Origin: a virus
Lineage: Duplodnaviria; Caudoviricetes
DNA: 62,071 nt
Direction: 5' to 3' (one strand)
Virus record (IMG/VR): IMGVR_UViG_3300025000_000102
Span: 1 to 62,071 of that record
Shown here: positions 1-62,071 of the stretch, one piece after another
How the letters are laid out: each line of letters opens with the position of its first letter
Numbering within the stretch: position 1 is the first letter of the stretch
Made by a program: the position numbers and the translations under genes
Notes under the pieces: generated by a model
What the model was told of the DNA's origin: nothing
Database searches by the model: none
Seen by the model: the letters and a program-made list of their open reading frames with translations, nothing else

Positions 1-49
1 TAATTCGCACGGATAAACTCCCTTTATCAAATTTTAGGAGGTGTTGGTC

Positions 50-625
50 ATGGGCCGCAATGGCCAACCAATAGATATACTAACGGCAAATGGAAAAAAA
101 CATCTTAGCAAGGAAGAAATTCAGCAACGTAAAGATTCAGAAATAAAAATTGGAACAGCGACAAAAATAAAACCTTTAAGATGTCCGGACTATGTAAAAA
201 AAGATGTCAACGCATTTAAGCGCTGGAAAGAAATTATCCAGATTTACAAAGATGTGGATTTTGTTTCATCCGGAGACATTGGCATGCTGGCTAGGTACTG
301 CGTGACCTACTCGGAATACATTGAATTGCTCGAAAGAAAAAAAAGGATTAATCGCATAAGTGAAGATAGTAACGATGTTGAGGATTATATCTTAGGTAGC
401 GAGGCATTCAACGATAGGATTAAAAACCGGCTATTAGATATGATTTCAACTGATGCAATTTTAAGAATCGATACAGCGATTAACAAGAAAATGGATATGC
501 TCATAAAAATGGAAGATAGGTCATTCTTGAACCCTCTAGCTAAGGTAAAGAATGTTCCTCAAAAGCCGAAAGAGGACAAGGCTCCGAGTAAGTTTGGTCG
601 CTTTGGGGCTGGTAAAAATGCTTGA
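50..625 (+). CDS. terS: Terminase small subunit (P27-like)
   Basis: First gene, overlaps terL; AGGAGG RBS before ATG 50; P27-like motifs (P.yl...A...W, LA.YC..YS, NP..K). Confidence 0.85.
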   Translation: MGRNGQPIDILTANGKKHLSKEEIQQRKDSEIKIGTATKIKPLRCPDYVKKDVNAFKRWKEIIQIYKDVDFVSSGDIGMLARYCVTYSEYIELLERKKRINRISEDSNDVEDYILGSEAFNDRIKNRLLDMISTDAILRIDTAINKKMDMLIKMEDRSFLNPLAKVKNVPQKPKEDKAPSKFGRFGAGKNA

Positions 626-2360
626 CCGTCCGACTAAATTCGCAGAATCAGTTGTTAATAAAACGATAGATCGAGCCGTTGGTAAGACGGAAATACTATG
701 CTGCAAAAGGCATTTGAGAGATTTGGAACGTCAAGGAACGTCAGACTTCCCATACGTCTGGAATGTTGATAGAGCGCAAACACTTATCGACTTTGCCGAA
801 TCGTTAACACTCGCCGAAGGAGAAGAACCATTACCGCTTTATTGTTATCCGTTCCAAGATTTTATTTTTGGAAGTTGGCACGGTTGGGTTATTAAAGACA
901 CCGAATACCGTCGCTTTAGGACATCTTACGAGCAGGTAGCTAGGCAAAACGGAAAATCAATCGGTAATGCCGTACCATCTCTTTATTATGGTAATTTTGA
1001 CGGTTATCAATACCCGCAGATATACGCCACAGCTACAAAGGAACTCCAAGCCAAGATTGTCCTGAAAGAGTGTATCAAATTTATTAACGCCGATGAAGAA
1101 TTGAGTGGAACGAAGACCAAGGACGGTCTGTTTACAGTCAAGGACTATAAGAGCGAGATACTATGCAACATCACAAACGGGCTTATAAAGGCACTTGGGC
1201 GTGACACGGATAGCATCGATGGATTCAGACCGTACTTTGGAAGTGTTGATGAGTATCACAAACATAAGAGCAACCAAATGTACAAACTTTTGACTGGTGG
1301 AACAAAGAAACTTAAGCAATGCCTAATATCTGTTATAACCACAGCCGGATTTAACATTAACGGACCTTGTCGCGAACTCTACACTTACTGTAAAAATGTT
1401 CTTCATGGATTAGTCGATGACGAGACGCAATTTATTTACATTGCTGAGCTAGATGAAGAGGATATCAAAAAAGAAGAAGGTATCTATGACGAATCAGTAT
1501 GGTCAAAGGCTAGTCCGCTATGGACGCCTGAAACTCTAACCAGTTTAAGAGCGGATGCAGTAAAAGCAAAAGAAATGCAGGGTGAAGAACTTCGAGACTT
1601 CATGACCAAAGGTTTGAATATCTGGGTACAGTTCGCCGAATCTCAGTACATGAATCATGAGCACTGGAAAGCTTGTGAAAGCGAAACAACCTTGGAGGAT
1701 ATGAGAGGAAAAGAAGTTTATGTAGGATTGGATCTTTCGTCCGGAGGTGACTTAACGTCGCTAGGATTTGATTTTCCATTAGACATTGACGGGGAGCGGA
1801 AATACTTTGTTGATTCCCACAGCTTCATCCCATCCAAAAGGGTTGCGGATCATATGAAAACAGATAACGCGTCTTACGACATGTGGATAAAAGCCAAACT
1901 CTTGACCGTAACAGAAACCCTTGGGGGGGTAAAAACAGATTACAAATACATCATAGCTTACATGAAAGAAACAATTAAGAAATACAACTTTAAACTCAAA
2001 GGCATTGCGTATGACCCTCATAACGCGGATGCCTTTCTTTCTGACCTTGAGGAATTCGGTGTAGATTGCGTTGAAATAGTGCAGAGCGCCAAGAGTCTAA
2101 ATGATGCAACTGATGACTTTAGGCTAGAGGCAGAGGCTAAAAACATTATCTACGACAAGCGGAACAGGTTACTAACATGGAGTATTGCGAATGCAAAAAC
2201 CGTAAGTAATAGCTTCAGGGAAATCAAGATTGACAAGAACACCGAAGGAGCAAGGATAGACCCTGTTGCCGCGGTGATTGACGCTCATAAGTTAACTATT
2301 TCTCAAAATAAGAAGACGAAAAATGTTTACGAAAAACGCGGAATGCGCTCTCTGATGTAA
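618..2360 (+). CDS. terL: Terminase large subunit
   Basis: Walker A VARQNGKS, Walker B SVDEYH, ITTAG coupling motif, nuclease GLDLS...DLT and RIDPVAA; ATG at 618 overlaps terS end. Confidence 0.95.
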   Translation: MLDRPTKFAESVVNKTIDRAVGKTEILCCKRHLRDLERQGTSDFPYVWNVDRAQTLIDFAESLTLAEGEEPLPLYCYPFQDFIFGSWHGWVIKDTEYRRFRTSYEQVARQNGKSIGNAVPSLYYGNFDGYQYPQIYATATKELQAKIVLKECIKFINADEELSGTKTKDGLFTVKDYKSEILCNITNGLIKALGRDTDSIDGFRPYFGSVDEYHKHKSNQMYKLLTGGTKKLKQCLISVITTAGFNINGPCRELYTYCKNVLHGLVDDETQFIYIAELDEEDIKKEEGIYDESVWSKASPLWTPETLTSLRADAVKAKEMQGEELRDFMTKGLNIWVQFAESQYMNHEHWKACESETTLEDMRGKEVYVGLDLSSGGDLTSLGFDFPLDIDGERKYFVDSHSFIPSKRVADHMKTDNASYDMWIKAKLLTVTETLGGVKTDYKYIIAYMKETIKKYNFKLKGIAYDPHNADAFLSDLEEFGVDCVEIVQSAKSLNDATDDFRLEAEAKNIIYDKRNRLLTWSIANAKTVSNSFREIKIDKNTEGARIDPVAAVIDAHKLTISQNKKTKNVYEKRGMRSLM

Positions 2361-2393
2361 TAACACACACGCTTTAAAGGAGGTGGTAATCTT

Positions 2394-3656
2394 GTGAATC
2401 TAATCCAAAGAGCAAAGCTCTTATTCAATAACGGCTACTTCGAAGAATACGTCCGCAGATTCCAAGCGGGCGAAGACATGCCGGAAAGCGGTCACTCAGG
2501 CGTAGGGTCTGACACCGCCATGAAATATTCGGCGGTTTTTGCATGCTGTCGAGTCCTCGGGGAGACGTTCGCAAGCATGCCGGCCATGGAATACCGCAAG
2601 AGTCCTAACGGAGATAGGGAAACAACAAGAGACACAGCCGCCTTCGACATCCTACACAATGCTCCAAATGCTGAAATGGCACCGTTTAGTTTTAAGGAAT
2701 CCTGCATGATGAACCTAAATCTTGGTGGTAATGCAGTATCAGAGAGGCTTGTTAACAGGTTTGGGGACCTAGTGGGCCTGTATCCCTACAAATGGCAAAT
2801 GGTAGACATCGGCAGAGATTTGGAGACCAAGCAGCTCGTCTACACGGTGACAGATGGAGCAACACAGAAGAAGCTAAGACGAGATCAAGTATTTCATGTC
2901 CCTGGACTAAGTTTTGACGGGATTATTGGTCTATCTCCCATAGAGTACGCAGCAAATGCGATTACGCTGGGTAAGAGTTATGAGCAGTTTGGTGTTAACT
3001 TTTACAAAAACGGTGCGAACTCTTCCGGCGCGTTCAGCTTCCCTGGTGAGCTTGGGGAAGAATCGTTTCAAAGACTAAAGAAGGACCTGAAGGATAACTA
3101 TGCAGGCCTGAAAAACACAGGTACACCGATGTTGCTCGAAGGTGGCGGAGAGTTTAAGCAGTTTGCCATGAAACCTGCTGACGCCCAACTAATCGAGAAC
3201 AAGCGGTTCCAGGTCGAAGATGTTGCTCGGATGTATCGCACTCCGTTGCACTTGATCGGAGACTTGACTAGGTCCACGAATAACAATATTGAGCATCAAA
3301 GCTTAGAGTTTGTGATGTATACCATGTTGCCTTGGTTTAAGCGCTGGGAAGAGAACATCAATATGCAGTTACTCGCTCCGTCAGAGCGTAGGGCGGGGTA
3401 TTATATCGAGTTTAACGTTGCTGGTTTATTGCGAGGTGATGCAAAAAGCAGGGCTGAAGCTTATGCGGCAGGTCGCCAATGGGGTTGGCTTAGTGTTAAT
3501 GATATCCGGAAGCTTGAAAATATGCCACACATAGCCAATGGAGACATTTACCTACAACCTAGCAATATGATTGAGGCTGGTAAAGAGGTACAGGAAGCTG
3601 ACAAAAACAAAGGATTAGCAGAGGAAGTTTACAAAATGATTACCGAGAGGGGGTGA
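2394..3656 (+). CDS. HK97-family portal protein
   Basis: SAVFACCRVL, DGIIGLSPI, GWLSVNDIRKLEN motifs; follows terL. Confidence 0.95.
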   Translation: MNLIQRAKLLFNNGYFEEYVRRFQAGEDMPESGHSGVGSDTAMKYSAVFACCRVLGETFASMPAMEYRKSPNGDRETTRDTAAFDILHNAPNAEMAPFSFKESCMMNLNLGGNAVSERLVNRFGDLVGLYPYKWQMVDIGRDLETKQLVYTVTDGATQKKLRRDQVFHVPGLSFDGIIGLSPIEYAANAITLGKSYEQFGVNFYKNGANSSGAFSFPGELGEESFQRLKKDLKDNYAGLKNTGTPMLLEGGGEFKQFAMKPADAQLIENKRFQVEDVARMYRTPLHLIGDLTRSTNNNIEHQSLEFVMYTMLPWFKRWEENINMQLLAPSERRAGYYIEFNVAGLLRGDAKSRAEAYAAGRQWGWLSVNDIRKLENMPHIANGDIYLQPSNMIEAGKEVQEADKNKGLAEEVYKMITERG

Positions 3657-4465
3657 AAATATTGCCGTTTTGGAACTTTGTTGAGTCTGGCGAGAATGAA
3701 GTAGAACTTCGTATCGAAGGCGAGATTGTAAGTGATGATGATATTTGGATTTATGAGTGGTTCGACATAAAAGCAACTTCACCAAACGCATTCAGATATG
3801 AGCTTGCTAGTCATGCAGGAAAAACAGTTAACGTCTGGATTGATAGTTGGGGAGGGGACACGACTGCCGCCGCAGGAATCTATAACGCTCTAAAAGAACA
3901 TAAGGGCAAAGTAGTAGGAAAGATCGACGGTAAAGCCGTTTCCGCTGCCTCCATTATAGCTATGGCATGTACTGAGTTGAAGATGTCACCAGTTGGTATC
4001 CTTATGATCCATAACCCGTGGACAGGCGTAAGGGGTGAGTCTAAGGATATGCGCCACATGGCTGATGTTTTGGACGAAGTCAAAGAAACCCTTATGAATG
4101 CCTATCAAATGAAAACCAAGAAGTCCAGAAAGAGCATTGCAGAAATGATGGACAATGAGACTTGGATGAGTCCAAAAACAGCTTTAGCAGAGGGATTTAT
4201 TGACGAGATCCTATACGCTAGCCCCGGTGAAGGTGAACCCGTTGAGAACTCTTTTATGATTGGGCGATTGGCAATACAAAATAGCGCAAATGAGGCAACT
4301 AGGCGGTTTATTGAGCAGTATACGAAGATAAAGGCTAGTGAGCCGCCACCTGAGCCTACTCCTGAACCAGAACCCATCCCCGACCCACAACCGGACCTGC
4401 AAGCCCTAGCTACCTTATACCAAGCAAAATTAAAAAATCTGAGGAGGAAGCAAAATGAACTTTAA
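3653..4465 (+). CDS. ClpP-like prohead protease
   Basis: IDSWGGD, AVSAASIIAM, LMIHNPW, ETWM...A...GFID motifs. Confidence 0.92.
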   Translation: MKILPFWNFVESGENEVELRIEGEIVSDDDIWIYEWFDIKATSPNAFRYELASHAGKTVNVWIDSWGGDTTAAAGIYNALKEHKGKVVGKIDGKAVSAASIIAMACTELKMSPVGILMIHNPWTGVRGESKDMRHMADVLDEVKETLMNAYQMKTKKSRKSIAEMMDNETWMSPKTALAEGFIDEILYASPGEGEPVENSFMIGRLAIQNSANEATRRFIEQYTKIKASEPPPEPTPEPEPIPDPQPDLQALATLYQAKLKNLRRKQNEL

Positions 4466-5771
4466 GGAAATGCTCAAAGCCAAACTAGCCGAACAAGAGG
4501 CTCTAATCAATAAGGCGATCACCGAAAACAGGGCCATGACGCCAGAGGAACAGGCCGCAAACGATGCATTGGAGATCGAAATCACGAACCTTGAGAAAAC
4601 AATCCTTGCACAGGCTGCAATGGAAGCAAGAATTGCCGCGAACAAGGAACCAGTCAACGAACCTCTCTACGCACAACCTAAGTCCGCATCCAGCGTAACC
4701 GATATCACCCGTGAAATCTTCGGTAGTGTAGGTGGGTACTTCCAAGCGGTCCATAAATCCAAGAATGAGTCTGAATATGGAGAGAAATTGGCTAAATTGA
4801 ACACCGAAGTGCTTAAGGTTTCTAATGCGGCAGGAATGAATGAGTCAACCCCTGCTGATGGCGGTGTGTTAGTAGGAACTGATGTCTCGACTGTTTTGCT
4901 AGAAAAAGCCTACGAAACAGGAAAGCTTGTCAGTAGGGCGTTTAAGTTGAAGATTAGTCAGGGATCTAATTCTACGTCCATCTTAGCCGCAGACGATAGT
5001 AGCCGGGTAAGTGGGAGTAGATATGGAGGAGTTACTGCGTATTGGCAGGGGGAAGCTGAAAAAATGCTTGCCTCAAAGCTAAAGCACAGCACCATAGATC
5101 TAAAACTAAAAAATCTTAATGCATTAATCTATGTCACAAATGACAATCTTGAAGACGCATCCCAGTTGGAGTCTATAATCATGAAAAGATTCCCGGAAGA
5201 ATTTGGGTTTAAGTTGGACGAATCAATAATAAATGGCACTGGAGCCGGTATGCCTCTTGGTATTAGTAAGTCTGGTTCGTTAGTTGAAGTACCAAAGGAA
5301 GTTGGTCAAGTGGCAAAAACTATTTTGGCGGAAAACATCATCAAAATGTACGCAAGATTTGACGGAAATCCATCAACCTCTGTATGGGTAGTCAATCGCG
5401 ATACCCTCCCTCAAATTGTCACCATGAGCATTGCAATCGGCACTGGCGGAGTGCTTGTCTATATGCCTCCAACGGGGATCGCGGGGAATATCTACGGAAC
5501 ACTATTCGGAATACCAGTTATACCCATTGAGCAGTGTGAAACTCTCGGAACATCCGGTGACATCATGCTGGTCGATATGAGTCAATATGCCATGGCGGAC
5601 AAAGGTTCCTTGAAAACGGCTGCTTCTATGCACGTACGTTTTGAGTACAACGAGATGGCCTTCCGATTCACTTATCGCGCAGATGGACAACCACTTAAAA
5701 CTAAGGCAACCACTCCGTTTCGAGGCGCCGACACCGTATCTCCCTTTGTAACTCTAGCAACACGCGGCTAG
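4455..5771 (+). CDS. Major capsid protein (HK97 fold, N-terminal coiled delta domain)
   Basis: DGGVLV, INGTGAGMPLGI, TLFGIPV, FRFTYRADG motifs; position after protease. Confidence 0.93.
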   Translation: MNFKEMLKAKLAEQEALINKAITENRAMTPEEQAANDALEIEITNLEKTILAQAAMEARIAANKEPVNEPLYAQPKSASSVTDITREIFGSVGGYFQAVHKSKNESEYGEKLAKLNTEVLKVSNAAGMNESTPADGGVLVGTDVSTVLLEKAYETGKLVSRAFKLKISQGSNSTSILAADDSSRVSGSRYGGVTAYWQGEAEKMLASKLKHSTIDLKLKNLNALIYVTNDNLEDASQLESIIMKRFPEEFGFKLDESIINGTGAGMPLGISKSGSLVEVPKEVGQVAKTILAENIIKMYARFDGNPSTSVWVVNRDTLPQIVTMSIAIGTGGVLVYMPPTGIAGNIYGTLFGIPVIPIEQCETLGTSGDIMLVDMSQYAMADKGSLKTAASMHVRFEYNEMAFRFTYRADGQPLKTKATTPFRGADTVSPFVTLATRG

Positions 5772-5788
5772 GATAATTAGCGAACAGA

Positions 5789-5810
5789 AAGGAGCCAATC
5801 ACGGCTCCTT
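5789..5810 (+). terminator. Stem-loop after capsid gene (weak terminator or stabiliser)
   Basis: AAGGAGCC-AATCAC-GGCTCCTT inverted repeat, short U tract. Confidence 0.5.
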
Positions 5811-5836
5811 AATCTAAAATTGGAGGGATAACCACA

Positions 5837-6298
5837 ATGAAACGATACAACCATGTAGTCAATGCCTTGGTACCCGTTGCTGATGCATTCACGGGCACAA
5901 AATACACCGATGTGATCAATATGAAGAACTGGAATCATATCCAATTCGTGATTCAGAAAGCCGCCGGAGCAGTAGGAACAGCAACAATCACAGTCGAAGC
6001 GTGCGACGATGTTGTACCTACAAATGTGAGTGCAGTGCCTTTTAAATACCAGAAATGCACGACAGGAGATACCTTTGGAGCATTAACAACCGTTGAAGCA
6101 ACAGGCTTTGCCACCACAGCCGGAGCCAATCAGATGTACAAGATCGAGGTTGATTCCGATGCCCTGGTAGTGTCTGGATACAGCTACATTCGCCTAAAGT
6201 CCGTAGAGGTCGTTGACGATCCGGTCCTTGGGGGAATCCTCGCTGTACTAACGGAGCCGCGATACAGCAACGAAGTAGCTGATACCACAATCGTCTAA
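5837..6298 (+). CDS. Virion protein, possible head decoration
   Basis: Strong RBS, beta-rich sequence, directly after capsid gene. Confidence 0.55.
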   Translation: MKRYNHVVNALVPVADAFTGTKYTDVINMKNWNHIQFVIQKAAGAVGTATITVEACDDVVPTNVSAVPFKYQKCTTGDTFGALTTVEATGFATTAGANQMYKIEVDSDALVVSGYSYIRLKSVEVVDDPVLGGILAVLTEPRYSNEVADTTIV

Positions 6299-6320
6299 AG
6301 AGAGTGGAAGGAGAAATAAT

Positions 6321-6815
6321 ATGCCAGCAGTAAATATAGGGTGCAAATGGGTCGCAGGAATTATGCACTTTTTCAATAAAGCAACCGGGGATACTGTACT
6401 TAGTGTTAACCCTGCAGGTGACGTCGAACTCGGAACATCCCAATTCCTTAAAAACTCAGTCTTCACGGTCACAATTCCTGAAGTCGCGGCAGCTGACATT
6501 GCGAAAACGTTTTTCGTCGCTCCTGCTGCCTGTGAAACTATAGCGGCAAGCGAGCGGCATGTAACTGTTGCGGGTCAGGCAGGGACGTTGCAAATTGAGA
6601 AACTAAATACAGGTGAAGCCCCTGGAGCCGGTGATGTAATCTTAGCTGCAGCCTTCGATCTTACTAGTGTTGCAAACACGACCGTTACTAAAGTAGCTGT
6701 AGCGGATGGCAAGGAGCAATTAGTAGCCGGCGATGCGCTCTGTCTTAAACTAGCAAGTGGGAATGCGGCGAGTTACGCATTGGGCACAATTACCGTCACA
6801 ATGAAATGGCTATAA
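6321..6815 (+). CDS. Virion protein, possible head fibre/decoration
   Basis: RBS, Ala/Thr/Val-rich beta sequence, head module position. Confidence 0.5.
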   Translation: MPAVNIGCKWVAGIMHFFNKATGDTVLSVNPAGDVELGTSQFLKNSVFTVTIPEVAAADIAKTFFVAPAACETIAASERHVTVAGQAGTLQIEKLNTGEAPGAGDVILAAAFDLTSVANTTVTKVAVADGKEQLVAGDALCLKLASGNAASYALGTITVTMKWL

Positions 6816-6831
6816 GCCTGGGGGTGATGGT

Positions 6832-7422
6832 ATGAATCTAGTCTTAAAAACCCCTCCATCCATTGAACCCCTTACGCTCGCGGAAATCAAAGAATACCTA
6901 CGACTCGACGCTGACGACACATCCGAAGATAGCGACCTGACGGCATATCTAACGGCAGCCCGGGAATATTGCGAAACGTTCCAGAACCGAGCTTATATTA
7001 CCCAGACATGGGGGTTAAGCTTTGATTCATGGCCCTGCAGTGTGATTGAGTTGCCGAAAGGTAGTTTACAAACGGTTGATGCTGTGAGTTATAAAGAATC
7101 GGACGGAGTCACAACGGAGTTAGCGGAGAATACGGACTACGTGTACAGTACGCGCGGCATACTCGGGAGACTTACCCCAGCTTATGGGAAATCATGGCCG
7201 TCGTTCACACCATTTCCCCTCGATGCTGTGGTAATTGAGTTTACTTGCGGCTATGGCGACGAGGCCGCGAGTATACCAGCAAAGGTTATACACGCAATCA
7301 AGCTACTTATTAGCCACTGGTACGAACACAGAACACCTCTTTCAGAGACAAATCAGGCCCCTGAAGAAATAGCGTTTACGGTATCCTCGTTATTGTGGCA
7401 AAATCGCATAATGAATGCGTAG
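6832..7422 (+). CDS. Head-tail connector (gp6-like adaptor)
   Basis: EPLTLAEIKEYLR...AIKLLISHWYEHR signature. Confidence 0.9.
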   Translation: MNLVLKTPPSIEPLTLAEIKEYLRLDADDTSEDSDLTAYLTAAREYCETFQNRAYITQTWGLSFDSWPCSVIELPKGSLQTVDAVSYKESDGVTTELAENTDYVYSTRGILGRLTPAYGKSWPSFTPFPLDAVVIEFTCGYGDEAASIPAKVIHAIKLLISHWYEHRTPLSETNQAPEEIAFTVSSLLWQNRIMNA

Positions 7423-7433
7423 GTGGTATTGAT

Positions 7434-7754
7434 ATGGATCCTGGGAAACTAAGGCATAAAGTTACTATTCAGCAACAAGGTGAGTCCACTAAGGACGGCT
7501 ATGGTGCTCTGGTAGAGAACTGGACAGACGTTAAAACTGTTCGCGCATCCGTCGAACCCCTATCCGGTCGAGAGTTATTCGCGGCCCAACAAGTCCATTC
7601 CGAAACAACAACGCGTATCGCAATAAGGTATCGCGCTGGAATAGCGTCGAAGATGCGCGTTGTGTATGGCACTCGGATATACGATATCTTAGCCCCAATC
7701 GACCCCGAAGAACGACACCGGGAACTCCGTCTGATGTGTAAGGAGTTGATTTAA
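7434..7754 (+). CDS. Head closure / head-tail adaptor (SPP1 gp16-like)
   Basis: GKLRHKVTIQ...W..V..V.A.V.PLSGRE...IRYR. Confidence 0.9.
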   Translation: MDPGKLRHKVTIQQQGESTKDGYGALVENWTDVKTVRASVEPLSGRELFAAQQVHSETTTRIAIRYRAGIASKMRVVYGTRIYDILAPIDPEERHRELRLMCKELI

Positions 7755-8261
7755 ATGCCTGTACTTGGAATGAGGTCGCTTCTGACAACTAACGGCAGAA
7801 ACTCAATACTAGGAGCGTCATCTAATGGCAGGAATGCAATCGTCGGAGTCAGAGAGGTCCAAAAACTCTTTGAACAAGTTGGTAAAGCTCCTGCTAAGGT
7901 GTTAAATAAAGCAGTTCGCAAGGGCGGCAACGTAGTTATGAAAGCCGCCAAAGACAATGCGAGTAAATTCGAAAACCCTACTGGATCTCTCCGGAACAAC
8001 ATCGTAATGAGAGCTGAGAGAAGTAAAAAAGGGAAAAAAGTATATCAAATTTTTGTAGCAAGCCATCCTCATTTTGTTAAGATTAGTAAGGCTGGAAAGC
8101 GGTCGTTTTATCCGGCCTCTATGGAATATGGATGGACGGATCAAAACGGAAAATACCATCCTGGCTATCGGTACATGAGGAAAGCGGCAGAAGAGAATGC
8201 TGGGATTGTGAAAGGCTTAATACTTGAAGTTATGGCTAGTGAACTAGACAGATTGAGGTGA
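7755..8261 (+). CDS. HK97 gp10-like tail completion protein
   Basis: TGSLRNNI, YPASMEYGW, YMRKA motifs. Confidence 0.85.
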   Translation: MPVLGMRSLLTTNGRNSILGASSNGRNAIVGVREVQKLFEQVGKAPAKVLNKAVRKGGNVVMKAAKDNASKFENPTGSLRNNIVMRAERSKKGKKVYQIFVASHPHFVKISKAGKRSFYPASMEYGWTDQNGKYHPGYRYMRKAAEENAGIVKGLILEVMASELDRLR

Positions 8262-8265
8262 TATT

Positions 8266-8652
8266 GTGGATTTCGAACAAGGCCTAACGGTGGAATTATC
8301 CAGCATACTTGGCCTAACAGGGAAGGTATCCCCAATCATGGCAGCACAAGGGACTAAAGCGCCATACCTTATATACACCTTAACCAGCACAGATCGAGTT
8401 AAAACCCTCTCCGGTCATGACGGCCTTGTCGAGTCGCAATATCAACTCGATCTATACCACACCAGTTACGCAAGCCTTAAGGCCTTGAAAAAACTCGTAA
8501 TCGCGAACATTAAGACCTACGATCTGCGCAACATTGGAGGAACTGGACCGTTTATCCAGCAGGTAGGGGTCATTACCGACTTTGAGACGTATGAGGATGG
8601 TGTCGAGCTTTACAAGGGAATTATCGAATTTAACGTAAATTACACAGAATAG
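8266..8652 (+). CDS. Tail terminator protein
   Basis: PYLIY and YQLDLY motifs, size, position before major tail gene. Confidence 0.75.
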   Translation: MDFEQGLTVELSSILGLTGKVSPIMAAQGTKAPYLIYTLTSTDRVKTLSGHDGLVESQYQLDLYHTSYASLKALKKLVIANIKTYDLRNIGGTGPFIQQVGVITDFETYEDGVELYKGIIEFNVNYTE

Positions 8653-8663
8653 GAGGTCTGAAT

Positions 8664-9074
8664 ATGACAGTTAGCAAAGCACTCGGAACAACCCTAAAAC
8701 AAGGAACCACGACTATTGGAAAATTAACGAGCATCTCTTCGCCTGAAAAAACTGCAGACACCAAGGAAGTGACTACCCTTGACGTAACCGATGGTTATAA
8801 GAAGTATATCCAAGGCCTGAAGGATGGCGGAGAGGTTACAGTTACCGGATTCTTTGACATCACGGATACGGGACAATTAGCCCTAGATACCGTCTTTGAG
8901 GCTGGTACGATTGACACATACATCATAACATTCCCTGCAGCAATTGACGCAACGTTTACTTTCAGCGGGATTGTGACAAAGTACGCGGTTGGTGAAGCTA
9001 ATCTGGAAGATCCGCTGGACTTCGAGGCGACGATTAAGGTTAGCGGAAAACCTGTTTTGGCTGTAATAGTGTAA
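8664..9074 (+). CDS. Major tail tube protein (lambda gpV-like)
   Basis: EVTTLD...YIQGLKDGGEVT...TFTFSG...IKVSGKP. Confidence 0.88.
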   Translation: MTVSKALGTTLKQGTTTIGKLTSISSPEKTADTKEVTTLDVTDGYKKYIQGLKDGGEVTVTGFFDITDTGQLALDTVFEAGTIDTYIITFPAAIDATFTFSGIVTKYAVGEANLEDPLDFEATIKVSGKPVLAVIV

Positions 9075-9097
9075 GGTGAAGGAGGACGGGGCTGCCG

Positions 9098-9430
9098 TTG
9101 GTGGTAGCCCCTAAAATTGTTATGATTATAGGTGGAGATGAAGGCATAGAAATGGTTATTCCATTGGACAGGTTAACAACTTTAATAAAGACCCCCGACG
9201 TGAAGTTGAAAATTGAATCAGAAAGAAGGCCTAACGGAACAAAAGTTTTTATTAACGATACGAATGTGGGATCTATCTGTACCGGTATTTCAGTAAAATT
9301 TGATATTGGAGCGATACCCGAGGCTACAATATCGTTAATTCCTAAAGTTGTAGAAATAGAATCTGACGTGAACCTATTCGTAAAAATCGGTGAAAAGAAA
9401 TACAGACTTTTGGAGGAAAACGATGGCTAA
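9098..9430 (+). CDS. Hypothetical protein in tail module (start uncertain)
   Basis: ORF between major tail and chaperone genes. Confidence 0.55.
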   Translation: MVVAPKIVMIIGGDEGIEMVIPLDRLTTLIKTPDVKLKIESERRPNGTKVFINDTNVGSICTGISVKFDIGAIPEATISLIPKVVEIESDVNLFVKIGEKKYRLLEENDG

Positions 9431-9575
9431 GAGTAATGAAGAAAAACTCTTAGAAAAAATTGCCGACTCGCTCCATGATATTAAGTATGATCTACGAAAA
9501 ATACTCGAGCTTGGAAAACGAGTCAAGAGAATAGAGAACAAATTAAATAACGTGGAGGAAAACGAAAATGAATAA
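9423..9575 (+). CDS. Small coiled-coil hypothetical protein
   Basis: GGAGG RBS before ATG 9423; overlaps neighbours at both ends. Confidence 0.55.
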   Translation: MAKSNEEKLLEKIADSLHDIKYDLRKILELGKRVKRIENKLNNVEENENE

Positions 9576-9903
9576 CGACACAATCACAATTGATCTGGAC
9601 AAAACTCGGACGCTGAAATTTCGCCGCAAAGAACTCAAGCTGCTTGAAAAAGCACTCGGTAACAAAATATCAAAGTTCGACCCATCGGAGCTTGGCATCG
9701 ACGAACTAAGCAAGGTAATTCACATCGGCTTACTTCACGAAGATCCTGAGTTAACATTTGCCAAAGTAGAGGAAATGTGCGACGAATACCCGTATTACGG
9801 CGTATTAATACAAAAGGCTATGGAGGCATTTGCCCTTGCGATGGAGGGGCCTAAGCCTCCTGAAAACTCCGATAAGCAGAATGGCAACGAACAAAAAAAC
9901 TAA
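9568..9903 (+). CDS. Tail assembly chaperone (gpG-like)
   Basis: Position before tape measure; ends in slippery AAAAAAC immediately before TAA. Confidence 0.85.
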   Translation: MNNDTITIDLDKTRTLKFRRKELKLLEKALGNKISKFDPSELGIDELSKVIHIGLLHEDPELTFAKVEEMCDEYPYYGVLIQKAMEAFALAMEGPKPPENSDKQNGNEQKN

Positions 9904-10211
9904 AAGCGGATAGCGATTATGATTGGGACGAAGCCCTTAAGTCTGCTATCCGTATTGGACTCAAGCCCTACGAGGTTGAATTACTAACTATCTACGAGTT
10001 AAACCTCATGATTATTGATCACGAGCGAAAGATTAAAGACGACCGCAAGAGTGGCATTACATCGGCATTCTACTCTGCCTATTTTTACCGACTCAATAAG
10101 CTATCCGGATCAGACCTAGAAAAAGTTCTCAAAGCAATAGATAAAAAACCAAAGCGAGTAATGACAGACGAGGAAATGCTGGCAGTAGTTAAGCGCATGG
10201 CCGGGGTATAA
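9900..10211 (+). CDS. Tail assembly chaperone extension (gpT-like, reached by -1 frameshift)
   Basis: -1 frame open from 9900 and joins the 10008-10211 ORF; GLKPYEVELLTIYEL resembles the gpT motif. Confidence 0.8.
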   Translation, partial: LKADSDYDWDEALKSAIRIGLKPYEVELLTIYELNLMIIDHERKIKDDRKSGITSAFYSAYFYRLNKLSGSDLEKVLKAIDKKPKRVMTDEEMLAVVKRMAGV

Positions 10212-10214
10212 GGG

Positions 10215-10245
10215 AAAGCGGTATTTATTGCCGCTTTTTTGTTTT
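10215..10245 (+). terminator. Rho-independent terminator-like hairpin before tape measure
   Basis: AAAGCGGT-ATTTATT-GCCGCTTT followed by T tract. Confidence 0.55.
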
Positions 10246-10267
10246 GCCTACTTCTGAGGAAAGGAGG

Positions 10268-12670
10268 ATGAAAATCATTGCCATAATAAGGAATATTTTG
10301 GTAAGAGTCGGGGCCGATATAACCTCGTATCAACGCAATATGGCAACAGCCCAACGCACTACAACCGGATGGCAAACAGCTATGCGAACCGCTACCGCAA
10401 GCACTCACTCAAGCATGCAATCCATGGTAGCTTCATTAACAATGGGAAGGCTCGGACTCATCGCGCTCGGCGCGGCAGCCATAGCAACGTTTGGCATCGT
10501 GGGCAAGAAAGCTATAAGCTCGGCCATGGACGTTGTTGAGTCAGAAAGCTTATTCGCGGTTTCAATGGGCAGTATGGGAGCGGCCGCGCGTGCGTGGAGC
10601 GAACAATTACAGGCATCACTCGGGCTAAACGCCTACGAAGTTCGCCGTAATGTTGGTGTATTTTACAACATGACGACATCCATGGGATTAACTAGGAATG
10701 CAGCATACAAACTTTCTACCGACTTAACGAAACTTGCCTACGACATGTCATCATTTTACAATATGCCCGTCGAAGAAATGTTTACCAAGCTGCAATCCGG
10801 CATAACAGGGGAGACAGAACCACTAAAGCGGATTGGTATCCTGGTACTGGATAGCACGATCAAGCAGTACGCCTATGCCGAGGGAATAGCCAACGTTGGA
10901 GCAGAGCTGACGGAGCAACAGAAAGTTATGGCTCGGTATCTTGCGATCATGGGCCAAACAAAAAATGCCAACGGGGATTTAGCGCGCACTATCACCAGCC
11001 CCTCGAACCAATTACGCTTACTTCGTATGCAATTGCAACTCGCCAGCATTAACCTCGGTAACGCATTCATGCCTATCGTGACAATTGTTATGCCGATACT
11101 GACCAACTTCGCCAAAGGCCTAGTACGTGTTACGAATACATTCGCGCAGTTTATGTCAGCCCTATTTGGCACCAACAGCGCGCAAGCTCAGAACGCACAA
11201 TCTGCCGCCGATGCAGCCGCCGCCGAAGGTAAACTCGGGGATGCAGCTAAAAAGGCAGGAGACAAGGCCAAGAAGAGTGTCGCAGGGTTTGATCAGTTAA
11301 ATTTATTGCAGGAGAATCTTGCCGCTGGTGCTGGGGGAGCTGCTGATGCGTTGGACGGTGGGAGCACGATGCCCACGCCAGCTAAGGATGGCAGTGGTGG
11401 GGGGGTGATACCGCAGGGTGTGCTTGACGCGGCAAATAAAACAAGAGCTGTCCTTGGTAACTTAAAGCAAAAAGCCAACGAAGTATCCGAGTCATTACTC
11501 ACCGTCTTTGGCCCATTAATTCAGCAGTCCGTTTTAGTTTTTAGGAACGTAGTTAACGGCGTAAAGGAATCCCTCTCTATGATGTACAAGACAGTTAGTG
11601 CATCCCTAAAACCAATAATAGATTGGTTTGTTACTAACGGTCTCCCTTTGTTAGCATCTTTCGGATCAGGAGCAGCAACTATTTTCCAATCTATATTTAA
11701 TACAGCCAAGGCTATATTCGATACCCTATGGCAAGGTGTAGTTGATCCTGCAATGAAGCTTATCTCCAAGATAGTCCTTGATGCCCTTAATATGATCAAA
11801 GGATTCTGGGATAAGTACGGAGCAGATATCGTTGGTGGAATAGTAGGAGTATTCGAAAGCATTAAGACTTTATTTACTCAACTTTGGAACTCATTCCTTG
11901 GTCCAATCGTGAAGAATATGCTGACTGAATTAAGTTGGTTTTGGGATAAACACCTCAAGGGCGTTTTTGAAGAAGTAATGAGTTTTATAGGTAAACTAGT
12001 AACTGGAGCCCTGCAGATCTGGAATGAATTCATATCTCCTGTAATTAACTACCTTGTTAGAGACTTAGGCCCAGCTTTCTCCTTAGCGTTCAGCCTTGCT
12101 GCCGATGTGTTTGGTACATTTATTGCAGTTATCGCGGATTCGGTCAAGGCGATATTTAGGATACTCGGAGGCGTAATTGACTTTATTGTCGGAGTATTCA
12201 CGGGTGATTGGGCAAAGGCTTGGCAAGGGGTTAAGGATATATTTGGCGGCATATTTGATGGGATAGCAGCGATAGTAAAAGGAGTAATAAACACTATTAT
12301 TGACCTAGTAAACCTCATGATACGTGGATTGGATAAAATTAGCTTTGATATACCGGGGAAAGGTAAGTTTGGGGTAGATATACCAGAAATACCAAAACTC
12401 GCAAACGGCGGAGCTGCCTATTCCCCATCTCTCGCAGTGATCGGAGATAATAAACAAGCCTTCAATGACCCAGAGATCGTGAGTCCTCTATCTAAGATGC
12501 AAGAAGGCATATATCAAGCCGTATCCAATGCCATGGCATCCAACCGAGGAAACAACTCCGGAGACACCACAGTAATCCTCAAGCTCGGCGAATCTGAACT
12601 AGGCCGCGCAGTAATCAAGGCTGTAAACTCCGTCCAACGGCAAACCGGAAAAACATTATTATCGATCTAA
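10268..12670 (+). CDS. Tape measure protein
   Basis: ~800 aa, Ala/Gly-rich helical, GETEPLKRIG motif, periodic W/F repeats, C-terminal IPKLANGG. Confidence 0.93.
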   Translation: MKIIAIIRNILVRVGADITSYQRNMATAQRTTTGWQTAMRTATASTHSSMQSMVASLTMGRLGLIALGAAAIATFGIVGKKAISSAMDVVESESLFAVSMGSMGAAARAWSEQLQASLGLNAYEVRRNVGVFYNMTTSMGLTRNAAYKLSTDLTKLAYDMSSFYNMPVEEMFTKLQSGITGETEPLKRIGILVLDSTIKQYAYAEGIANVGAELTEQQKVMARYLAIMGQTKNANGDLARTITSPSNQLRLLRMQLQLASINLGNAFMPIVTIVMPILTNFAKGLVRVTNTFAQFMSALFGTNSAQAQNAQSAADAAAAEGKLGDAAKKAGDKAKKSVAGFDQLNLLQENLAAGAGGAADALDGGSTMPTPAKDGSGGGVIPQGVLDAANKTRAVLGNLKQKANEVSESLLTVFGPLIQQSVLVFRNVVNGVKESLSMMYKTVSASLKPIIDWFVTNGLPLLASFGSGAATIFQSIFNTAKAIFDTLWQGVVDPAMKLISKIVLDALNMIKGFWDKYGADIVGGIVGVFESIKTLFTQLWNSFLGPIVKNMLTELSWFWDKHLKGVFEEVMSFIGKLVTGALQIWNEFISPVINYLVRDLGPAFSLAFSLAADVFGTFIAVIADSVKAIFRILGGVIDFIVGVFTGDWAKAWQGVKDIFGGIFDGIAAIVKGVINTIIDLVNLMIRGLDKISFDIPGKGKFGVDIPEIPKLANGGAAYSPSLAVIGDNKQAFNDPEIVSPLSKMQEGIYQAVSNAMASNRGNNSGDTTVILKLGESELGRAVIKAVNSVQRQTGKTLLSI

Positions 12671-12682
12671 GGAGGTGGCAGA

Positions 12683-13042
12683 ATGTTAATTAAAGTAAAC
12701 GGAACAGAAATCGCCGCATACCCAATGGAATTTTCTGTCACTCCCTTAGATTTAGATAACGCCGATTCAACAACTAGATCCATGGATGGGACACTAAACA
12801 GGGATAGAATTACAACGAAGAGGCAAATCGAAATGACGTGGGGAACACTGGATTGGTCAACAACATCCGCACTCCTACAATCGATGAGCGACGTGTTCTT
12901 CGAGTTCTACTATCCCGATCCAATGGACGGAACATACGCCACTCGAACATTTTACGTCGGAAATAGACCAACGCCATTCACCATGAACAAAGGCAGTACA
13001 ATCTTATGGGCTGGACTAAAAGTCACCCTAACCGAAAAATAA
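12683..13042 (+). CDS. Distal tail (Dit-like) protein
   Basis: Follows TMP; R..DGT..RDRI..KR and TFYVGNR motifs. Confidence 0.75.
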   Translation: MLIKVNGTEIAAYPMEFSVTPLDLDNADSTTRSMDGTLNRDRITTKRQIEMTWGTLDWSTTSALLQSMSDVFFEFYYPDPMDGTYATRTFYVGNRPTPFTMNKGSTILWAGLKVTLTEK

Positions 13043-13054
13043 GGAGGGCTGGGC

Positions 13055-14290
13055 ATGTATCCCGTATCACCACTGTTTGAGAACTACATCACTCAGCATG
13101 GAAGGGAGTTTGAAACTAAAGCCATCGTAGGCGGGGTAACATACGACAAAACGGCAGTAATTGAATTTGACATCGAGGAAAGCCTTATCGCGTCTGAAGA
13201 GTTTTTGCTTGGCACAACCATTGCGTCAAGGCTAGATATAGCGATCAGGACAACCAACACGATTGTAGATGACGCTAAGGTTGAACCTTTTGTGAGATTA
13301 AACGGCTCAAGCGGATATACAGACTGGGTACCTCTTGGCTCTTACTATATCGACTCTAAGTCTTACCAAGACGGCATTTGGCATCTTACGTGTTTTGATA
13401 AGCTAGTAGAGTCTCAGAAGTTATATGTGTCATCATTGACCTATCCTGCAACTATGGCGGCTGTATTCGCGGATATATGCGACGAGCTAGACTATACGGT
13501 GGATTCTAGCGTGGACATTGACTCGCTGTACATGATACCTACGGCCCCTGTTGATACGAGCATGAGAGATATGCTAGGATACATCGCAGCAGCGCACGCA
13601 GCCTGTGTACGCATGAACAAGGATAATAAGATCGCTTTTGTTAAATTTAATACAGGCGCAGATCCAACAGCAATTACAGCATCAGACTATTACAAGTTAA
13701 CTCAGACGAACCCACTAAGAACCTACACCGGACTCATATTGACTACCGACAATACTCTGCCGACGATATCTTCTGGCTATGGTGCAGGCCCAATCCACGT
13801 CTTCAACCCCTACATGGACCAAGATAAGCTATACAACGTATTTACCGAGTTGGATGGACTAGCCTATACCCCATTCGAAATGGACTGGAAGGGCAGGCCA
13901 GACCTTGAAATTGGCGACCCAATAACGGTAGCCAAGCGAGACGGCACCACATTTCCTTCGATTGTTTTTTACAGCAAATCGTCGTACAAGGGCGGGCTCA
14001 AGTCAACGATTAAGGCCCCTGCATACACCACGCAGAAAAGCGATACAGCGTATGGTGGGAGCCTCAAGGATTATGCCATAAAGATTGATAAGAAGGTTGT
14101 TGCTGCTGGTGGAGGTGGGGTTGCAGTTCCTTTCACGACCCTAACTCTTGAATTTTTGGCTGCCGATGCAGGGCTTACAGTTACAAGGGATGGTACTACC
14201 GAGACTTGGACTTGGCTGAAAGATAGTCAAGGTAGGATAACGCACATGACGACACCTACGGGCAGAGAATATACGGCGGTATTCAATTAA
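13055..14290 (+). CDS. Baseplate hub / Tal-like tail protein
   Basis: WVPLGSYYID and WKGRPDLEIGD motifs; position after Dit. Confidence 0.7.
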   Translation: MYPVSPLFENYITQHGREFETKAIVGGVTYDKTAVIEFDIEESLIASEEFLLGTTIASRLDIAIRTTNTIVDDAKVEPFVRLNGSSGYTDWVPLGSYYIDSKSYQDGIWHLTCFDKLVESQKLYVSSLTYPATMAAVFADICDELDYTVDSSVDIDSLYMIPTAPVDTSMRDMLGYIAAAHAACVRMNKDNKIAFVKFNTGADPTAITASDYYKLTQTNPLRTYTGLILTTDNTLPTISSGYGAGPIHVFNPYMDQDKLYNVFTELDGLAYTPFEMDWKGRPDLEIGDPITVAKRDGTTFPSIVFYSKSSYKGGLKSTIKAPAYTTQKSDTAYGGSLKDYAIKIDKKVVAAGGGGVAVPFTTLTLEFLAADAGLTVTRDGTTETWTWLKDSQGRITHMTTPTGREYTAVFN

Positions 14291-14333
14291 ATGTCGTATT
14301 GAATACACGGGACAGAGGTGGTGAAAAACCTAA

Positions 14334-14822
14334 ATGCCTGGAACGAGTTTTAGTGATGCCATAGCAATATTAAGTAGTGATCCCGTGAATTGCGTAATTT
14401 CCACTCCTGGACAAAAGGTATACTACAGCTTTATCCCTCCTATCAGTGCTATTGCCGTAATAAAAGGATTAAGCACCATAGATAATATAGCTCGGCTATA
14501 TAATTCAGTCTACACTCCGCTTGCTTTTAATGACGATGGTGGAGGTGACCTTCAATTTTTAATAACGTGGAGTGTTACAGCGGGGCAAACATATTATCTA
14601 AAATTAGAATTAAGTAATACCTTGATAACTGGTAATTTTAACTTTTCTGTATCTGGCATTTTTCCTGCCACTCACGACTGGGACGATTTTAATCAAGGCC
14701 TACTCATTGGCCTACAGATATCCGATAAAACTAGATTAGGCTATAACGTGGACGAAACGATTAAGGCTAAAGATATTGGGTATGGCCTAACAACTCCTGG
14801 ATACTGGACAGTGATCAGGTAA
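14334..14822 (+). CDS. Tail-tip accessory protein with PPC-like beta domain
   Basis: LAFNDDGGG...F.I...V.AGQTYYL resembles pre-peptidase C-terminal domains. Confidence 0.5.
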   Translation: MPGTSFSDAIAILSSDPVNCVISTPGQKVYYSFIPPISAIAVIKGLSTIDNIARLYNSVYTPLAFNDDGGGDLQFLITWSVTAGQTYYLKLELSNTLITGNFNFSVSGIFPATHDWDDFNQGLLIGLQISDKTRLGYNVDETIKAKDIGYGLTTPGYWTVIR

Positions 14823-14834
14823 GGAGGCGGTAAA

Positions 14835-16310
14835 GTGGGGGTTGATTATGATAACGGGTTAATTGTTGGCACTTTAATTGGAAAAGAAATATCACCTACA
14901 AGCGACAGATATATAGCAGGGGATATAATTAATCCTAGTTATCTAAAGTGGGATACAGCAGAAACGGTATGCCGGGAAAACCCCGATACATCCCTAGATT
15001 GCATCTTAATTGGTGTTGATCCTAATGGGAATCTCTATATGTTAGAACAAAGTATAACTGGTTCTGATTCTCCATACGATGTGCTTAAAAAGTACAATCT
15101 TGATGGTAATTTATTGTGGTCAGTTTCTATCGAAGGCGGAGCGCAAGCACTGCCAACCCAAAACTATGTTGACATAAGCGGAAACATCTACGTGATGAAG
15201 TACAATAATGTTGGATTAGTTATTGCTGACGGAGGAAACAACTCCGGGTACACAACGTCTATTATTAAAGTTAGCCCTGACGGTAATACGAATGTACTAC
15301 GTTCAGTAGGCGGTAAAGCGAGTGCTCTAGGCGTTGACAACCTGTTTGGATACTTTTACATAGGTTGGCGTTTCGCTGACTTGGTTAATTACACAACGTC
15401 TTATATGGTGATAAAATCTGACCCTGATGGCGTGGAAGTTTGGCAACGTGAAACCTATTATGTCAGCGGTTTAGTCGTGGATAACCTGCAAAACATTTAC
15501 GCCGAGTGTACGGGGCAGATTATTAAATTCGACAAGCTCGGTAGCACACTCCTCGTGATACCGGAAGACGGAGGAGGAACGCTGAGGGTTGATATATTAG
15601 GAAACCTTTATGCCGGAATTGTAGGCAGTGGTGGGTTAAAAAAGTTTACTCCTGCTGGCGCGAGCGTATGGGGCGGTGGGGGAACATATTTTATTGCGGT
15701 AGACAGAAACACTTATCCTATGTTAGTTACGTGTAGCGGCGGAGCTAACATAATTAACGCCAAAAACGGGGATGTGGTGTGGCATAAGGCGGGTACTTAT
15801 ACCGGATGCGCCGTTGATGCTCAGGGAAATTTTTATTTTGGAAGTAACTCTGCGGTTATACGATTAACTGCCAGTGATCACTTTTTGATTACAGGTCCAA
15901 GGGATGCTAATTTTGTCGCCACTCTTAACACTTATGATGACAATGCGTCAAAACAAATTTTAGGATGTGCTCAAGATACGGCAAATGATGTTACTAATAA
16001 TACTAACGCAAGGGTAACTGGTAGCTTGTCTGTTAATGGGACGTGGCCGCATATATCGTTTACTATACAGCTAGGCCTAACTTATACCAACAGCGACATA
16101 CAGTTATACATTAAGCAAGAGGGTAAGATATACTTGCAAGTATTAAGTATCCCGCGCAAAAATGCATTAGATTTGGTGGGACTAACGCTTGATGTCGAGA
16201 ACAATACCATTTACCCAATTGAAATTATTGTTATTAATGAGGATTCGGTAGATCCTAGGTTTGTCCTCGGGGCCGTAACGGGTAGCAATACGTCGGTCAC
16301 TGTAATCTAA
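14835..16310 (+). CDS. Beta-propeller tail/receptor-binding protein
   Basis: Repeated VD..GN.Y and K....G...W blades. Confidence 0.65.
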   Translation: MGVDYDNGLIVGTLIGKEISPTSDRYIAGDIINPSYLKWDTAETVCRENPDTSLDCILIGVDPNGNLYMLEQSITGSDSPYDVLKKYNLDGNLLWSVSIEGGAQALPTQNYVDISGNIYVMKYNNVGLVIADGGNNSGYTTSIIKVSPDGNTNVLRSVGGKASALGVDNLFGYFYIGWRFADLVNYTTSYMVIKSDPDGVEVWQRETYYVSGLVVDNLQNIYAECTGQIIKFDKLGSTLLVIPEDGGGTLRVDILGNLYAGIVGSGGLKKFTPAGASVWGGGGTYFIAVDRNTYPMLVTCSGGANIINAKNGDVVWHKAGTYTGCAVDAQGNFYFGSNSAVIRLTASDHFLITGPRDANFVATLNTYDDNASKQILGCAQDTANDVTNNTNARVTGSLSVNGTWPHISFTIQLGLTYTNSDIQLYIKQEGKIYLQVLSIPRKNALDLVGLTLDVENNTIYPIEIIVINEDSVDPRFVLGAVTGSNTSVTVI

Positions 16311-16312
16311 GT

Positions 16313-16336
16313 AAGAGCCGTAAGGGCTTGTTTTTT
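16313..16336 (+). terminator. Terminator-like hairpin
   Basis: AAGAGCC-GTAA-GGGCTT followed by T tract. Confidence 0.5.
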
Positions 16337-16360
16337 ATGCAAAGAAAGGGATGATCACAC

Positions 16361-16666
16361 ATGAATCTCGAAAAAGAAAGCAAACTCATGACCTCGCAGC
16401 CGCGGCAGCCAATTGGTAAATCCCAACTCTACGCCCTGCTCGTGGATGCGGCAGGTAATCCGGTGCTCGACGGAGATGGGAATCAGCAGGTCGTTGCGCT
16501 GCAGTCCGTGGATGGTAAACTGCAGGTTAGCTCTGGTATGGAAGATTATGGCGCAACCGTAGCGACTAGACCGCTCGCTACCGCCGTGCCAATAGGTTTT
16601 GTGTTTATGTCTGTTGCAACCCAGGAGATATGGCAATCAGACGGAACGAATTGGGTGGTGATGTAG
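16361..16666 (+). CDS. Small tail fibre-associated protein
   Basis: RBS; C-terminal GATVATRP...WQSDGTNWV motif typical of fibre adaptors. Confidence 0.55.
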   Translation: MNLEKESKLMTSQPRQPIGKSQLYALLVDAAGNPVLDGDGNQQVVALQSVDGKLQVSSGMEDYGATVATRPLATAVPIGFVFMSVATQEIWQSDGTNWVVM

Positions 16667-16667
16667 G

Positions 16668-18086
16668 ATGGACCCAATATTATTAAGTAAGATCAAGAAA
16701 GTCGATGCCGATCGTCTGTCAGATAAGGAAGAAACTACGACAGAACTAGCATTGAAGGCGACAAGTGTTTACGTTGATATAAAATTTGGTTCTATGGGTA
16801 GCACAAAAACCTATAAAGGATCATGTTTATTTGCAAATTTGCCAGCAAGCGAAATGATGGTTGATGATTATTGGTATATAAGTGATCAAGCGACTAACCG
16901 TTGTTGGAATGGTTCGGTTTGGGGTGATATAGGCAACTCTTTGATTATTGGTGACAAGACCATAACACCTAAACAATCAAGTTTTGCTAAAGTAGGTAAA
17001 AACATGGTTGATACTTTAGACCCTATATTTGTTGGCAAACTTATTGTCACAGATGGGTCAATAGGTGTTTTTAATGTAAACACGCAAGTTAACACCTCCA
17101 AGCCTGTAAAACTAACAATCGGGAAAACGTATACGGTGTCTAACAACGCGCCAATTCATGTTTACCTAACCTTTGCCACTACAGATATAGTTACTCCAGG
17201 TGGCGGTATTACTGGTTTTGTAAGTCAATTTGTAACAAACATAACGAATACAGGCAACGCAGAAAGGACTTATACCTTTGTCGCGGATGCGGAGTATATG
17301 TATGTTTCTTACTTTAACGATACTTCAACAACTAATTCAATTTTAACAGTTCAAGTCGAATTTGGGGCATTAAAAACAGTTTGGGAAAAATATCAACTAG
17401 TCTTTAATGTTGCTAATTTTCCTATTAAAGAACTGGACGATATACCAGTTAAAGATTTTTCAATATTTGATCTTGCATATATTAAAAATAACGAACTAGT
17501 TTTAGAAAATAGTTATGTTGGCACTACAGGTTTAATCGCAAAGTATACAGGGATTGATCTTGGCGAAAATCCAACAAGTGTAATGTGCAAAGCTAAGATG
17601 CGTACAAATGCGAGTGTGACGTTAATAGCTACGCCTAACCACACAAACGCAATTGCTGACATTACCAATCGGGCTATCCATATCTCATATGCTTCATTTG
17701 GGTATTATCTAGGATTTGCTGAAAATGGTGTTATTACAAACGTAAAAACAGGTGGTTATGCCGTTGATGATACAGGTGTTACTGAGTATGAAATGGGGTG
17801 GTCTGTCGATGGAGACATAATTACCCTGTATTTACCAGACGGTACAACGACAACGTTTACAGACGCTAGAGTCAGCACTTGCAATGGGCGATTTATAATA
17901 TGGGAACATTATTTGTCCGAGTCGTCTGTAACAAATGACGATAGGCCATCATTTACTTATTTGTACGCTAAAGGGTTGACATTACCTGCTTTAGTGGATA
18001 GTTTTAAGAGATTTGATGGAGCTATCGGGATTGCACCTAGCGGGCATGTTTATTATCAATATCGTAATGTTGTTGCTGGCGACTAG
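16668..18086 (+). CDS. Tail fibre / receptor-binding protein
   Basis: Last tail gene; AT-rich, beta-rich; VGKNM...QVEFG..T.WEKY carbohydrate-binding-like module. Confidence 0.6.
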   Translation: MDPILLSKIKKVDADRLSDKEETTTELALKATSVYVDIKFGSMGSTKTYKGSCLFANLPASEMMVDDYWYISDQATNRCWNGSVWGDIGNSLIIGDKTITPKQSSFAKVGKNMVDTLDPIFVGKLIVTDGSIGVFNVNTQVNTSKPVKLTIGKTYTVSNNAPIHVYLTFATTDIVTPGGGITGFVSQFVTNITNTGNAERTYTFVADAEYMYVSYFNDTSTTNSILTVQVEFGALKTVWEKYQLVFNVANFPIKELDDIPVKDFSIFDLAYIKNNELVLENSYVGTTGLIAKYTGIDLGENPTSVMCKAKMRTNASVTLIATPNHTNAIADITNRAIHISYASFGYYLGFAENGVITNVKTGGYAVDDTGVTEYEMGWSVDGDIITLYLPDGTTTTFTDARVSTCNGRFIIWEHYLSESSVTNDDRPSFTYLYAKGLTLPALVDSFKRFDGAIGIAPSGHVYYQYRNVVAGD

Positions 18087-18430
18087 TGCGTAGTAGACGC
18101 ATTATCCGACAGACGTATGGGCAAAAAAGAAAGACCCTCAAAGGGGCCTATTGGACCAAGTATTGATGGTGTGATTGCTTCCGTTTCTCGTCGGTCATGG
18201 ACGCGTATCACTCCTCTTGTATAACCCGGAGCGATCACTTACAATGTAGGTAAGGCGCTGGTATAGTAAGGTGATTTGCGATTGTGGGCAAAAATTAAAT
18301 TGGGACGAATAATTCTAGTTAACACAAAAAGACGCTGAAGTTTAATCTCCGGCGTCTTTCGCATTTCGAGTTTATTTCAACCTCATCGCGAGGTTATTTT
18401 TTTATGGGCTTCATGAAAGGATGGTGACGC

Positions 18431-18829
18431 ATGAGTGATTATTGGGGTTGCTTAGTCGCTATAGGGGCATTCGTCTCATGGCTTATCGGAGGATTTGATA
18501 CCTTAGTCCAGACATTAGTTATCTTCATTGTTATCGATTATTCCACCGGCCTAGCAAAAGCCTGGATAAGCAAAGAGCTCAGTAGCCAAAAAGGTTTGCG
18601 CGGAATAGTCAAGAAGCTAGCCTTGATCTCACTTGTGGTAGTCGCCGAAAAGATAGATTTCCTTATTGGAGGAAATGATTTTATGCGCAATGCAATCATT
18701 TACAGTCTGATCACAAACGAGACGATATCCATCCTTGAAAATGCAGGACACATGGGAATACCTATACCAAAACAGTTTTTTCAAGCACTTGATAAGTTGA
18801 AGAGTAAGACGGAGGAGAAGGGAGACTAA
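18431..18829 (+). CDS. Holin (phage holin 4 / toxin-secretion family)
   Basis: GGFD.L...L..F..IDY.TG, SS.KG..G..KK, NE..SILEN..MGIPIP. Confidence 0.92.
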   Translation: MSDYWGCLVAIGAFVSWLIGGFDTLVQTLVIFIVIDYSTGLAKAWISKELSSQKGLRGIVKKLALISLVVVAEKIDFLIGGNDFMRNAIIYSLITNETISILENAGHMGIPIPKQFFQALDKLKSKTEEKGD

Positions 18830-18831
18830 TT

Positions 18832-19584
18832 ATGTACATAGACTGGGAACCATCGCTAAACTTTAGCGCTGGCCGATCAGGTAGAAAAGTAATTGCCATA
18901 GTTGATCATATCACTTCCGGAGCCTATCCGGGATGCAGAGAATGGATGCAGAATCCAGCATCTAAAGCCAGCGCTCACTATGTTGTTTCAAGGTCTGGGG
19001 GGATAGACCAACTCGTTAGAGACAGCGATACAGCATGGCATGCCGGGATAGTAAATAGGCCTAATTGGAGCCTCTATGACGGTTCTAATCCTAACAGGTA
19101 TACAATTGGTATAGAACATGAAGGTCAGCCCGGGGAAGCGCTTACAGAGGATCAATACCAAGCAACGATTTGGCTACACAGGGATCTGATCAAAAAATAC
19201 GGAATACCGATAGACACCGATCACATTATCGGGCACTACCGGATTGACAGTATTAACCGACCAGACTGTCCTGGTGCAGGATTTCCGTGGGAACGGTTAT
19301 TTAAGGATTTGAAGGGGGAGAGTGACGTGTTAGAGGTAGCTGTTTTATTGTATACCAAAGAAGACTATTGGGCCGGGGCCGATGTGGCCGAAAAGAATGG
19401 TAACTGTGCGGTGTTTGTGCGGGGCACGGATCGATCGGCACCAAAGGATGCCACGAGTGCGAAGAAGTTGATCGTGGTGGGCGGAGCAACTACGGGGCAC
19501 GCGGGGGAAGTGCTGTTGTCCGGGGAGACGAAGTTTGATACGGCCGCGGCGGTTGGGAAGTATTTGGGACAGGAAGACAGGTAA
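18832..19584 (+). CDS. Endolysin, N-acetylmuramoyl-L-alanine amidase (Amidase_2)
   Basis: IVDHIT, SAHYVV, AWHAG, IGIEHEG, IIGH...CPG; C-terminal cell-wall-binding-like domain. Confidence 0.93.
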   Translation: MYIDWEPSLNFSAGRSGRKVIAIVDHITSGAYPGCREWMQNPASKASAHYVVSRSGGIDQLVRDSDTAWHAGIVNRPNWSLYDGSNPNRYTIGIEHEGQPGEALTEDQYQATIWLHRDLIKKYGIPIDTDHIIGHYRIDSINRPDCPGAGFPWERLFKDLKGESDVLEVAVLLYTKEDYWAGADVAEKNGNCAVFVRGTDRSAPKDATSAKKLIVVGGATTGHAGEVLLSGETKFDTAAAVGKYLGQEDR

Positions 19585-19664
19585 ACCTTAGACCCGCATT
19601 ATAGGCTGTGTAAACTCAAGTAAACTAGTTTACTAACGGTATACTAAGCGAGAGGATTGATAGC

Positions 19665-20009
19665 ATGAAAAGTTTGACTTGGTTTTGGACCGGATTTATA
19701 TCCCTTACATGGTGGCAAATGATACTATGGTTTGCTTATGCAATATACTTTGTGGTAACGGCGTACGCCTTTTGGGATTACACGAGTGATAGTTACGGCC
19801 TGAGAAAAGGATACAGGCGCATGATCTTTGGACGCGATAAGTATTTTCGGCTTTATCACATTGCAAAAATTGTGTTCACCATTCCTCCTGCTACATTGGG
19901 CTTGACGTTCCCTTTCTTAAGGAAGGTATTGGCTTACAGAATATATCAGTTTAAAGATGAAAAGAAGATTACGGATACTATTGAAAAACTTTGTAAAGCA
20001 GATTCCTAA
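19665..20009 (+). CDS. Membrane protein (moron within lysis region)
   Basis: RBS, two hydrophobic segments, upstream palindrome AGTAAACTAGTTTACT. Confidence 0.6.
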   Translation: MKSLTWFWTGFISLTWWQMILWFAYAIYFVVTAYAFWDYTSDSYGLRKGYRRMIFGRDKYFRLYHIAKIVFTIPPATLGLTFPFLRKVLAYRIYQFKDEKKITDTIEKLCKADS

Positions 20010-20074
20010 AAAAGGGCAGGAGTGTCAAGTGTTTAAAATCGGCAAGCGATTGCCAAAGTGAAAGGAGAGGAGGT

Positions 20075-20218
20075 ATGGGCATTATGCTTGCCTTACTAAT
20101 AATCGTGGCGTGTGTGCTTCTCTTGGCAGCATCAAGTCAACCACATGTGCGGAGTCCGAAACATCCTAAGATTAGACATCCCATGGAAGAGAAAAGCAGG
20201 AAAACAACCTGCTTTTAA
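20075..20218 (+). CDS. 47-aa peptide with single TM helix and basic tail
   Basis: AGGAGG RBS; MGIMLALLIIVACVLLLAASS...; not in ORF track. Confidence 0.4.
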   Translation: MGIMLALLIIVACVLLLAASSQPHVRSPKHPKIRHPMEEKSRKTTCF

Positions 20219-20249
20219 TTTTGTTCAAAAATGGAAGGTGGAAAAAAAC

Positions 20250-20450
20250 ATGCAAAAGAAATGGTGGGAATCTAAAGCTGTAGTAGGCGGCCTCATAACG
20301 GTATGCGCGGCAATAGCCGGGGGCTTTGGCATCGTGATCGACACGGATACGCAGGATCAGATATCAGAGTGCGTTGTGGTGGCCGCTACGGCTATAGGTG
20401 GCCTGTTGGCGATCTATGGCAGGGTGAAGGCGGAGCAGCAGATTAAATAG
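20250..20450 (+). CDS. Second holin-like 2-TM protein
   Basis: KKWWESK..GG...AIYGR..A motif; RBS GGAAGGTG. Confidence 0.65.
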   Translation: MQKKWWESKAVVGGLITVCAAIAGGFGIVIDTDTQDQISECVVVAATAIGGLLAIYGRVKAEQQIK

Positions 20451-20461
20451 GACATGACTAG

Positions 20462-20491
20462 AGCCCCGGGCCGTAATGGTTCGGGGTTTTT
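20462..20491. terminator. Terminator at end of late transcript (convergent junction)
   Basis: GCCCCGGGCC-GTAAT-GGTTCGGGGT then T tract. Confidence 0.7.
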
Positions 20492-20522
20492 TGTGTTTGA
20501 CCATGGAGATTACTTAATTCCC

Positions 20523-20735
20523 TTATTCATCCCTCAGGCTTTTGACAAAGCCCTTCACTTTGTCAAACTCCTCCTCGTTGAGCCATATGGATCTTTGTTT
20601 ACGTCCCGTAGTCTTGCGTCCTGATCCTTCGCGCTTGCCTCCGTGCAGGGAGTTGCTTTGGCAATCTCTGCCGTAATTAACGAGGGAGCAAGTGGCGCAA
20701 TCTCCCTCGTTTTGCGTGCAGTAGTCTTTTACCAT
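20523..20735 (-). CDS. Cys-rich protein with GGxRxGxGRK and RHH-like C-terminus; probable operon regulator
   Basis: CX6CX2C...C then GGKREGSGRK and SIWLNEEEFDKVK. Confidence 0.6.
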   Translation of the reverse strand: MVKDYCTQNEGDCATCSLVNYGRDCQSNSLHGGKREGSGRKTTGRKQRSIWLNEEEFDKVKGFVKSLRDE

Positions 20736-20941
20736 ACTACTGCCTCCATTGCTTCCTTAAAGATTGGATCCACCGCTAGGATAACCTCATCAAATGTCTC
20801 GTGGTGCATGGTTACCTCGTATACTGTGACATCATGCCCGGCACGACCTGTTGACTCAAGACGTTCGCGCCAGTCAGCTCCGCAGACAATTTTATCCTCC
20901 TTGGTAATAGTCATGTTTTTGTGAGTCCTAATTTCTTTCAT
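20729..20941 (-). CDS. Small acidic hypothetical protein
   Basis: RBS within the conserved hairpin motif; overlaps next gene. Confidence 0.6.
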   Translation of the reverse strand: MKEIRTHKNMTITKEDKIVCGADWRERLESTGRAGHDVTVYEVTMHHETFDEVILAVDPIFKEAMEAVVW

Positions 20942-20949
20942 TCCAAAAC

Positions 20950-20992
20950 TTCCTTTCGTTTGCCGAGTATCGGCTCCCGGCTGGCCTTTGGA
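20950..20992 (-). repeat. Conserved intergenic hairpin+RBS motif, copy A
   Basis: Reverse complement CCAAAGGCCAGCCGGGAGCCGATACTCGGCAAACGAAAGGAA matches copies at 57459 and 57713. Confidence 0.8.
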
Positions 20993-20995
20993 TAA

Positions 20996-21436
20996 TTAGT
21001 ATGACATTGCTTCCTTAACTGAGTCGTAGTGCCTTTGATATCTCTGCTCCGCTTTTACTGATTTAGCAAACATTTCGTCCTTAACAGCCATAATCTCGGA
21101 GTACATATTTTCGGGTACTGGTACCAATGCTTGTTTGCTATTTAAAGTTAATTGTAGGTAGTGAACACCTTTGTGAGTCGTAAACATACTATTGTGCTCC
21201 GTTCCGTTTATGATCAGTTTCTCAATTTTAGCGTCTGCGGATACTGTTAATTCAACGTCCGCCCCTTTGGCGGTTGACCAAGCGTATGTCTTCATTGTCT
21301 TCGCTCCCTTTTTAGCGATTGCCCACAATGTCCGAAGCGCGAGAGCCAATCGAGCCACATAATCACCAACCATCTTACGTGCCATCTTGTGGGCCTCAAC
21401 CATCATTTCTCTCTTGTTCATTTTAATCTTCGTCAT
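20996..21436 (-). CDS. Hypothetical protein, first gene of strong-promoter operon
   Basis: ATG 21436 with AAGGGG RBS downstream of consensus promoter. Confidence 0.65.
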   Translation of the reverse strand: MTKIKMNKREMMVEAHKMARKMVGDYVARLALALRTLWAIAKKGAKTMKTYAWSTAKGADVELTVSADAKIEKLIINGTEHNSMFTTHKGVHYLQLTLNSKQALVPVPENMYSEIMAVKDEMFAKSVKAEQRYQRHYDSVKEAMSY

Positions 21437-21467
21437 TGTGCGCAACCCCTTTCTTTATCTTGATATA

Positions 21468-21512
21468 ATTATACTGCTTTTCAAGATGAAAGTCAATACT
21501 GCTTTTCAAGAT
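21468..21512 (-). promoter_or_regulatory. Sigma-A promoter overlapped by 17-bp direct-repeat operator
   Basis: TTGACT-17-TATAAT on minus strand; ATACTGCTTTTCAAGAT at 21471-21487 and 21496-21512. Confidence 0.8.
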
Positions 21513-21579
21513 TTTCATAATTATCTACATAAAAAAATCCCCGACTTTCGCCAGGGGACCTTTAGTACTCGCACTATAT

Positions 21580-21966
21580 CTATTTCAGCCCCATTTGAGC
21601 CTTGTTCATAAGCTTGTTGCCCTGGAACATCACGTTCGCGTTAGCTCCCAAGCTACCCTCGCCCTTATACGTATACATTACTGTGTGAGCATCTTCACCG
21701 GGAGACCCTGATTCAGACATAACTTCGCCTGGTCCTCCGATAATCTTAGTTGCCTCCTCGTATGTCATGCCGGATTTAAGTTGATCAAATTCAGCTTTTG
21801 TCATGGTTTGCTTGTTGGTTACTGGCGCAGGTTTAGGAGCAGGGGCAGACGCAGGGGTAGTCGTCGATGAGGTTGGCGATGGTGTCTCCTTTTTCGGTTC
21901 GGTAGATCCGCATCCTACCAGTGTGAATATAAGTCCAATGGATAATAGGTAAGCTAGTTTTTTCAT
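21580..21966 (-). CDS. Lipoprotein (DUF3862/BLIP-like), possible superinfection exclusion
   Basis: Lipobox LVGC, Pro/Thr linker, EFDQLKSGMTYEE...IIGGPG...NANVMFQ..KL..KAQ. Confidence 0.75.
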   Translation of the reverse strand: MKKLAYLLSIGLIFTLVGCGSTEPKKETPSPTSSTTTPASAPAPKPAPVTNKQTMTKAEFDQLKSGMTYEEATKIIGGPGEVMSESGSPGEDAHTVMYTYKGEGSLGANANVMFQGNKLMNKAQMGLK

Positions 21967-21984
21967 TGAGTTAACCTTCTTCCT

Positions 21985-22293
21985 TTAATTTGTTAACGCT
22001 TTTACTTTTGCGGCTATCGAATGGGACAGCTGCTCGTTATACCTATCGACGCGTCCCGTAATCAAGAAAAGCTCAATAAATGCGACTATTGAAGGGATAA
22101 AAGTCCAAACGAAAACAGTGTATAAAATTCCTAGTCCAATCCTACCCATGTAATAGTGATGTGCCCCTAGCCCTCCTAGGAATAGAGTGAGTAATAGGGC
22201 AGTGGTTCTGTTCTTCCTTACTTTGGCTGTCTCAGACTGGAACATCATGCGTTGGGAGTTGGTCATGTCGCTCTGAAGCATCAAATCATCCAA
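21985..22293 (-). CDS. TM2-domain membrane protein
   Basis: KNRTTALLL.LFLGGLGAHHYY.G...GILY..F.WT.IP. Confidence 0.85.
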   Translation of the reverse strand: MDDLMLQSDMTNSQRMMFQSETAKVRKNRTTALLLTLFLGGLGAHHYYMGRIGLGILYTVFVWTFIPSIVAFIELFLITGRVDRYNEQLSHSIAAKVKALTN

Positions 22294-22552
22294 TATCGAT
22301 CCCTTCCTTTCAAATATAATAATTTCAGCTTAGTATGGGATTTTCCTGCAACTCGACAGGATTAATGGTTTTGCGATAAGTTTTGCAATGATCGTTAACT
22401 TGGTCGTTGACTTGATCGTTACCTTAGTCGCTCAAACGACCACTGTACAAGCTAAAAACCGCATAAATCAAGCAAATATTTTCGGAAAGAGAGGGTAAGG
22501 GGGAGAGGATTAAAGGATTCCAAAGGGACAAGGAGTGGGGATGGGGGAGATT

Positions 22553-23134
22553 TTAAAAATAATTCGCGGGATCGACGCTTGTGCCGTTTTTCCTTATCTC
22601 AAAATGGAGGTGCGGTCCAGTTGAGTTACCAGTATTTCCACATGCCCCAATCTTAGTCCCCGCAATCACCTGGTAGCCAATCTTTACATACAATCCGCTT
22701 AGATGACCATAAAGGGATTCCATTCCCCCTCCGTGATCAACGACGATCATGTTTCCGTAGACATCACTCCATCCTACATTAACAACTTCCCCCTTCCTCG
22801 CAGCTCCCACAGGTGTTCCCTCGGGTGCTGCTATATCCATGCCGTGATGATCGTTTCTCTTAAATTCCTGAGACACAGTCCCTTTCATCGGCATCGTCCA
22901 TCCGCCTTGGCCAATACCTGCCACCCTGTTCGCTGTGTCCTGCAGGGAATCAACTCGCGCAGACCATCTCTCGATCACCGGGGTCAAATTCTGCATGGTA
23001 GTTAATAATACCAACATAGCAGCAACCATAATAACTAAGTTGGCGATCTGCTTGCGCTCAACCCCAATAAGAATAGAATACCCAACGAACGAAACAACGG
23101 CAATAAGTAGGAGATCGGCAATCCACTTTGCCAT
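22553..23134 (-). CDS. M23 (LytM) peptidase with SpoIIIAC/AD-like N-terminal 2-TM hairpin
   Basis: HHGMDIA, YGHLS, GNSTGPHLHFE zinc motifs; two N-terminal TM helices. Confidence 0.85.
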   Translation of the reverse strand: MAKWIADLLLIAVVSFVGYSILIGVERKQIANLVIMVAAMLVLLTTMQNLTPVIERWSARVDSLQDTANRVAGIGQGGWTMPMKGTVSQEFKRNDHHGMDIAAPEGTPVGAARKGEVVNVGWSDVYGNMIVVDHGGGMESLYGHLSGLYVKIGYQVIAGTKIGACGNTGNSTGPHLHFEIRKNGTSVDPANYF

Positions 23135-23137
23135 AAT

Positions 23138-23374
23138 TCACATCTTCCCAACGGTGAAGTCGAAAAACTTCGTAAGTAATTGCCAAGCTACCGATATAAC
23201 ACACAGGATAGCTGCAATCGTTGTCGCCGTTTTGATCATGGCTGAAATATGGCCCTTACCAATTGCGCCAGTGATCATCTCTGCAAGCCAAGATCCAACT
23301 CCCAGCATGACGAGGATTAAAATAACGAATCCTGGGGAACTAGGCCCGAATGCTGCGCCGGCTGCTGTTACCAT
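23138..23374 (-). CDS. Small 2-TM protein, SpoIIIAC/AD-like
   Basis: 78 aa; helix-GK-helix pattern resembling SpoIIIAC; AAGGAGG RBS. Confidence 0.55.
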   Translation of the reverse strand: MVTAAGAAFGPSSPGFVILILVMLGVGSWLAEMITGAIGKGHISAMIKTATTIAAILCVISVAWQLLTKFFDFTVGKM

Positions 23375-24017
23375 TTAGACATTCCTCCTTTATTCGTTGC
23401 AGGCTAAACACTTGAAACTCAAGGTTGTTGACGTTTTCCTTGGCGATCTTCTTCTGGATGGCATCGATTCTCCCTGTAGTCACAACACGGATCACAGGGA
23501 ATCGCTTAGTCAGTGGAACCCACCACATTTTCAGATACTCTCCAGATGCGTAGAACTCGTTGTAACGCCTGACCTTTTCGCCGAAATCGTGACCTGATTC
23601 CGCTATGTCAAACTCGGCGTAGAAAAACGAGAATGAGCTAGACCAAGTATTCTTGACACATATGAGGGCATCAGGCCTAAGGGTTTTATAAACCACTTCA
23701 CGCTCAAAACTGTGTAGGACCATTGCCGTAGAGAGCGAGGAGTTTACCCACGTATAAATCCACGAGACTCCCAAAACGTGCTCCAATTGACCTGGTTTCT
23801 TGTTGGCATAGTAATAGTATGGTTCGTCGATTGAGAGCCTTGAACGCTTTATTCTGCCTGTCTCTGTGAGTTTTTTTAATCTGCGCTGAACGATGCGAAG
23901 ACAAGTATCGTGGAATAACAGGAGTTTAATTTGATCGGTATTTAACGCGCTTTGAGTCTCCAATAGCCTGAATAACTCCTTATCGCGGTGGGAGCATTTT
24001 GCGTGATTGCTCAACAA
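23340..24017 (-). CDS. Replication-relaxation (Replic_Relax) family protein
   Basis: N-terminal winged helix (LNTDQI...RRLKKL), EH.L, RPDAL, FYAEFD...K...Y; downstream of FtsK. Confidence 0.75.
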   Translation of the reverse strand: MLSNHAKCSHRDKELFRLLETQSALNTDQIKLLLFHDTCLRIVQRRLKKLTETGRIKRSRLSIDEPYYYYANKKPGQLEHVLGVSWIYTWVNSSLSTAMVLHSFEREVVYKTLRPDALICVKNTWSSSFSFFYAEFDIAESGHDFGEKVRRYNEFYASGEYLKMWWVPLTKRFPVIRVVTTGRIDAIQKKIAKENVNNLEFQVFSLQRIKEECLNGNSSRRSIRA

Positions 24018-25107
24018 GGTTCATCACCTCGACTCGGTCAATATCTCTGAGTAATTTCCTAGCCTGTTTAATAGGTAGGTACATACCCTGCGTCTCAAGT
24101 TCGTTATCCCATTGATAGATTCCCCTGCCCGGGATAGAAGGGATGAGCGCGGCGTTTTCGTTATCTAGGAGCATCCTAGAGTTGATACCATCTCGGACGT
24201 GAAAACACATAGTGCCCGCGAACATCGCCTTACTGTCTCCGAACGCCTTCATCATGGTGCTGGAAGGCCTTTGAGTAGCGCATACTACACAGATTCCAGC
24301 GGCTCTACCGAGGCGTAGGATGCGATTTAAGGACGTTTGGCATTCCTCGTCGTGCATTTCTGCCAACTCATCAATTACGATCACTAGGAAGGGCATTTCG
24401 TGCCCCTGTTCGATATAATCTTGGATCTTAACGCATCCCTTAGATTCTAAGATATTTAGTCTTTTGTCGAGGTCTTTATTGATCGCATCGAATACGATGG
24501 GGGCTTTATCCTGATCTGTTACGAGCAGTACATGGTCCTTGAGGTATGAGTATTCTAGACGTTTAAAGTCGAAAACAACAGTACGAATCTCAGTTTTCTT
24601 ATTCAGTAATAACCCCATGATTAATCCGTGGATAAAATTACTCTTCCCGGCTCCCGGATGTCCGGCAATGATAAGATTCGGCATATCCGCAAGATCCTTG
24701 ACGACTTCCCCAATAGCTGAATGACCGAAGTGGATCGGGAGATATCCCTTGTGCTGAGATGGATCGAAAGAGTATGGGTATTCGCGCTTAATCTCCGTTG
24801 TTGACGCTTGCATAGTGATCACCTTACCTCTCTTCTCGACTTGCACTGTGCCACCCATGGCATCGGCAAAGAGTTGTTCCTTAGCCTTAAACTCCTTATA
24901 TCCGAGTCCTGGACCGAGGGATAGGATGAATCGGTAGGCTTCGCCTGTGAGTTTGATTTTCTTCAGGATCTTTGGCTTGGGATCTTTCGGCCATATCGCG
25001 TCGATAACGTCTTGTACTGCTGCATGGGCATCATTTCCTTTGCGATGCAGGAATAGGTATTTTAGTTGGTCGCGGACTTCTTCGATGACGTTTTGCTTTG
25101 CGGGCAT
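23980..25107 (-). CDS. FtsK/SpoIIIE-family ATPase (no TM domain)
   Basis: Walker A AGHPGAGKS, FDFK, Walker B IVIDELAE, GRAAGI..V.ATQRPS, IPGRG. Confidence 0.92.
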   Translation of the reverse strand: MPAKQNVIEEVRDQLKYLFLHRKGNDAHAAVQDVIDAIWPKDPKPKILKKIKLTGEAYRFILSLGPGLGYKEFKAKEQLFADAMGGTVQVEKRGKVITMQASTTEIKREYPYSFDPSQHKGYLPIHFGHSAIGEVVKDLADMPNLIIAGHPGAGKSNFIHGLIMGLLLNKKTEIRTVVFDFKRLEYSYLKDHVLLVTDQDKAPIVFDAINKDLDKRLNILESKGCVKIQDYIEQGHEMPFLVIVIDELAEMHDEECQTSLNRILRLGRAAGICVVCATQRPSSTMMKAFGDSKAMFAGTMCFHVRDGINSRMLLDNENAALIPSIPGRGIYQWDNELETQGMYLPIKQARKLLRDIDRVEVMNLVEQSRKMLPPR

Positions 25108-25111
25108 TGGT

Positions 25112-25357
25112 TCATCCTCCTTTCATGTCCTGCATCAACTCTCGAGCTATGAGTCGCGCATCGGCTGGGGTGATGGTCTGTGGCCTGCTGATGATGCCAT
25201 TGGTTCCCAACGCACCCATCTCAACCAACTTCAGCCGAACCCCATCCCGGACCATATCAGCCATTTCTCCTTCCTCAAGTTTTAAGTCGCGTACGGCTTG
25301 CTTAATGTCTTTGTCTCGCTTACGTAGTCTTGCCTTAAGGATTGTTATGTCGCTCAT
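25112..25357 (-). CDS. Small RHH-like protein heading FtsK operon
   Basis: AGGAGG RBS; beta-alpha-alpha pattern (ILKARLR...MADMVRDGVR). Confidence 0.55.
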   Translation of the reverse strand: MSDITILKARLRKRDKDIKQAVRDLKLEEGEMADMVRDGVRLKLVEMGALGTNGIISRPQTITPADARLIARELMQDMKGG

Positions 25358-25499
25358 GTGTGTACCTCCTGTGCTACATGTGTAATCTGTTGTGACTCAA
25401 GAGGGTTCTGCCTGTGTCACAAATTACCTGTTGTATATATATTTGCGATTACGGATAATATTCGTAAACACAGATCAAAATAACAAAAAAAGTTCCCCC

Positions 25500-25688
25500 T
25501 TAGTAGGGGAACAAATAGTCCATTGTTTTTCCAAGGGCTTTGGCTAATCGTTGTGCTACAGGAATCGAAAGATTAGGTTTGAGATCATTTTCTATCAGAC
25601 TAATTTCAGCCTGTCTTACCTTTGTTATTTTTGAGAGTTCACGCTGGGTAAGGCCTCTTTGTAGTCTAACTTCTCGAACTCTATTCAT
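25500..25688 (-). CDS. XRE-family HTH regulator
   Basis: NRVREVR..RGLTQRELS...ISLIEN...LAKALG. Confidence 0.88.
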   Translation of the reverse strand: MNRVREVRLQRGLTQRELSKITKVRQAEISLIENDLKPNLSIPVAQRLAKALGKTMDYLFPY

Positions 25689-25708
25689 ATTATCACCACA
25701 GGTAAATT

Positions 25709-25736
25709 ATTCCACATCGGTGTTTAGTTTTCCTTC
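25709..25736 (-). promoter_or_regulatory. Sigma-H-type promoter
   Basis: GAAGGAAAA-12-GTGGAAT on minus strand matches RNAGGAWWW-N11/12-RNNGAAT. Confidence 0.6.
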
Positions 25737-25749
25737 ATGGATTCAACTT

Positions 25750-25950
25750 TTAATACGGCCAAAGGAAATCCATACTTTTGCCCAAGGCTTTAGCAATTTT
25801 CTGAGCGGTTGTAATCTGGACGTTCCTTTGGCCGCTTATGATTTCACTAAGATATGATTGCTTAATGCCAGTAAGTTTATGTAGATCATCTTGCGTAATG
25901 CGCTTTAGCCACATAACTTCTTGAATCCTATTTTTTAACAACTTCATCAC
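25750..25950 (-). CDS. XRE-family HTH regulator (paralog of 25500-25688)
   Basis: ITQDDL...GIKQSYLSEI...IAKALGKSMDFLWPY. Confidence 0.85.
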   Translation of the reverse strand: MMKLLKNRIQEVMWLKRITQDDLHKLTGIKQSYLSEIISGQRNVQITTAQKIAKALGKSMDFLWPY

Positions 25951-25961
25951 CGAAGAGAACT

Positions 25962-25988
25962 ATTCTCTTCTAAAGGGGCGTTTCCTTC
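25962..25988 (-). promoter_or_regulatory. Sigma-H-type promoter
   Basis: GAAGGAAAC-11-AGAGAAT on minus strand. Confidence 0.55.
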
Positions 25989-26138
25989 GGAATGCGAATA
26001 ATATAAGACATATCTGATATAATCGACACATGTTGTCGTATGAAGTCGCAGAACAGCGAGAGGCGTTACATTTTTTCTTGTTAAAGTAAACAAGTTCGAC
26101 TCACGAAAAGTTATATACTTAAGGAGCCTAAGTCTTAA

Positions 26139-26354
26139 ATGTATGACAGCATGGAAATGGGCAGAAATATAGCGAACTATCGTAAAATGAAAAGATTGAC
26201 GCAGTTAGAATTAGCCAAGGCTATCGGGATGAGCAGGGGGCACATAGTTGCAATTGAGAGAGGAAGAAGGATACCTAGAATTAAGACATTAGCTAGGATA
26301 GCGGAATGCCTTGAAGTGGAATTGGAAGTACTTTTAAGAGAGGGGTTGAAATAA
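26139..26354 (+). CDS. XRE-family HTH regulator
   Basis: LTQLELAKAIGMSRGHIVAIERG...P....L..IA..L.V. Confidence 0.88.
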   Translation: MYDSMEMGRNIANYRKMKRLTQLELAKAIGMSRGHIVAIERGRRIPRIKTLARIAECLEVELEVLLREGLK

Positions 26355-26383
26355 TTAATTGCCTTCGACAAAATACCCCTTGA

Positions 26384-26397
26384 TGAACACATGTTCC
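26384..26397. promoter_or_regulatory. LexA (SOS/Cheo) box
   Basis: GAAC-ACAT-GTTC upstream of ORF 26445. Confidence 0.6.
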
Positions 26398-26444
26398 ATG
26401 CGTTCTAATAAAAAGAGATTAAACGTTCTTGAGGGGGATGTATT

Positions 26445-26723
26445 TTGGGAGCAAAAACGAAGACTAGCGAGGATCAGTTCGAGAATGAATTTTTAGATGA
26501 GGCTAACATTTTGGTCGAGGTTAAGGTCAGCGATGATGAAGGTGAGACTTGGCATAGGCGTAAAATCAGTATGATCCTAGGATTGGATGAGTCAGGCCTT
26601 AATGCGGGAGAATTGTTTCAGTTCAACGGCGAGAGATATAGGGTATTGGTCGGGGAAGATGGATTGATAGCCGAGCCACTAAAAACTCCGACTGAGAAAA
26701 AATCGAAACAAAGTAGGAAATAA
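26445..26723 (+). CDS. Hypothetical protein, possibly SOS-regulated
   Basis: GAGGGGG RBS, TTG start, upstream LexA box. Confidence 0.55.
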   Translation: MGAKTKTSEDQFENEFLDEANILVEVKVSDDEGETWHRRKISMILGLDESGLNAGELFQFNGERYRVLVGEDGLIAEPLKTPTEKKSKQSRK

Positions 26724-26861
26724 ACAAGGAAGCCCGATCTAACCCCAGCAAGAGTTCTCGGACTTCCTTACTAAAAACACACTTCCGAAGAAGGGTTCTT
26801 ACGCTTTGATTATATCCATTATTAACCTTCTTTGACAAGTGGAATTTAAGGAGGAAAATTG

Positions 26862-27101
26862 ATGGCAAAAATTGAAGAACATATTTTAGTGCATATTCAT
26901 GAAGATGCTTTAAATAATGAAGGGCTTAGGATAAAGTTTTCCACGGATATAACTAATTTATGGCGGGTCAAGGGATGGGACGATAACCAACTTTTAAACT
27001 ATATTTTTCAACGATTTGAGAGACCTTTAGAGTTGTTAAGCTTAGCTGAACTCAATGTAACAAAAGACGAAATAGTATTATTAATCAAATCAAACTATTA
27101 A
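26862..27101 (+). CDS. Hypothetical protein
   Basis: AAGGAGG RBS, AT-rich ORF convergent with integrase. Confidence 0.55.
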   Translation: MAKIEEHILVHIHEDALNNEGLRIKFSTDITNLWRVKGWDDNQLLNYIFQRFERPLELLSLAELNVTKDEIVLLIKSNY

Positions 27102-27128
27102 CCCGTAATCATCGTCAATGCTTTCCTT

Positions 27129-28847
27129 CTATATAATAGGGTCTGTATCAGTAGTGCTTAATCTCGGCAATCTCCACGCTGGAAGCGCTTCCTTCTTAAT
27201 ATAAACCATTCCTAAGTTATAAACTGCACGCTTGTCCGTGTGGATCACAACTTGGGAGAAAGTATACTCGATTGAAACAGTTGCGGATGGGCCTGTACCA
27301 ACGGACGACGTGTTTACGACAACCCTTCGAACGAGCATCTTGACAATGTCTCGCTTTTCTTCCCAAGGTATATCATCGTGGATTCTCAAGCGCAACTGAT
27401 TAAGCAACTCCGTGATCCCAATAAACTTATCTTCCATAACTTCTTCTGTTTGTATATTTTGGCTCAATTCCGTAAAACGATTTGCCAACTGCATCGCTTC
27501 GTCGGCGATCTTTTTTAATTGTTGCTCTACGTCGACAGAGTTAATAAGGTTTTTCCTAAAGAGATCGAGAATGGAATGTTTCTCGGTCTCTTTTTGTTTC
27601 AGAGCCTTGCTTATAATTTCTTTCTCATCGGAAAATTGATCAAGATTAGACTTGCTTTTCACGGAATCCTTTTTTAAGGTTTCCAATACTTCCTCTGGAT
27701 CATTCACGAAACGAATGATATCGGACCAAACAAGATTCTCAACCCAATCCTGTGGAATATTCTTAGATTTACACTTACCCATATCTGGGCCATTGTAGGC
27801 GAGTTTTCCGTTGCAAACATAATACCCTTTGAGCACTCCTCCAGGTCCATTGTAAAATGTTCCGCAGTAATTTAGTCCACAGGAGCCACATTTAACTAGA
27901 CTACGAAGCAGGTATTTACGTTTGGCATTCCTCATTGCTCCAATCTGGTTTTCGTGGAGAACTTCTTGGGCCCGTTCCCAAACGTCGACGTCGACAATCG
28001 AAGGAAACTTACGAGAAATAATTTCGCGTTGTTTCTTGGACCTTCTACCGTATTCGTGGATTCCTTTATAAGTCGTGTTGACGATCATCCCACGAACTCG
28101 TCCAGGCCTCCAAATTCCGGCGGTATTTTCTTTACGCTTACCCTTATCTATCTGACGGCCATCCTTGGTGTAAGAAGGCGGTACACCCAAAGAATTAAGA
28201 TAGTCTGCAATCTTCTTCGTGCTCATATGTTCTTCAACTGTGAGCCGATAAACCATGCTAACAACTTCTACCTCAGACATATAAAATCCCCTCATGGGTT
28301 CGATTGAGGGAATAAGATATGCATCTTCTTTTAGGTACCCAAACGGAACAATTCCGCCTAGCCATTTTCCTTCACGCGCAGCGCGGTTTGCTCCGTTCCA
28401 TAAGCGATCAAGGGTCGAAGAACGGTCTAGGTCAGCCACCCCAGCTAGGATAGTGACAAGGAACCTACCGCTCGGATCGCCGGTATCGAAAGGCTCTGTC
28501 AAACTACGCAACTTAACTCCGCACTCCTCTAGCTCATGAATCGCGTTTAGGATAACCCTTGCAGTTCTCCCTAATCGATCGAGTCGATAAATGAGAACAA
28601 GATTAAACTTACCCATTTTTGCATCTTCAATGAGCCTAAGTCCACTTTCACGATCTTCGAGGGGGATTGTACCTGTTACGCCATCATCAAGATACCATTC
28701 ATTAATTGTTAATTCGTGTAAGTCACAATACTTAGTACCGAATTCGATTTGATTTTGTATTGTGCCCCTTTCGGCTTGATCCTCGGAAGACACCCGGCCA
28801 TAGCCGACTGCTTTTGATTCAAGTTTTTGATCATTAAAATTAAACAT
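27129..28847 (-). CDS. int: Large serine recombinase (integrase)
   Basis: YGRVSS catalytic Ser, YRLDRLGR, GGIVPFGY recombinase domain, zinc ribbon KCGSCG...YYVC, coiled coil. Confidence 0.95.
   Translation of the reverse strand: MFNFNDQKLESKAVGYGRVSSEDQAERGTIQNQIEFGTKYCDLHELTINEWYLDDGVTGTIPLEDRESGLRLIEDAKMGKFNLVLIYRLDRLGRTARVILNAIHELEECGVKLRSLTEPFDTGDPSGRFLVTILAGVADLDRSSTLDRLWNGANRAAREGKWLGGIVPFGYLKEDAYLIPSIEPMRGFYMSEVEVVSMVYRLTVEEHMSTKKIADYLNSLGVPPSYTKDGRQIDKGKRKENTAGIWRPGRVRGMIVNTTYKGIHEYGRRSKKQREIISRKFPSIVDVDVWERAQEVLHENQIGAMRNAKRKYLLRSLVKCGSCGLNYCGTFYNGPGGVLKGYYVCNGKLAYNGPDMGKCKSKNIPQDWVENLVWSDIIRFVNDPEEVLETLKKDSVKSKSNLDQFSDEKEIISKALKQKETEKHSILDLFRKNLINSVDVEQQLKKIADEAMQLANRFTELSQNIQTEEVMEDKFIGITELLNQLRLRIHDDIPWEEKRDIVKMLVRRVVVNTSSVGTGPSATVSIEYTFSQVVIHTDKRAVYNLGMVYIKKEALPAWRLPRLSTTDTDPII
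27209..27258. other. Putative attP (imperfect 22-bp inverted repeat around CTTGTC) inside integrase 3' end
   Basis: TTCCTAAGTTATAAACTGCACG-CTTGTC-CGTGTGGATCACAACTTGGGAG; 15/22 arm positions complementary. Confidence 0.6.
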
Positions 28848-28867
28848 ACTATCCCCTCCTAAAAAAC

Positions 28868-28909
28868 AGAAAGTCTGTTCTTATTAATCACAAACCGAAC
28901 ATATGTTCA
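28868..28909. promoter_or_regulatory. Tandem LexA boxes upstream of integrase
   Basis: CGAAC-ATAT-GTTCA at 28896-28909 and GAAA-GTCT-GTTC at 28869-28880. Confidence 0.65.
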
Positions 28910-29389
28910 GCAAAAAGGGTAAAAAAAATTACAGTTCGTATCTTTAATTCTTTTTAAATTGGCTAACTTTTGAGGGACACCGCACGCTGTAGCTATTTCT
29001 TGAATAGTACGAGCTCTGTTTTCGCCTGCGCAGACAATGCAATCAGGCATGAGTAATTCGACTGCAAATTGATTGGCTTCTCGTTCAATTCTGCCCACAG
29101 AGAAGAGTGTGTTTGCTCTTAAAAATGGGGTATTAGCTTTTGGATGCAAAATATTATGACCTAGCTCATGGGCACAAACAAAGCGTTGCCAAACGTTGCT
29201 AAGTTCATAGTTGATGTGTATGAAGGATATACGTTTATAGGTGCTATGGTAACCGAGCGTACTCCCTAGTGGTTCCCTTATGATGAGAATGCCTTTACAA
29301 TCAGCAATTTCATAAGGGTCATCGGTACGATATTTCTTAATTAGCCTTGATACTATCTCTGAAATCCTGTCCAAATGCAAGACCTCCAT
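28907..29389 (-). CDS. ImmA/IrrE-family metallopeptidase (anti-repressor)
   Basis: RF.CAHELGH HExxH motif, EREANQFAVELLMP. Confidence 0.92.
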   Translation of the reverse strand: MEVLHLDRISEIVSRLIKKYRTDDPYEIADCKGILIIREPLGSTLGYHSTYKRISFIHINYELSNVWQRFVCAHELGHNILHPKANTPFLRANTLFSVGRIEREANQFAVELLMPDCIVCAGENRARTIQEIATACGVPQKLANLKRIKDTNCNFFYPFC

Positions 29390-29397
29390 AAAAAGCG

Positions 29398-30087
29398 TTA
29401 TTTATACTTTTCAGGGGTGAACTTTTTCTTGGCGAGTTGTTTAGCAAGACGCATTGAATTTTCGAGGGAGATGCGCATAAGTTCTTTAGTTTCATCATCT
29501 AAAGGTTCTCCGTCAAATGCGAGGGCCTCGTTACTTTCAAGACTAGAGAGCATTTTCTCTAAGTCTCTGGCGATATCGCGTTCTTCTTTTGGCGCGAGGT
29601 TGTTGGGGATGATTTTTTTTTCTTCAAAGGAGGTGTCTTTGAAATCCTCTCCCATATCGGCAATGGTACGATATCCTGCAATCCTTAATAGTATGCCGCG
29701 GTCTAATTCCCTTTGAGGTATGAAATCTATGGTATTGCTTGCTATTCTTTCAAGTGTCTCTAATGATGGGCGCTCAAGAATTAGCCCTAAGCAAATTTTA
29801 TCTAACTCGTTAACATCCACGCCGGTATCCATGGAGAATTTTTCAATTGATCTTTCGCCCCTAATTGAGTTGATAAAAGATACAAGAAAAGTTCGCTCAA
29901 AACCTAAGAGTAAATACTCCGTTGATACTTTAAAATAGTCCGCAACTTTTTGGAGTTTATCAATAGAAGGTGAATTTTTGTCCCATTTATAAATGGCGCC
30001 TTTGCCGAATTCCAAGTCCTTTTCAAGCTTAGGCACGGTAGTATTATGATCCCTACATAGGAACTGTATATTTAACACTATCGACAT
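29398..30087 (-). CDS. Prophage repressor (XRE, two HTH-like domains)
   Basis: LEKDL.F..G.I.KW...SPSIDKLQKVADYF.VS.EYLL; C-terminal KKKFTP.KY typical of ImmR-like repressors; divergent from Cro. Confidence 0.88.
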   Translation of the reverse strand: MSIVLNIQFLCRDHNTTVPKLEKDLEFGKGAIYKWDKNSPSIDKLQKVADYFKVSTEYLLLGFERTFLVSFINSIRGERSIEKFSMDTGVDVNELDKICLGLILERPSLETLERIASNTIDFIPQRELDRGILLRIAGYRTIADMGEDFKDTSFEEKKIIPNNLAPKEERDIARDLEKMLSSLESNEALAFDGEPLDDETKELMRISLENSMRLAKQLAKKKFTPEKYK

Positions 30088-30361
30088 ATAGATCCTCCTT
30101 AACCCGAGAAGTTATCGTTGTTAAATTTAACAATACCCTATTGACTAACTGAAAATTTAACACTATAATAACTTTGATAGCTAAAATATTGGCAAACGAG
30201 CAACAAAAAACCAAGAGTCTTATAGACTCGCTTAAAAAAATCGTTGAGGGACGACTTTTATTTGGCTTGCTTTGTTGTTTAATAATACTCGAATATTTTC
30301 TGTTTGTCAATATATTAGCTGACGTTTCTTAGTAATATATGTCAAAGAAAGGAGGATAAGT

Positions 30362-30577
30362 ATGCTGGAATACACGGATTTTGGCTTAGAGGTGAGAGGG
30401 ATACTACTTAAAAAGAGAAAATCGATGACCAAATTTGCAAAGGAACTTGGGATATCTTGTTCTTATCTCTCTGAAATCCTCAAGGGCACGAGAGATGGTA
30501 AAGCCTACAAGGATAAAATCGCGCTGTCTTTAGGCATAGAAGAAAAGTTGACCCGTGAAGAGGAAGCGATCAGATAG
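30362..30577 (+). CDS. Cro-like HTH regulator
   Basis: AKELGISCSYLSEILKG; divergent from repressor. Confidence 0.8.
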   Translation: MLEYTDFGLEVRGILLKKRKSMTKFAKELGISCSYLSEILKGTRDGKAYKDKIALSLGIEEKLTREEEAIR

Positions 30578-30843
30578 TCAACTTAATCTTTTAAGAAATA
30601 GAGGTGTGATCGTTGTGGGTAGTCCCGCCATAATTCAACCAACCAAAGAACCTGTAATACTAATCACCGAACCCACTTTGAAAAGTAAGCGATTCGAGGA
30701 CCAAGTCAGGGTAATTCGTATTTTTAATCCAGATGAAGAAAGAATGGTTTCTGCATTGCGATATATTTTGAGCCTACCAGCAAGATTGTGAAGAAACGGG
30801 TTATATAAAAAAGGTGAGCTAATAAGCAACTCTTTTTTTAATC

Positions 30844-30879
30844 ATCGTTGGACAAGTTGGCAATCTTTACAAGTTATGC
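30844..30879 (+). repeat. Conserved intergenic motif, copy 1
   Basis: ATCGTTGGACAAGTT-NN-CAATCTTTACA-NNN-TATGC; second copy at 40817. Confidence 0.75.
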
Positions 30880-30942
30880 GAGTGGGTAAGCCATAATGAC
30901 AAGTTCGTAAAAAAGCTGTGTAAGTAAGCAAAGGAGGGAATC

Positions 30943-31893
30943 ATGCTCCTAAAAATCGACACCGTAAAAATGGGCAAACGAATCAGAGTGGAATACGGCG
31001 AAATGCAAGAACTAGCCGACAGCATCATGGAACACGGCTTACTTCACCCCATAGTGGTAGACAGTCAGTATAATCTCATAGCTGGCGGCAGAAGGCTACT
31101 AGCTTGCTCAAGGATCGGTATGAAGGAAATCGAAGTTAAGGTACTTGGTGATCTAACGGCCCATGAGCTTAGAGTCTTGGAGCTTGAGGAGAACATTAAG
31201 CGAAAAGATTTAACCGAGCTTGAGAAGTCTAAGACACTGTTTGAGCTGGCTAATCTGAAGAGAAAGGAACTGGAAGAGAAAGAGCGGCAAGAGATTGAAC
31301 GATTAGAACGTGAGGATCAAGAAAGACACGCTCAAGAGAAGGACAAGCCAGATAACAACGAAACGGACAAAGATGATCCACCCCCTGAAATCCCGACTGA
31401 GGTTTTTGTCGGAGTCCGACAAAAAGGTGGCAGACCTGAAAAGGGAGTTACTGTCGAGAAGATAGCTCAAGAGTTAAACATCCCAAGGACTACACTTATA
31501 TACGCTCAAAAGCACGTCGAAGCCGTCACTCAATTTCCAGAACTGGAAACCCTGCCGAAGTACGCAGCCATCGAACAGGCGAAGCAAAACAACGATCCAC
31601 GTGTTCTCGACCTAGCCCAGCAACGCAAGAGGCGCGAGGAAGAGGCACCACAGCCGGAGGAACCTGGGACACCAGGTTACAACGAATACATTGATTTCTG
31701 CGCGAAGGTTGCTAAGAACTTCAACAAAGTAATCTACAGCGCGGCAATGTTGGAAACCAACGACCAACACCTTAACGCACTGAAAGAACTCATTGACCGT
31801 CCAGACATGATTCAAGAATACATTGCCATGATAAGCGAAGCAGTTCCAAGGCTTCTAAAGGTTCAGAAGTTTCTAAGGGAGATGAAAGTGTGA
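30943..31893 (+). CDS. ParB N-terminal-domain protein
   Basis: ELADSI..HGLLHPIVV...LIAGGRRL.A, LEENIKRKDLT..E. Confidence 0.85.
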   Translation: MLLKIDTVKMGKRIRVEYGEMQELADSIMEHGLLHPIVVDSQYNLIAGGRRLLACSRIGMKEIEVKVLGDLTAHELRVLELEENIKRKDLTELEKSKTLFELANLKRKELEEKERQEIERLEREDQERHAQEKDKPDNNETDKDDPPPEIPTEVFVGVRQKGGRPEKGVTVEKIAQELNIPRTTLIYAQKHVEAVTQFPELETLPKYAAIEQAKQNNDPRVLDLAQQRKRREEEAPQPEEPGTPGYNEYIDFCAKVAKNFNKVIYSAAMLETNDQHLNALKELIDRPDMIQEYIAMISEAVPRLLKVQKFLREMKV

Positions 31894-32288
31894 GTAGGCT
31901 AGACAAACGAGCCATCGAAGCCATTTTAAGACTTATGGAAGAACTCGATGAAGTGACAACCGAAGCGGTAATGGATGTAATAAGGCCGCATTATGTGTTT
32001 GATCCGCATGTTGCGAAGGAACGCGAAATACGTAGAAAAGCAAACAGGTTGATGGCTCGGTTTAGGGATGACAAGGGGATTCGGACTTGCTTTAGCTATA
32101 AGGACGTTACTGGTCAATCAAAGTACGTCAATGTGGATAAAACCAACGACATTGAGGCAGTGAAAGCCGTAAACGAGCAGATCAATGATAAGTATTTCGG
32201 GTTAGGTAAGGCGAAGAAAAAGCTTAACGCAAGGCTCTTGGAACTTGCAGGGCAGACGAAGTTGTTCGAAGAGGGTGAAGACCAATGA
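31890..32288 (+). CDS. Hypothetical protein coupled to ParB-like gene
   Basis: GTGA overlap with upstream gene. Confidence 0.65.
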   Translation: MSRLDKRAIEAILRLMEELDEVTTEAVMDVIRPHYVFDPHVAKEREIRRKANRLMARFRDDKGIRTCFSYKDVTGQSKYVNVDKTNDIEAVKAVNEQINDKYFGLGKAKKKLNARLLELAGQTKLFEEGEDQ

Positions 32289-32596
32289 AATACACTGGCC
32301 CCCTAAGCGGAAAGGTCCACTGCGAATACTGCCAATGCCCCATAGAGGTATGGAATGACGATGAACCTCTTTTTAAAACCTACAGCGGTGACGGATGCAA
32401 GCTTTACGACTCGTTCTCTTCACTAATCGAATGGAGTATGTCAGCCGACGAACTTACCGAAATTGCAAAGAGGGAACTGCCTAAAGAGTTTGACGACATA
32501 ACCGACCTGGACGCAACGGTCAAGGAGTTGATGGACATCATCCTTGAGGTTGGAATGCTTGATAATCCATATCCTGTTGGAGGAAGTAATGGCTAA
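32285..32596 (+). CDS. Hypothetical protein
   Basis: ATGA overlap, CEYC motif. Confidence 0.55.
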   Translation: MKYTGPLSGKVHCEYCQCPIEVWNDDEPLFKTYSGDGCKLYDSFSSLIEWSMSADELTEIAKRELPKEFDDITDLDATVKELMDIILEVGMLDNPYPVGGSNG

Positions 32597-32987
32597 AAAA
32601 CCATTCGACACAACCATGACCCTAGGTCAAAGAATCAAACAACTTCGCGTCCAACAAGGATTAAATCAGTTTCATATCTCCGACAAACTCAGCATGAACC
32701 GTGCAAACTTCTCTCATTACGAGCGGGACACAGCAATGCCTCCGGGCGACACATTGGGAGAGATTGCAGATATTTTGGGTACGACTACGGATTATTTGCT
32801 GGGAAGAGACATCGCGGAGCAGCCAGAACCAACGCCTCCCCAATCCCTCGAATCCAGAATAACCTACCTCGAACAAGAACTAGCAGAACTGAGGGCGAGA
32901 ACAACTCCAGTGGATATATCCGAGCTAAGTGAAAAGGTTATACGGGAGATCGTTAAGCGGTTGCGGTTAAGTGAGCAGAGCGCGTAA
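32589..32987 (+). CDS. XRE-family HTH protein
   Basis: LGQRIKQLR...YER...P....L..IADILGTTTDYLLGR. Confidence 0.85.
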   Translation: MAKKPFDTTMTLGQRIKQLRVQQGLNQFHISDKLSMNRANFSHYERDTAMPPGDTLGEIADILGTTTDYLLGRDIAEQPEPTPPQSLESRITYLEQELAELRARTTPVDISELSEKVIREIVKRLRLSEQSA

Positions 32988-33176
32988 TTGTGAAAACGTT
33001 GGCATTGGAGGGAGGTGAAAACGATGATAGCAGACTTCTTGGTAGAACTTGAAAAACGAATTGAGGTCCTTGAAAAAGAAATAGCCGAACTGAAAGTACA
33101 AGTTTCAGTTCGGCCAGAGGTTGATGGCAAAGAGATCATTAAGGCGATCAACGAGGTTCACAGGGCTAATCCTACC

Positions 33177-33368
33177 CTACTTAAGCTTTAGAAATTCATA
33201 TTCCTTTAAGATCGAAACGCAAACCATTGCTGCTATTTCAGCAGTATACCTATCTTTTTCGATAGTTGGTTCATTTTCAGAGTCTGGGTTATTCTTTTTA
33301 AGTTTTTCCAAGAAATCACTCAACAGCTTATCGAAATCAATTTCCAAATTTTCACCTCCTCCCTCCAT
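33177..33368 (-). CDS. Small antisense-oriented gene with own sigma-H-like promoter (start may be ~33350)
   Basis: GGAGGTG RBS; ACAGGTTTA-11-GTCGAAT at 33396-33422 (minus). Confidence 0.55.
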   Translation of the reverse strand: MEGGGENLEIDFDKLLSDFLEKLKKNNPDSENEPTIEKDRYTAEIAAMVCVSILKEYEFLKLK

Positions 33369-33937
33369 GAAATCGGTAGTCTGAACAACTTACCAATTCG
33401 ACACGAAAGAGGATAAACCTGTAAATATTTTTGGTAAAGCGAGGTGAAAACCATGACTAAATCAACCCTCACAACATGGATCAAGGGCCTCAAGTTAAGC
33501 CCAACCTTCGAACCCATGCCAGAACCTAAATCAACCCCAATCCCCCAAGGAGACCTAAAAACTCTGACCACACCAAAATGTAAAACATGTTACTGGCTCC
33601 TGCATTCTGGACGAAAGAGTTTTTGTAATCATCCGAAGGCTCCGGAGTCGGCGAAGAAGTGTGCGACTCGTATTCCGTCGGTTAATACGAGGACAAGCCC
33701 TGAGTGGTGCAGTATGAGAATTGTGTAGGGGGGATCACGATGCACCATATGAAGGGGTGGAAGATTTTGCGTAAAGACACAGCTCGCCGCCTACGCTATC
33801 AGGAAACTCAGAGGTTGAAGCAACAGGCGGTTAAGGACTTCAATAAAGACCCGAAGGTATGGGGTAATTATAAGCCGTCAGATGGACCGATTAAGACGTT
33901 TTTGGCAAGGTTGGTTAAGTAGGGAGGAGAATGAAGC

Positions 33938-34354
33938 GTGAATTTACCTACTATCCCAGTGTTAATCGAAAAGGTTGAATTTAAGGGCTATGAAAATGCA
34001 GGTCTGTACCTAACTAGGTTTGTCGATAAAAATCTTCCTGTCTTATTTATTGGTAACGCAGATGAAGAAGTTGTGTATTTGATTTGCAACATTAATCCTG
34101 ATGATAATTATGAATTGAAAGAGTTTGAATTTGCCATAAAGGATTATAGCGAGAACGAAGGCACAGAGGATTGGCTAGTAAAAAACGAGTTCCTGCACCC
34201 TCACTATTATAGTTATTTGAGCGGATGGGTAGAAATTCCAATTTGCGTGGCAACGGATAAACTTAAAGGTTTAATTATTGAACGATGCCAAACCACAGAA
34301 TCTCTTTCTATGCCTCGGCACGGCGAAGACCCAATGACCGGAGAATGTTGGTAG
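33938..34354 (+). CDS. Hypothetical protein
   Basis: GGAGG RBS; IKDYSENEG..WL motif. Confidence 0.6.
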   Translation: MNLPTIPVLIEKVEFKGYENAGLYLTRFVDKNLPVLFIGNADEEVVYLICNINPDDNYELKEFEFAIKDYSENEGTEDWLVKNEFLHPHYYSYLSGWVEIPICVATDKLKGLIIERCQTTESLSMPRHGEDPMTGECW

Positions 34355-34368
34355 AAAGGAGGAAAACA

Positions 34369-34716
34369 ATGCTAAACAGCATCCGTAAATCCAAGTTCGC
34401 GGTAAACATTCGCCAGCAACTACTTAGATTCCCTCACATCAACCGCAGAGTAGAGGCCTATCAAAACGAGCAAGCGAAACTCAGGGCCGAGCGCGAAGCC
34501 CAACGCATCGAGCGCCAACTCGAACGTCATCACCTGCACTGGTCTCTGATTATGTCAGGCCAGACGATGCGCGGCGTGCAGGAAGATCACAGGACCCTCG
34601 CTGACGTTACCGATGCTGGCATAACGGTGAGTTACATGAACGGTAGGGCAGTGGGCCAAGAACATGCAGGACCAACGTTCCATCGTTTTGATGTAGTGAA
34701 TTGGGGAGGTGTGTAG
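34369..34716 (+). CDS. Hypothetical protein
   Basis: AAGGAGG RBS. Confidence 0.6.
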   Translation: MLNSIRKSKFAVNIRQQLLRFPHINRRVEAYQNEQAKLRAEREAQRIERQLERHHLHWSLIMSGQTMRGVQEDHRTLADVTDAGITVSYMNGRAVGQEHAGPTFHRFDVVNWGGV

Positions 34717-35076
34717 GTGTGGATGTAAAGGGATTAATAATTAATCATGCTAAGTCAGTCGGGCGTAATGATCTTCATTCTTACACAGTTGGGGCAATAA
34801 CCGGGGTTATAAAATGTTGCTTCCCCTCGGATGAAACAGTGGAATTGATCAAGGGAATCATCGAAACGATGCATGAGGTAATGGATGATAAGTCGTTGCC
34901 TTGGGACGTGGAGCCTCCGGAGGACACAGAAAAGGCCCCCACTGCAATGGGAGCCGATGCGGAAGGCCACGAGGAAATATCACAACCTAAGTGTACCATA
35001 GATAATTCAAAAGTTGAACCACTGGTGGACCGCGTTTGGGCGGAGGAAATTTTAGCAAATGAGGAGGTCGTGGCAA

Positions 35077-35403
35077 ATGCATGAAAATCTAATCGCCGAC
35101 TTAAAGGCCCTGAAAATCTCAATACCAGCTGCTAACGAGCAAGTATATATGGCAGCACGTGATCTCGTAGCCGCTAAGGATGAACTTCGCATTCAGGAAG
35201 GAAGACTTATCGCAGACAAAATTATTGATGGGAAGAATGCTGAGATCAGAGCTGCTCAAATGTATGGATGTACGGTTGTTGAGCGGCAGAATGTAGCTGA
35301 GGCAGAGGATTTCTTGGAGCATTCAAAACTTATTCTTAGTAACCTGCAGACCGAGTTGCGGATTAATATAGCTCTCGTGGAGCTGGTTAAGGGGGTGGCG
35401 TAG
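35077..35403 (+). CDS. Coiled-coil hypothetical protein
   Basis: GGAGG RBS; IDGKNAEIRAAQ motif common in Firmicute phages. Confidence 0.65.
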   Translation: MHENLIADLKALKISIPAANEQVYMAARDLVAAKDELRIQEGRLIADKIIDGKNAEIRAAQMYGCTVVERQNVAEAEDFLEHSKLILSNLQTELRINIALVELVKGVA

Positions 35404-35405
35404 GG

Positions 35406-36323
35406 ATGGATAACGCTCTAACAGTCGCATCGATCAACGATTACCCAGTTCAGAAATTTAACCGCCTATTCCCTGCAACACTGACGGAGATTTCCCCTCT
35501 CCACAAGGTCATGGTTAATATCGTGACAATAGACACGGACCCAATCGCTAAGGAGGTCTATGAGCAGAAACAGGGCAATGGCCTCAGTCTCACTAAAACA
35601 GCTTGCCTCAAACTGATGACGGCCGCGAACGTGGTTATGAAGGAATCAAAACCTATCCTACCGCAAGGTTGTCAAAGATGTATCGAGATAGCACAGCGAA
35701 CGCGACTTGCTCCGCAGTGCAACGGATGCCCAACGAAGCTAGATAAGGCTTATCAGGTGTCGATATTAGTTCCCGAGCCGAGCGGAGGACATAGGGAGTA
35801 CATCGCAACGAAGGAACTCGCGAAGGCTGATTATAAAGGGTTGCCTGAGCATATGGCGGCACAGTGTGAGACGAAGGCGTTGCTGAGGGCGTTACGTGCA
35901 GGATTAGACATTAAAGGCGCGTATGCACCCTCTGAGTTGACTAAGCCGTTTGCGGTGGCATTGGTGGTACTTAATACTCAGGACCCAGACTTAAAGGCGG
36001 CGATGATTAAGCGATTCGCGGCCGGACAGGACGCATTATTTGGAGGAGCTGCGGCGTTACCGGCAGGGACAACATTGCAGTTACCGGAGGCTAATGTTAG
36101 CGGGAGAGTTGTAGTCGTGGAGGATGAACCGGAGGGGGATCAGGGAGTTGGAGACATTCCTCCGTGGGAGTTGCCGCCGGTGGGTACGGAAGCGTGCTGT
36201 GAGGTTTGTCGCAAGCAGATTCAAGCGGCGAATGGATGGACGGTGGAGCAGATTGTGACGTATCTGAAGGAGAAGCGTGGCAGGGTTGTTTGTAATGAGT
36301 GTTATGCAGGGGGGGGGCAGTAA
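35406..36323 (+). CDS. Hypothetical protein with Cys motifs, probable recombination accessory
   Basis: CQRC/CNGC, C-terminal CEVC...CNEC; ETKALLRALR; directly upstream of SbcCD fusion. Confidence 0.55.
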   Translation: MDNALTVASINDYPVQKFNRLFPATLTEISPLHKVMVNIVTIDTDPIAKEVYEQKQGNGLSLTKTACLKLMTAANVVMKESKPILPQGCQRCIEIAQRTRLAPQCNGCPTKLDKAYQVSILVPEPSGGHREYIATKELAKADYKGLPEHMAAQCETKALLRALRAGLDIKGAYAPSELTKPFAVALVVLNTQDPDLKAAMIKRFAAGQDALFGGAAALPAGTTLQLPEANVSGRVVVVEDEPEGDQGVGDIPPWELPPVGTEACCEVCRKQIQAANGWTVEQIVTYLKEKRGRVVCNECYAGGGQ

Positions 36324-39300
36324 TGCGCGTCTTACACAGTGGAGATTGGCATGTTGGGGAATTGACTGGACCTGTCGTAAATGGACAGAACGCTCGCTTA
36401 CTCGACACCCTGCGCTGCCTAGATTTTATGGTCGAGTACGCGCAGAGAGAGCGACCTGATGCTGTGTTGGTTCCAGGTGACGTTTTCGATAAATCGAAGC
36501 TTTGGGGAGATAACATACTCTCGTTAATCGGAGAGGTTGAGAAGAGACTAAGGTTACTAGCTAAGATTTGTCCTACGGTTGTGTCATTTGGGACAGATAA
36601 CCACGACAGTATGAAGGCGTTTTTTAACCTAGCGTCGATGCGGATACCAAACTTATTTATAGAAACTCAGCCTAAATTATTCCAAGTCATGACAGCATCA
36701 GGTCTCCTGCAAGTCGGTGTTATACCAGGCTTCGACAAAGGATACTTCCGCGCACTGCACCCAGGCATGGAACCTGCAGAAGAGTCCATGATGTGCAGTA
36801 AGTTACTCGGAGACATGGTCAACGGCTTAAGCGCACAACTTGACCCGACGATCCCCTCGGTATTGATGGCTCACTACACGGTCGTAGGGTGCGAGTTAGA
36901 TAATGGACAGCACGTATTTTCTCAGTCCGAAGTCGTTCTACCCAAGGAAGCACTCGCAGGGAGCGCGTTCGATCTCGTAGCGTTGGGACATATCCACAGG
37001 GCGCAGCAGGTTGAGTGTGCAGGAAAGCCAGTGTTTTACTCTGGGCCTCCGAATGGGATTACGTTTAACGAGGAAGGGCAGGATAAGGGGTTTTGGGTGC
37101 ATGAGATCAGCGAAACAGGGAGTATGTATTATCAGAATCACGATTTTACTGCCAAAAGCTATTCGGTGGGATCGGAGTTCGTTATTACTCCTTACCGAAA
37201 ATTCCTCACCATTGAAGTTGATTTCATGCCTGCCAGTGATCCAATGAAAAAGCTTGCCTTAGTTGCCGAGATGAATCCTATCAAGGATAAAATAGTCAAG
37301 CTCGAATACGAATGCACTGAAGAACAACGTGTTCTACTTAATCACAAGGAAATGGAATCACTACTCAAGGTCGGCGGAGCCTTCCATGTTTCAGAGATTA
37401 AAACTAAGCGCATTGTCGAAGTACTGACGAAGCAGGAACTTACCGAAACCTCTGGACCACTAGAGAATTTATACACATGGCTCGTGGCTGAGGGATTCAA
37501 GAATGATGAGATTACGTCTATCATCGACCTCGCTCGCCCACTCATCGCCACAATCTCAGCCAAGATGCCCACAGGTACGCTATCGGGAATATTCGTTCCT
37601 AAATCGCTAAGAGTCAAAAACTATCGCTCGTATCTCTCGGAATACCTTGATTTCCAAGCCATCTACTTTGCCATAGTTAACGGAGAAAACGGAATCGGTA
37701 AATCATCGTTGTTTATGGATGCTCCCAGAGATTGTATCTACGAGGAGACGCGAACTGGCGTAACTGGCGAGTGGATTACGAACGGACAGACGGACGGGAT
37801 GATTGATTTTATATTCGGCATGGGAGTAACCGATTGGAGAATAATCAGGAATCGGAGCATCAAGGGAAGCGGAAAAATCACCTTGGCTTTACAGGAGTAC
37901 GTCAATGATAAGTGGGAAGACCGTTCCGGGACGACTACGAGACAGACTCAGGAGAAGATAGAGGCATTAATAGGGATGGATTGCGCTACGTTCTCCTGCA
38001 CTGCATTGATCATGCAGGATGCTTACGGCTCATTTATGGAGGCCAGTAAAGAAGACCGGATGAGTGTGCTGGCAAATATCTTAGGGCTTGGAGTTTATGA
38101 GCAGTTGACCGATTTAGCAAAGGCTAAGGTCTCTGAGTTAAATAAGTCGTTGGCGATTTCGAGGGTTAAGATGGCGGAGTTGGATGAGAAATTGAAGGCG
38201 AAGCCGGGGTTGGACGTTGAGTTACAGGAGATAGAGCATGATCTCAAGTATACAGTCGAGGACATATTAGCCAAGGAAATAGAGATCAAGGATGCCGAGG
38301 AACTCGTTAGGACGCTGAAGTCGAAGGCGGAGAAGGCTGAAGATATTAAGTTACAAATCAAGGCTCTTAATGATGACGTATTCGCCAAGCAACTTGAGAT
38401 CAGTACGAAGCGACAAGCGGCGGAACGAGCGCAGAAGATGCTTGCTATGGAAGCTGCTATTTTAACAAAGTCTGAAGAGTATGAGAAGGTCAGGGATCTG
38501 ATCACGGTATTAGGGGCGAAAAAGCCAAGATATCAGGAGTTAATGATTGTCCAAGAAGAAACCGAGTTCGACATATCGGCGGCAGATGCTACGCTAACGA
38601 AACTTGCCCCCCAGATAACCGACCTTGAGAAAATTCTAGCGAGCAAGCCGGAGTTGGACGCAATTGTGGAGCAGTACGACCGCGAGAACGCAAGGCTTGG
38701 CGAGATGGATAATCTGGCGGCAAAGGCAAATGACAAAAATCAGGAAATCCTCGAAGCCGAGAAGGACACGGATAGAACCGGCGATGAGATATATGATAAG
38801 CGCTTAGTACTTAAGGATACTGAATTAAGGCTTGAAGAGTTAGTCAAAAAATCAGCGATGCTTGCGAATGCAAATTGCGTTGACCCGGAAAATGCGAAGT
38901 GTGCTTTCCTTGCAGATGCGCAGAAAGCAAAAGCGCAGATACCCATTATTGAGGCAGAGATCAAGGCTATCGAAAAGGAAATCTTAGATATGACAGAGGC
39001 TAGAAAGCCATTCGTGAAAATAGTTATGGATTTAGAGGCTGAGTATAAGGCTATAGGTTACGACATCCATAACAACAAGGAGCACCGAGACTTAAGGGAA
39101 TTAGTTAAGTCATTGTTACCGAGCGTGGTTCTTGCAGGACAACTCGATTCGAAGGCGGAGTTACTCGCGGGACTCCTAGCGCAAGCAGAAGATGCCACGA
39201 GGCGCAAGGATGAACTGCAGGCTAAGCTTGCGGACGTTACCGAGGCATATAATGCGCTGAATATTGAACTCTCCGAACTTCCAGAACTCCAACAACGCCT

Positions 39301-40174
39301 CCCTAAACTTCTGCAGTGGGTAAGTGCTAAGGACGAACTACCGGCGGCGAAGCAGATAGTTTTATCGACAGCAGATGTTATCAAGGGTATCGAGGCCGAT
39401 ATTGCGGTCAAAGAGCAGACGGTTAAGGAGTTGGAAGAGGAACAACTAGTAATCACGTACGAAACAATTGGATTACCAACTGCCGAGCTTAATGTTAGAA
39501 ACTACCGCGATGACCTTAAGCTACTCCAAGTTCAACAGAACGATATACATGCAAGGATTGGAGCATTAACAGCCCAACTCGAAGCACTCACCAAAGACGA
39601 CACAGAGCGCCAGCAACTCACCGCGGATATGGTGCCAACAGCTAAGTCTCTGACGCATTATCAAACCCTCACACGCGCCTTCGGCCTGGATGGAATCCCG
39701 TTTGCGATCATCAGAGCCGTAGTGCCGGAGCTATCGAATATGGCAAACGATATACTCGGTCAAATGACAGGTGGTCAAATGTCGCTGAAGATCGAGACCG
39801 AACGGGTGCAGAGGAATAAGAAGGAAGTTAATGCAATCGAGGTTTGGATTATCGACTATAGAGGGAATATCTCGTATGGCAATAGGTCTGGTGGGCAGAA
39901 GGTCAAGGCTGCGTTGGCTAATGCGTTTGCGCTGGCTGATCTGAAGGCGAGGAGAGCAGGGATACAACTGGGGATGATGCATGTTGATGAGCCTCCGTTC
40001 TTGGACGCGGCGGGGATAGAAGCTTATTGCGATGCGCTTGAGGGGTTAAATCATCGGTATCCAAATATGCGCGTGATAGCAATATCGCATGATCCAGCAA
40101 TGAAGGCGAGGTTTCCCCAACAGATCGAGGTAGTGGATATGGGGAATGAGGGTAGTAAGGTGAGAATCGCGTAA
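36323..40174 (+). CDS. Fused SbcD (Mre11) nuclease-SbcC (Rad50) ATPase
   Basis: DWH, GDVFD, NHD, ALGHIH phosphoesterase motifs; GENGIGKS, long coiled coil, SGGQ, HVDEP, ISH. Confidence 0.92.
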   Translation: MRVLHSGDWHVGELTGPVVNGQNARLLDTLRCLDFMVEYAQRERPDAVLVPGDVFDKSKLWGDNILSLIGEVEKRLRLLAKICPTVVSFGTDNHDSMKAFFNLASMRIPNLFIETQPKLFQVMTASGLLQVGVIPGFDKGYFRALHPGMEPAEESMMCSKLLGDMVNGLSAQLDPTIPSVLMAHYTVVGCELDNGQHVFSQSEVVLPKEALAGSAFDLVALGHIHRAQQVECAGKPVFYSGPPNGITFNEEGQDKGFWVHEISETGSMYYQNHDFTAKSYSVGSEFVITPYRKFLTIEVDFMPASDPMKKLALVAEMNPIKDKIVKLEYECTEEQRVLLNHKEMESLLKVGGAFHVSEIKTKRIVEVLTKQELTETSGPLENLYTWLVAEGFKNDEITSIIDLARPLIATISAKMPTGTLSGIFVPKSLRVKNYRSYLSEYLDFQAIYFAIVNGENGIGKSSLFMDAPRDCIYEETRTGVTGEWITNGQTDGMIDFIFGMGVTDWRIIRNRSIKGSGKITLALQEYVNDKWEDRSGTTTRQTQEKIEALIGMDCATFSCTALIMQDAYGSFMEASKEDRMSVLANILGLGVYEQLTDLAKAKVSELNKSLAISRVKMAELDEKLKAKPGLDVELQEIEHDLKYTVEDILAKEIEIKDAEELVRTLKSKAEKAEDIKLQIKALNDDVFAKQLEISTKRQAAERAQKMLAMEAAILTKSEEYEKVRDLITVLGAKKPRYQELMIVQEETEFDISAADATLTKLAPQITDLEKILASKPELDAIVEQYDRENARLGEMDNLAAKANDKNQEILEAEKDTDRTGDEIYDKRLVLKDTELRLEELVKKSAMLANANCVDPENAKCAFLADAQKAKAQIPIIEAEIKAIEKEILDMTEARKPFVKIVMDLEAEYKAIGYDIHNNKEHRDLRELVKSLLPSVVLAGQLDSKAELLAGLLAQAEDATRRKDELQAKLADVTEAYNALNIELSELPELQQRLPKLLQWVSAKDELPAAKQIVLSTADVIKGIEADIAVKEQTVKELEEEQLVITYETIGLPTAELNVRNYRDDLKLLQVQQNDIHARIGALTAQLEALTKDDTERQQLTADMVPTAKSLTHYQTLTRAFGLDGIPFAIIRAVVPELSNMANDILGQMTGGQMSLKIETERVQRNKKEVNAIEVWIIDYRGNISYGNRSGGQKVKAALANAFALADLKARRAGIQLGMMHVDEPPFLDAAGIEAYCDALEGLNHRYPNMRVIAISHDPAMKARFPQQIEVVDMGNEGSKVRIA

Positions 40175-40222
40175 GTGCGGTTCTCGCTGATCAGATAAAA
40201 ACGAAAGAGGAGCGTGTTAACT

Positions 40223-40786
40223 ATGGAAATCGGAGATTTTGTAAAAGGAAAGCCTGAAGCAAACGAACGATATGGCATTACCACCGAAAAAATGACCAGA
40301 GGTGTTGTTGCTAAGATAGATGGCGAACAAATCACAGTAAAAATACTAGAGCATACAGAGGGCAGTACTGGGGTATATGGTGTCGATCCGAAATATTTCG
40401 AGGTAACTGGACACCAAAAGAAGTTTGACCGGGCAGAGGTTTTGGAACTCCTGCAAAAGGAGTGCAAAAAGGCGATTCTAGATTACGACCTCAGGAGTGC
40501 TGACCTCAGTGGTGCTGACCTCAGTGGTGCTGACCTCAGTGGTGCTGACCTCAGTGGTGCTGACCTCAGTGGTGCTGACCTCAGTGGTGCTGACCTCAGT
40601 GGTGCTGACCTCAGTGGTGCTGACCTCGATTTCTCCTGCAAAATAGATAAGCGTTTGGCTTGCCAATTGGCGTACCATCTTTGCTCAATGCAATGCGACG
40701 ATGAGGAATATATGAAGATGCGGGATTCTATCTTGGGTTTTGCGAATCAGTTTCACAGGGTTGGTGAGTGTGGGATGCTAGAGTAG
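40223..40786 (+). CDS. Pentapeptide-repeat protein
   Basis: (ADLSG)x8 followed by ADLD. Confidence 0.85.
   Translation: MEIGDFVKGKPEANERYGITTEKMTRGVVAKIDGEQITVKILEHTEGSTGVYGVDPKYFEVTGHQKKFDRAEVLELLQKECKKAILDYDLRSADLSGADLSGADLSGADLSGADLSGADLSGADLSGADLSGADLDFSCKIDKRLACQLAYHLCSMQCDDEEYMKMRDSILGFANQFHRVGECGMLE
40499..40627 (+). repeat. Perfect 15-bp tandem repeat GCTGACCTCAGTGGT, 8 copies plus a partial
   Basis: Direct reading of sequence. Confidence 0.95.
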
Positions 40787-40816
40787 TCTTCGTCGATTCA
40801 CTTATTTTTTTAACCA

Positions 40817-40852
40817 ATCGTTGGACAAGTTACCAATCTTTACATCGTATGC
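40817..40852 (+). repeat. Conserved intergenic motif, copy 2
   Basis: Same blocks and spacing as 30844-30879. Confidence 0.75.
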
Positions 40853-40906
40853 AGGATATAACGGATTAGAACGAGTTATGAGAATTAAGGGGAAGGAGGG
40901 AGCGAG

Positions 40907-41059
40907 ATGAAACACGGAGTATCACCAAGTCGGAAACAGAAGGAACGGTTGAAGGCTGAGGGACTTAATCCTGATGAATGGTTCGTTGCAAGGAACTGTT
41001 CGGACTTCTTTGAGGTTGTGAATAAGGAGACTCGGGAGATAAGGAAGTTTGGGGTTTAG
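40907..41059 (+). CDS. Small phage protein (MKHGVSPSRKQK...GLNPDEW)
   Basis: AGGAGG RBS; 50-aa ORF not in track; recurrent Firmicute phage motif. Confidence 0.65.
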   Translation: MKHGVSPSRKQKERLKAEGLNPDEWFVARNCSDFFEVVNKETREIRKFGV

Positions 41060-41078
41060 CGATAAGGAGGTAGTTATT

Positions 41079-41321
41079 TTGAGAAAATCCACAGGAGTAG
41101 TCCGCAAACTAGATGAACTCGGACGCGTTGTGTTACCAATTGAACTCCGTAGAACTCTATCCCTCAGCGAGGGAGATGGTCTTGAGATATTCGTTAATGG
41201 AGAGGAGATCATACTCAGAAAATACCAACCCGGATGCGTGTTATGCGGTGGCATGGAGGATGTTGTCAGGCACAAAAAAGGTAAGATGGTTTGTTGTAAA
41301 TGTCTTGGTGTTGAGGCGTGA
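41079..41321 (+). CDS. abrB: AbrB-family transition-state regulator
   Basis: KSTGVVRKLDELGRVVLPIELRRTL...LEIFV.GE.IILRKY.P.C..CG. Confidence 0.9.
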   Translation: MRKSTGVVRKLDELGRVVLPIELRRTLSLSEGDGLEIFVNGEEIILRKYQPGCVLCGGMEDVVRHKKGKMVCCKCLGVEA

Positions 41322-42094
41322 AGCGAGACGAGTTCGTATTAAGGACCTCGGATGTTGCGCAGAATGTGATCGGTGTTAATCCACAGGAGCGAACTTGTGA
41401 GGAATGTGGGCGACAGTTTTCTATCAGCAATACTCGTTTATGGGCGTACAGGATTATCGCCAAAGGCTGTACATCTTGGTTTTGTCGGTATAACTGTATG
41501 CGAGCTGGGGAGAAGAGGCTTGAGGGTACGAAGGCGGGGAGGAAAAAAGAGTTGAGAACGAAGGAAAACAAACCGAGCAAGGCAGTATTGGAGAAGGATT
41601 TACGGACTGACATGACGTTGGCATTAATTGCCGAGAAATATACGTGTTCGATTGCGACGATAAGTAACTGGGTGAAGTCGTATGGGCTACAGGGCATTAG
41701 GGGGATCAGGAAGGTTAGCAGTGAGTCAGGGGTAGACCCAATGGTAGAGGAGACAGATGGTGCCACGGATGACCAAATGCAGGCAGACATTGATCCGTCC
41801 AAAGTTGCTAATTTATGCACATGCCCATCGGATGGTCATGAGTCAGACCCTAATGAGGCAGAACCGGACGATAGGGAGCCGCTACTTACGCAGGATGAGA
41901 TTGAGGAGTTAGAGGGTCGTCTTCCTGAACCGATCGATCCTGAGCCGGAACCAGAACCCCAGCGCGAACCCTACGAGGAGGTATGGGGTGATATCCGAGA
42001 CGACATCACAACACTCAGGAGAATGTACGCACAGGATGCGGATAAGTCGTTCTTTGATCGCCTACACGGGTTATTTCTCGAAGTGAGGGGCTGA
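41318..42094 (+). CDS. Zinc-finger/HTH hypothetical protein
   Basis: CEECG...FCRYNC; IAEKY.CS.ATISNWVK; acidic tail. Confidence 0.6.
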   Translation: MKRDEFVLRTSDVAQNVIGVNPQERTCEECGRQFSISNTRLWAYRIIAKGCTSWFCRYNCMRAGEKRLEGTKAGRKKELRTKENKPSKAVLEKDLRTDMTLALIAEKYTCSIATISNWVKSYGLQGIRGIRKVSSESGVDPMVEETDGATDDQMQADIDPSKVANLCTCPSDGHESDPNEAEPDDREPLLTQDEIEELEGRLPEPIDPEPEPEPQREPYEEVWGDIRDDITTLRRMYAQDADKSFFDRLHGLFLEVRG

Positions 42095-42596
42095 TGGGTA
42101 CGGCGCACGTTAAACTCATAGGGATGCCAAATCGGAAGGGCAAGAACTCCAAATCGAAGGCGAAGGGACCGTGTAAGTGCCTAATGTGTGCGAATACAAC
42201 TCGGGAGATATTTTTCGGTAAGAAGTTGTTGATCTGTAGGGATGAGGCGTGTGATATGCGGTGCGATGTTTGCACTGAGAGACCGAATACAACGTGTGGG
42301 TTCATCGAAGTTAAGGAGGATGAAGCAATATGTACTGCGATTTAATATTCCCATTCAAAGTCAAAGAAGGTTGCAAGATGGGAATTCAGGAAGATGGCGA
42401 AAAATTAGCAATCTATACCCAATTAACGATAGAGAAGGCTAAGAACCAGATAGACGAACAAGGGTATTCTGAGATGCACGAAAGATTGCGCCAGCAAATT
42501 GCCGACCTGCTTCATGAGGATATTGAAATGGTGGTCTGCATATCTGGCGAAGAGTACGAGGCTAATGTTGACGATGACGAGTAAGGAGGTGCTGGC

Positions 42597-43145
42597 GTGA
42601 CCATAGCGACAAAACTATCCGAAATAATGAAACTAATTACAAACGAGCAGGATCTCGTCAAACTCAGGGAATCGCTTATTGCGAATAATCTCATCACTAG
42701 AACGGAATACGAAATCGCTAATTCGAGCGAGAGAGTGGGTGTCAAGGGAGTTGTTTGGCAGGTAGTAACCGTGTTATGTCGCCTGAAGGTTATCGATATT
42801 GAGTCAGGCGAGGGCATCGAGAACACGGCACTTGGGACAGGGATTGATGCAGGAGTTATGGCAGTGATTAAGGCGCAGGATATGGCACTGAGTAGGGTGT
42901 GGATAGGCGCATTGGGTATTACCGAGGCAGTGAGCGTGCAGGACGTTACGTCAGTGCCAGAGATCGTCGTCGAGACTCCGGAGTCTAGGCTTAGGGCTGA
43001 GATTAACGCGTTGTACAAGTGGGATAGAGCGTTGTTTGCTGAATGGATTGCCAAGCGGATTGGCGGGGAGTTTGAGAGTGCTGATATCGTAAGGTTAACA
43101 GCCGTTAGAGATGAGTTAAAGGGGTATAGGAAGGAGCATGGTTGA
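42597..43145 (+). CDS. ERF-like ssDNA-annealing protein (possibly diverged)
   Basis: IATKL..IM, IDIESGE, G.G.D.G..A..KA...A pattern. Confidence 0.55.
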   Translation: MTIATKLSEIMKLITNEQDLVKLRESLIANNLITRTEYEIANSSERVGVKGVVWQVVTVLCRLKVIDIESGEGIENTALGTGIDAGVMAVIKAQDMALSRVWIGALGITEAVSVQDVTSVPEIVVETPESRLRAEINALYKWDRALFAEWIAKRIGGEFESADIVRLTAVRDELKGYRKEHG

Positions 43146-43439
43146 GTGTTCGAGGATGTCTTGAATAAAGCCCGCGATAGAGGGTACACCCTGCACAACT
43201 CTTCCAGTGACCATAAATCATGTAACTTAATTCGTGGAGATGGAATTGGTTTAATGATTTATCCTGAAACAGAAGAATTCAAGCTTTATTACAATGTAGA
43301 TTTAGCCTTTGTTCTTGATGGTGGCAAATGTGGATCATTTATGAATGATAAGCACTTTAAACTATTTGAGGACAAAATCGTGAAGTACGCTTACATTCTC
43401 AGGAATTACAAAAATGTGATGATTTAGGGGGTAGGAAAA

Positions 43440-43961
43440 ATGTCGTTAAACCGAGTCATATTAATTGGTCGCCTAACTAAAGACCCCGAATTGCGTTACT
43501 CACCATCAGGCGTTGCCGTAACGAACTTTACACTCGCAGTTGACCGTAAATTTAAGAACGCTCAAGGCGAGAAGGAGACTGACTTTATTCCTTGTGTATC
43601 GTTTAAACAACTTGCTGAACTCATAGCCGAATACCAGTCGAAGGGAAAATTAGTATCGGTAGAGGGACGAATACAGGTCAGGACCTACGACGATAAGGAA
43701 GGTCAGAAGCGATGGGTCACAGAGATCATGGTGGAAGATTGCCATTTCTTGAGTCCGAAGGATGGCGGTACGGGGTCAGGGCAGGCACAGACACAACAAC
43801 CTCCTGCACAGCAACAGCGTCAGTCACAGCAGGGATCGATGCCGCCTCCTCCGGGGTATCAGGGAGCGCCGCGAGCAGATGGTCCACCTAACGGGCAAGG
43901 AAAACCGCCGGGGTATTCGTTCGGACACGAAGTAAATCTAGATGATGATATCCCATTTTAA
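43440..43961 (+). CDS. ssb: Single-stranded DNA-binding protein
   Basis: LNRVILIGRLTKDPELRY...VEGRIQ.R; C-terminal DDIPF. Confidence 0.96.
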   Translation: MSLNRVILIGRLTKDPELRYSPSGVAVTNFTLAVDRKFKNAQGEKETDFIPCVSFKQLAELIAEYQSKGKLVSVEGRIQVRTYDDKEGQKRWVTEIMVEDCHFLSPKDGGTGSGQAQTQQPPAQQQRQSQQGSMPPPPGYQGAPRADGPPNGQGKPPGYSFGHEVNLDDDIPF

Positions 43962-43992
43962 AATTATTCTAAATAAGTCAGCGGTGATATAA

Positions 43993-45366
43993 ATGCAACT
44001 ACGAGACTACCAGACAGAACTAATCGAGGAGATCCGGTATTCAATTCTCTCCGGACTCCTCCGGATATGCGCAGTGGCTCCGTGTGGTGCGGGCAAGACG
44101 GTGTTATTCTCTTGGATTGTGGCACAGGCCCGGGCTAAGGGTCAAAAGATACTTATCGTGGTACATCGTCAGGAATTAATTGAGCAAACATCGAAGACGC
44201 TGGATGAGTTTTATATACCTTACGAGGTCCTGAATTCAAAGAACATAAATTCGTGTGACATGCATATTGCGAGTGTTTACACGTTAGCGAGAAATCTTGA
44301 TAAGTTCGAGAAACCTCCTGATTTAATCATATTTGATGAGGGTCACCATGGGGTAGCAAACACGTGGAGAAAGGTTATAGACCACTTCCCCAAGGCGTTG
44401 ATCATCGGTTTCACGGCAACCCCCGCAAGGCTATCAGGCGATGGACTGGGCGTAATATTCCAAGCACTAGCGTTAGGACCGACAGTTAAGGAATTGATCG
44501 AAATGAAGAGATTGTCACCCTTCGACTACTACAGCCCTCCTGTCGTTGCGGATTTCGCAGACCTAAAGGTTAAGTACGGAGATTATCAGTCCTCGGATGT
44601 GGCGCTAAAGATGGATAAGTCGGAGATCATCGGGGATGTCATAGCAACCTATCGTAAGTTGGCAGATGGGAAACGAGCGATTTACTACTGTGCAACTTGT
44701 GAGCACGCCGAACATGTAGCGAGGGAGTTTAATCTTGCGGGGATCAGTGCGGCGTATATCGACGGTAAAACACCTACGGCGATACGCAAATTAGCTATCG
44801 AGCAGTTTCGAACAGGTGCTGTTAAGATCCTGACAAATGTTGACCTTGTGAGCGAAGGTTTTGATGTTCCGAATATGGAGTGCGTTGGATTACTCAGACC
44901 GACTCAGTCCGTGGCGTTGTTTATTCAGCAAGCCATGAGGGCCATGAGGGAGGATCCTGAGAATCCTGAAAAGGTCGCTGTGATAATTGACCACGTCGGC
45001 AACGTTTATCGGCATGGTTTACCGGATGAGGACCGCGAATGGAGCCTCGAAGGCAAGGTCAAGAAGCGCGAACCGTCTGAGATATCAGTTAGGCAGTGTC
45101 CAGAGTGTTATTACGCGCATCTACCTTCTCCTAAGTGCCCGAAGTGTGGGTTTGTGTATGCGGTGAAGGCTCAGGCTGAGATCGTGCAGACGAAGGGTGA
45201 GTTACTGCAGATTAAGGCGTTGGAGCGCAAGGAGGATAAGCGAGAGGTTGCAAGGGCTAAGACGCGGGAAGAGTTGGAGTTTATCGCGATTAAGCGAGGG
45301 TACTCGTTGCGGTGGGTTAACGTGCAGTTGGAGTTGAGAGAGAAGTGGAGAGGGGGGAGACGATGA
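43993..45366 (+). CDS. SF2 (DEAD/DEAH-like) helicase
   Basis: LRDYQ, PCGAGKT, DEGHH, TATP, EGFD.P, C-terminal CPEC/CPKC. Confidence 0.92.
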   Translation: MQLRDYQTELIEEIRYSILSGLLRICAVAPCGAGKTVLFSWIVAQARAKGQKILIVVHRQELIEQTSKTLDEFYIPYEVLNSKNINSCDMHIASVYTLARNLDKFEKPPDLIIFDEGHHGVANTWRKVIDHFPKALIIGFTATPARLSGDGLGVIFQALALGPTVKELIEMKRLSPFDYYSPPVVADFADLKVKYGDYQSSDVALKMDKSEIIGDVIATYRKLADGKRAIYYCATCEHAEHVAREFNLAGISAAYIDGKTPTAIRKLAIEQFRTGAVKILTNVDLVSEGFDVPNMECVGLLRPTQSVALFIQQAMRAMREDPENPEKVAVIIDHVGNVYRHGLPDEDREWSLEGKVKKREPSEISVRQCPECYYAHLPSPKCPKCGFVYAVKAQAEIVQTKGELLQIKALERKEDKREVARAKTREELEFIAIKRGYSLRWVNVQLELREKWRGGRR

Positions 45367-45662
45367 GGAAGGAGCTCAGGATGACGAACGAATCCGTAAC
45401 CCTAAAGCAAATCAACGACATGAAACACGCCATCGGTTTCGACGGTAAAAGGGTAAGGCGCAGGAAATACGTTGCGTATCGGAATTACTACACGACTTCG
45501 GATAATAGTTCGAGTTGGGACGCGTTAGTTGAATTAGGGCTAGCAGTAAAAAGACCGTTCGAGAATGGAATTGGCGGTAATCCTCAGTGTTATTTTGTTA
45601 CTAAGAAGGGCATGGAGTTTTTGGAGAGGTTACTGGAATGCAAGATTATGGAGGAGGAGTGA
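45363..45662 (+). CDS. Hypothetical protein
   Basis: MKHAIG...YRNYY...W..LVE.GLA motif. Confidence 0.55.
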   Translation: MRKELRMTNESVTLKQINDMKHAIGFDGKRVRRRKYVAYRNYYTTSDNSSSWDALVELGLAVKRPFENGIGGNPQCYFVTKKGMEFLERLLECKIMEEE

Positions 45663-45667
45663 GAGGT

Positions 45668-46123
45668 ATGGCGAGAGATGAGATTATGGCAATGGTGCCG
45701 GGTCAAGAGTTGGACGCACTAATCGGTAAATTAGTTAAAGCTACACCACGAGTTGAGTGGTGGGCAACGATGGATGAGGTTACCTGCTACGCGGATTTTA
45801 ACAGTGAACAATTGGCTAATGAGTGGCACGAGGAATTTAAGACCGAATGGCCTAACGGGGAGTACGCAAGGAGCGGTCGAATTATCCGCAAGGAGTTCTA
45901 TAAGCACTACTCAACAGACATATCGGCGGCCTTTGAAGTTATCGAGAAGATGCAACAAAAAGGTTGGTACATCACCATTGAGCACTATCTACTCAACACG
46001 AAGACCATTTGCTATCGTAAGTTGCTCGATAAATCACAGGACGTAGGTATTTTTATCAAGAAGATGGGCGATGCCGAGGGGATATGCAAGGCTGCGCTTC
46101 TGGCGTTGGAGGAAAAACCATGA
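45668..46123 (+). CDS. Phage ABA-sandwich-like protein
   Basis: YSTDISAAFEVIEKM...ICKAAL. Confidence 0.65.
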   Translation: MARDEIMAMVPGQELDALIGKLVKATPRVEWWATMDEVTCYADFNSEQLANEWHEEFKTEWPNGEYARSGRIIRKEFYKHYSTDISAAFEVIEKMQQKGWYITIEHYLLNTKTICYRKLLDKSQDVGIFIKKMGDAEGICKAALLALEEKP

Positions 46124-46479
46124 GTTATTACCTCAAAACAGCCAGCGAGCTACTACCTGAATCAAACTGCCTAAAACTTAAATACGCGGCAGTAATCGTA
46201 GGTAAACACGGTCGCATCATCTCAGTGGGCTACAACCATTCCGCGATCCCCTGCACTACCTGCGCACGTCAGGATATCCCGCATAACTCAGGAAACTACG
46301 ACACATGCCATTCGATACATGCGGAAATGATGGCACTGCTCGGGGTTGATATGAGGGAGTTACGAGGTTCGACGTTGTATCTCGTTTGTGATCGGGATAT
46401 AGGTCCTGAGCCGTGTCCGATATGCAAGAGGTTGATGGAGTGGTGCGGGGTGACGTTGGCAGAAGGAGGGGGTAAATAA
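46120..46479 (+). CDS. dCMP/cytidine deaminase-like protein
   Basis: GAVIV-like AAVIV, GYN, HAE, PC..C zinc motifs. Confidence 0.85.
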   Translation: MSYYLKTASELLPESNCLKLKYAAVIVGKHGRIISVGYNHSAIPCTTCARQDIPHNSGNYDTCHSIHAEMMALLGVDMRELRGSTLYLVCDRDIGPEPCPICKRLMEWCGVTLAEGGGK

Positions 46480-46797
46480 ATGAAAAAATTAATTTCCCTA
46501 TCCATTCTCGCGGCTCTCCTGCTCACTGGTTGTGGGACCAATCAGGCCCAAACCGTACCACAACCAACTGAGCAACAAGATGATAATGATGAAATGGGCT
46601 GGTTCGAAGATGAAGTTTTGGATATGGATGACTGGGGAGAGAAAAAGAAGTCCAAGGTTAAATCTGGAGTTTTACAACCTCAACCCAAAGCTGATATTAA
46701 GCCTCAACCAAAAGCTGAGGTTAAGCCTAAGTCTAAAGTAGATGCCAAAATGCCGAGCACTAAGCAAAAGGCGAGTGTGAGCAAAAAGAATCTATAA
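46480..46797 (+). CDS. Lipoprotein
   Basis: Lipobox LTGC; low-complexity KPQPK repeats. Confidence 0.7.
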   Translation: MKKLISLSILAALLLTGCGTNQAQTVPQPTEQQDDNDEMGWFEDEVLDMDDWGEKKKSKVKSGVLQPQPKADIKPQPKAEVKPKSKVDAKMPSTKQKASVSKKNL

Positions 46798-46933
46798 GGA
46801 GGTCAAACTGGCATGCAATTCGGACTAGGATTAATACTCGGTGGCGTGATTGGCATGATCGCAACGGCGATAATGGTAGCCGCTAGGGATGCGGATGATT
46901 CCATGAGGAGATTAGAGAAGGAGTGGGAGAAGG

Positions 46934-47371
46934 ATGAGTGGTAGGGAGCGTATGAACGTAGAGACTAATTGTTTACAATGTGGAGAAATGTTCATCAGGA
47001 TGGCAAGAAACGATAGAGAGCCTAAGTTCTGCTCAAGAAAATGTCTTTATGATTATAGGCGGGAAAATGGTTTTAGTGAGGATTCAATACTCAAGTTATC
47101 CCAGAATGTTTCAAAAAGTTTAATTGGCAATTCACGCAGATGGAAAGGTGATAATGCTTCGTATGTAGCTAAACACATGTGGGTTTACAAGCACAGGGGC
47201 AAGGCTCGTATATGTGAACCACATCCAGAACATAACGCATTAAGATTTGAGTGGGCAAATATTAGCGGAAAATATCTTAGAGACGTTAACGATTACATTC
47301 AACTTTGTCCATCATGTCACTGAAAATACGATTTAGGGCTTATTAAACTTAATAATATAGAGGTGGTATAA
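46934..47371 (+). pseudogene. HNH-type endonuclease with internal TGA at 47321
   Basis: H.WV...GK...C, EWAN.SG.Y.R...DY..LC.SCH*KYD; frame continues to TAA 47371 abutting next gene. Confidence 0.6.
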
Positions 47372-47773
47372 GTGAGAATTCTTAAATTTAGGGCATGGGA
47401 CAAGGAAAAAATGATTGATGGTGATTCGTTAGCCTTTGAGGATTATGCTCCGATTAAAGATTTACTAAGCGGTGAAGGGATAATGCAATTTACTGGCCTC
47501 AAGGATAAAAACGGTGTGGATATTTACGAGGGAGATATCATTAATCTCATTAACGCTGAAGGTGATTCGATAAACGTGGTTTGTGAGTTCGGTACTGCAA
47601 GGAGAAGGGTAATTGACTGCACGGTTGATATAACCGGATTCTATTTTAAACTAGACAATGGCAAAAAGTCTTTCCCTGTCGTTGATAATTATTTAGGGAA
47701 ACACGATTTGGAACTATTCGAGGTCATTGGAAATATCTACGAACACCCCGAGCTAATGGAGGTGCAGGGATGA
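47372..47773 (+). CDS. YopX-family protein
   Basis: KFRAWD, MQFTGLKDKNG.DIYEGDI, EVIGNIYEHPEL. Confidence 0.9.
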   Translation: MRILKFRAWDKEKMIDGDSLAFEDYAPIKDLLSGEGIMQFTGLKDKNGVDIYEGDIINLINAEGDSINVVCEFGTARRRVIDCTVDITGFYFKLDNGKKSFPVVDNYLGKHDLELFEVIGNIYEHPELMEVQG

Positions 47774-48177
47774 GAGAGATTAAATTACGGGGAAAGGTCA
47801 TTGATACTAGTAGCGTTATCGACAAGAAAAAGGAATTCTCAGAAATGTTGTCAATCGGAGAATGGGCTACTGGACAGATATATTACAAGGATGGCGACTC
47901 CTTCGTTGGGTGCTATGGGGAGTGGTATAAGGTTAACTGTGAAACGGTGGGACAATTTACGGGTCGTCGTGACAAAAACGGAAACGAGTTATGCGATGGA
48001 GATATTTGTAAATACGGAAGCAAGGTTCTGGAGGTTTTCTGGACATCAATAGGAACTGGAAGTTGGTGGTTTAGGAACGGACTTGGTGAGAATGTTAAGA
48101 GAATTGATCTCGATGATCTGATAATTATTGGGAACAAGTGGGATAATCCTGGGCTTCTCAGTGGTACTCCATCATGA
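47770..48177 (+). CDS. YopX-family protein
   Basis: MREIK.RG, ETVGQFTG..DKNG, IIGN..DNP.LL. Confidence 0.88.
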   Translation: MREIKLRGKVIDTSSVIDKKKEFSEMLSIGEWATGQIYYKDGDSFVGCYGEWYKVNCETVGQFTGRRDKNGNELCDGDICKYGSKVLEVFWTSIGTGSWWFRNGLGENVKRIDLDDLIIIGNKWDNPGLLSGTPS

Positions 48178-48545
48178 GTAACGAGCACGACATCCAATCC
48201 CGCATCCGCATCGACTTCTCCCGAGAAATCCCCCAAGGTCTCCTCTTCCGTACCAACGTAGGCCAATCGTGGACAGGCTCGCGCACTCGCAAAAACCCTG
48301 ACGGCTCACTAACAATCTTTGATCCGCGTCCATTCTCGACAGGCTTACCGAACGGGTTTTCTGATCTGTTCGGGGTACTTCCTGGGGGACGCGCTGTGTT
48401 CATCGAGGTTAAGTCGGCGAAGGGGAAACCATCCGAGGCGCAGACTAGGTTTTTAGATGTGGTGGTTGGTGCGGGGGCATTGGCAGGGGTGGCGAGGTCG
48501 TTTGAGGATGTTGTGAGGATTATTAAGGGACAGAAAGAGAGTTGA
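48174..48545 (+). CDS. VRR-NUC nuclease
   Basis: EHDIQ..I, G.SDL.G, FIEVK...G..S..Q..F. Confidence 0.9.
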   Translation: MSNEHDIQSRIRIDFSREIPQGLLFRTNVGQSWTGSRTRKNPDGSLTIFDPRPFSTGLPNGFSDLFGVLPGGRAVFIEVKSAKGKPSEAQTRFLDVVVGAGALAGVARSFEDVVRIIKGQKES

Positions 48546-48551
48546 TGGAAA

Positions 48552-48857
48552 ATGCACCTTGATTTTGCGGTAAACAAAGATTGTTTAAATCTAATGGATA
48601 GTTATGGTGAGATATGCGTTAAATGCAACTGTTGTGGCAGATTTGACGAGAGCACAAAGCTAGAGGCGCAACTAAGAACATTAAAAAAACACTTGCAAGA
48701 GAATCGCGATTTTAACGATTGGTTTGAGGAATGCGAAGAGATTCAAAGGGCTAACGTTGCGGCTAATATTTCGTATTTAGAAGAGGAGATTCGCAAGGTT
48801 GAGGAACAAATAAAGATGAGCCCCAACCCAGAAGACCATGAGGCATCTATTAATTAA
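48552..48857 (+). CDS. Hypothetical Cys-rich protein
   Basis: SYGEICVKCNCCGR. Confidence 0.55.
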   Translation: MHLDFAVNKDCLNLMDSYGEICVKCNCCGRFDESTKLEAQLRTLKKHLQENRDFNDWFEECEEIQRANVAANISYLEEEIRKVEEQIKMSPNPEDHEASIN

Positions 48858-48888
48858 CGGTGGCTAAGGCTGAGAAGAGGGATTATTC

Positions 48889-51861
48889 GTGTCCGATACT
48901 AACATAACGACTGAACAGTTCCTAAACGCACTATACGGCAATCTCGACGAAGGGCACGTCTATCTCTGGACTCTGCCCGATCACAGGACATGGCCCTTCG
49001 CGGTCGATGAGCTACGGACTATGGCAAGCGCTGCCCATGCTATTCAGGATGATAAGGACGTGTACTTTGGGCTTGGGGGGGCACTGCAGGAGATTAGAGA
49101 TAACAAGCGTCTCCTAGCTAACAATGTGTCGTTTATCACATGCCTTTGGATGGACATCGACATTGCTACGCAAGGAGCACACGCTCACGATCAACTACCT
49201 AAAACGATTGAGGAGGCACTAGGTATCCTTCCTGACTTCTTAGGCCCCTCCATCGTCGTTTGGTCAGGCAACGGTCTGCATGTCTATTGGCTCCTCAAGG
49301 AGGCGTGGATATTCGATTCTCAGGAAGAAAATCTCCGCGCGTCGAACCTCATGATCAGACTACAGGCGTTCGTGAGATCCCTTGCGCAAGAGAGAGGTTG
49401 GAAACTCGACAGCACGCCAGACCTCTCCCGCGTTCTGAGGGTGCCTGGGACATTGAATCATAAGATGGGCCAGAGTAAACCGGTTGTGATCACGCAGTTT
49501 GACGAGTCTGTACGGTATGACCCTTCCGAGTTAGAGGACCTTATCCCAGACATCGACTTCCGCGCAGAGATCACGAATCACGGGAAGTTCGAACGTCGAC
49601 CAACGGATGTGAGCTCTGACCTGATGATCGGAAATTGCGCATTCCTGCAATACTGTTTGATTAACGCCTCGTCCATAACCTACGGCGAATGGCTGTCAAT
49701 GCTCACCAACGTAGTGAGGGGCACAGACGGGATTGATAAGTGCCATGAGTTATCACGACCAGACACGGGACGTTACACACCGAAGGGGACGGACTTTAGG
49801 ATATCCGAGGCGCTGAATATGAATGGGCCACAGACTTGCGAATATATTCGTACCTCTCATGGGTTTCCGTGCCCTGCCGGGGGATGTGGGGTGAAGTCTC
49901 CCTCTTCGTTCTCGCTCGGTCGCGTCGACCAGGCGAGGGCAAGGATTAATATGCTGGGGATACCAACGACTGAGAAGGTTTTTCAACCCGAGATATTAAC
50001 CGCGCTGTCAATCGTTAAACGGTCCGATCCGGCGCTGTATGCTCGCGTTAAGGACAAGCTCAAGGGCTCAGGGATTAACCTTAATGATCTTAATGCGTCA
50101 ATCAAACATCTGGCACAGGAAACTATCATGGAGGCGCTAGATGCTCCATCAAGCTCAGGAACAGTCGTCGATATTCCTTGTGGAGAGTTATCTGGTATAC
50201 CCAAGGACTATATCTTTCCTCCGGCCTTTAGAATTAACAACGATGGAATTAGTTATGTTAAAACGACTAACGAGGGACCGATACTCCTTAGGGCATGCGG
50301 TTGCCCTGTATATATTAAGGCGAGACTGTACAACGAGGACACGGATTCCGAATCGCTGAAAATAGCGTATAGACATATGGGCCATTGGCGGGACTTAGTT
50401 GTTCCTCGTTCCGTAGCAATAAACTCGCGGCTCGTTATTAACCTAGCCGATCGAGGTCTTGCCGTTGCCTCAGATAGTGCCCGTTATGCCGCTAAATACT
50501 TCGATGATTGCCTATGTTGTAATCCTGATATTCCTGTTCAGAAAGCCGTCTCCCATTTTGGTTGGAGAGGTAAAGCGTTTATATTCCCTGGATTATGCCC
50601 TGATATTGAGATCGATGTTGACGACATTGAGAGCAAACACGCGTTGAAAGGGTTTTTATCAATGGGAATATTAAACGATTGGGTAAACGTTGCCAACGAC
50701 GTTAGGAATACTTCTTCAAATGCGCGATTTATGCTTTCGGCTGGGTTTTCCTCGCCACTACTCAAGCTATTGAGTCAAAGAAATTTTATCATCCATAATC
50801 ACGGCGGGTCAGGCGGGGGGAAGACGGCAGCGCTGTGGCTGGCAATATCAATATGGGCTGATCCTGATCCGGTTATTGCAAGTTTTAACAATTCACCGAC
50901 GTCTCTGGAACGGAGAGCGAGTTTATTCTCGGATCTGCCATTCGGAATCAATGAGCGCGAGGTGTTGGGGCAGCAGCAAAAACAAGATATTTCTCCCATT
51001 ATCTACATGTTGGCGGAGGGCAAAGGAAAGGGTCGTGGTAGCAAGTCGGGACTGCAAAAACTGAATACATGGAGGACGGTTGTTCTTGCGACTGGAGAGG
51101 GTCCCCTGACATCTGCTGCGAGTATGGATGGATTCATGAATCGTTTAATTGAAATTGACGGCGGGCCACTTGCTGATAACGTACCTCTTGCGAGGTATCT
51201 TTATGAATTTTTACCTAATTGCCATGGACAAGCAGGGATAGTATTTTTACAACATCTCATGGAGGCGCAACTTAGCGATATTGTGGAATTATATCGTGAG
51301 GCACAAGCTCGGCTAAAGTACAATTTTCCAGATAGACTAGATAGCCACTTAGACGCACTAGCGTGTGTTACGGTAGCAGATTACCTATCAGGAGTTTGGG
51401 TATTCAATAAAGAACCAACGATAGCAAAATCGGAGTCTTACCATATGATTGCGGAAATAGCTAGTAAACTTATCAGGCAATGCGAGGCTAGTGAGTCGGA
51501 ACGCGCTTGGTTGGCATTCATGGATTGGGTAGGGGAAAATTCGGACAAACTCAGTAATTCGTATTCGTCGAGAATTGGCACGAAAGACGGAGTGAATATT
51601 TACTTAATCAGGAGTGTTGTGGATAAATTCCTTAGTCAGTATTCAAGCGCTCAGAAAATAATTAAAGATTGGGCAGGACAAGGGAAAATTCGAACGTGGA
51701 GGGATGGAGAAAAAAATAGGTTTGATTACAAGAGAAGTATTGGAGGAGCAAGGGTTAGGTGTATTGTATTCGCCGAAGATCTTGAAAATACGGACAGCGG
51801 TGGGGCATGTGGGCAGCAGTGGGGCAGTAGTGGGGCAGGCAGTGGGGCAGGTAAATATTAA
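48889..51861 (+). CDS. Primase-helicase (AEP/RepB-like primase + DUF927 helicase)
   Basis: WMDID, SGNGLHVYW, RVLRVPGT.N.K; Walker A GGSGGGKT, G.GKGR, W....LATGE. Confidence 0.88.
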   Translation: MSDTNITTEQFLNALYGNLDEGHVYLWTLPDHRTWPFAVDELRTMASAAHAIQDDKDVYFGLGGALQEIRDNKRLLANNVSFITCLWMDIDIATQGAHAHDQLPKTIEEALGILPDFLGPSIVVWSGNGLHVYWLLKEAWIFDSQEENLRASNLMIRLQAFVRSLAQERGWKLDSTPDLSRVLRVPGTLNHKMGQSKPVVITQFDESVRYDPSELEDLIPDIDFRAEITNHGKFERRPTDVSSDLMIGNCAFLQYCLINASSITYGEWLSMLTNVVRGTDGIDKCHELSRPDTGRYTPKGTDFRISEALNMNGPQTCEYIRTSHGFPCPAGGCGVKSPSSFSLGRVDQARARINMLGIPTTEKVFQPEILTALSIVKRSDPALYARVKDKLKGSGINLNDLNASIKHLAQETIMEALDAPSSSGTVVDIPCGELSGIPKDYIFPPAFRINNDGISYVKTTNEGPILLRACGCPVYIKARLYNEDTDSESLKIAYRHMGHWRDLVVPRSVAINSRLVINLADRGLAVASDSARYAAKYFDDCLCCNPDIPVQKAVSHFGWRGKAFIFPGLCPDIEIDVDDIESKHALKGFLSMGILNDWVNVANDVRNTSSNARFMLSAGFSSPLLKLLSQRNFIIHNHGGSGGGKTAALWLAISIWADPDPVIASFNNSPTSLERRASLFSDLPFGINEREVLGQQQKQDISPIIYMLAEGKGKGRGSKSGLQKLNTWRTVVLATGEGPLTSAASMDGFMNRLIEIDGGPLADNVPLARYLYEFLPNCHGQAGIVFLQHLMEAQLSDIVELYREAQARLKYNFPDRLDSHLDALACVTVADYLSGVWVFNKEPTIAKSESYHMIAEIASKLIRQCEASESERAWLAFMDWVGENSDKLSNSYSSRIGTKDGVNIYLIRSVVDKFLSQYSSAQKIIKDWAGQGKIRTWRDGEKNRFDYKRSIGGARVRCIVFAEDLENTDSGGACGQQWGSSGAGSGAGKY

Positions 51862-52119
51862 TATATCTCTTGAATACTCTTAATATCTCTATTATTCATA
51901 TACCTGCCCCACTGCCCCACTTGTCCCACCACATTTACCTATAGAAAACATATATACCTTGTAGCACGGTAAGGGTATAGGTCCTTTTCTATATAGACTA
52001 TATTCCTAAAATGGTGGGGCAGTGGGGCGCAAGGTCATGAAACCGTTGCGGCAGTAGGGCTAAGGGGTGCCCCACCACAAAAAATGTGGTGGGGCATGGT
52101 GGGGCGGGGTGGGGCAGGT
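51798..52119. repeat. GTGGGGCA iteron-like cluster around AT-rich segments; putative replication origin
   Basis: About a dozen direct and inverted GTGGGGCA/TGCCCCAC copies at 51800-51850, 51904-51930, 52014-52030, 52068-52118. Confidence 0.75.
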
Positions 52120-52142
52120 AAGTTAATAAGGAGGTAACAGTC

Positions 52143-52346
52143 ATGAAAGGTAAAATAATCCAGATAATACCAGCGCCAAGTAATTTAGTCATCGTGAGCA
52201 CGGTAGATGGAGAAGTATGCGAAGAACCTCCGTTATGCCTAGCCCTAACGAATCAAGGAGAAATCCTTATCATGCACATAGATGGAGTTGGATTAATTGA
52301 TGAAGTCCACGAAGCAATAGACATGGATTATTTCAAGTGGAAGTAG
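52143..52346 (+). CDS. Hypothetical protein
   Basis: AAGGAGGT RBS; KIIQIIPAP motif. Confidence 0.6.
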   Translation: MKGKIIQIIPAPSNLVIVSTVDGEVCEEPPLCLALTNQGEILIMHIDGVGLIDEVHEAIDMDYFKWK

Positions 52347-53373
52347 ATGGGCTTGCCACGGATCAGGTGATCCCACCCAAAATCCAAACCCTACTCACTC
52401 GTAAACAGACCGCCGACGCCCTCTCGCCAGAGATCCGGCAAAAGTACGCCAAGGAATACCAACTACTCATTTCTCAGATCGCAAACTACGGACTAAATCA
52501 CTCACTACCGGCATGGGACACGGAAGTTAACATGGAGATACTGTCCCAAATATTGCAGGAGATCGACAGAAAGCACGGTCAGGACGGCGTAGAGAGGATT
52601 TGCCTAGCGATGGTGCCAGAAATTGATTTGAGCTTTCGGGAGAGGGATCAGGTGAGGATTGAAGCGTGGGTTAGTGTGACCAGAGAACGGATGAGGAATG
52701 CGTAGAGGTGAACACCGTTGAGATTCCCAACCTGTATGACCTGCATATGCAGGAAATGCAAGAACGAAATAACTTGCCCACTAAATACGGAGAAGATCAA
52801 GGAGAGGCCTTGTGATAAGTGTCACGGGAGAGAGTTGGATTGGTGTAATAAATTCAGGGAGGAAAACCATGATTAACGAATTCGAGGAAAAGATTAAATC
52901 CTATTGGACACACACTCCGGCTGTCGTAGTGGTCAAGGAGATCAAACGTAGGACAGAGTTGCCGAAGTGGGAGGATTGCCCTAAGGATCACTTGTATGTT
53001 GGGGTTTCGAGGAGAAAGAACGGAGACAAATTGACGGTGGTTAAACACAAGATGGAAATGATACTTGAGTTAAGGGGAACGGTAGAGGAATTTCCCGCAA
53101 TAGACCATCGTCAGCTTGGAGTCCTGCCTTATTACATTACGATGATCTGTTCGCGGTGTGGAGAGTTTAGCACTCGGATGAACGTTGGGTGTATCTGTCA
53201 GGACTGCACCGAGGAGGCGAAGAAACGATGATCGGAAGGAATTGGACTATCAGCTTTAAAAACAAGCAGTTGACCACAACCCAAAACGTCCCCAACTGTA
53301 AATTATGTCCAAACCGTTACAACCATGTGTCCGAATCGCCTTGTGCGAAGTGTAAACCGTTAGGAAAGAGAGT

Positions 53374-53988
53374 GTGTGTGAAGTGAGTAAGCAAATGAAT
53401 TGCCCGGGATGTAATGAGGTCGTAGATAGGGATAAGCTGTTTATCTCAGCAATGAGTGTGATAACCAAGAATCTATTTTCCGTAACAGACTATCTAAAGA
53501 TCAATGGATTTTTCACCGCACCAGCATCGACTAAATACCACGGTAACTACGCAGGAGGGTTGTTTGATCATTCTTTGGAAACGATGAATCAATTAGTCGA
53601 TCTATCTCTTAGGAATAATCTAAAACGGACTCGACCAGAATCACCATACATCGTTGGAATGTTCCATGATCTGTGTAAGATCGACGCTTATGAGTATGTT
53701 CAATCTCCTGCTCGAGAAGTGACAAGTGGTATTACGATCCAGAAAGATGACGGTCATTGGGATTACAACAACGAATGCTTGATTAAGGGTCACGGTGACA
53801 AGTCGGTTATGATTCTGTCCACGCTCATGCAATTGACCGAGGAGGAAGTGTTGTGTATTCGCTATCACATGGGGGCGTTCGTGGATAAGGATGAGTGGAA
53901 TTACTATACTCGGGCTATCGAAAAGTATCCTAATGTTCTTTGGACGCATCACGCAGACATGATAGCCTCTAGGATTGTTGGAATTTAA
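53374..53988 (+). CDS. HD-domain phosphohydrolase
   Basis: FFTAPASTKYH....GGL..HS, HDLCK, GHG.KS, IRYHMG, H.AD. Confidence 0.88.
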   Translation: MCEVSKQMNCPGCNEVVDRDKLFISAMSVITKNLFSVTDYLKINGFFTAPASTKYHGNYAGGLFDHSLETMNQLVDLSLRNNLKRTRPESPYIVGMFHDLCKIDAYEYVQSPAREVTSGITIQKDDGHWDYNNECLIKGHGDKSVMILSTLMQLTEEEVLCIRYHMGAFVDKDEWNYYTRAIEKYPNVLWTHHADMIASRIVGI

Positions 53989-54004
53989 CAGAGGGGGAAT
54001 TAGT

Positions 54005-54457
54005 GTGAGTAAATTACTAAACCGTGTCGATGCAGAACTTAAAATAGCCAAAGAGCTTAATCCGATCATAGCAATGGGGATGTTGGCAGTCAGGAAAATG
54101 ATCATTGAGGAAGGTAATTCCCTCGACGGATATCAACGCGACGCAATGCGAACCGTCAATAAAGACACTGGCACACTGATACGCCTTGGCAACTTCGCGC
54201 TCGGTATCTCGGGTGAAGCAGGAGAGGTTGCCGACTATATTAAGAAGATCCTCTATCACGGCCATCCAATGGACAAGGATAAGCTCTGCAAGGAGTTGGG
54301 AGACGTACTCTGGTACGTTGCAACCTTGGCAGATACGGCTGGGTTGACGCTTGAGGAAGTTGCGAGAGGAAACATTGTGAAGCTGAGGAAGCGCTATCCG
54401 GATGGGTTTAGTCAGGAACGTAGTATTAATCGGGACGATAGCGAGGTGAGCCTATGA
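54005..54457 (+). CDS. MazG-like NTP pyrophosphohydrolase
   Basis: LG..GEAGEVAD..KK, KELGDVLWY, N..KL.KRYPDGF. Confidence 0.9.
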   Translation: MSKLLNRVDAELKIAKELNPIIAMGMLAVRKMIIEEGNSLDGYQRDAMRTVNKDTGTLIRLGNFALGISGEAGEVADYIKKILYHGHPMDKDKLCKELGDVLWYVATLADTAGLTLEEVARGNIVKLRKRYPDGFSQERSINRDDSEVSL

Positions 54458-54779
54458 GTAAAATCCTAGCCATAAACGGCAAATACTGCACAGCTCAAAG
54501 CGTAGGTATAACACTCGGCAAGCGCAACGACGCGGTAACGGTGGATAAGTCGGGATTAGTGGCAACTCTACGGTTGCTGGCTGACTTGGTAGAGAATGAT
54601 GAGTTCGAGCTTCGTAGAGTTGAGGTTATTAATCAGGAGGTTCTACCCGATGCCACTCTGTAACTGTCGTTCCTGCAAGGGTAAGTCATGTATCTGTAAA
54701 ACTTGCGAGCTCCGTGATAAGTGCCTGTATTACTACACATTGGACTGTCGGTGGGAAGAGACGAGAGGGGGTAGTTGTG

Positions 54780-55523
54780 ATGTTCAGACCGATATACGAG
54801 CCAAGAACGCGGGCTAAGGAATATGCGGATTTGGCGATTAATATTTACAATTCTTGTAATCATGGTTGTTGGTATTGTTATGCTAAAAAGAACTTCGAAC
54901 GTTGGCATCCGAACGAAACCTTCGGAGAAGACATAAGGCCACGCGAAGGAATTGTCGAAGCAACCAAAAAGCAATTATCCAAAGGCAAATACGCAGGCAA
55001 AACCATTATGCTCTGTTTTACCTGTGATCCTTATCCCCATACGGTCGACACGACAGCCACAAGGGAGGTCATCATGGCTATCAAGGAAGCAGGGGCACAC
55101 GTTCAGATATTAACCAAAGGTGGGGATCGGGCAAGAAGAGATTTTGACTTGCTTGATTCGGGAGATAGTTTTGGGATTACATTCTCTGGTGAGGACGAAC
55201 CATTGGCTGCGCCTCAGATGGAAAGAATACAAACTCTGGCAGATATATCCGAGATTGGCGTAAAAACTTGGGTTAGTTTCGAACCAGTTATAGGAACGGT
55301 AGCGGTAATGGGTGCTATCATGTCTATCCCGGCGGTAGTAAAGCGAGATACTCTTCTTAAAATCGGAAAGCTTAATCACTACAAAAATGAAACTGATTGG
55401 AAGTGGTTCGGGACTGAAGCAGAGCGAATCTGCAAGGAAAAGGGCTGGAATTATTACATCAAAGAGGATTTACGTGCAGAGATGAACTCCCCCTGCCTCA
55501 CTGACGGTGATCCCCATGCCTAA
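54780..55523 (+). CDS. Radical SAM protein (SPL-like family)
   Basis: CNHGCWYC motif, CDPY, ILTK, WVSFEP. Confidence 0.85.
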   Translation: MFRPIYEPRTRAKEYADLAINIYNSCNHGCWYCYAKKNFERWHPNETFGEDIRPREGIVEATKKQLSKGKYAGKTIMLCFTCDPYPHTVDTTATREVIMAIKEAGAHVQILTKGGDRARRDFDLLDSGDSFGITFSGEDEPLAAPQMERIQTLADISEIGVKTWVSFEPVIGTVAVMGAIMSIPAVVKRDTLLKIGKLNHYKNETDWKWFGTEAERICKEKGWNYYIKEDLRAEMNSPCLTDGDPHA

Positions 55524-55765
55524 GCAACCACCAACCCTCTTTCAACGCATTCGACTCTCCTACTGGTATATCACCGCTAAACAAGGCTTTGGCCTCATCG
55601 AATCCTGTGGAGTTTGTGGTAGCACGAAGATAGCTGAGCGAAACACAAGGAAACGTAATCACACATATCACTCTCGATTTAGGTGTCTGTCATGCGGATC
55701 TACTGCGAGTACTAAGGAGAAATGGAGATCACCACGTTAAATTATGTCGGGAGGTGAGATAAACT

Positions 55766-56275
55766 ATGTCCTACGAGTATTACATCACACCTCAGGAATA
55801 CGCCACGGCCCAGCAAAACGGCATTAGTTACTCCAGTGTATCTAACCGAGTACGTAACTTAGGGTGGACCGTAGAAAGAGCAATTACTGAACCATATCGG
55901 AAGACCAGGAGTCTTCTGGAGTGGAGAAAGATTGCCGATGCCAACGGGATAGGATACGAGGCATTTAGATCACGACTGCACAGAGGATGGAGTGTGGAGG
56001 ACGCAGCAACGAAGCCCGTATTTGACGTTGCAGTGCAGTGCAGGGAGCTATCTCAAAACCAGAGGAAGTATCAGGGGAAGCACATCGACGAAGCTCTAGA
56101 AAAGATCGGGATAACGTACGCGGTCTTCTCTCGAAGAATGAGAGATGGGTGGAATATGGAATTGGCTCTTAGTACCAAGAGAATGACCAAGTCCGAGGCG
56201 GCAAAGAAGGGACGCAGGGGATCGTATTGGACTCGCGGTCCGAGATTGTTAGGGAAGGAAGGGGTAAGGGTATGA
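55766..56275 (+). CDS. Repeated-HTH hypothetical protein
   Basis: Three NGI.Y....R...GW..E.A repeats. Confidence 0.7.
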   Translation: MSYEYYITPQEYATAQQNGISYSSVSNRVRNLGWTVERAITEPYRKTRSLLEWRKIADANGIGYEAFRSRLHRGWSVEDAATKPVFDVAVQCRELSQNQRKYQGKHIDEALEKIGITYAVFSRRMRDGWNMELALSTKRMTKSEAAKKGRRGSYWTRGPRLLGKEGVRV

Positions 56276-56373
56276 TGGATATGGAAGTCTGTCCAGAGTG
56301 CGGCAATCAACTACGACATGAGGGCGGCTGCGAGTGGTGCCCGGCGTGTGGGTATTCAGGATGTGACATATAG
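56272..56373 (+). CDS. 33-aa zinc-ribbon peptide
   Basis: CPECG...HEGGC..CP.CGYS.C; ATGA overlap; not in track. Confidence 0.6.
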   Translation: MMDMEVCPECGNQLRHEGGCEWCPACGYSGCDI

Positions 56374-56401
56374 ACGTAATTTAAAGTTAAAAGGAAGCCC
56401 G

Positions 56402-56566
56402 CTATTTATTCGTGGGCTTCCCATACTTATTCAATATTAATTCAATTGCCTCGTCTAGTAGTTTCGATTGTGGTATCCTAGTTTCTTTTGATAATTTTTT
56501 AAACCTTTCTACCAGTTCGTTATCCACCGAGTTTGTATACCTTTGCCTTTTCTTTAAATCTCCCAT
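56402..56566 (-). CDS. Ribbon-helix-helix protein
   Basis: MGDLKKRQRYTNSVDNEL...LSKETRIPQSKLLDEAIE; GAGGTG RBS; not in track. Confidence 0.75.
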   Translation of the reverse strand: MGDLKKRQRYTNSVDNELVERFKKLSKETRIPQSKLLDEAIELILNKYGKPTNK

Positions 56567-56989
56567 GTTATCACCTCAATTTTAGATTATATATTATACT
56601 TAATCTTAGTGCAACTTACGCAAGCTTATGGTATAATATACATAAAAGGAGATGTTTGTTTGTGGTGGAAGATTTGGTAGGAAAAAGATTTGCGAGACTT
56701 ATAGTTACAAGTAAATCTAGCCGAAAAAAAGGACCGTATTGGAACTGCATTTGTGACTGTGGAAAAGAGAAAGAAGTACTTAATTATTTTGGCTATTCGG
56801 ATTAACGTGTTTAACTGATTAATACTCATAAATGTATACCATAGTTGTAGAACGGATTATCGTGTTGAAACCTTATCAAGTACATCACCCCTTTCATGTG
56901 TTTATAATTCGGATTAGTGTGTTGATGCACCACTTTCATTAGTGGTGTTTTTAATTGAAAAATAAACTTGAAATATCCCCTTTTACCCC

Positions 56990-57018
56990 TTTACATGTAA
57001 TGCAATTTGCAGTACAAT
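56990..57018 (+). promoter_or_regulatory. Sigma-A promoter for cargo operon with TGTAATGCAAT operator
   Basis: TTTACA-17-TACAAT; operator repeated at 58054-58064. Confidence 0.65.
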
Positions 57019-57052
57019 AGTATTAGGAGATGAAGTTGAGGGGGAAAACAAA

Positions 57053-57457
57053 ATGAAAAAGCAAACCACGAGAAAATTAGAAGATACGAGTTGGTTAGCC
57101 CAAATCATTCGAGATAAAATGGACGTTGAATTTGAGAAAAACCTTGGGTCTCCTCGTTATCACGCTTTACAAACCTTACACATTATTGTCAACGAAGCAG
57201 ACGATCAAGATAATCCAAACATCTACTACGACACCTACAACCGTAAACGGTCAATTACAATTTGCGAAATACCATCACTTATGAAGCATGGTTATGACTT
57301 TGACACAAACGGAATGCAATGCAAGCTCAGAGGACTTGCGGAGCGTTACACGGACGATGACGGAATGTACATTGTATCAGTACTAACAACCAACGACTTA
57401 AACAGTGCCATGATAAAGGATTTAGAAGAACTGATGTACCAACTCGGAACTCACTAA
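57053..57457 (+). CDS. IS cargo hypothetical protein 1
   Basis: GAGGGGG RBS, 134 aa. Confidence 0.7.
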   Translation: MKKQTTRKLEDTSWLAQIIRDKMDVEFEKNLGSPRYHALQTLHIIVNEADDQDNPNIYYDTYNRKRSITICEIPSLMKHGYDFDTNGMQCKLRGLAERYTDDDGMYIVSVLTTNDLNSAMIKDLEELMYQLGTH

Positions 57458-57458
57458 G

Positions 57459-57500
57459 CCCAAAAGGCCAGCCGGGAGCCAATACCCGGCAATGAGGAGG
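57459..57500 (+). repeat. Conserved intergenic hairpin+RBS motif, copy B
   Basis: CCAAAAGGCCAGCCGGGAGCCAATACCCGGCAATGAGGAGG. Confidence 0.85.
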
Positions 57501-57508
57501 GAACGAAG

Positions 57509-57712
57509 ATGGATGAGTTAGATGTTTGCGAGTGTGATATTTGTGGAAGGGTTTGGGATGTACAATTTCTAACCACCTATAGTCAAAAAGATTGGTTCAC
57601 TAATCCCAGGAAACATGGTTCACTTCGAGTGTGTGAGGAATGTGATACCGCCAGTGTAGCAACTGAGGGTGGTTATGAGATCGAGTATGACGGGACTATT
57701 TGGAACCAATAA
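57509..57712 (+). CDS. IS cargo protein 2 (acidic, CxxC pairs)
   Basis: CDIC...CEEC; AGGAGG RBS. Confidence 0.65.
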   Translation: MDELDVCECDICGRVWDVQFLTTYSQKDWFTNPRKHGSLRVCEECDTASVATEGGYEIEYDGTIWNQ

Positions 57713-57756
57713 CCCAAAGGCTAGCCGGGAGCCTCATACCCGGCAAATGAAAGGAG
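57713..57756 (+). repeat. Conserved intergenic hairpin+RBS motif, copy C
   Basis: CCCAAAGGCTAGCCGGGAGCCTCATACCCGGCAAATGAAAGGAG. Confidence 0.85.
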
Positions 57757-57764
57757 TTTTCAAA

Positions 57765-58016
57765 GTGTTTGAAGTATACATAGGTTCACACGACACTATG
57801 GGAAAAATCGCCCAACGTGGGGCTACTGGGCTAAATCGCAAAACCATGAGATACCAAGTCATTGACAAGACCGCGAAATACAGCATCGTTGATACTTGCC
57901 ACAAGGACTGTGTAAGTTACAGTGATTGTCAGGCTAAGGGTCACTCTCCTTGTGCCACCCTTTACAGCGACAAGGACTTAAGGGCAATTGCCAAGGAGAA
58001 GGGGTTAATAATGTAA
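57765..58016 (+). CDS. IS cargo protein 3 (Cys-containing)
   Basis: GTG start after AAGGAG; CX3CX4CX6C. Confidence 0.6.
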   Translation: MFEVYIGSHDTMGKIAQRGATGLNRKTMRYQVIDKTAKYSIVDTCHKDCVSYSDCQAKGHSPCATLYSDKDLRAIAKEKGLIM

Positions 58017-58102
58017 GGCATCCCTAAGGGCTAGTCCCTATTGCCTATTAAGTTGTAATGCAATATGCTATAGAAAAGGCTGGCGCAGGGGAGAGGAACT
58101 AA

Positions 58103-58285
58103 ATGTCATCACCTAACGAAGGTAAGTCCACCATCAATATCCGTTGCACACCAGAGGAGCATGAGACTATCACTAAGAAGGCTAAATCGTACGGCATGAG
58201 TATCAGTGAGTATGTGAGGTTCGTCAGCTTATACGCTAAAATATCAGTAACCGCACACAAGAAGGCATCAGGAGAAACAAGTTAA
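58103..58285 (+). CDS. IS cargo RHH (MobC/CopG-like) regulator
   Basis: TINIRCTPEEH..I..KA...GMSISEYVR; own promoter TTGCCT-17-TATGCT at 58041-58069. Confidence 0.8.
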   Translation: MSSPNEGKSTINIRCTPEEHETITKKAKSYGMSISEYVRFVSLYAKISVTAHKKASGETS

Positions 58286-58361
58286 TAACAATAGGATTAT
58301 CGTGTTGAAGTCCCCTTCTTTTCCGTGGTACAATTAGTCACGTTAGAGGAGGGGCTTTTAC

Positions 58362-59723
58362 ATGAACATACTAAACATCGAAGAATTAACTGTACTAGAG
58401 ATCAAGGAAGATCGTGACTATTTCATAGTGGCGGAGATGGCTTCTCCGCCTTCTTACTGTCCTCACTGTGGCTGTGTGCCCAATCTACAGGGGTTCGGTG
58501 GTAAGACACAACTAATCATGGATACGCCTTCTCATGGTAAGCGTGTAGGTATTTCCTTGCGTCGCAAGCGTTATCGTTGTAAGGAGTGTACTAGGACTTT
58601 CATGGAGCCGTTAAAGTTTGTTGATGAAAGCCGTTCAATGACTAAACGGTTGGTGGAATATATCGAGAAGCAATCCTTAAAGCGTACCTTCACTAGCCTT
58701 AGCGAAGAAATAGGACTTGACGAGAAGACTATCCGCAACGTATTTAAGGACTATGCCAAAGAGCTTGAGAAGCACCTTCACTTCGCCACACCTGTCTGGC
58801 TGGGCATTGACGAAGCCCATCTACTACACAACTTCCGCTGCGTCATATCTAACGTCAAGGATAAGACAATCCTTGAGATGCTAAAGGAACGCAGTAAGCC
58901 AACAGTGATTAGTTACCTTAGCCGTTTGCCGGATAAGGACAGGGTCGAGATAGTGTGTATGGATATGTGGCAACCATACCGGGATGCTGCTAACGCAACA
59001 CTTCCTCATGCCAAGGTAGTGATAGACAAGTTTCATGTGGTTAAAGGAGCCAGCATAGCCCTAGAGGGTATTCGTAAGTCGATACGGCAAGGGCTGACCG
59101 ATAAGCAGCGTAAGACCTTAATGCATGATCGGTTCACTCTCCTTAAACGCAAGTCATCATTAAAACCATTCGAACAAATGAAGTTGGAGTCATGGACAGC
59201 TAACTATCCCGAATTGGGATTGGCATATAAGCTCAAGGAAGACTTCTATGAGATCTTTGACGATAGCAAAGACAGGTATGAAGCGTATGATCGTTACCAG
59301 GCGTGGAAAGGTGAAATGCCATCGTCTATGGTGCCTCATTTTGAGCCTCTAATGACTTCAATGAGGAATTGGGAGCCTGAGATACTTAACTACTTCGAAC
59401 TGCCAAGCAAGCGTGCCACGAACGCTTACACTGAGGCATTAAACGGATTGATCAAGATTGTTAACAGAAATGGTCGTGGGTACTCATTCGATGTCCTTAG
59501 GGCCAAAATACTGTTTACGGAAGGAGTTCAAAAGGTGAAGAGGAATAACTATAAGCACAAGGATACTGATGTTGTTGCTGAGGTTGGCGCCAACATTGCT
59601 GATGGCGACCTAGAGAGTATAGTTCAATACATGTTGGAAAACTTTGATCGGAACCCTGGTGAGACCTTTTCAACACTCACCCAAGATATGACGGATGAAG
59701 AGAAGGAACTGTTTTCAACATGA
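58362..59723 (+). CDS. ISL3-family transposase
   Basis: CPHCG/CKEC zinc finger, LGIDE, CMDM, IDKFHV, TNAYTEALNG.IK...R.GRGY. Confidence 0.95.
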   Translation: MNILNIEELTVLEIKEDRDYFIVAEMASPPSYCPHCGCVPNLQGFGGKTQLIMDTPSHGKRVGISLRRKRYRCKECTRTFMEPLKFVDESRSMTKRLVEYIEKQSLKRTFTSLSEEIGLDEKTIRNVFKDYAKELEKHLHFATPVWLGIDEAHLLHNFRCVISNVKDKTILEMLKERSKPTVISYLSRLPDKDRVEIVCMDMWQPYRDAANATLPHAKVVIDKFHVVKGASIALEGIRKSIRQGLTDKQRKTLMHDRFTLLKRKSSLKPFEQMKLESWTANYPELGLAYKLKEDFYEIFDDSKDRYEAYDRYQAWKGEMPSSMVPHFEPLMTSMRNWEPEILNYFELPSKRATNAYTEALNGLIKIVNRNGRGYSFDVLRAKILFTEGVQKVKRNNYKHKDTDVVAEVGANIADGDLESIVQYMLENFDRNPGETFSTLTQDMTDEEKELFST

Positions 59724-60404
59724 TAATCCGATTACCCATTATTTTTTGCATAGCGGAAGAACTAAGAGTTGCGGTTGCTATAATATCGAGCGATTGAAGT
59801 CATACGGGCATTCATGTAAGCAAGATAATCCAAAATCTCATACTAGAATGTATAGCATATGGAATGGCATGAAGGATAGGTGTCTGAATCCTAATAATGA
59901 TAGATACTATGATTATGGGGGTAGAGGGATAACTTTATGCGACAAATGGTTATCATTTGACGGTTTTTACGAGGATATGAAGGAAGGTTACGATGATCTC
60001 CTTACTATCGACAGGATAGAAAACGACAAAGGTTATTCCTTGGATAATTGTAAATGGTCCACGAACGAAGAACAGTCAAACAATAAACGCACTAATCTGA
60101 AATTGACCTTTAACGGAGAAACTAAAACAGCGAAAGAATTTTGCCAAATATTCAATATCAACGAGGATACATTAAGGTCTAGATTAAAGAGAGGGTGGAG
60201 CCTAGAGAGGGCATTAACTTGTAACTCAAAAGTATGTAAATCTCCTCGTGATTTAAGCGAAAAAATTCAATGTGCTTGTGGTTGTGGAGAGGTAATTGGT
60301 AGATTTGATAGGTATGGTAGGGAAAGAAGGTTTATATCTGGTCATAACGGAAGGAAAATGTAGATCAATAATATTCGCCGTGTAAGTGAGGAGGAGGGGT
60401 TAGT

Positions 60405-60773
60405 TTGGATACATCAGAACGAATTTGTGTAGTCGGATCAGGTCAATCATTATCAGATGTGATCAAATATTTAGGCTGCGAACACAACGCGGAGCTAACG
60501 CTTGCCATCGCTAACATCTTGGATCGATCAATATTCAAAGAGATGGCCGATGAATTCATGAAGATGGCCGAGAAGTTTAACTCTTTTCTCGCAGATATGT
60601 TACGAGCTGGATATCCTACTCCCACCAAATGGTACAACCCAATAAACCTACACAACTACCGCAAGATGCACCGCATTACGCCGAGGAGAATTGTTAAGCG
60701 AAGGGATAGGCAGAGTCGAGGGAGTATTTCGTTGTTGAGGGTTGAGCGTGATGACGAGGAGGAGATAGTATGA
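60405..60773 (+). CDS. Hypothetical protein
   Basis: GGAGG RBS, TTG start. Confidence 0.5.
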   Translation: MDTSERICVVGSGQSLSDVIKYLGCEHNAELTLAIANILDRSIFKEMADEFMKMAEKFNSFLADMLRAGYPTPTKWYNPINLHNYRKMHRITPRRIVKRRDRQSRGSISLLRVERDDEEEIV

Positions 60774-61174
60774 AATCCCCAAACGAACTCCGTGAATGCC
60801 CACATGGGTGGACGGGGTGCGAACTGTGCGTAAATCTAACGGCCTGTCAAGATGGAACGTATATCCCGGAGTCTGAGCCTGTCGAGCATGAACTGATACC
60901 GGAGCTCACGCCATCCGTCGAAGAACTCACAACCGACTTAGGTGTCGTTATTCCCCATGAGAGAGGGACGTGGTTCGATAAGTTTAGTAAACTTAGCCAT
61001 AACGACAGGCTTAAGGAGATTGCAAGGTATCCGATTCCAAACTTACATTCTGTCGCAGATCCCTATAAGGCTGAACAGGGTGCGATTGTTCCAGGCGGGG
61101 GTAAATCCGGAAGGATCAAGAAAAGCAACAAGGGAACAAAGATACCTCTTGAGCCGTGGACATCCCAAGTATAA
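60770..61174 (+). CDS. Hypothetical protein with N-terminal Cys cluster
   Basis: ATGA overlap; CPH...CELC...C. Confidence 0.55.
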   Translation: MKSPNELRECPHGWTGCELCVNLTACQDGTYIPESEPVEHELIPELTPSVEELTTDLGVVIPHERGTWFDKFSKLSHNDRLKEIARYPIPNLHSVADPYKAEQGAIVPGGGKSGRIKKSNKGTKIPLEPWTSQV

Positions 61175-61196
61175 TCCTTCAGGATAACATAGATTG

Positions 61197-61225
61197 TTGA
61201 CAATGGATAGGCTATGAGGTATCAT
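61197..61225 (+). promoter_or_regulatory. Sigma-A promoter
   Basis: TTGACA-17-TATCAT. Confidence 0.7.
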
Positions 61226-61231
61226 TAGTGG

Positions 61232-61420
61232 TGAGGTTCGGACCCAAAAAGGTGTCTGGGCCTCTTCTTATGCAAGGTAGCACTAATATGCAATGTCGCG
61301 TTGGTACTCAGGATACGAGACCTGATAACTTTTCGGTGGTTTGTTACACACACAACGGACAAAACCGAACCTTGCTAATAATTAAAACCTAAGACACCTC
61401 CAACTCGGAGGTGTCTTTTC
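61232..61420 (+). ncRNA. Candidate structured small RNA / late leader
   Basis: Between promoter and terminator; multi-stem fold closed by GCAAGG/CCTTGC; internal ORF lacks an RBS. Confidence 0.4.
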
Positions 61421-61422
61421 TT
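61391..61422 (+). terminator. Rho-independent terminator
   Basis: AAGACACCTCC-AACTC-GGAGGTGTCTT followed by TTCTT. Confidence 0.75.
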
Positions 61423-61455
61423 ATTGCCCCATCTCACTCGAAGGAGGTGACCACC

Positions 61456-61659
61456 ATGTCAAACCCAAAGTGCTGGCATTATAGCGAGAAGGACTCTGAA
61501 TCCCAACCTACATGTCTTAACTGCCATCACTGGGGCTGGACACGGTGCAAGGATGAGGCTCTGCTGATGCATAGGATCGGGGAGACGGAGAGTTTAATGA
61601 GGCATGACTCGTTCACGAGGGGTAGAGGTGGGATTAGGCAGATGAGGAGAGGGTCGTGA
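61456..61659 (+). CDS. Small Cys-rich hypothetical protein
   Basis: AAGGAGGTG RBS; C-terminal RGRGGIRQ.R. Confidence 0.6.
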   Translation: MSNPKCWHYSEKDSESQPTCLNCHHWGWTRCKDEALLMHRIGETESLMRHDSFTRGRGGIRQMRRGS

Positions 61660-61663
61660 CGTA

Positions 61664-62026
61664 ATGGCGCTAAAAAAGTTCTGCCCTCATCGAGGATGTA
61701 CGGCGCTAGTCGAGTCTGGTCGATGCGAACTACATACAAAAGATAAGCAAGCAGCACGTAAGCAGTACGACAACAACCGTCCGGAGTGGCACGTTTTATA
61801 TAACTCAGACCGATACCGCAAGGCAAGGCTGAGATTCCTTCGAAACAATCCTTTGTGTGTTGACTGCGAGAAGCGTGGACAACTAACACCAGCGACAAGG
61901 CTCGACCATATCAAGGACCACAAGGGCGATCTTATTTTGTTTTGGGATGAGAGTAATTGGCAGGGGTTATGCGAGCGAGACCATAACCGTAAGACGGCGA
62001 GGACTAACCCGAGAGGGAAAACGTAA
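61664..62026 (+). CDS. Packaging-associated HNH endonuclease (HK97 gp74-like)
   Basis: PLCVDC...DHI..H.GD..LFWD..NWQGLC..DHN.KT; last gene before cos/terS. Confidence 0.92.
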   Translation: MALKKFCPHRGCTALVESGRCELHTKDKQAARKQYDNNRPEWHVLYNSDRYRKARLRFLRNNPLCVDCEKRGQLTPATRLDHIKDHKGDLILFWDESNWQGLCERDHNRKTARTNPRGKT

Positions 62027-62071
62027 GGGGTAGGTGGGGGTGTAATTCCTTCACACCTTTTGCTTTTAAAC

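What the first reader, a model, noticed from the sequence alone, without database searches (positions are those of the whole stretch)
22553..25357. Phage operon resembling a sporulation-linked DNA-transfer machine (FtsK/SpoIIIE + relaxase-like + SpoIIIAC/AD-like + M23)
Seen: five tightly coupled minus-strand genes encoding an RHH-like protein, a soluble FtsK/SpoIIIE ATPase, a Replic_Relax-type protein, a 78-aa 2-TM protein, and an M23 peptidase with intact zinc motifs whose N-terminus is a second similar 2-TM hairpin. Known: FtsK + replication-relaxation pairs occur in Bacillus temperate phages with no established function; SpoIIIAC/AD are small membrane parts of the mother cell-forespore SpoIIIA-SpoIIQ channel, and SpoIIQ is an M23/LytM protein. 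Inference: the phage carries a nicking enzyme, DNA pump, channel-like subunits and a peptidoglycan hydrolase that could move phage DNA across the sporulation septum (spore entrapment) or between cells without virions.
Basis: partly seen in the sequence, partly recalled or inferred. Interest (0 to 1): 0.85.

Follow-up and report, generated by a model that had tools for sequence, protein, structure and literature searches.

The report
Phage DNA-pump cassette with membrane hairpins
A temperate phage of the spore-forming bacterium Desulfosporosinus carries an extended version of a known but functionally untested phage cassette: a DNA-cutting protein, a DNA pump, two small membrane proteins and a cell-wall-cutting enzyme, next to the DNA site they probably act on.

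Summary
The five minus-strand genes are real. Four assignments hold: a soluble FtsK-type ATPase, a Replic_Relax protein, a 78-aa 2-TM protein and a 2-TM+M23 peptidase. "RHH-like" for the first gene was not confirmed.

The core (MOBC-type relaxase homologue, TM-less FtsK-like ATPase, separate membrane anchor) is already in print as the phage "DNA translocation operon" (Pathria 2012, PMC3357382). Its function is untested. This scan has noted it at least 8 times on other DNA, once in a Desulfosporosinus phage.

What this lineage adds:
- Two hairpin proteins that are paralogues at profile level (84%).
- Sub-threshold, register-consistent similarity of both to SpoIIIAC/AD.
- A true PF06686 protein in the equivalent cassette of plasmid pMU3262.
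- An M23 domain, present in the window and 8 of 11 related loci.
- A conserved downstream site: a pyrimidine tract plus 12-bp repeats whose core changes together with the Replic_Relax winged-helix segment.

Best reading: a cis-acting, membrane-associated cassette that nicks and pumps the phage's own DNA. The destination (forespore, neighbouring cell or daughter cell) is unknown. This is a new variant of a known kind.

The parts
25112..25357 (-). 81-aa soluble protein, first gene of the operon; fold unknown (RHH not shown)
   Evidence: ORF. Homologues lie upstream of the ATPase in 6 of 11 related loci. No Pfam match. AF2 model is helical, pLDDT 70.
23980..25107 (-). Soluble FtsK/SpoIIIE/TcpA-like ATPase (Walker A GHPGAGKS, Walker B VIVIDE read from the translation)
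   Evidence: PF01580 E 8.5e-19. phrog_1358 E 1.1e-52. Closest solved chains: FtsK 2iuu 5.6e-18 and 6o1w 'DNA translocase coupling protein' 8.9e-15 over residues 92-334. No TM segment.
23340..24017 (-). Replic_Relax / MOBC-type protein: N-terminal winged helix plus PD-(D/E)XK nuclease-fold domain
   Evidence: PF13814 E 1.5e-10. AF2 pLDDT 88.9. VIA Z 8.4 to nickase N.BspD6I and 7.3 to FokI over 1-207; wHTH rows Z 6-7. Foldseek FokI E 1.4e-3, prob 0.98.
23138..23374 (-). 78-aa 2-TM hairpin protein (tm78)
   Evidence: TM segments 8-26 and 45-63. 39 close homologues. 59 relatives at E<=1e-3 in 1.84 billion representatives. Some relatives carry signal-peptide-like leaders.
22553..23134 (-). 2-TM hairpin (residues 1-~60) fused to an M23 metallopeptidase
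   Evidence: PF01551 E 3.2e-35. TM segments 5-23 and 29-47. HHGMD and HLH motifs. The hairpin is a profile-level paralogue of tm78.
22481..22552 (-). Pyrimidine-rich tract directly after the last stop codon (79% C+T on the operon strand)
   Evidence: Counted (33 C, 24 T, 11 A, 4 G of 72). By eye, a similar tract is present in the related loci printed.
22389..22450 (-). Array of 12-bp direct repeats (core AACGAYCA) plus one inverted copy; candidate binding site of the Replic_Relax winged helix
   Evidence: TRF: period 12, 3.1 copies, 22389-22425. 4 of the window's 8 AACGAYCA sites lie in 22389-22442. The array is conserved, and its core changes together with the wHTH segment.
25492..25512 (-). 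Terminator-like hairpin plus T-run between the upstream XRE gene and the operon
   Evidence: 8 pairs, 5 G-C, T7. It implies the operon has its own promoter in about 25358-25490, which the sigma-70 scan did not find on this strand.
25500..25950 (-). Two paralogous XRE-type regulator genes upstream, co-conserved with the cassette
   Evidence: ORFs. tblastn matches upstream of the cassette in 6 of 11 related loci (L002, L004, L005, L007, L008, L009).

Best explanation
This is a lineage-specific, extended form of the phage 'DNA translocation operon' of Bacillota phages.

Proposed mechanism.
1. The Replic_Relax protein binds, through its N-terminal winged helix, the array of 12-bp repeats just downstream of the operon. 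This is inferred from co-variation.
2. It cuts or nicks nearby, perhaps in or next to the pyrimidine tract, with its restriction-endonuclease-fold domain. The fold is shown; the activity is inferred by analogy with MOBC relaxases such as pAD1 TraX.
3. The TM-less FtsK/TcpA-like ATPase is held at the membrane by one or both hairpin proteins and pumps the processed phage DNA. This is inferred.
4. The hairpin proteins have a predicted N-out/C-out topology. That places the M23 peptidase outside the membrane, where it can open peptidoglycan locally. This is inferred from the topology and the intact zinc motifs.

The cassette therefore acts in cis on the phage's own genome. The compartment the DNA is sent to is not shown. 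The candidates are the forespore, a neighbouring cell, or a daughter cell across a closing septum.
For: Protein identities.
- Domain matches.
- wHTH plus type-IIS-like nuclease or nickase fold of Replic_Relax, pLDDT 88.9.
- PF13814 is the MOBC relaxase family. Its prototype TraX has an N-terminal winged helix, a restriction-endonuclease-type active site, and binds five direct repeats 70-120 bp from nic (passages read in PMC5357655 and PMC12857230).
- The motor is closest to FtsK and to a solved 'DNA translocase coupling protein'.

Conservation.
- Same gene order in 11 of 11 related Desulfosporosinus/Bacillota loci.
- Small membrane protein + TM-less FtsK + Replic_Relax also in Geobacillus phage GBSV1, Bacillus phages phiCM3 and 268TH007, a 16-kb B. 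weihaiensis plasmid, Thermoanaerobacterium plasmid pMU3262, and Clostridium phages c-st and LPCPA58.

Cis site.
- The downstream non-coding block is conserved.
- Read: 9 loci have CGAYCA/CGACTA repeat cores with helix LRIVQRRL. 2 loci (L007, L011) have GGACCA cores with HT[TA]RRRL. 1 locus (L012) has CGAA-type cores on the other strand with LRMAQGRL.
- L007 and L011 are each other's nearest in the wHTH segment (73%) but not in the rest of the protein (61%, against 77% and 81% to others).
- The 8-mer is clustered locally and is not enriched across the genome: 8 found against 4.24 +/- 2.32 expected, 4 of them within 54 bp.

Prior description of the same logic (relaxase, TM-less coupling ATPase, separate anchors): Pathria 2012, abstract and sections 7, 9 and 15 read.
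Against: - No activity, localisation or expression data exist for this cassette.
- No sigma-70-like promoter was found for it on its strand.
- The M23 domain is absent in 3 of 11 relatives, so wall cutting is not essential to the core function.
- Deleting the homologous operon in phage 0305phi8-36 gave no laboratory phenotype.
- MOBC relaxases normally feed a type IV secretion system, and the operon holds none.
- Iteron-like repeats next to a 'replication-relaxation' protein fit a replication origin equally well.
- The co-variation rests on three specificity classes among 12 related loci, and I read it by eye.
Confidence: 0.55

Rival explanations
1. Episome replication and segregation module. 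Replic_Relax is a replication initiator acting on the 12-bp iterons, and the FtsK-like ATPase clears or segregates phage episomes. The cassette serves a plasmid-like or post-excision state of the prophage rather than export.
For: - The cassette sits on plasmids and plasmid-prophages: the 16-kb B. weihaiensis plasmid with no annotated Rep, pMU3262, phage c-st, and RBClin15 as described in PMC11526630 (passage read).
- PHROG labels are 'replication initiation (by nicking)'.
- The Novomoskovsk paper files these proteins with plasmid replication and segregation (passages read).
- Tandem repeats lie beside the gene.
Against: - This phage has a serine integrase and its own primase/helicase module.
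- Two conserved membrane hairpins and an extracytoplasmic M23 peptidase have no role in replication.
- The PHROG label derives from the family name, not from a test.
Confidence: 0.2
2. Forespore delivery. The cassette docks to or mimics SpoIIIA-channel membrane parts and pumps phage DNA from the mother cell into the forespore, so that the phage is carried in spores.
For: - Sub-threshold SpoIIIAC/AD similarity of both hairpins.
- A true PF06686 gene in the pMU3262 cassette.
- Every verified cassette I saw is from an endospore-forming lineage: Desulfosporosinus, Bacillus, Geobacillus, Cytobacillus, Clostridium, Thermoanaerobacterium.
- Hits labelled Listeria, Staphylococcus or gut phages that I opened were cell-type FtsK or EssC-size genes without Replic_Relax.
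- Other agents of this scan report sporulation-type promoters before such cassettes (not tested here).
Against: - No PF06686 match reaches the cut-off.
- The M23 domain is not SpoIIQ-like in particular.
- An integrated prophage reaches the spore with the chromosome anyway.
- The host range may simply follow phylogeny and sampling. Single-query tblastn is insensitive: the window's own protein found no phage record.
- Two records carry non-spore-former labels, SpaA1 and Stenotrophomonas TS-12. At the query-identity level shown they are indistinguishable from Bacillus phage rows.
Confidence: 0.15
3. Prophage-encoded defence or superinfection exclusion. A membrane-tethered ATPase and nuclease intercept incoming foreign DNA.
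For: - The cassette lies in the accessory region between the lysis genes and the integrase, beside other small membrane and lipoprotein genes.
- ATPase plus PD-(D/E)XK nuclease pairs are common in defence systems.
- There are weak fold rows to HamA and Can2.
Against: - PADLOC gives only generic FtsK/HerA-type ATPase hits and nothing for the other four proteins.
- The conserved adjacent repeat site that co-varies with the DNA-binding segment points to action on the element's own DNA.
Confidence: 0.07

Closest known systems
Phage 'DNA translocation operon' (Pathria et al. 2012, PMC3357382: 0305phi8-36 orf200/201/203/207; SPO1; GBSV1; Gamma/Wbeta group)
   Same: A MOBC-related relaxase homologue next to a TM-less FtsK-like coupling ATPase, with membrane association supplied by separate proteins. 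It is phage-borne and lies near integration genes in temperate members. GBSV1 shares the FtsK and Replic_Relax pair with the window by direct search.
   Different: - Here the anchors are two paralogous 2-TM hairpins downstream of the nuclease, not VirB6- or MreB-like proteins or an upstream hairpin.
- One hairpin is fused to an M23 peptidase.
- The window's Replic_Relax is too diverged to hit any phage record by tblastn.
MOBC relaxases (pAD1 TraX, CloDF13 MobC) with their coupling proteins
   Same: PF13814 membership, an N-terminal winged helix, a restriction-endonuclease-type domain, and direct repeats near the gene as the likely binding site.
   Different: No type IV secretion genes are in the operon. 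The partner ATPase is FtsK/TcpA-like rather than VirD4-like. Nicking is not shown.
TcpA-type / FtsK-like coupling proteins of Bacillota conjugative elements (solved chain 6o1w) and FtsK motor domains (2iuu)
   Same: The motor domain aligns over residues 92-334 at E 8.9e-15, and to FtsK at E 5.6e-18.
   Different: There are no N-terminal TM segments. No C-terminal DNA-recognition domain was seen, because the protein ends soon after the motor.
SpoIIIAC/SpoIIIAD (PF06686) of the SpoIIIA-SpoIIQ channel
   Same: A hairpin of about 65 aa with two TM helices and a short basic loop. Profile similarity lies in the same register. A true family member sits in the pMU3262 cassette.
   Different: Scores are below the family cut-off (14.1 bits against 24). 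The conserved glycines of SpoIIIAC are not kept in the hairpin family. The genes are not in a spoIIIA operon. The three host-genus genomes searched (G001-G003) carry their spoIIIA genes elsewhere.
Streptomyces TraB / actinomycete ICE transfer modules
   Same: An FtsK-like ATPase, small membrane proteins and short direct repeats as the cis site, beside an integrase.
   Different: The NCBIfam TraB model gives 51 bits against a cut-off of 800. TraB is membrane-anchored and reads its own repeats. Here a separate nuclease-fold protein appears to read them.

Membership tests
Phage DNA translocation operon (Pathria 2012) | Relaxase homologue of the MOBC / Replic_Relax family | tested here: met
   PF13814 E 1.5e-10, 41.9 bits against a cut-off of 25.3.
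Phage DNA translocation operon (Pathria 2012) | Adjacent FtsK-like coupling ATPase without a transmembrane domain | tested here: met
   PF01580 E 8.5e-19. No hydrophobic segment. The genes overlap.
Phage DNA translocation operon (Pathria 2012) | Separate membrane-binding protein(s) in the operon | tested here: met
   Two 2-TM proteins directly downstream.
MOBC relaxases (TraX/MobC) | N-terminal winged helix plus PD-(D/E)XK-type catalytic domain | tested here: met
   AF2 model pLDDT 88.9. Residues 1-55 match wHTH chains at Z 6-7. Residues 58-207 match N.BspD6I at Z 8.4, rmsd 3.9, 132 aligned.
MOBC relaxases (TraX/MobC) | Binds direct repeats in an origin of transfer and nicks at a distance | tested here: inconclusive
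   The repeat array is adjacent and co-varies with the wHTH segment. Binding and nicking cannot be tested here.
MOBC relaxases (TraX/MobC) | Works with a type IV secretion system or VirD4-type coupling protein | tested here: not met
   None of the five operon proteins matches VirB4 or VirD4 above cut-off. TrwB_AAD_bind gives 16.9 bits against 20.5. The rest of the window was not scanned for T4SS genes.
SpoIIIAC/SpoIIIAD (PF06686) | Match to the family model above its gathering score | tested here: not met
   Hairpin of the M23 protein: 14.1 bits, E 0.055, in 1 of 11 members. The 78-aa protein has no match. No cassette locus was hit in three host-genus genomes.
SpoIIIAC/SpoIIIAD (PF06686) | Profile-profile similarity over the whole hairpin | tested here: inconclusive
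   - Hairpin family versus SpoIIIAC: 57.3% and 67.3%.
- 0 of 200 column shuffles and 0 of 200 segment-wise shuffles reach the score.
- Broad tm78 family versus SpoIIIAC: 18.5%.
- PF06686 is the top weak family in 7 of 60 tm78 relatives.
- Atlas lead at 0.85.
SpoIIIAC/SpoIIIAD (PF06686) | Encoded in a spoIIIA operon | tested here: not met
   The genes lie in a phage cassette. SpoIIIAC and AD genes of three host-genus genomes lie elsewhere.
SpoIIQ | Match to the SpoIIQ equivalog model | tested here: not met
   NF053738 gives 59.1 bits against a cut-off of 250, below DipM at 81.5 and MepM at 81.1.
FtsK/SpoIIIE proper | N-terminal multi-pass membrane domain | tested here: not met
   No TM segment in 375 aa. 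The equivalog PRK10263 gives 54.8 bits against 1566.
Peptidase M23 | Family model and zinc-binding HxxxD / HxH motifs | tested here: met
   120.6 bits against 28.7. HHGMD at 96 and HLH at 175.
VirB2/TrbC-type pilin | Cleavable leader followed by two hydrophobic helices; family model match | tested here: inconclusive
   Several relatives of the 78-aa protein have leaders ending in Ala-rich sites, but the window's copy has none. No TrbC family appears among the 25 families listed, out of 40, for 60 members.
Ribbon-helix-helix accessory proteins | RHH family match or beta-alpha-alpha fold | tested here: inconclusive
   No Pfam RHH match for the 81-aa protein or for its positional counterparts in L005, L010 and L011. 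The monomer model is helical at pLDDT 70. A dimer was not modelled.

The most novel reading that the evidence does not exclude
The two hairpin proteins are diverged SpoIIIAC/AD relatives that a phage has recruited, with a wall-cutting M23 domain, an FtsK-type motor and a site-specific nickase. Together they form a virus-owned DNA conduit across a septal or intercellular double membrane. Through it the phage loads its own genome into the forespore, or into a neighbouring cell, without a virion. If so, SpoIIIAC/AD-type hairpins would be general conduit subunits rather than sporulation-only parts.
Probability: 0.12. Interest if true: 0.85.

Novelty: new variant of a known kind. Interest (0 to 1): 0.45.

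Why it matters
The core cassette is widespread in temperate phages and phage-plasmids of spore-forming Bacillota. It has had no demonstrated function since it was described in 2012.

This variant adds parts that narrow the possibilities:
- membrane hairpins with a possible link to the SpoIIIA channel family;
- an extracytoplasmic wall hydrolase;
- a defined DNA site whose sequence tracks the DNA-binding segment of the nuclease.

Together they give concrete, cheap experiments: binding and nicking on the repeat site, localisation of the pump, and spore carriage or virion-free transfer after deletion. If the cassette moves phage DNA across membranes, it would be a route of phage persistence or spread that does not need particles.

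Tried and rejected
- Whole-region DNA search against phages: no match.
- The window's Replic_Relax by tblastn: no phage record at 1e-3 and no plasmid record at 1e-2.
- PADLOC: only generic ATPase hits, so I did not pursue a named defence system.
- Gut 'Bacteriophage sp.' contigs with PF06686 genes. In the 6 of 8 that I fetched, SpoIIIAC stood without FtsK or Replic_Relax, and in 3 of the 6 a weak second PF06686-like ORF followed. I take them for bacterial spoIIIA operons and dropped them.
- Records labelled Listeria, gut or Staphylococcus phages with FtsK hits (4 opened) encode 761-837-aa multi-TM, 432-aa or 1274-aa FtsK-family proteins without Replic_Relax. I dropped them from the host-range argument.
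- PF13814 in 301 genomes of the host phylum: 11 genomes matched. Only 2 of the 11 fetched regions had an FtsK-like neighbour by my search. The Pfam model also missed the two cassettes known in G001, so this census is too insensitive to use.
- ESM Atlas: nothing usable for the hairpin of the M23 protein. A 0.85 lead to a cluster with PF06686 in 14% of members for the 78-aa protein is used only as a lead.
- Context of distant relatives of the 78-aa protein: cluster look-up gave no names. The metagenome scan returned two unrelated-looking loci. tblastn of one relative against phages gave no match.
- Complex prediction of the ATPase with the 78-aa protein: no answer.
- RNA evidence: no RNA holder listed. 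I did not lay reads.
- Fold search for the 81-aa protein: no match.
- Literature: 'SpoIIIAC' with 'phage' gave 9 papers, and none is about phage-borne homologues by title (listing only). Francia 2013 on TraX is not held, so what I say of TraX comes from passages in PMC12857230 and PMC5357655.
- Supplements were not opened. Supplementary Table S3 of PMC3424549 and the IME tables of PMC5357655 may hold more on Replic_Relax.
- In L002 my simple pattern did not find HxxxD. I did not look further.

Full report
WHAT IS THERE

The window is a 62,071-bp IMG/VR virus record, estimated 86% complete. It encodes:
- large terminase, portal, major head protein, tape measure, holin and endolysin on the plus strand up to about 19.6 kb;
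- a CI-like regulator, an ImmA-like metalloprotease and a large serine recombinase on the minus strand at 27.1-30.1 kb;
- replication genes further on.

It is a temperate tailed phage. The finding lies between the lysis genes and the integrase.

All five ORFs are present as stated. Four assignments hold:
- FtsK_SpoIIIE, E 8.5e-19;
- Replic_Relax, E 1.5e-10;
- Peptidase_M23, E 3.2e-35, with HHGMD and HLH motifs;
- two predicted TM segments in the 78-aa protein and two at the N-terminus of the M23 protein, with none in the ATPase.

The label 'RHH-like' for the 81-aa protein could not be confirmed:
- no relevant Pfam match;
- a helical monomer model of middling confidence;
- no fold match.

A terminator-like hairpin at 25512-25492 separates the upstream XRE genes from the operon. 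No sigma-70-like promoter was found for the operon on its strand.

HOST AND RELATIVES

Close homologues of the 78-aa protein (39 at E<=0.01) and of Replic_Relax (82) are metagenomic, or are named Desulfosporosinus or Bacillota MAG. A scan of species genomes found 7 loci, 6 in Desulfosporosinus and 1 in a Bacillota MAG. A viral scan found 4 more.

All 11 loci keep the order ATPase, Replic_Relax, 78-aa protein, hairpin protein. A homologue of the 81-aa protein was detected upstream in 6 of them. Two loci are cut off upstream, L010 and L011 hold a different small protein there, and L012 holds none that I could find.

In L007, L010 and L011 the last gene encodes only 97-100 aa. It is the same hairpin with a short tail and no M23 domain. 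The hairpin is therefore core, and the peptidase is an optional addition.

THE CORE IS A KNOWN CASSETTE

The ATPase finds 377 phage records, all below 60% identity and mostly Bacillus.

In GBSV1, phiCM3, 268TH007 and a 16-kb B. weihaiensis plasmid the layout is the same: a divergent HTH regulator, a small protein, the FtsK-like gene and a Replic_Relax gene. The small protein ends in a 2-TM hairpin in all four.

A Bacillus-type Replic_Relax query finds 26 phage records:
- 20 Bacillus, 2 Geobacillus and 1 Cytobacillus;
- 2 labelled Staphylococcus SpaA1 and 1 labelled Stenotrophomonas TS-12, with the same identities as Bacillus phage rows.

An FtsK- or segregation-ATPase-type feature is named under the match in all 26 rows but one, where both features are 'hypothetical protein'. 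A pMU3262-type query finds 4 Clostridium phage records. There the small upstream proteins have one TM segment.

PF13814 is the MOBC relaxase family. Its members have the PD-(D/E)XK fold and usually an HTH domain. The prototype TraX has a winged helix and binds five direct repeats 70-120 bp from nic (passages read in PMC3424549, PMC5357655 and PMC12857230).

Pathria et al. 2012 (abstract and sections 7, 9 and 15 read) described exactly this. They found a relaxase family related to CloDF13 MobC, a TM-less coupling ATPase and separate membrane anchors in 0305phi8-36, SPO1, GBSV1 and the Gamma/Wbeta group. They named it a DNA translocation operon, and its deletion caused no laboratory growth defect. 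Reviews and genome papers only speculate on a sporulation role (passages read).

I reached the Pathria paper through earlier notes of this scan. Those notes hold at least 8 findings of this cassette on other DNA, one of them in a Desulfosporosinus phage.

THE NUCLEASE AND ITS SITE

The AF2 model of Replic_Relax is confident (pLDDT 88.9, pTM 0.85).
- Residues 1-55 match winged-helix regulators at Z 6-7.
- Residues 58-207 match the catalytic domain of the site-specific nickase N.BspD6I (Z 8.4), its small subunit (Z 8.2) and other restriction-fold nucleases.
- FokI aligns over both domains (Z 7.3; Foldseek E 1.4e-3, prob 0.98).
- These Z values are in the range the tool calls middling. I use them for the fold class only.

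Just after the last stop codon lies a 72-nt tract that is 79% C+T on the operon strand. A conserved block follows it, then an array of 12-bp repeats (TRF period 12, 3.1 copies, 22389-22425) with one inverted copy. Four of the window's eight AACGAYCA sites lie within 54 bp there. The whole-window count is not unusual: 8 found against 4.24 +/- 2.32 expected. The site is therefore local and not a dispersed polarity signal.

The whole non-coding block is conserved downstream of the cassette in the related loci. In L012 the tract and the repeats are inverted relative to the genes.

The repeat core differs between loci together with the winged-helix segment of Replic_Relax:
- 9 loci have CGAYCA- or CGACTA-type cores with the helix LRIVQRRL;
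- L007 and L011 have GGACCA-type cores with HT[TA]RRRL;
- L012 has CGAA-type cores with LRMAQGRL (read by eye).

L007 and L011 are each other's nearest in that segment (73%) but not in the rest of the protein. There they are 61% alike, while their nearest relatives are at 77% and 81%. This mosaic pattern is the best evidence here that the protein reads the repeats. The ATPase does not follow the pattern: L008 has a diverged ATPase at 46% but the common repeat type.

THE HAIRPINS AND SPOIIIAC/AD

By family model the answer is no.
- The 78-aa protein has no Pfam match.
- The N-terminal 75 aa of the M23 protein match PF06686 as their only family, but at E 0.055 (14.1 bits, cut-off 24).
- Only 1 of the 11 family members does so, and DUF485 matches 3 of 11.
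- PF06686 did not ring at any cassette locus in three Desulfosporosinus genomes.

By profile comparison there is a consistent weak signal.
- Hairpin family against SpoIIIAC taken from 41 genomes of the host's class: 67% in my script and 57.3%, E 1e-4, over 50 columns in the same register with the tool.
- None of 200 column shuffles reached the score (max 18.3 against 27.7).
- None of 200 shuffles confined within TM1, loop, TM2 and tail reached it (mean 11.7, sd 2.5, max 19.2 against 26.3).
- The reversed profile scored 16.2.

A profile search with the 78-aa family found 59 relatives at E<=1e-3. Scanned one by one, PF06686 is their commonest weak match, in 7 of 60 with best E 2e-4. The broad profile matches SpoIIIAC at only 18.5%. 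It matches the M23-protein hairpin at 84.4%, E 7e-6.

So the two hairpins are probably paralogues. Their kinship to SpoIIIAC/AD is possible but unproven.

Independent of all this, plasmid pMU3262 of Thermoanaerobacterium carries a true PF06686 protein (49.8 bits, E 3.9e-13). It sits two genes upstream of an FtsK-like and Replic_Relax pair in one co-directional run.

Some relatives of the 78-aa protein have signal-peptide-like leaders. That recalls VirB2-type pilins, a reading another agent of this scan gave on other DNA. No TrbC family was among the 25 families listed, out of 40.

The M23 domain is generic. The SpoIIQ model scores below DipM and MepM and far below its cut-off.

MECHANISM AND ODDS

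I commit to a cis-acting cassette that processes and translocates DNA at the membrane (0.55). The proposed steps are:
- Replic_Relax binds the repeats and nicks nearby;
- the soluble motor is held at the membrane by the hairpins;
- the M23 domain, placed outside by the N-out/C-out topology, loosens the wall.

What is shown:
- the domains and folds;
- the conservation of gene order and of the site;
- the co-variation between repeats and the winged helix.

What is inferred:
- DNA binding and nicking;
- tethering of the motor at the membrane;
- the direction of pumping.

The destination is open. Rival readings and my odds:
- Forespore loading (0.15). It is favoured only by the weak SpoIIIAC link and by the fact that every verified cassette I saw comes from an endospore-forming lineage. 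That fact may be due to phylogeny and sampling.
- Episome replication and segregation (0.2). It fits the plasmid and plasmid-prophage hosts and the iteron-like repeats, but leaves the hairpins and the peptidase unexplained.
- Defence (0.07). It is disfavoured by the self-site.

VERDICT

The cassette is a known kind of unknown function, and this is a new variant of it. The paired SpoIIIAC-like hairpins, the M23 fusion and the defined co-varying site make an old open question more testable.

Interest is 0.45.

Noticed in passing
window 22294-22388 (minus strand); same block in L002-L012: Between the repeat array and the next gene lies a block conserved across loci. It ends in GCAGGAAA, followed about 14 nt later by GAA-type bases, which is like a sigma-H -35/-10 pair. 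After it the cargo differs from locus to locus: a TM2-domain gene here, and lipoprotein or other genes elsewhere.
   Followed up: partly
L012 about 3200-3450: In this most diverged locus the pyrimidine tract and the repeat array are inverted relative to the cassette genes, while the block after them keeps its orientation. The site seems to behave as a discrete invertible or recombined unit.
   Followed up: no
L007 8829-9122, L010 8820-9116, L011 8831-9133: Variant last gene of 97-100 aa. It has the same 2-TM hairpin, but the M23 domain is replaced by a short tail with a conserved motif near the end (NSPILNWAPGTG-like).
   Followed up: partly
L017 (pMU3262) 4479-7489 and L080 (phage c-st) 1641-5106: Both elements share the layout: a 'restriction endonuclease' gene on the opposite strand, then a small membrane protein, an FtsK-like gene and a Replic_Relax-like gene. 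In pMU3262 the small protein is a true PF06686 member.
   Followed up: partly
L059-L064, L076-L079 (GenBank 'UNVERIFIED' phage records): Several short records filed as phages look like bacterial DNA. They hold spoIIIAC/AD-type genes, or full-size multi-TM FtsK or EssC-size genes. Host tallies from such records are unreliable.
   Followed up: partly
window 27129-30087 (minus strand): The main lysogeny module is a CI-like regulator (229 aa), an ImmA-like metalloprotease (160 aa) and a 572-aa serine recombinase. It is separate from the cassette's own pair of XRE genes at 25500-25950 and the divergent XRE gene at 26139-26354.
   Followed up: partly
proteins P0128-P0133, P0142, P0146 (relatives of the 78-aa protein): About 100-aa relatives carry an N-terminal hydrophobic leader ending in Ala-rich sites, ahead of the conserved FGxGGPG motif. 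This suggests that the mature N-terminus lies outside the membrane in this family.
   Followed up: no

Follow-up and report, generated by a model that had tools for sequence, protein, structure and literature searches.

An ISL3-family transporter insertion sequence carrying an apparently self-regulated gene cassette interrupts an HNH-like gene of a temperate phage

The window analysed here, a stretch of 62,071 nucleotides, belongs to an uncultured temperate phage that encodes a large serine integrase. An ISL3 element of 2,947 bp (56791-59737) lies in it as a single unit; it transposed as one unit into a phage HNH-like gene, yielding an 8-bp duplication. The element is real, and the ISL3 transporter IS is already known as a kind. 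Taking the evidence together, we consider it likely that a transporter IS from a slot-bearing ISL3 clade captured an apparently self-regulated phage moron cassette.

Results

The element inserted as a unit into an HNH-like gene

The left terminal repeat (IRL, GGCTATTCGG...) and the reverse complement of the right one (IRR, GGGTAATCGG...) matched at 19/24 positions, both arms were GG-tipped, and a perfect 8-bp duplication, ATTATTTT, flanked the element at 56783-56790 and 59738-59745. Imperfect terminal inverted repeats starting with GG define ISL3 ends according to ISfinder. Cutting out the element and one copy of the duplication in silico gave a frame of 248 codons with the junction VLNYF-LHSG..SCGC, which aligned without gaps with the intact genes of Staphylococcus phage vB_SauM_0414_108 and Enterococcus phage EA1 (gp60). 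These results bear out the first-pass annotation, which had described an ISL3 element of this length with GG-initiated repeats and a perfect duplication, had claimed that excision restores the HNH reading frame, and had proposed a search for related phages with an uninterrupted gene. Its concern about the junctions was answered by independent Logan contigs that span both of them, from two samples out of which the window itself may have come. The C-terminal half of the interrupted gene matched PHROG 3377 ('HNH endonuclease', 1.2e-54) and PHROG 374 (same label, 6.6e-51), and it had no match to a Pfam HNH model at an E value of 0.05 or better. Its start codon, GTG at 56662, was picked by eye from an upstream AAAGGAG. 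The interrupted gene is low in GC.

The transposase matched Pfam DDE_Tnp_ISL3 (PF01610, 4.9e-59) over positions 1-240 of 240, carried the ISL3 zinc ribbon and HTH (PF14690, 6.6e-11; PF13542, 3.3e-10) and scored 293.5 bits against NCBIfam transpos_ISL3 (NF033550; cut-off 180). The element thus combines a zinc ribbon/HTH/DDE transposase, GG-initiated repeats and an 8-bp duplication, as expected for ISL3, and the duplication encloses four ORFs in addition to the transposase gene, as expected for a transporter IS. It is a complete ISL3-family transporter IS and is probably active. It is present once in the 62-kb record, and no near-identical copy was found in phage, viral, genome or metagenome collections. 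Since the transposases of the nearest relatives are at most 74% identical, the mobility of this exact sequence rests on one insertion.

Table 1 Features of the element and of the interrupted gene
Feature	Position	Strand	Remarks
HNH-like gene, N-terminal 43 codons	56662..56790	+	Last 8 bases are the left ATTATTTT copy
IRL, GG-tipped	56791..56814	+	Includes IR-core copy 1 (56799-56814)
Two subterminal IR-core copies, GGATTATCGTGTTGAA-like	56854-56869, 56911-56926	+	Spacings 55 and 57 bp
Terminator-like hairpin and T run	56927..56956	+	Kept in L005
Promoter P1, TTTACA-17-TACAAT	56990..57018	+	Near-identical in L005, L060, L067
c1, 134 aa	57053..57457	+	Conserved phage protein family without known domain
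Intergenic GC hairpin	57471..57490	+	Directly before c2 ribosome-binding site
c2, 67 aa	57509..57712	+	Acidic, pI 4.1; CxxC...CxxC, probable zinc ribbon read by eye
Second GC hairpin copy	57724-57744		Before c3
c3, 83 aa	57765..58016	+	GTG start; orphan ORF
P2 region	58036..58078	+	72%-identical repeat of P1 region; near-identical in L005
RHH gene, 60 aa	58103..58285	+	NikA-like; putative repressor of P1 and P2
Fourth IR-core copy (58294-58309) and transposase promoter TTGAAG-18-TG-TACAAT (58305-58334)	58294..58334	+	Copy provides the -35 box
ISL3 transposase gene, 453 aa	58362..59723	+	Intact; Pfam and NCBIfam profiles
IRR	59714..59737	-	Overlaps transposase gene end; 19/24 to IRL
Right ATTATTTT copy (59738-59745), then HNH-like C-terminal 205 codons (59746-60363)	59738..60363	+

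The element belongs to an ISL3 clade with a cargo slot

Comparison with related loci places the element in an ISL3 clade, found on viral and metagenome contigs, whose members reserve space for foreign genes between the left end and the transposase gene. The closest relatives, L005, L041 and L039, lie at three other loci, have transposases 70-74% identical to that of the element, and all three differ in the genes that fill this slot. L005 (2,441 bp) carries c1 at 91% amino acid identity, a different 47-aa ORF and the RHH gene at 78%. L041 (2,076 bp) and L039 (2,329 bp; L053 represents the same insertion) lack an RHH gene, their small genes are unrelated, and both are bounded by perfect 8-bp duplications (GGATAAAA and CTTTAAAT, respectively). 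L005 has no duplication, its flanks being TTAAAAAA and GTTTTTTC; removal of the L005 element gave a frame of 92 codons, which lengthened to 120 codons when 8 bp were taken out with it. The expectation of copies elsewhere with other duplications and variable cargo was therefore borne out among relatives (L041, L039), but not for a near-identical copy.

Of 42 related loci covered by a scripted scan, 15 (representing 13 distinct insertions) had clean ends, defined as repeats matching at 17/24 or better with an 8/8 duplication. In every one of these, 468-1571 bp separated IRL from the transposase start. Slot cargo in these clean-ended relatives included PAPS_reduct (2 elements), N6_N4 DNA methylase (1) and YopX (1), and 12 of the 16 slot ORFs tested had no Pfam match. 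Methylase and PAPS-reductase-like slot genes were seen among L052, L021 and L033.

The cargo consists of two transcription units

The first-pass annotation had placed three small genes and an RHH gene to the left of the transposase gene, in one operon. The genes were recovered as ORFs c1-c3 and an RHH gene recognised by the Pfam NikA-like profile, but the single operon was not: the cargo is two units, P1 serving c1-c2-c3 and P2 serving the RHH gene, possibly reading on into the transposase gene.

The c1 protein is part of a phage family that is widespread, strongly conserved and without known fold or function (192 clusters at 90% identity, with identities of 65-93% among the best 120 of these). 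Matches of its structural model to winged-helix-like folds were weak (Z no higher than 6.0; rmsd 3.1 over 86 residues), below the tool's meaningful level. The CxxC...CxxC motif makes c2 a probable zinc ribbon. The sole match of c3 was its own cluster, and c3 may not be a gene. No match of known function, and none to an established defence or anti-defence family, was found for c1-c3 in Pfam, PHROGs or NCBIfam, and PADLOC matched 0 of 11 cargo proteins. The dN/dS ratio was 0.09-0.12 for c1, 0.06-0.10 for the transposase and 0.08 for RHH. The window c1 stood at a dS of 0.40 to a free phage copy (L007) and of 0.47 to the IS-borne copy (L005), whereas the transposases of the window and L005 were saturated (dS 1.9), so payload exchange postdates the divergence of the elements.

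The RHH protein matched Pfam NikA-like (PF21983) at 1.4e-14 (54.5 bits; cut-off 27), and its closest solved structure was NikA (2ba3, E 0.0013). Neither the ORFs of the element nor those next to it included a relaxase, so the NikA-like label describes a fold, not a role. RHH is the last gene in four cassettes with four different payloads (window, L005, L060 and L067), and the first-strand residues T-x-N-x-R, read by eye, are retained in all four.

Repeats, promoters and operator

The window holds five copies of the IR core where 0.73 would be expected, a number that none of 100 shuffles reached; the subterminal copies are probably extra transposase-binding sites. The fourth copy with the transposase promoter was not found in L005, L039 or L041. 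The hairpin that follows the subterminal copies would insulate the cargo from transcription arriving out of the HNH-like gene.

A near-palindromic operator, TGTAATGCAA-T-TTGCAGTACA, occupies 56996-57016, within the P1 spacer and -10 box. The arms of this 10-1-10 palindrome match fully in L005; in the window, L060 and L067 they differ at one position. P2, whose hexamers were read by eye and which the promoter scan did not call, contains TGTAATGCAAT as a half-site at 58054-58064, with the right half degenerate. As had been noted, TGTAATGCAAT thus lies in both the cargo and the RHH promoter, at 56996 and 58054. The bare 11-mer is within chance (2 window matches against a shuffle mean of 1.63; 50 of 100 shuffles reached 2); it carries weight because it sits in both promoter spacers, makes up one arm of a palindrome and is also kept in three other contigs. 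Promoter-like sites showed no excess across the region (7, against 7.8 in shuffles).

The cassette also occurs without a transposon

The frame made up of P1 with its operator and the RHH gene was found with other payloads, transposon-free, in two phage contigs. In L060 the 21-nt operator is identical, and P1 leads into 88-aa and 65-aa ORFs followed by RHH at 85% identity; its neighbours on either side, a head-completion and a connector gene, are on the opposite strand. In L067 an identical 23-nt operator/-10 stretch precedes a 78-aa ORF and RHH at 44% identity, between the terminase and portal genes. Neither an IR core nor a transposase was present in the 2-3.5 kb examined on each side. Since the frame is also found free, the cargo is best read as a moron cassette, anchored by its regulator and variable in payload, that a phage-resident ISL3 lineage captured. 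The first-pass view of a transporter IS delivering phage-style genes stands, with the correction that the IS did not assemble the cassette. From c1 and RHH homologues without a transposase, and close IS relatives without either gene, we infer that the cargo genes are dispensable for transposition.

Discussion

Proposed regulation and transposition of the cassette

In the capture account, DNA entering a cell without RHH protein would allow P1 and P2 to fire, giving a burst of small proteins. RHH would then accumulate, bind the operators in the promoter spacers and shut down both units, while the hairpin terminator behind the left end would shield the cassette from outside transcription. The transposase is probably autoregulated, as the -35 box of its own promoter lies inside the fourth copy of the transposase-binding core. 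Acting on the GG-tipped outer ends, it would mobilise the cassette and the transposase gene together, so that regulated payload cassettes could pass between phage genomes.

Our best guess for the payload, offered tentatively, is early-acting host-takeover or counter-defence proteins. Doubtful, though conceivable, is the fuller picture of an ISL3 shuttle moving counter-defence cassettes between unrelated phages, with RHH as an Aca-like regulator and c1 as a new anti-defence or host-takeover protein. If it were true, phages would trade such genes by transposition as well as by recombination, and RHH together with its operator could serve as bait for finding many more payloads.

Alternative readings

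The cassette might instead be regulatory, c1 acting in the lysis-lysogeny switch as a Cro-like protein, an antirepressor or another DNA-binding protein, and the IS having merely acquired it. In L011, c1 heads an operon divergent from a Cro/C1-type HTH gene (PF13443, 4.5e-18), and in L007 a 116-aa gene points away from it, with a repeated TACTAACGCTA in the promoter; at both loci two small genes and then a tyrosine integrase follow. The top structural matches of c1 are winged-helix DNA-binding domains (Mga, ETS, CRP; Z 5-6), but these fall under the level that the tool itself trusts, the c1 protein is mildly acidic (pI 5.1), and the promoters and operators ahead of its gene differ between loci. 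As a rule, switch regulators diverge rapidly by immunity type, against the conservation of c1 across its best clusters, and we regard this reading as unlikely. An addiction or exclusion module, whether toxin-antitoxin-like or for superinfection exclusion, with RHH as antitoxin and repressor, would stabilise the IS or prophage and not serve infection. RHH proteins are common antitoxins, the cassette RHH weakly matches HicB, RelB, ParD and TacA models, addiction modules are typically autoregulated small-gene operons, and the carrier phage is temperate with its large serine integrase. However, the top RHH match is NikA/MobA-like and no antitoxin family, PADLOC recognised none of the 11 cargo proteins, and a payload that varies over four cassettes while regulator and operator stay constant is more in keeping with a regulator of swappable genes than with a matched toxin-antitoxin pair. 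Such a module seems to us quite improbable.

The two remaining readings concern transposition itself. RHH, and perhaps c1, could be accessory DNA-binding factors or transposase regulators, as relaxosome-type RHH proteins are, and not passengers. NikA-like proteins bend DNA at transfer origins, and in L005 the RHH gene continues straight into the transposase gene with no intervening promoter or IR core, so the transposase level there would depend on P2 and RHH. Yet L039 and L041, with transposases 72-74% identical, lack both RHH and c1; RHH and its operator occur in L060 and L067 without a transposase in the 2-3.5 kb on each side; and c1 occurs at six loci, on five distinct viral contigs, without a transposase within up to 4 kb on each side. 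We give this reading very little credence. Less credible still is a mobile unit of ordinary size (58286-59737), the left 1.5 kb being phage DNA bounded by a stray IRL-like sequence and mobilised once by accident. An exact IR-core copy and a promoter do lie at 58294, where a 1.45-kb ISL3 would start, and this copy is the best arm match to IRR (90% over 20 nt). Outside the core, however, it reads TAACAATA, against the GG(G/C)TA tip of IRL, IRR and all relatives, and L005 keeps the long architecture despite about 30% transposase divergence. The first-pass annotation had named mobility of the 58290-59737 part alone as evidence that would count against its reading; no cargo-less form of it was found in the record itself or in viral, genome and metagenome scans. 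Because the duplication and the restored frame enclose the 2,947-bp unit and the internal repeat lacks a GG tip, we conclude that the whole unit moved.

Comparison with known systems

Phage morons, described by Hendrix and colleagues, are reportedly autonomous promoter-gene-terminator units between structural genes. The L060 and L067 cassettes are moron-like in lying between head or packaging genes with their own promoter, on the opposite strand in L060; unlike morons, the cassette has a dedicated putative repressor and an interchangeable payload, and in two cases it occupies an IS cargo slot. Among transporter IS, ISPpu12 from Pseudomonas putida pWW0 is an ISL3 member with several passengers inside its repeats, namely a MerR-like regulator, a cation-efflux protein and lspA, and is not known to be phage-borne. 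Going by its description, it resembles our element in family and in carrying passenger genes within the repeats, and differs in the passengers and apparently in the setting.

A parallel close in size is ISPst2, an ISL3 transporter IS of 2,985 bp reported on bacterial plasmids, with two passenger genes, an ArsR regulator and a permease (PMC6305408). Both elements are ISL3, nearly equal in length, flanked by 8-bp AT-rich direct repeats and carry a transcription regulator among the passengers; the ISPst2 tip GGGTATCCGGA... follows the same GG-tipped pattern as L041 (GGGTATTCGGA...) and the element (GGCTATTCGGA...). The transposase of the element is at most 53% identical to any in the plasmid collection, and the likeness to ISPst2 is one of description and printed repeats. 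Unlike ISPst2, the element sits in a phage and carries small phage ORFs with RHH, and the passages on ISPst2 in that paper describe neither subterminal IR-core repeats nor a free-standing cassette.

For the cassette itself, a close parallel is Aca14, an RHH regulator that represses two anti-defence operons via inverted repeats over the promoter (PMC13551039). The words 'transposon' and 'insertion sequence' are absent from the main text of that report. In contrast to acr-aca operons, the cassette rides in a transposon and gave no match to a known acr gene in Pfam, PHROGs or NCBIfam; the likeness of its RHH to Aca14 is drawn from architecture. The acr-aca-type layout proposed in the first-pass annotation would accordingly hold for architecture only, and at that level, as far as the published account of Aca14 goes, the two share a strong promoter, small variable genes, a conserved 3' DNA-binding regulator, an inverted-repeat operator overlapping the promoter, and one regulator with sites at two neighbouring promoters.

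A 2,947-bp ISL3 element interrupts an HNH-like gene of a temperate phage

The octamer ATTATTTT occurs twice and brackets a 2,947-bp element whose termini, GGCTATTCGGATTAAC... and (as reverse complement) GGGTAATCGGATTATC..., are identical at 19/24 positions. The imperfect inverted repeats and perfect 8-bp duplication described in the first-pass annotation were therefore recovered, and its assignment to the ISL3 family held, the full-length transposase scoring above the curated family cut-offs. The fourth, internal copy of the 16-nt core of the terminal repeat (IR core) is the best match to the right terminal repeat (IRR) but is devoid of the GG(G/C)TA tip. It is the long form, not a short form starting at this copy, that is bracketed by the duplication and a restored frame, and the short form was not found in the window's own record or in three contig collections. 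Together these observations indicate that the long unit transposed as a whole, as had been proposed.

Both junctions were bridged, with no mismatch to the window, by Logan contigs from two sequencing runs, X1 and X3: the left by contigs of 16,772 and 7,074 nt, respectively, and the right by contigs of 3,936 and 3,381 nt. This supports both sides of the insertion. The stretch is present in four runs (two samples from one study, labelled groundwater metagenome), which may be the source of the window. No empty site, seen as a contig joined across the element, was found in the X1 and X3 contigs, which drop rare variants and so are no evidence against its presence. A blastn search with 56600-59950 returned no match among 50,697 phage records.

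The IMG/VR virus record (62,071 bp, completeness rated 86%) encodes a terminase, a portal protein, a primase/helicase, a large serine integrase and a packaging-type HNH gene, and therefore corresponds to a temperate tailed phage. Scripted in-silico excision of the element and one octamer copy produced a 248-codon frame, the junction of which aligned gap-free with the uninterrupted homologues in Staphylococcus phage vB_SauM_0414_108 and Enterococcus phage EA1 (gp60), confirming insertion into a phage HNH-like gene. The interrupted gene matched PHROG families labelled HNH endonuclease (1.2e-54) and no Pfam model. Its GC content (56400-56800, 59750-60400) is 33-38%, versus about 45-50% in the surrounding phage, so the gene looks dispensable and itself foreign. 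PHROG 3377, one of these families, is also matched in its C-terminal part by an adjoining ORF (1.5e-14); considered with the low GC content, this makes the target look imported and of homing-endonuclease type, a mobile element within a mobile gene. An Arc-like RHH gene (PF12651, 2.9e-18; PHROG 3180) lies directly upstream of the HNH-like gene, in divergent orientation. It is the phage's own, outside the element, and no relation to the cargo operator has been seen so far.

Coordinates and properties of the features discussed
Feature	Sequence	Position (strand)	Description
Target duplication, left	window	56783-56790	
Element	window	56791-59737	
Target duplication, right	window	59738-59745	
IR-core copies 1-3	window	56799, 56854, 56911	left end
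Hairpin and T run	window		directly behind third IR-core copy
P1	window		TTTACA-17-TACAAT; 10/12 consensus positions
c1	window		134 aa
c2	window		67 aa; acidic; two CxxC pairs (four Cys)
c3	window		83 aa
RHH gene	window	58103-58285	60 aa
IR-core copy 4	window	58294	internal
Transposase gene	window	58362-59723	453 aa
IR-core copy 5	window		in IRR
GC hairpin	window	20962-20981 (-), 57471-57490 (+), 57724-57744 (+)	GCCGRGRGCC N2-6 ACYCGGC
GC hairpin	L005	4421-4440	
GC hairpin	L006	4421-4440	
ORF adjoining target	window	55766-56275	169 aa
Arc-like RHH gene	window	56402-56566 (-)	outside element
Element flanks	L005	3790-3797, 6239-6246	TTAAAAAA, GTTTTTTC

The cargo forms two predicted transcription units

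Five copies of the IR core are found in the window (0.73 expected; 0/100 shuffles reached five). The possibility that the three left copies are remnants of nested insertions was rejected, as matching right ends were not found. Promoters were called as consensus matches, P2 being read by eye, and the 7 promoter-like sites in the region are no excess over the 7.8 in shuffled sequence. In P1, the predicted promoter of the small cargo ORFs c1, c2 and c3, TGTAATGCAA-T-TTGCAGTACA occupies the spacer and extends into the -10 box. A chance 11-mer was rejected as the origin of this motif, which is conserved in other contigs. Upstream of both c2 and c3 lie a conserved GC hairpin and a ribosome-binding site. 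The gene encoding a NikA-like ribbon-helix-helix protein (RHH; 54.5 bits, cut-off 27), the presumed repressor, follows the P2 region, 43 nt that repeat the P1 region at 72% identity and carry the same TGTAATGCAAT half-site. The -35 box of a further promoter, which is TG-extended and immediately precedes the transposase gene, is provided by the fourth IR core. The P1 unit, the P2 region upstream of RHH and the transposase promoter therefore replace the single four-gene operon of the first-pass annotation with two predicted cargo units and a separately promoted transposase gene.

The GC hairpin is intergenic, lying after a stop codon and before the ribosome-binding site that follows. Its three copies in the window (0 in 100 shuffles) include one remote from the IS, in the phage backbone, and one stem pair displays a compensatory change from G-C to A-U with a G-U intermediate. 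No Rfam family matched the hairpin. An Rfam search at E 1 or better returned two chance-level rows only. The hairpin could serve this phage group in RNA processing or stability, or as a site for protein binding.

Related ISL3 elements share a slot with variable cargo

The closest relatives were found by searching with a two-sequence transposase alignment. Contig L005 contains a 2,441-bp element (transposase 70-72% identical) that shares the left end and the hairpin and has two IR cores and a P1 with a perfect 10-1-10 palindrome. Its cargo consists of c1 (91% amino acid identity), a different 47-aa ORF and RHH (78%) with a P2 near-identical to that of the window; the transposase gene follows directly after RHH. 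The elements in L041 (transposase 74%, 2,076 bp, duplication GGATAAAA) and L039 (72%, 2,329 bp, duplication CTTTAAAT; separately assembled as L053, which represents this one insertion) share a 79-aa ORF, carry further small ORFs and lack both c1 and RHH. Variable cargo at other loci with different duplications, as predicted in the first-pass annotation, was thus observed among relatives. Two L039 ORFs, at 881-1111 and 2920-3231, gave further matches: a cargo ORF matches the C-terminal part of the functionally unannotated PHROG 9107 (9.6e-23), and a gene outside the element, next to it, weakly matches a Lar-like restriction-alleviation family (0.0051).

Across 42 related loci, a script recovered repeats agreeing at no fewer than 17/24 positions together with a perfect 8-bp duplication in 15 (13 distinct insertions); in all 15, a stretch of 468-1571 bp separates the left end from the transposase start. 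The other 27 comprise 11 without a repeat pair and 16 with pairs but no clean duplication, among them L016 and L029, which have short distances (151-154 bp) and weak repeats. By comparison, the total length listed for the cargo-less ISL3 element ISArsp7 is 1,451 bp (PMC6305408, Table 3). Cargo of the relatives includes two PAPS-reductase-like proteins, one N6/N4 DNA methylase and one YopX protein; 12/16 relative cargo ORFs tested had no Pfam match. Since the slot is present in every clean row and its genes differ, it is a property of the clade with variable content.

The L005 flanks show no direct duplication and are roughly mutual reverse complements; removing the element plus 8 bp gives a 120-codon frame across the site (92 codons otherwise). 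The same oddity is seen at L049 (TAAAAAAG and GCTTTTTT). Recombination between copies may account for these flanks, as may a target preference for A/T runs or an alternative definition of the ends.

A single-protein scan of viral contigs with the transposase returned none. The scan of genome contigs gave only transposases of no more than 50% identity (55% for one 75-residue fragment), mostly from Peptococcaceae MAGs; none has c1 or RHH beside it. Short low-depth contigs in X1 and X3 carried the left subterminal region (56832-56929) with differences, an L005-type P2 operator (58038-58077) or a diverged transposase start (58371-58459), each continuing into other sequence. Further relatives therefore coexist in the groundwater samples: additional members of the IS clade that carry different cargo. 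The clade seems to be resident in phage DNA and always to possess a cargo slot.

The regulatory cassette also occurs free of the transposon

Four more viral contigs encode RHH homologues (60-85% identical), and the 3.5 kb on each side contain no transposase. In one of the transposon-free cassettes (L060), about 100 nt of the P1 region, including an identical 21-nt operator, heads two unrelated ORFs (88 and 65 aa) followed by RHH at 85% identity, the whole lying between head-completion and head-tail-connector genes of opposite strand. An exact-pattern scan for the operator/-10 stretch identified a second free case (L067) between terminase and portal genes, with a 78-aa payload; its RHH is 44% identical, yet retains the T-x-N-x-R face of the first strand. 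Four cassettes, two free and two in ISL3 elements, thus combine one operator and one regulator family with four different payloads.

By dS, c1 of the window is no closer to the IS-borne copy in L005 (0.47) than to a free phage copy (L007, 0.40). Set against the saturated transposases of the window and L005 (dS 1.9), this agrees with the cassette being both free and IS-borne. Purifying selection acts on c1, RHH and the transposase (dN/dS 0.06-0.12). The novelty lies in a passenger that is a complete regulator-anchored cassette with interchangeable payload, and in one cassette being seen both free and transposon-borne.

Small payload proteins under putative early-type regulation

A collection of 5.8 billion proteins contained 192 c1 clusters at E 0.001 or better, with 65-93% identity among the best 120 and a few genome names (Sporomusa, MAGs); an exhaustive profile search gave 54 representatives at 50% identity. 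No Pfam domain was found in the family, and 20 distant relatives compared with Pfam yielded nothing informative. The AlphaFold model of c1 is confident (pLDDT 84, pTM 0.78). Foldseek searches of PDB and BFVD gave nothing at E 0.001 or better, the c1 profile matched 0 PDB sequences and the ESM Atlas yielded no usable match. An all-against-all structural aligner gave only winged-helix-like rows at Z 5-6, a range possibly reflecting just a common arrangement. The c2 scan of viral contigs gave 3 stretches and no usable locus, and c3 had no homologue, in viral contigs either. Acidic proteins (pI 4.0-4.3) are encoded by c2, the 47-aa ORF of L005 and two L039 ORFs. PADLOC matched 0/11 cargo proteins.

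In IS-free phages c1 is the first gene behind a promoter. It is divergent from a Cro/C1-type HTH gene in L011 and from a 116-aa gene in L007; in both, two small genes separate it from a downstream tyrosine integrase. In L008 it adjoins weakly NikA-like small genes. At about 1290-1400 in L007, c1 follows a different promoter with TACTAACGCTA present twice, one copy in the spacer; another regulator, encoded divergently, would thus control this payload gene through an operator in the spacer. Judged from gene architecture and the predicted tight early-type regulation, the payloads would fit counter-defence or host-takeover genes. The genomic position of c1 would fit a switch regulator as well.

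Comparison with known systems

The element is well documented structurally. Phages are held to tolerate insertion sequences poorly (PMC3429520), and this small natural system can be used to ask if cargo helps a transposon persist in a virus. The conserved RHH/operator pair could serve as bait for listing uncharacterised early phage genes, and c1 represents a highly conserved orphan family that is easily cloned and assayed. If the payloads were anti-defence genes, transposons would be a vehicle spreading such genes between phages; a literature search of limited coverage found no paper combining ISL3, phage and anti-defence. An RHH regulator of anti-defence operons with sites in two promoters, Aca14, has been published (PMC13551039). 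Passenger-carrying ISL3 elements are also already known: ISPst2, as described in PMC6305408, is 2,985 bp long, carries an ArsR regulator and a permease, and has the same GGGTAT.CGGA tip and 8-bp repeats. In the element reported here, what fills the slot is an entire, self-contained regulatory cassette, and phages also carry this cassette outside the transposon, combined with different payloads.

Follow-up and report, generated by a model that had tools for sequence, protein, structure and literature searches.

The window analysed here, a linear IMG/VR virus record of 62,071 bases with an estimated completeness of 86%, reads from its genes as a temperate phage whose host is of Bacillota type (Table 1), and its DNA is present in groundwater metagenome runs. 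Two arrays of small ORFs, one on each strand, are of interest in this study. The original prediction had placed a promoter ahead of both arrays, and a promoter-like site does lead each of them, as consensus matches only (10/12 for the plus array and 11/12 for the minus array). It had also assigned an RHH-like gene to the end of both arrays, which holds for the plus array, closed by a NikA-like gene (E 1.4e-14), but not for the minus array, whose last ORF finds no Pfam family even at E 5. The description of the plus array as cargo of an insertion sequence proved to be correct, since the array lies inside a 2,948-bp ISL3-type unit with inverted repeats and 8-bp target duplications, and this unit interrupts an HNH endonuclease gene of the phage, whose parts on either side match phrog_374 at the adjoining positions 194-233 and 238-397.

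Table 1. Features of the window that bear on the intercistronic motif.
Feature	Position	Strand	Remarks
Holin and endolysin	18.4-19.6 kb
FtsK/SpoIIIE-like, Rep, M23 peptidase, TM2 and DUF3862 genes, then small three-gene operon		-	Between lysis and integrase/repressor modules
Large serine integrase, ImmA-like protease and repressor	27-30 kb
Minus-strand small operon	20523-21496	-
Promoter-like site TTGACT-17-TATAAT	21496-21468	-	11/12, consensus match only
ORF149	20996-21445	-	Upstream of copy C
Pseudoknot copy C	20986-20962	-	42.1 bits (covariance model)
Copy C surroundings		-	TAA of ORF149 20998-20996, 9 nt before knot; ATG 20941, 20 nt after
ORF70 (first)	20729-20941	-	Downstream of copy C
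ORF70 (second)	20523-20735	-	Last ORF of minus array
Terminator-like hairpin	20460-20490		End of minus operon
Direct repeats, 8 bp, ATTATTTT	56782-56789 and 59738-59745		Flank the ISL3-type unit
ISL3-type transposable unit, 2,948 bp	56790-59737	+	Carries plus array
Outer left inverted repeat	56790-56814
Promoter-like site TTTACA-17-TACAAT	56990-57018	+	10/12, consensus match only
Plus array, four small ORFs	57053-58285	+
ORF134	57053-57457	+	No family match
Pseudoknot copy A	57466-57490	+	44.9 bits (covariance model)
Copy A stem 1	GGC 57466-57468 : GCC 57478-57480	+
Copy A stem 2	GCCGGG 57471-57476 : CCCGGC 57485-57490	+
Copy A surroundings		+	TAA of ORF134 57455-57457, 8 nt before knot; ORF67 ATG 57509, 18 nt after
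ORF67	57509-57712	+	No family match
Pseudoknot copy B, GGCU variant	57719-57744	+	45.1 bits (covariance model)
Copy B fourth stem-1 pair	A57718 : U57734	+
Copy B surroundings		+	TAA of ORF67 57710-57712, 6 nt before knot; GTG 57765 (or ATG 57747)
SD-like AAAGGAG 3' of copy B	57750-57756	+
ORF83	57765-58016	+	No family match
Possible decayed fourth copy, CCCTAAGGGCTAG	58021-58036	+	Alignment only; not returned by covariance model
NikA-like RHH	58103-58285	+	E 1.4e-14
Inner left repeat	58290-58309		Bounds minimal IS 58290-59737
ISL3 transposase	58362-59723	+	Inside minimal IS
Right inverted repeat	59714-59738

Between the ORFs of these arrays lie three copies of a short motif, termed A, B and C, all of them present where they had been predicted. 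Each copy is situated between a stop codon and the next start, as had been claimed, more precisely before the next ribosome-binding site, and is sense to its genes. In both operons of the window, a sample of two operons only, the first gene after the promoter is without such a knot. One detail of the original prediction has to be amended, namely, the G-U pair ascribed to copy A, which is actually found in stem 2 of the minus-strand copy C (CUCGGC). The 17-mer AAGGCYAGCCGGGAGCC has exactly three matches in the window, compared with a mean of 0.20 in 100 shuffles, none of which reached three. Likewise, a covariance model built from 35 instances (R1), with which the whole window was searched with filters off, returned only copies A, B and C, the next best match scoring 8.3 bits. 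A 23-mer pattern with a fixed 2-nt loop was discarded after it matched copy B alone, having missed copies A and C because the length of this loop varies. The copies are separated by ORFs, and neither a tandem array of the motif nor the tandem pseudoknot repeats of a ToxI-like type III antitoxin were found in 56000-60000. The sequence CCCTAAGGGCTAG, located 3' of the ORF83 stop codon, resembles the 5' part of copy B and has no stem 2 left.

The motif had been proposed to be a structured RNA, a claim that is well supported by comparison of its instances, and to form an H-type pseudoknot by pairing of GGC with GCC, for which there is support from the pattern of G-U pairs, from compensatory changes in both stems and from a covarying fourth pair of stem 1. 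The roles suggested for such an RNA were processing, stabilisation or translational enhancement. Its consensus, N6-GGC-CA-GCCGGG-A-GCC-N22-(0-9 nt)-(A)AU-CCCGGC-A, describes an element of about 25-35 nt, in which stem 1 connects the 5' GGC with the GCC of the hairpin loop by three to four pairs, and stem 2 is a six-pair GCCGGG/CCCGGC hairpin. In the numbering of our alignment these correspond to 6-9:19-22 (core 7-9:19-21) and 12-17:34-39, respectively. The loop lengths of 2, 1 and at least 2 nt are compatible with the rules for H-type pseudoknots; stem 1 is short, which counts against the fold. The structure alignment comprises 66 matches in 61 distinct rows. Among these rows, 98.9% of the stem cells are paired, and 13 one-sided changes to G-U or U-G were recorded versus three to C:A. 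Since these G-U changes would be A:C on the opposite strand, the sense strand is favoured. Double changes occur at 7:21, as A-U in L022 and C-G in L149 (labels of this form denote individual motif loci), and at 15:36, as C-G in L380.

Because the columns of the core stems were largely fixed by the search patterns, the cleanest test of the fold comes from pair 6:22, which lies outside every pattern. This pair is A-U in 16 cases, C-G in 15, U-A in five and G-U in one, and it is unpaired in 23. When 33 family representatives were considered, 23 were paired at 6:22 against a shuffle mean of 11.1, and none of 20,000 shuffles reached 23. In a wider set of 46 representatives, in which a few probable chance matches are included, 26 were paired against 16.7 (p 0.0009), with slid controls giving 9 (6:23), 21 (5:22) and 19 (4:22) paired. 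Pair 5:23 gave no signal, and the fourth pair is absent from copies A and C of the window (A:A and A:G, respectively). A metagenome scan from which G8 was excluded provided 46 distinct matches, mostly chance matches in GC-rich coding sequence, with C8 accompanied by G20 in 12 of 21 and A8 or T8 accompanied by G20 in 5 of 25 (Fisher p 0.014). Only this 8:20 tally was used, since a coding/non-coding filter failed to separate the matches; in three of the four C8:C20 cases the sequence is in fact GGC with one extra base in the first loop.

Folding of single sequences was no better than that of shuffles (z of -1.08, -0.21 and -1.45), so the case for the structure rests on comparison with other instances, and as most columns are nearly invariant, the covariation is carried by few positions. 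RNAalifold preferred a weak nested alternative, 8-10:37-39 with 15-17:34-36, at -5.4 kcal/mol. The covariation that was looked for is nevertheless present, including in the proposed GGC:GCC stem, and it rules out a double-stranded DNA site as its explanation, thus pointing to a folded single strand. With two stems, hairpin-loop bases that pair outside the loop and covariation, the sequences have the attributes of the H-type class, and we regard a folded single strand of the proposed topology as well supported by these comparisons. An identity as a mimic of the 530-loop pseudoknot of 16S rRNA, with which the motif has GGC...AGCC in common, was also considered and rejected, as E. coli rrsH scores -0.1 bits there. 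The three host drafts contained no 16S genes.

The expectation that the motif would occur beyond this phage was confirmed, both in other IMG/VR stretches and in genomes. Its canonical form is present in 59 IMG/VR stretches (complete list, specific pattern), and the loop type of the window, AUACCCGGC, in nine other stretches; in a first IMG/VR scan with a 15-mer, chance matches were mixed in among the matches listed. Copies in genomes were found in Neobacillus pocheonensis NRS-386 (two, 380 nt apart), in Kroppenstedtia guangzhouensis CGMCC 1.12404 and in a MAG of the Acidobacteriaceae, which places the motif in at least two phyla, Bacillota and Acidobacteriota. A soil metagenome contig has only the 37-nt motif, in yet another context. 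When 13 motif loci were compared with the window by blastn, nine were found to share the motif alone, over 27-49 nt, and three (L016, L305 and L042) gave no match at the E-value limit used. The sole exception, L033, has part of the gene upstream of copy C in common with the window. Since 12 of the 13 loci share the motif only or nothing with the window, the element is discrete and lies outside any conserved gene block. In cultured phages, the 1.5-kb region had no blastn match, and a 46-nt canonical copy had 11 weak partial matches inside genes, none covering 80%; the plasmid collection gave no match. Two further scans were set aside. First, a scan of genome contigs yielded 120 rows, mostly chance matches in high-GC coding DNA that dominate because the pattern was too loose, with L247, L305 and L319 as the only real-looking cases. 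Second, a viral scan with stem 2 only returned mostly terminators and chance hairpins.

Comparison with catalogued RNAs gave the following results. First, Rfam 15 has no family for the motif, and at gathering thresholds it had no matches in the whole window. Second, a permissive search of 57400-57800 (E up to 10) returned only RAGATH-11, at 21.9 versus 79.4 bits, and the L31-Coriobacteria leader, at 16.6 versus 33 bits, and both identities were rejected as far below the cut-offs. RAGATH-11 is a class found near ribozymes, and its weak, partial match to copy B would be the reason to consider a very small ribozyme, self-cleaving or of another kind, or part of one; yet this match is on the wrong strand, opposite to that of copy B, far below threshold and with 51 model positions replaced by 4 bases, and the conserved core is only about 25-35 nt long, with nothing beyond it conserved. 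We consider a catalytic RNA to be highly improbable. Third, among ten other motif loci the sole Rfam match was a permuted tmRNA in the viral contig L362 (RF04321, 65.8 bits), whose pseudoknot is located 10 nt after the second stop codon of the tag ORF. This pseudoknot agrees with our motif in stem 2 and in the junction letters, and its stem 1 consists of six pairs in the same register with other letters; however, it belongs to a tmRNA gene, whereas the motif is intercistronic.

The literature contains the 12-mer CAGCCGGGAGCC only in unrelated papers, and searches on RAGATH-11 and on phage pseudoknot and stop-codon terms provided nothing specific to the motif. According to the accessible part of Fremin et al. 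2023, 8,495 unnamed candidate RNAs have been predicted from IMG/VR (PMC10690425), and the motif may be among them. On the whole, the element is very probably a conserved RNA pseudoknot, situated between cistrons in phages and other mobile elements, that had not been catalogued before.

The position of the knot relative to the genes around it is informative about its possible function. For the 55 instances that follow an ORF of 40 codons or more, and are sense to it without exception (55/55), we measured how far G7 lies from the end of the stop codon. This distance is 7 nt in 14 instances, 8 in 13, 6 in seven and 9 in seven, namely, 6-9 nt in 41 of 55; of the others, four are below 6 nt and ten at 11-42 nt. 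Of 52 de-duplicated representatives, 31 have the knot at 6-9 nt, six within 5 nt and 15 at least 10 nt away. Downstream, the next start is found 11-31 nt past stem 2 in 46 of 52 cases (counted by hand from the tabulated instances), usually after a leader with a purine-rich Shine-Dalgarno tract directly 3' of the knot, and in several GC-rich contigs after a C/U-rich leader that lacks it. About six to seven bases past the A-site codon lie within the mRNA channel of the ribosome. A nearly empty zone below 6 nt with a peak just above it fits a structure that sits at the entrance of the terminating ribosome without being unwound.

The same spacing is what would be expected of a recoding or processing signal that acts on the terminating ribosome, be it by read-through, by a frameshift near the stop codon or by stalling with mRNA cleavage. 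Pseudoknots that stimulate recoding are compact, GC-rich and placed 6-9 nt downstream of the recoding site, all of which is true of the motif in relation to the stop codon in the 41 of 55 instances mentioned above. Moreover, the two ORFs on either side of copy A, and likewise those of copy C, share a reading frame that is open in between. However, the downstream ORF is in frame 0 in 24 of 52 instances, and in frame 0 with the frame open in only 16 of 52, many of these from one family; the in-frame extension ends after one to five codons in L385, L393, copy B of the window, L022, L036 and L032. Neither a conserved slippery sequence nor a leaky-stop context was found, and all three stop codons precede the knot (TAA 29, TAG 15, TGA 11). 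A read-through or frameshift fusion was rejected as inconsistent across instances, and unlike recoding pseudoknots, the motif shows neither an extended reading frame nor a shift site with any consistency. In our judgement, a signal for recoding or processing is quite improbable.

The genes that flank the motif vary, with breakpoints at the motif, in agreement with what the original prediction had put forward as a check. The 52 downstream and 49 upstream proteins are mutually unrelated (mean column identity of 7%), from which it follows that the element serves no particular gene family. Searches against Pfam named six families downstream, namely, RHH_3 (2), DarA_C, DUF5983, STIV B116-like, radical SAM and sigma-70 region 4; and five upstream, ArdC-N with metallopeptidase (2), RadC, Prok-JAB and major capsid protein. 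L305 has DUF3560 besides DUF5983. The named neighbours lean towards accessory and anti-restriction genes of mobile elements, and no gene among them is consistently linked to the motif.

This composition raises the possibility that the knot is a specific binding site or decoy for a protein. Candidates would be a regulator of translation or an RNase, from the phage or its host, and a host protein of defence or toxin type, which the mobile element would titrate by analogy with RNA antitoxins or RNA anti-CRISPRs. A nearly invariant sequence in unrelated elements suggests recognition of bases and not of shape alone, and some neighbours are of anti-restriction or anti-defence type (ArdC-N with metallopeptidase in 2/49, RadC in 1/49, DarA_C in 1/52, and the two DUF domains of L305). 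Against this, the proteins beside the motif include no recurrent family, the window shares no gene with the other loci except L033, the copies are single and intercistronic rather than tandem, and to account for a range that spans at least two phyla, the partner would have to be very conserved. A protein site or decoy thus described is rather unlikely.

The homology between loci changes abruptly at the motif. L088 and L372 have 399 nt in common upstream (86% identity) and nothing downstream; L372 and L379 have about 395 nt in common downstream (89%), from 6-8 nt past the motif, and nothing upstream; and L025 and L379 are similar on the upstream side only. Position -8 is where identity within the GCACCCAAU family rises sharply, from about 0.45 to 0.87-0.91. 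When pairs of loci were tallied, 70 were similar on both sides of the motif, and similarity was confined to the upstream flank in eight and to the downstream flank in 18. The original prediction had offered the shuffling of small genes as cassettes as one of two readings of the motif, and the breaks in homology and diverse flanks to be expected from it were confirmed, but no recombinase-driven cassette system was found.

It is necessary to weigh a recombination or linker site at the level of DNA, possibly folded as single strand like attC, with the exchange of small genes as cassettes among phages, conjugative elements and IS cargo as the primary role and RNA structure as a secondary one. The breaks at the motif just described, together with the one between L033 and the window, are what such a site would produce; its contexts are mobile, as cargo of the ISL3-type unit and in an operon beside Rep and FtsK-like genes; and a constant short distance from the stop codon also fits the boundary of a cassette. 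Nonetheless, the covariation at 6:22 and the G-U pattern require a folded sense strand, and a pseudoknot is not known to be the substrate of any recombinase. Pfam PF00589, the tyrosine recombinase family, has no match in the window (86% complete), and the neighbours of the motif include no recurrent recombinase family. Joints at gene boundaries are common in phages that lack any site, and 25 identical bases are enough for ordinary homologous exchange. Indeed, the mosaic joints could stem from ordinary homologous recombination across the approximately 25 identical bases, which would explain them equally well as the cassette reading; exchange of this kind has been shown for the PeSLs of T4-type phages (PMC2839356).

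The comparison with integrons is instructive in this respect. The attC sites of integrons are imperfect hairpins after the stop codon of a cassette, recombined by the adjacent IntI integrase. Like them, the motif is a structured site that follows a stop codon where small, unrelated ORFs are arrayed, and its structure is kept by covariation; unlike them, it is a 25-35-nt pseudoknot on the sense strand, attC being several times longer and bipartite. The bipartite imperfect hairpin is absent from the motif, and the window has no IntI-type enzyme. Given these observations, we consider a DNA-level site as the primary function unlikely.

Other phage elements described in the literature resemble the motif in part. 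First, PeSLs of T4-type phages consist of a sigma-70-like promoter and a terminator stem-loop, and recombination between their copies shuffles genes (PMC2839356). As in our case, they are short conserved intergenic stem-loop elements between small non-essential ORFs of variable regions, but the motif is a pseudoknot inside an operon, present in one to three copies and common to unrelated elements in at least two phyla. A promoter scan of 56200-60000 gave no promoter-like site on the motif, and there is no sense-strand T-run after stem 2. Second, the SAS of Cluster K mycobacteriophages is a 13-mer, GGGATAGGAGCCC, with a Shine-Dalgarno core, 3-7 bp before the start, to which the ESAS adds an upstream inverted repeat with 17-bp arms; both are confined to one phage cluster and suspected to have a role in translation initiation (PMC3203893). 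The motif is likewise conserved, asymmetric, in one orientation and before the starts of unrelated non-structural genes. It differs in being separate from the Shine-Dalgarno tract, tied to the upstream stop codon and endowed with pseudoknot covariation; the 13-mer is absent from it. Third, the translational operator of T4 gene 32 is a pseudoknot that is bound by the gene's own product (PMC10690425), and similarly to the motif it is of H-type and 5' of the initiation region of a phage gene. This operator serves one gene, whereas the motif precedes unrelated genes.

The reading that we prefer, with a probability of roughly 0.45, is that of an element acting in cis where two cistrons meet, one that would work with the ribosome and the mRNA, or its decay machinery, and for which the shuffling of genes would be a by-product. 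In this model, the knot would be located on a polycistronic mRNA about where the mRNA entrance of the terminating ribosome ends, and its 3' end would form the 5' edge of the next translation-initiation region. It would stay folded during translation of the upstream cistron and act with the ribosome at the junction. There, it could hold or receive a small subunit for the downstream small gene, as a standby or re-initiation site, and it could also insulate the downstream start region and cap the mRNA against exonucleases. The approximately 25 bases that are nearly identical in unrelated elements mean that the DNA doubles as a short homology patch for gene swaps.

The strict conservation of the sequence exceeds what a mere barrier or insulator would need, which suggests a specific partner. 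Since the motif is found in two phyla or more, with or without a Shine-Dalgarno tract, our first guess is a universal partner, for instance the ribosome. It is tempting to speculate about a portable 'cistron starter', in which the knot, directed at the ribosome, would contact a universally conserved region of the small subunit near the mRNA entrance during termination and then hand the subunit to the next start. This version has, in our estimation, a low probability. If true, it would give bacteria an equivalent of the termination-reinitiation or IRES-like elements of viruses, it would explain how the motif functions with or without a Shine-Dalgarno tract and across phyla, and the identical DNA would also let mobile elements trade small accessory genes.

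The expression and exchange of the small genes that populate the accessory regions of phages and mobile elements are poorly understood, and the motif provides a handle on translation and mRNA handling at their junctions. It marks sites at which genes are swapped, and it is nearly identical in unrelated phages, in the cargo of an insertion sequence and on contigs from the chromosomes of Bacillota that have been cultured, and its placement relative to stop and start is kept. Since Neobacillus pocheonensis and Kroppenstedtia guangzhouensis carry copies, the element can be tested in culture. If it binds a defence protein, it would represent a new RNA counter-defence; and if it acts through the ribosome, a compact and host-independent part for the building of operons.

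The plus-strand array of small genes may hold a fourth, decayed copy of the intergenic pseudoknot motif. The gap between ORF83 and the downstream NikA-like RHH gene starts with CCCTAAGGGCTAG, which is similar to the 5' part of copy B and lies at the same distance from the preceding stop codon as that copy does, and which, judged from sequence likeness, could be what is left of such an element.

Two known RNA folds invite comparison with the motif. First, a permuted tmRNA (RF04321, 65.8 bits) is found on the viral contig L362, with a pseudoknot located 10 nt 3' of the double stop of its tag ORF; stem 2 and the junction letters of this pseudoknot are identical to those of the motif, whereas its stem 1, of six pairs, differs. 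Second, the 530-loop pseudoknot of 16S rRNA, as compared in E. coli rrsH (L395) with motif copy A, is loosely similar, since in both an upstream GGC is base-paired to the GCC within a loop that reads AGCC. However, our covariance model of the motif gives this rRNA region -0.1 bits, that is, the region is not scored, and the resemblance is therefore only topological.

In GC-rich contigs (L076, L078, L027, L113, the L017 family, L408 and L434), the knot is followed by a C/U-rich, G-poor leader of 22-35 nt without a Shine-Dalgarno sequence, and then by ATG. The sequence ACCUCC, similar to the anti-Shine-Dalgarno itself, occurs in some of these leaders.

The ISL3-type unit, of 2,948 bp, is flanked on both sides by the 8-bp duplications ATTATTTT and interrupts a phage HNH endonuclease gene. 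Its outer and inner left repeats define two nested elements, and additional repeat-like copies are present. Just 5' of this interrupted gene, and divergent to it, is a gene for an Arc-like repressor (phrog_3180, E 3.5e-17). Elsewhere in the phage, with the lysis genes on one side and the serine integrase on the other, a minus-strand gene set bears a resemblance to a small module of conjugative or mobilisable type.

Coordinates of the features discussed (window unless stated)
Feature	Position	Strand	Remark
Minus-strand gene set	20500-25110	-	FtsK/SpoIIIE-like, Rep, M23 peptidase, TM2, DUF3862 lipoprotein
Arc-like repressor gene	56402-56566	-	
HNH gene pieces	56662-56789; from 59738		
ISL3-type unit	56782-59745		passenger genes; includes duplications
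Repeat-like copies	~56850-56870; ~56908-56926		
Motif copy A	57466-57490	+	
ORF83-RHH gap	58017-58102		
tmRNA	L362 2826-3142		
530-loop region	L395 575-610
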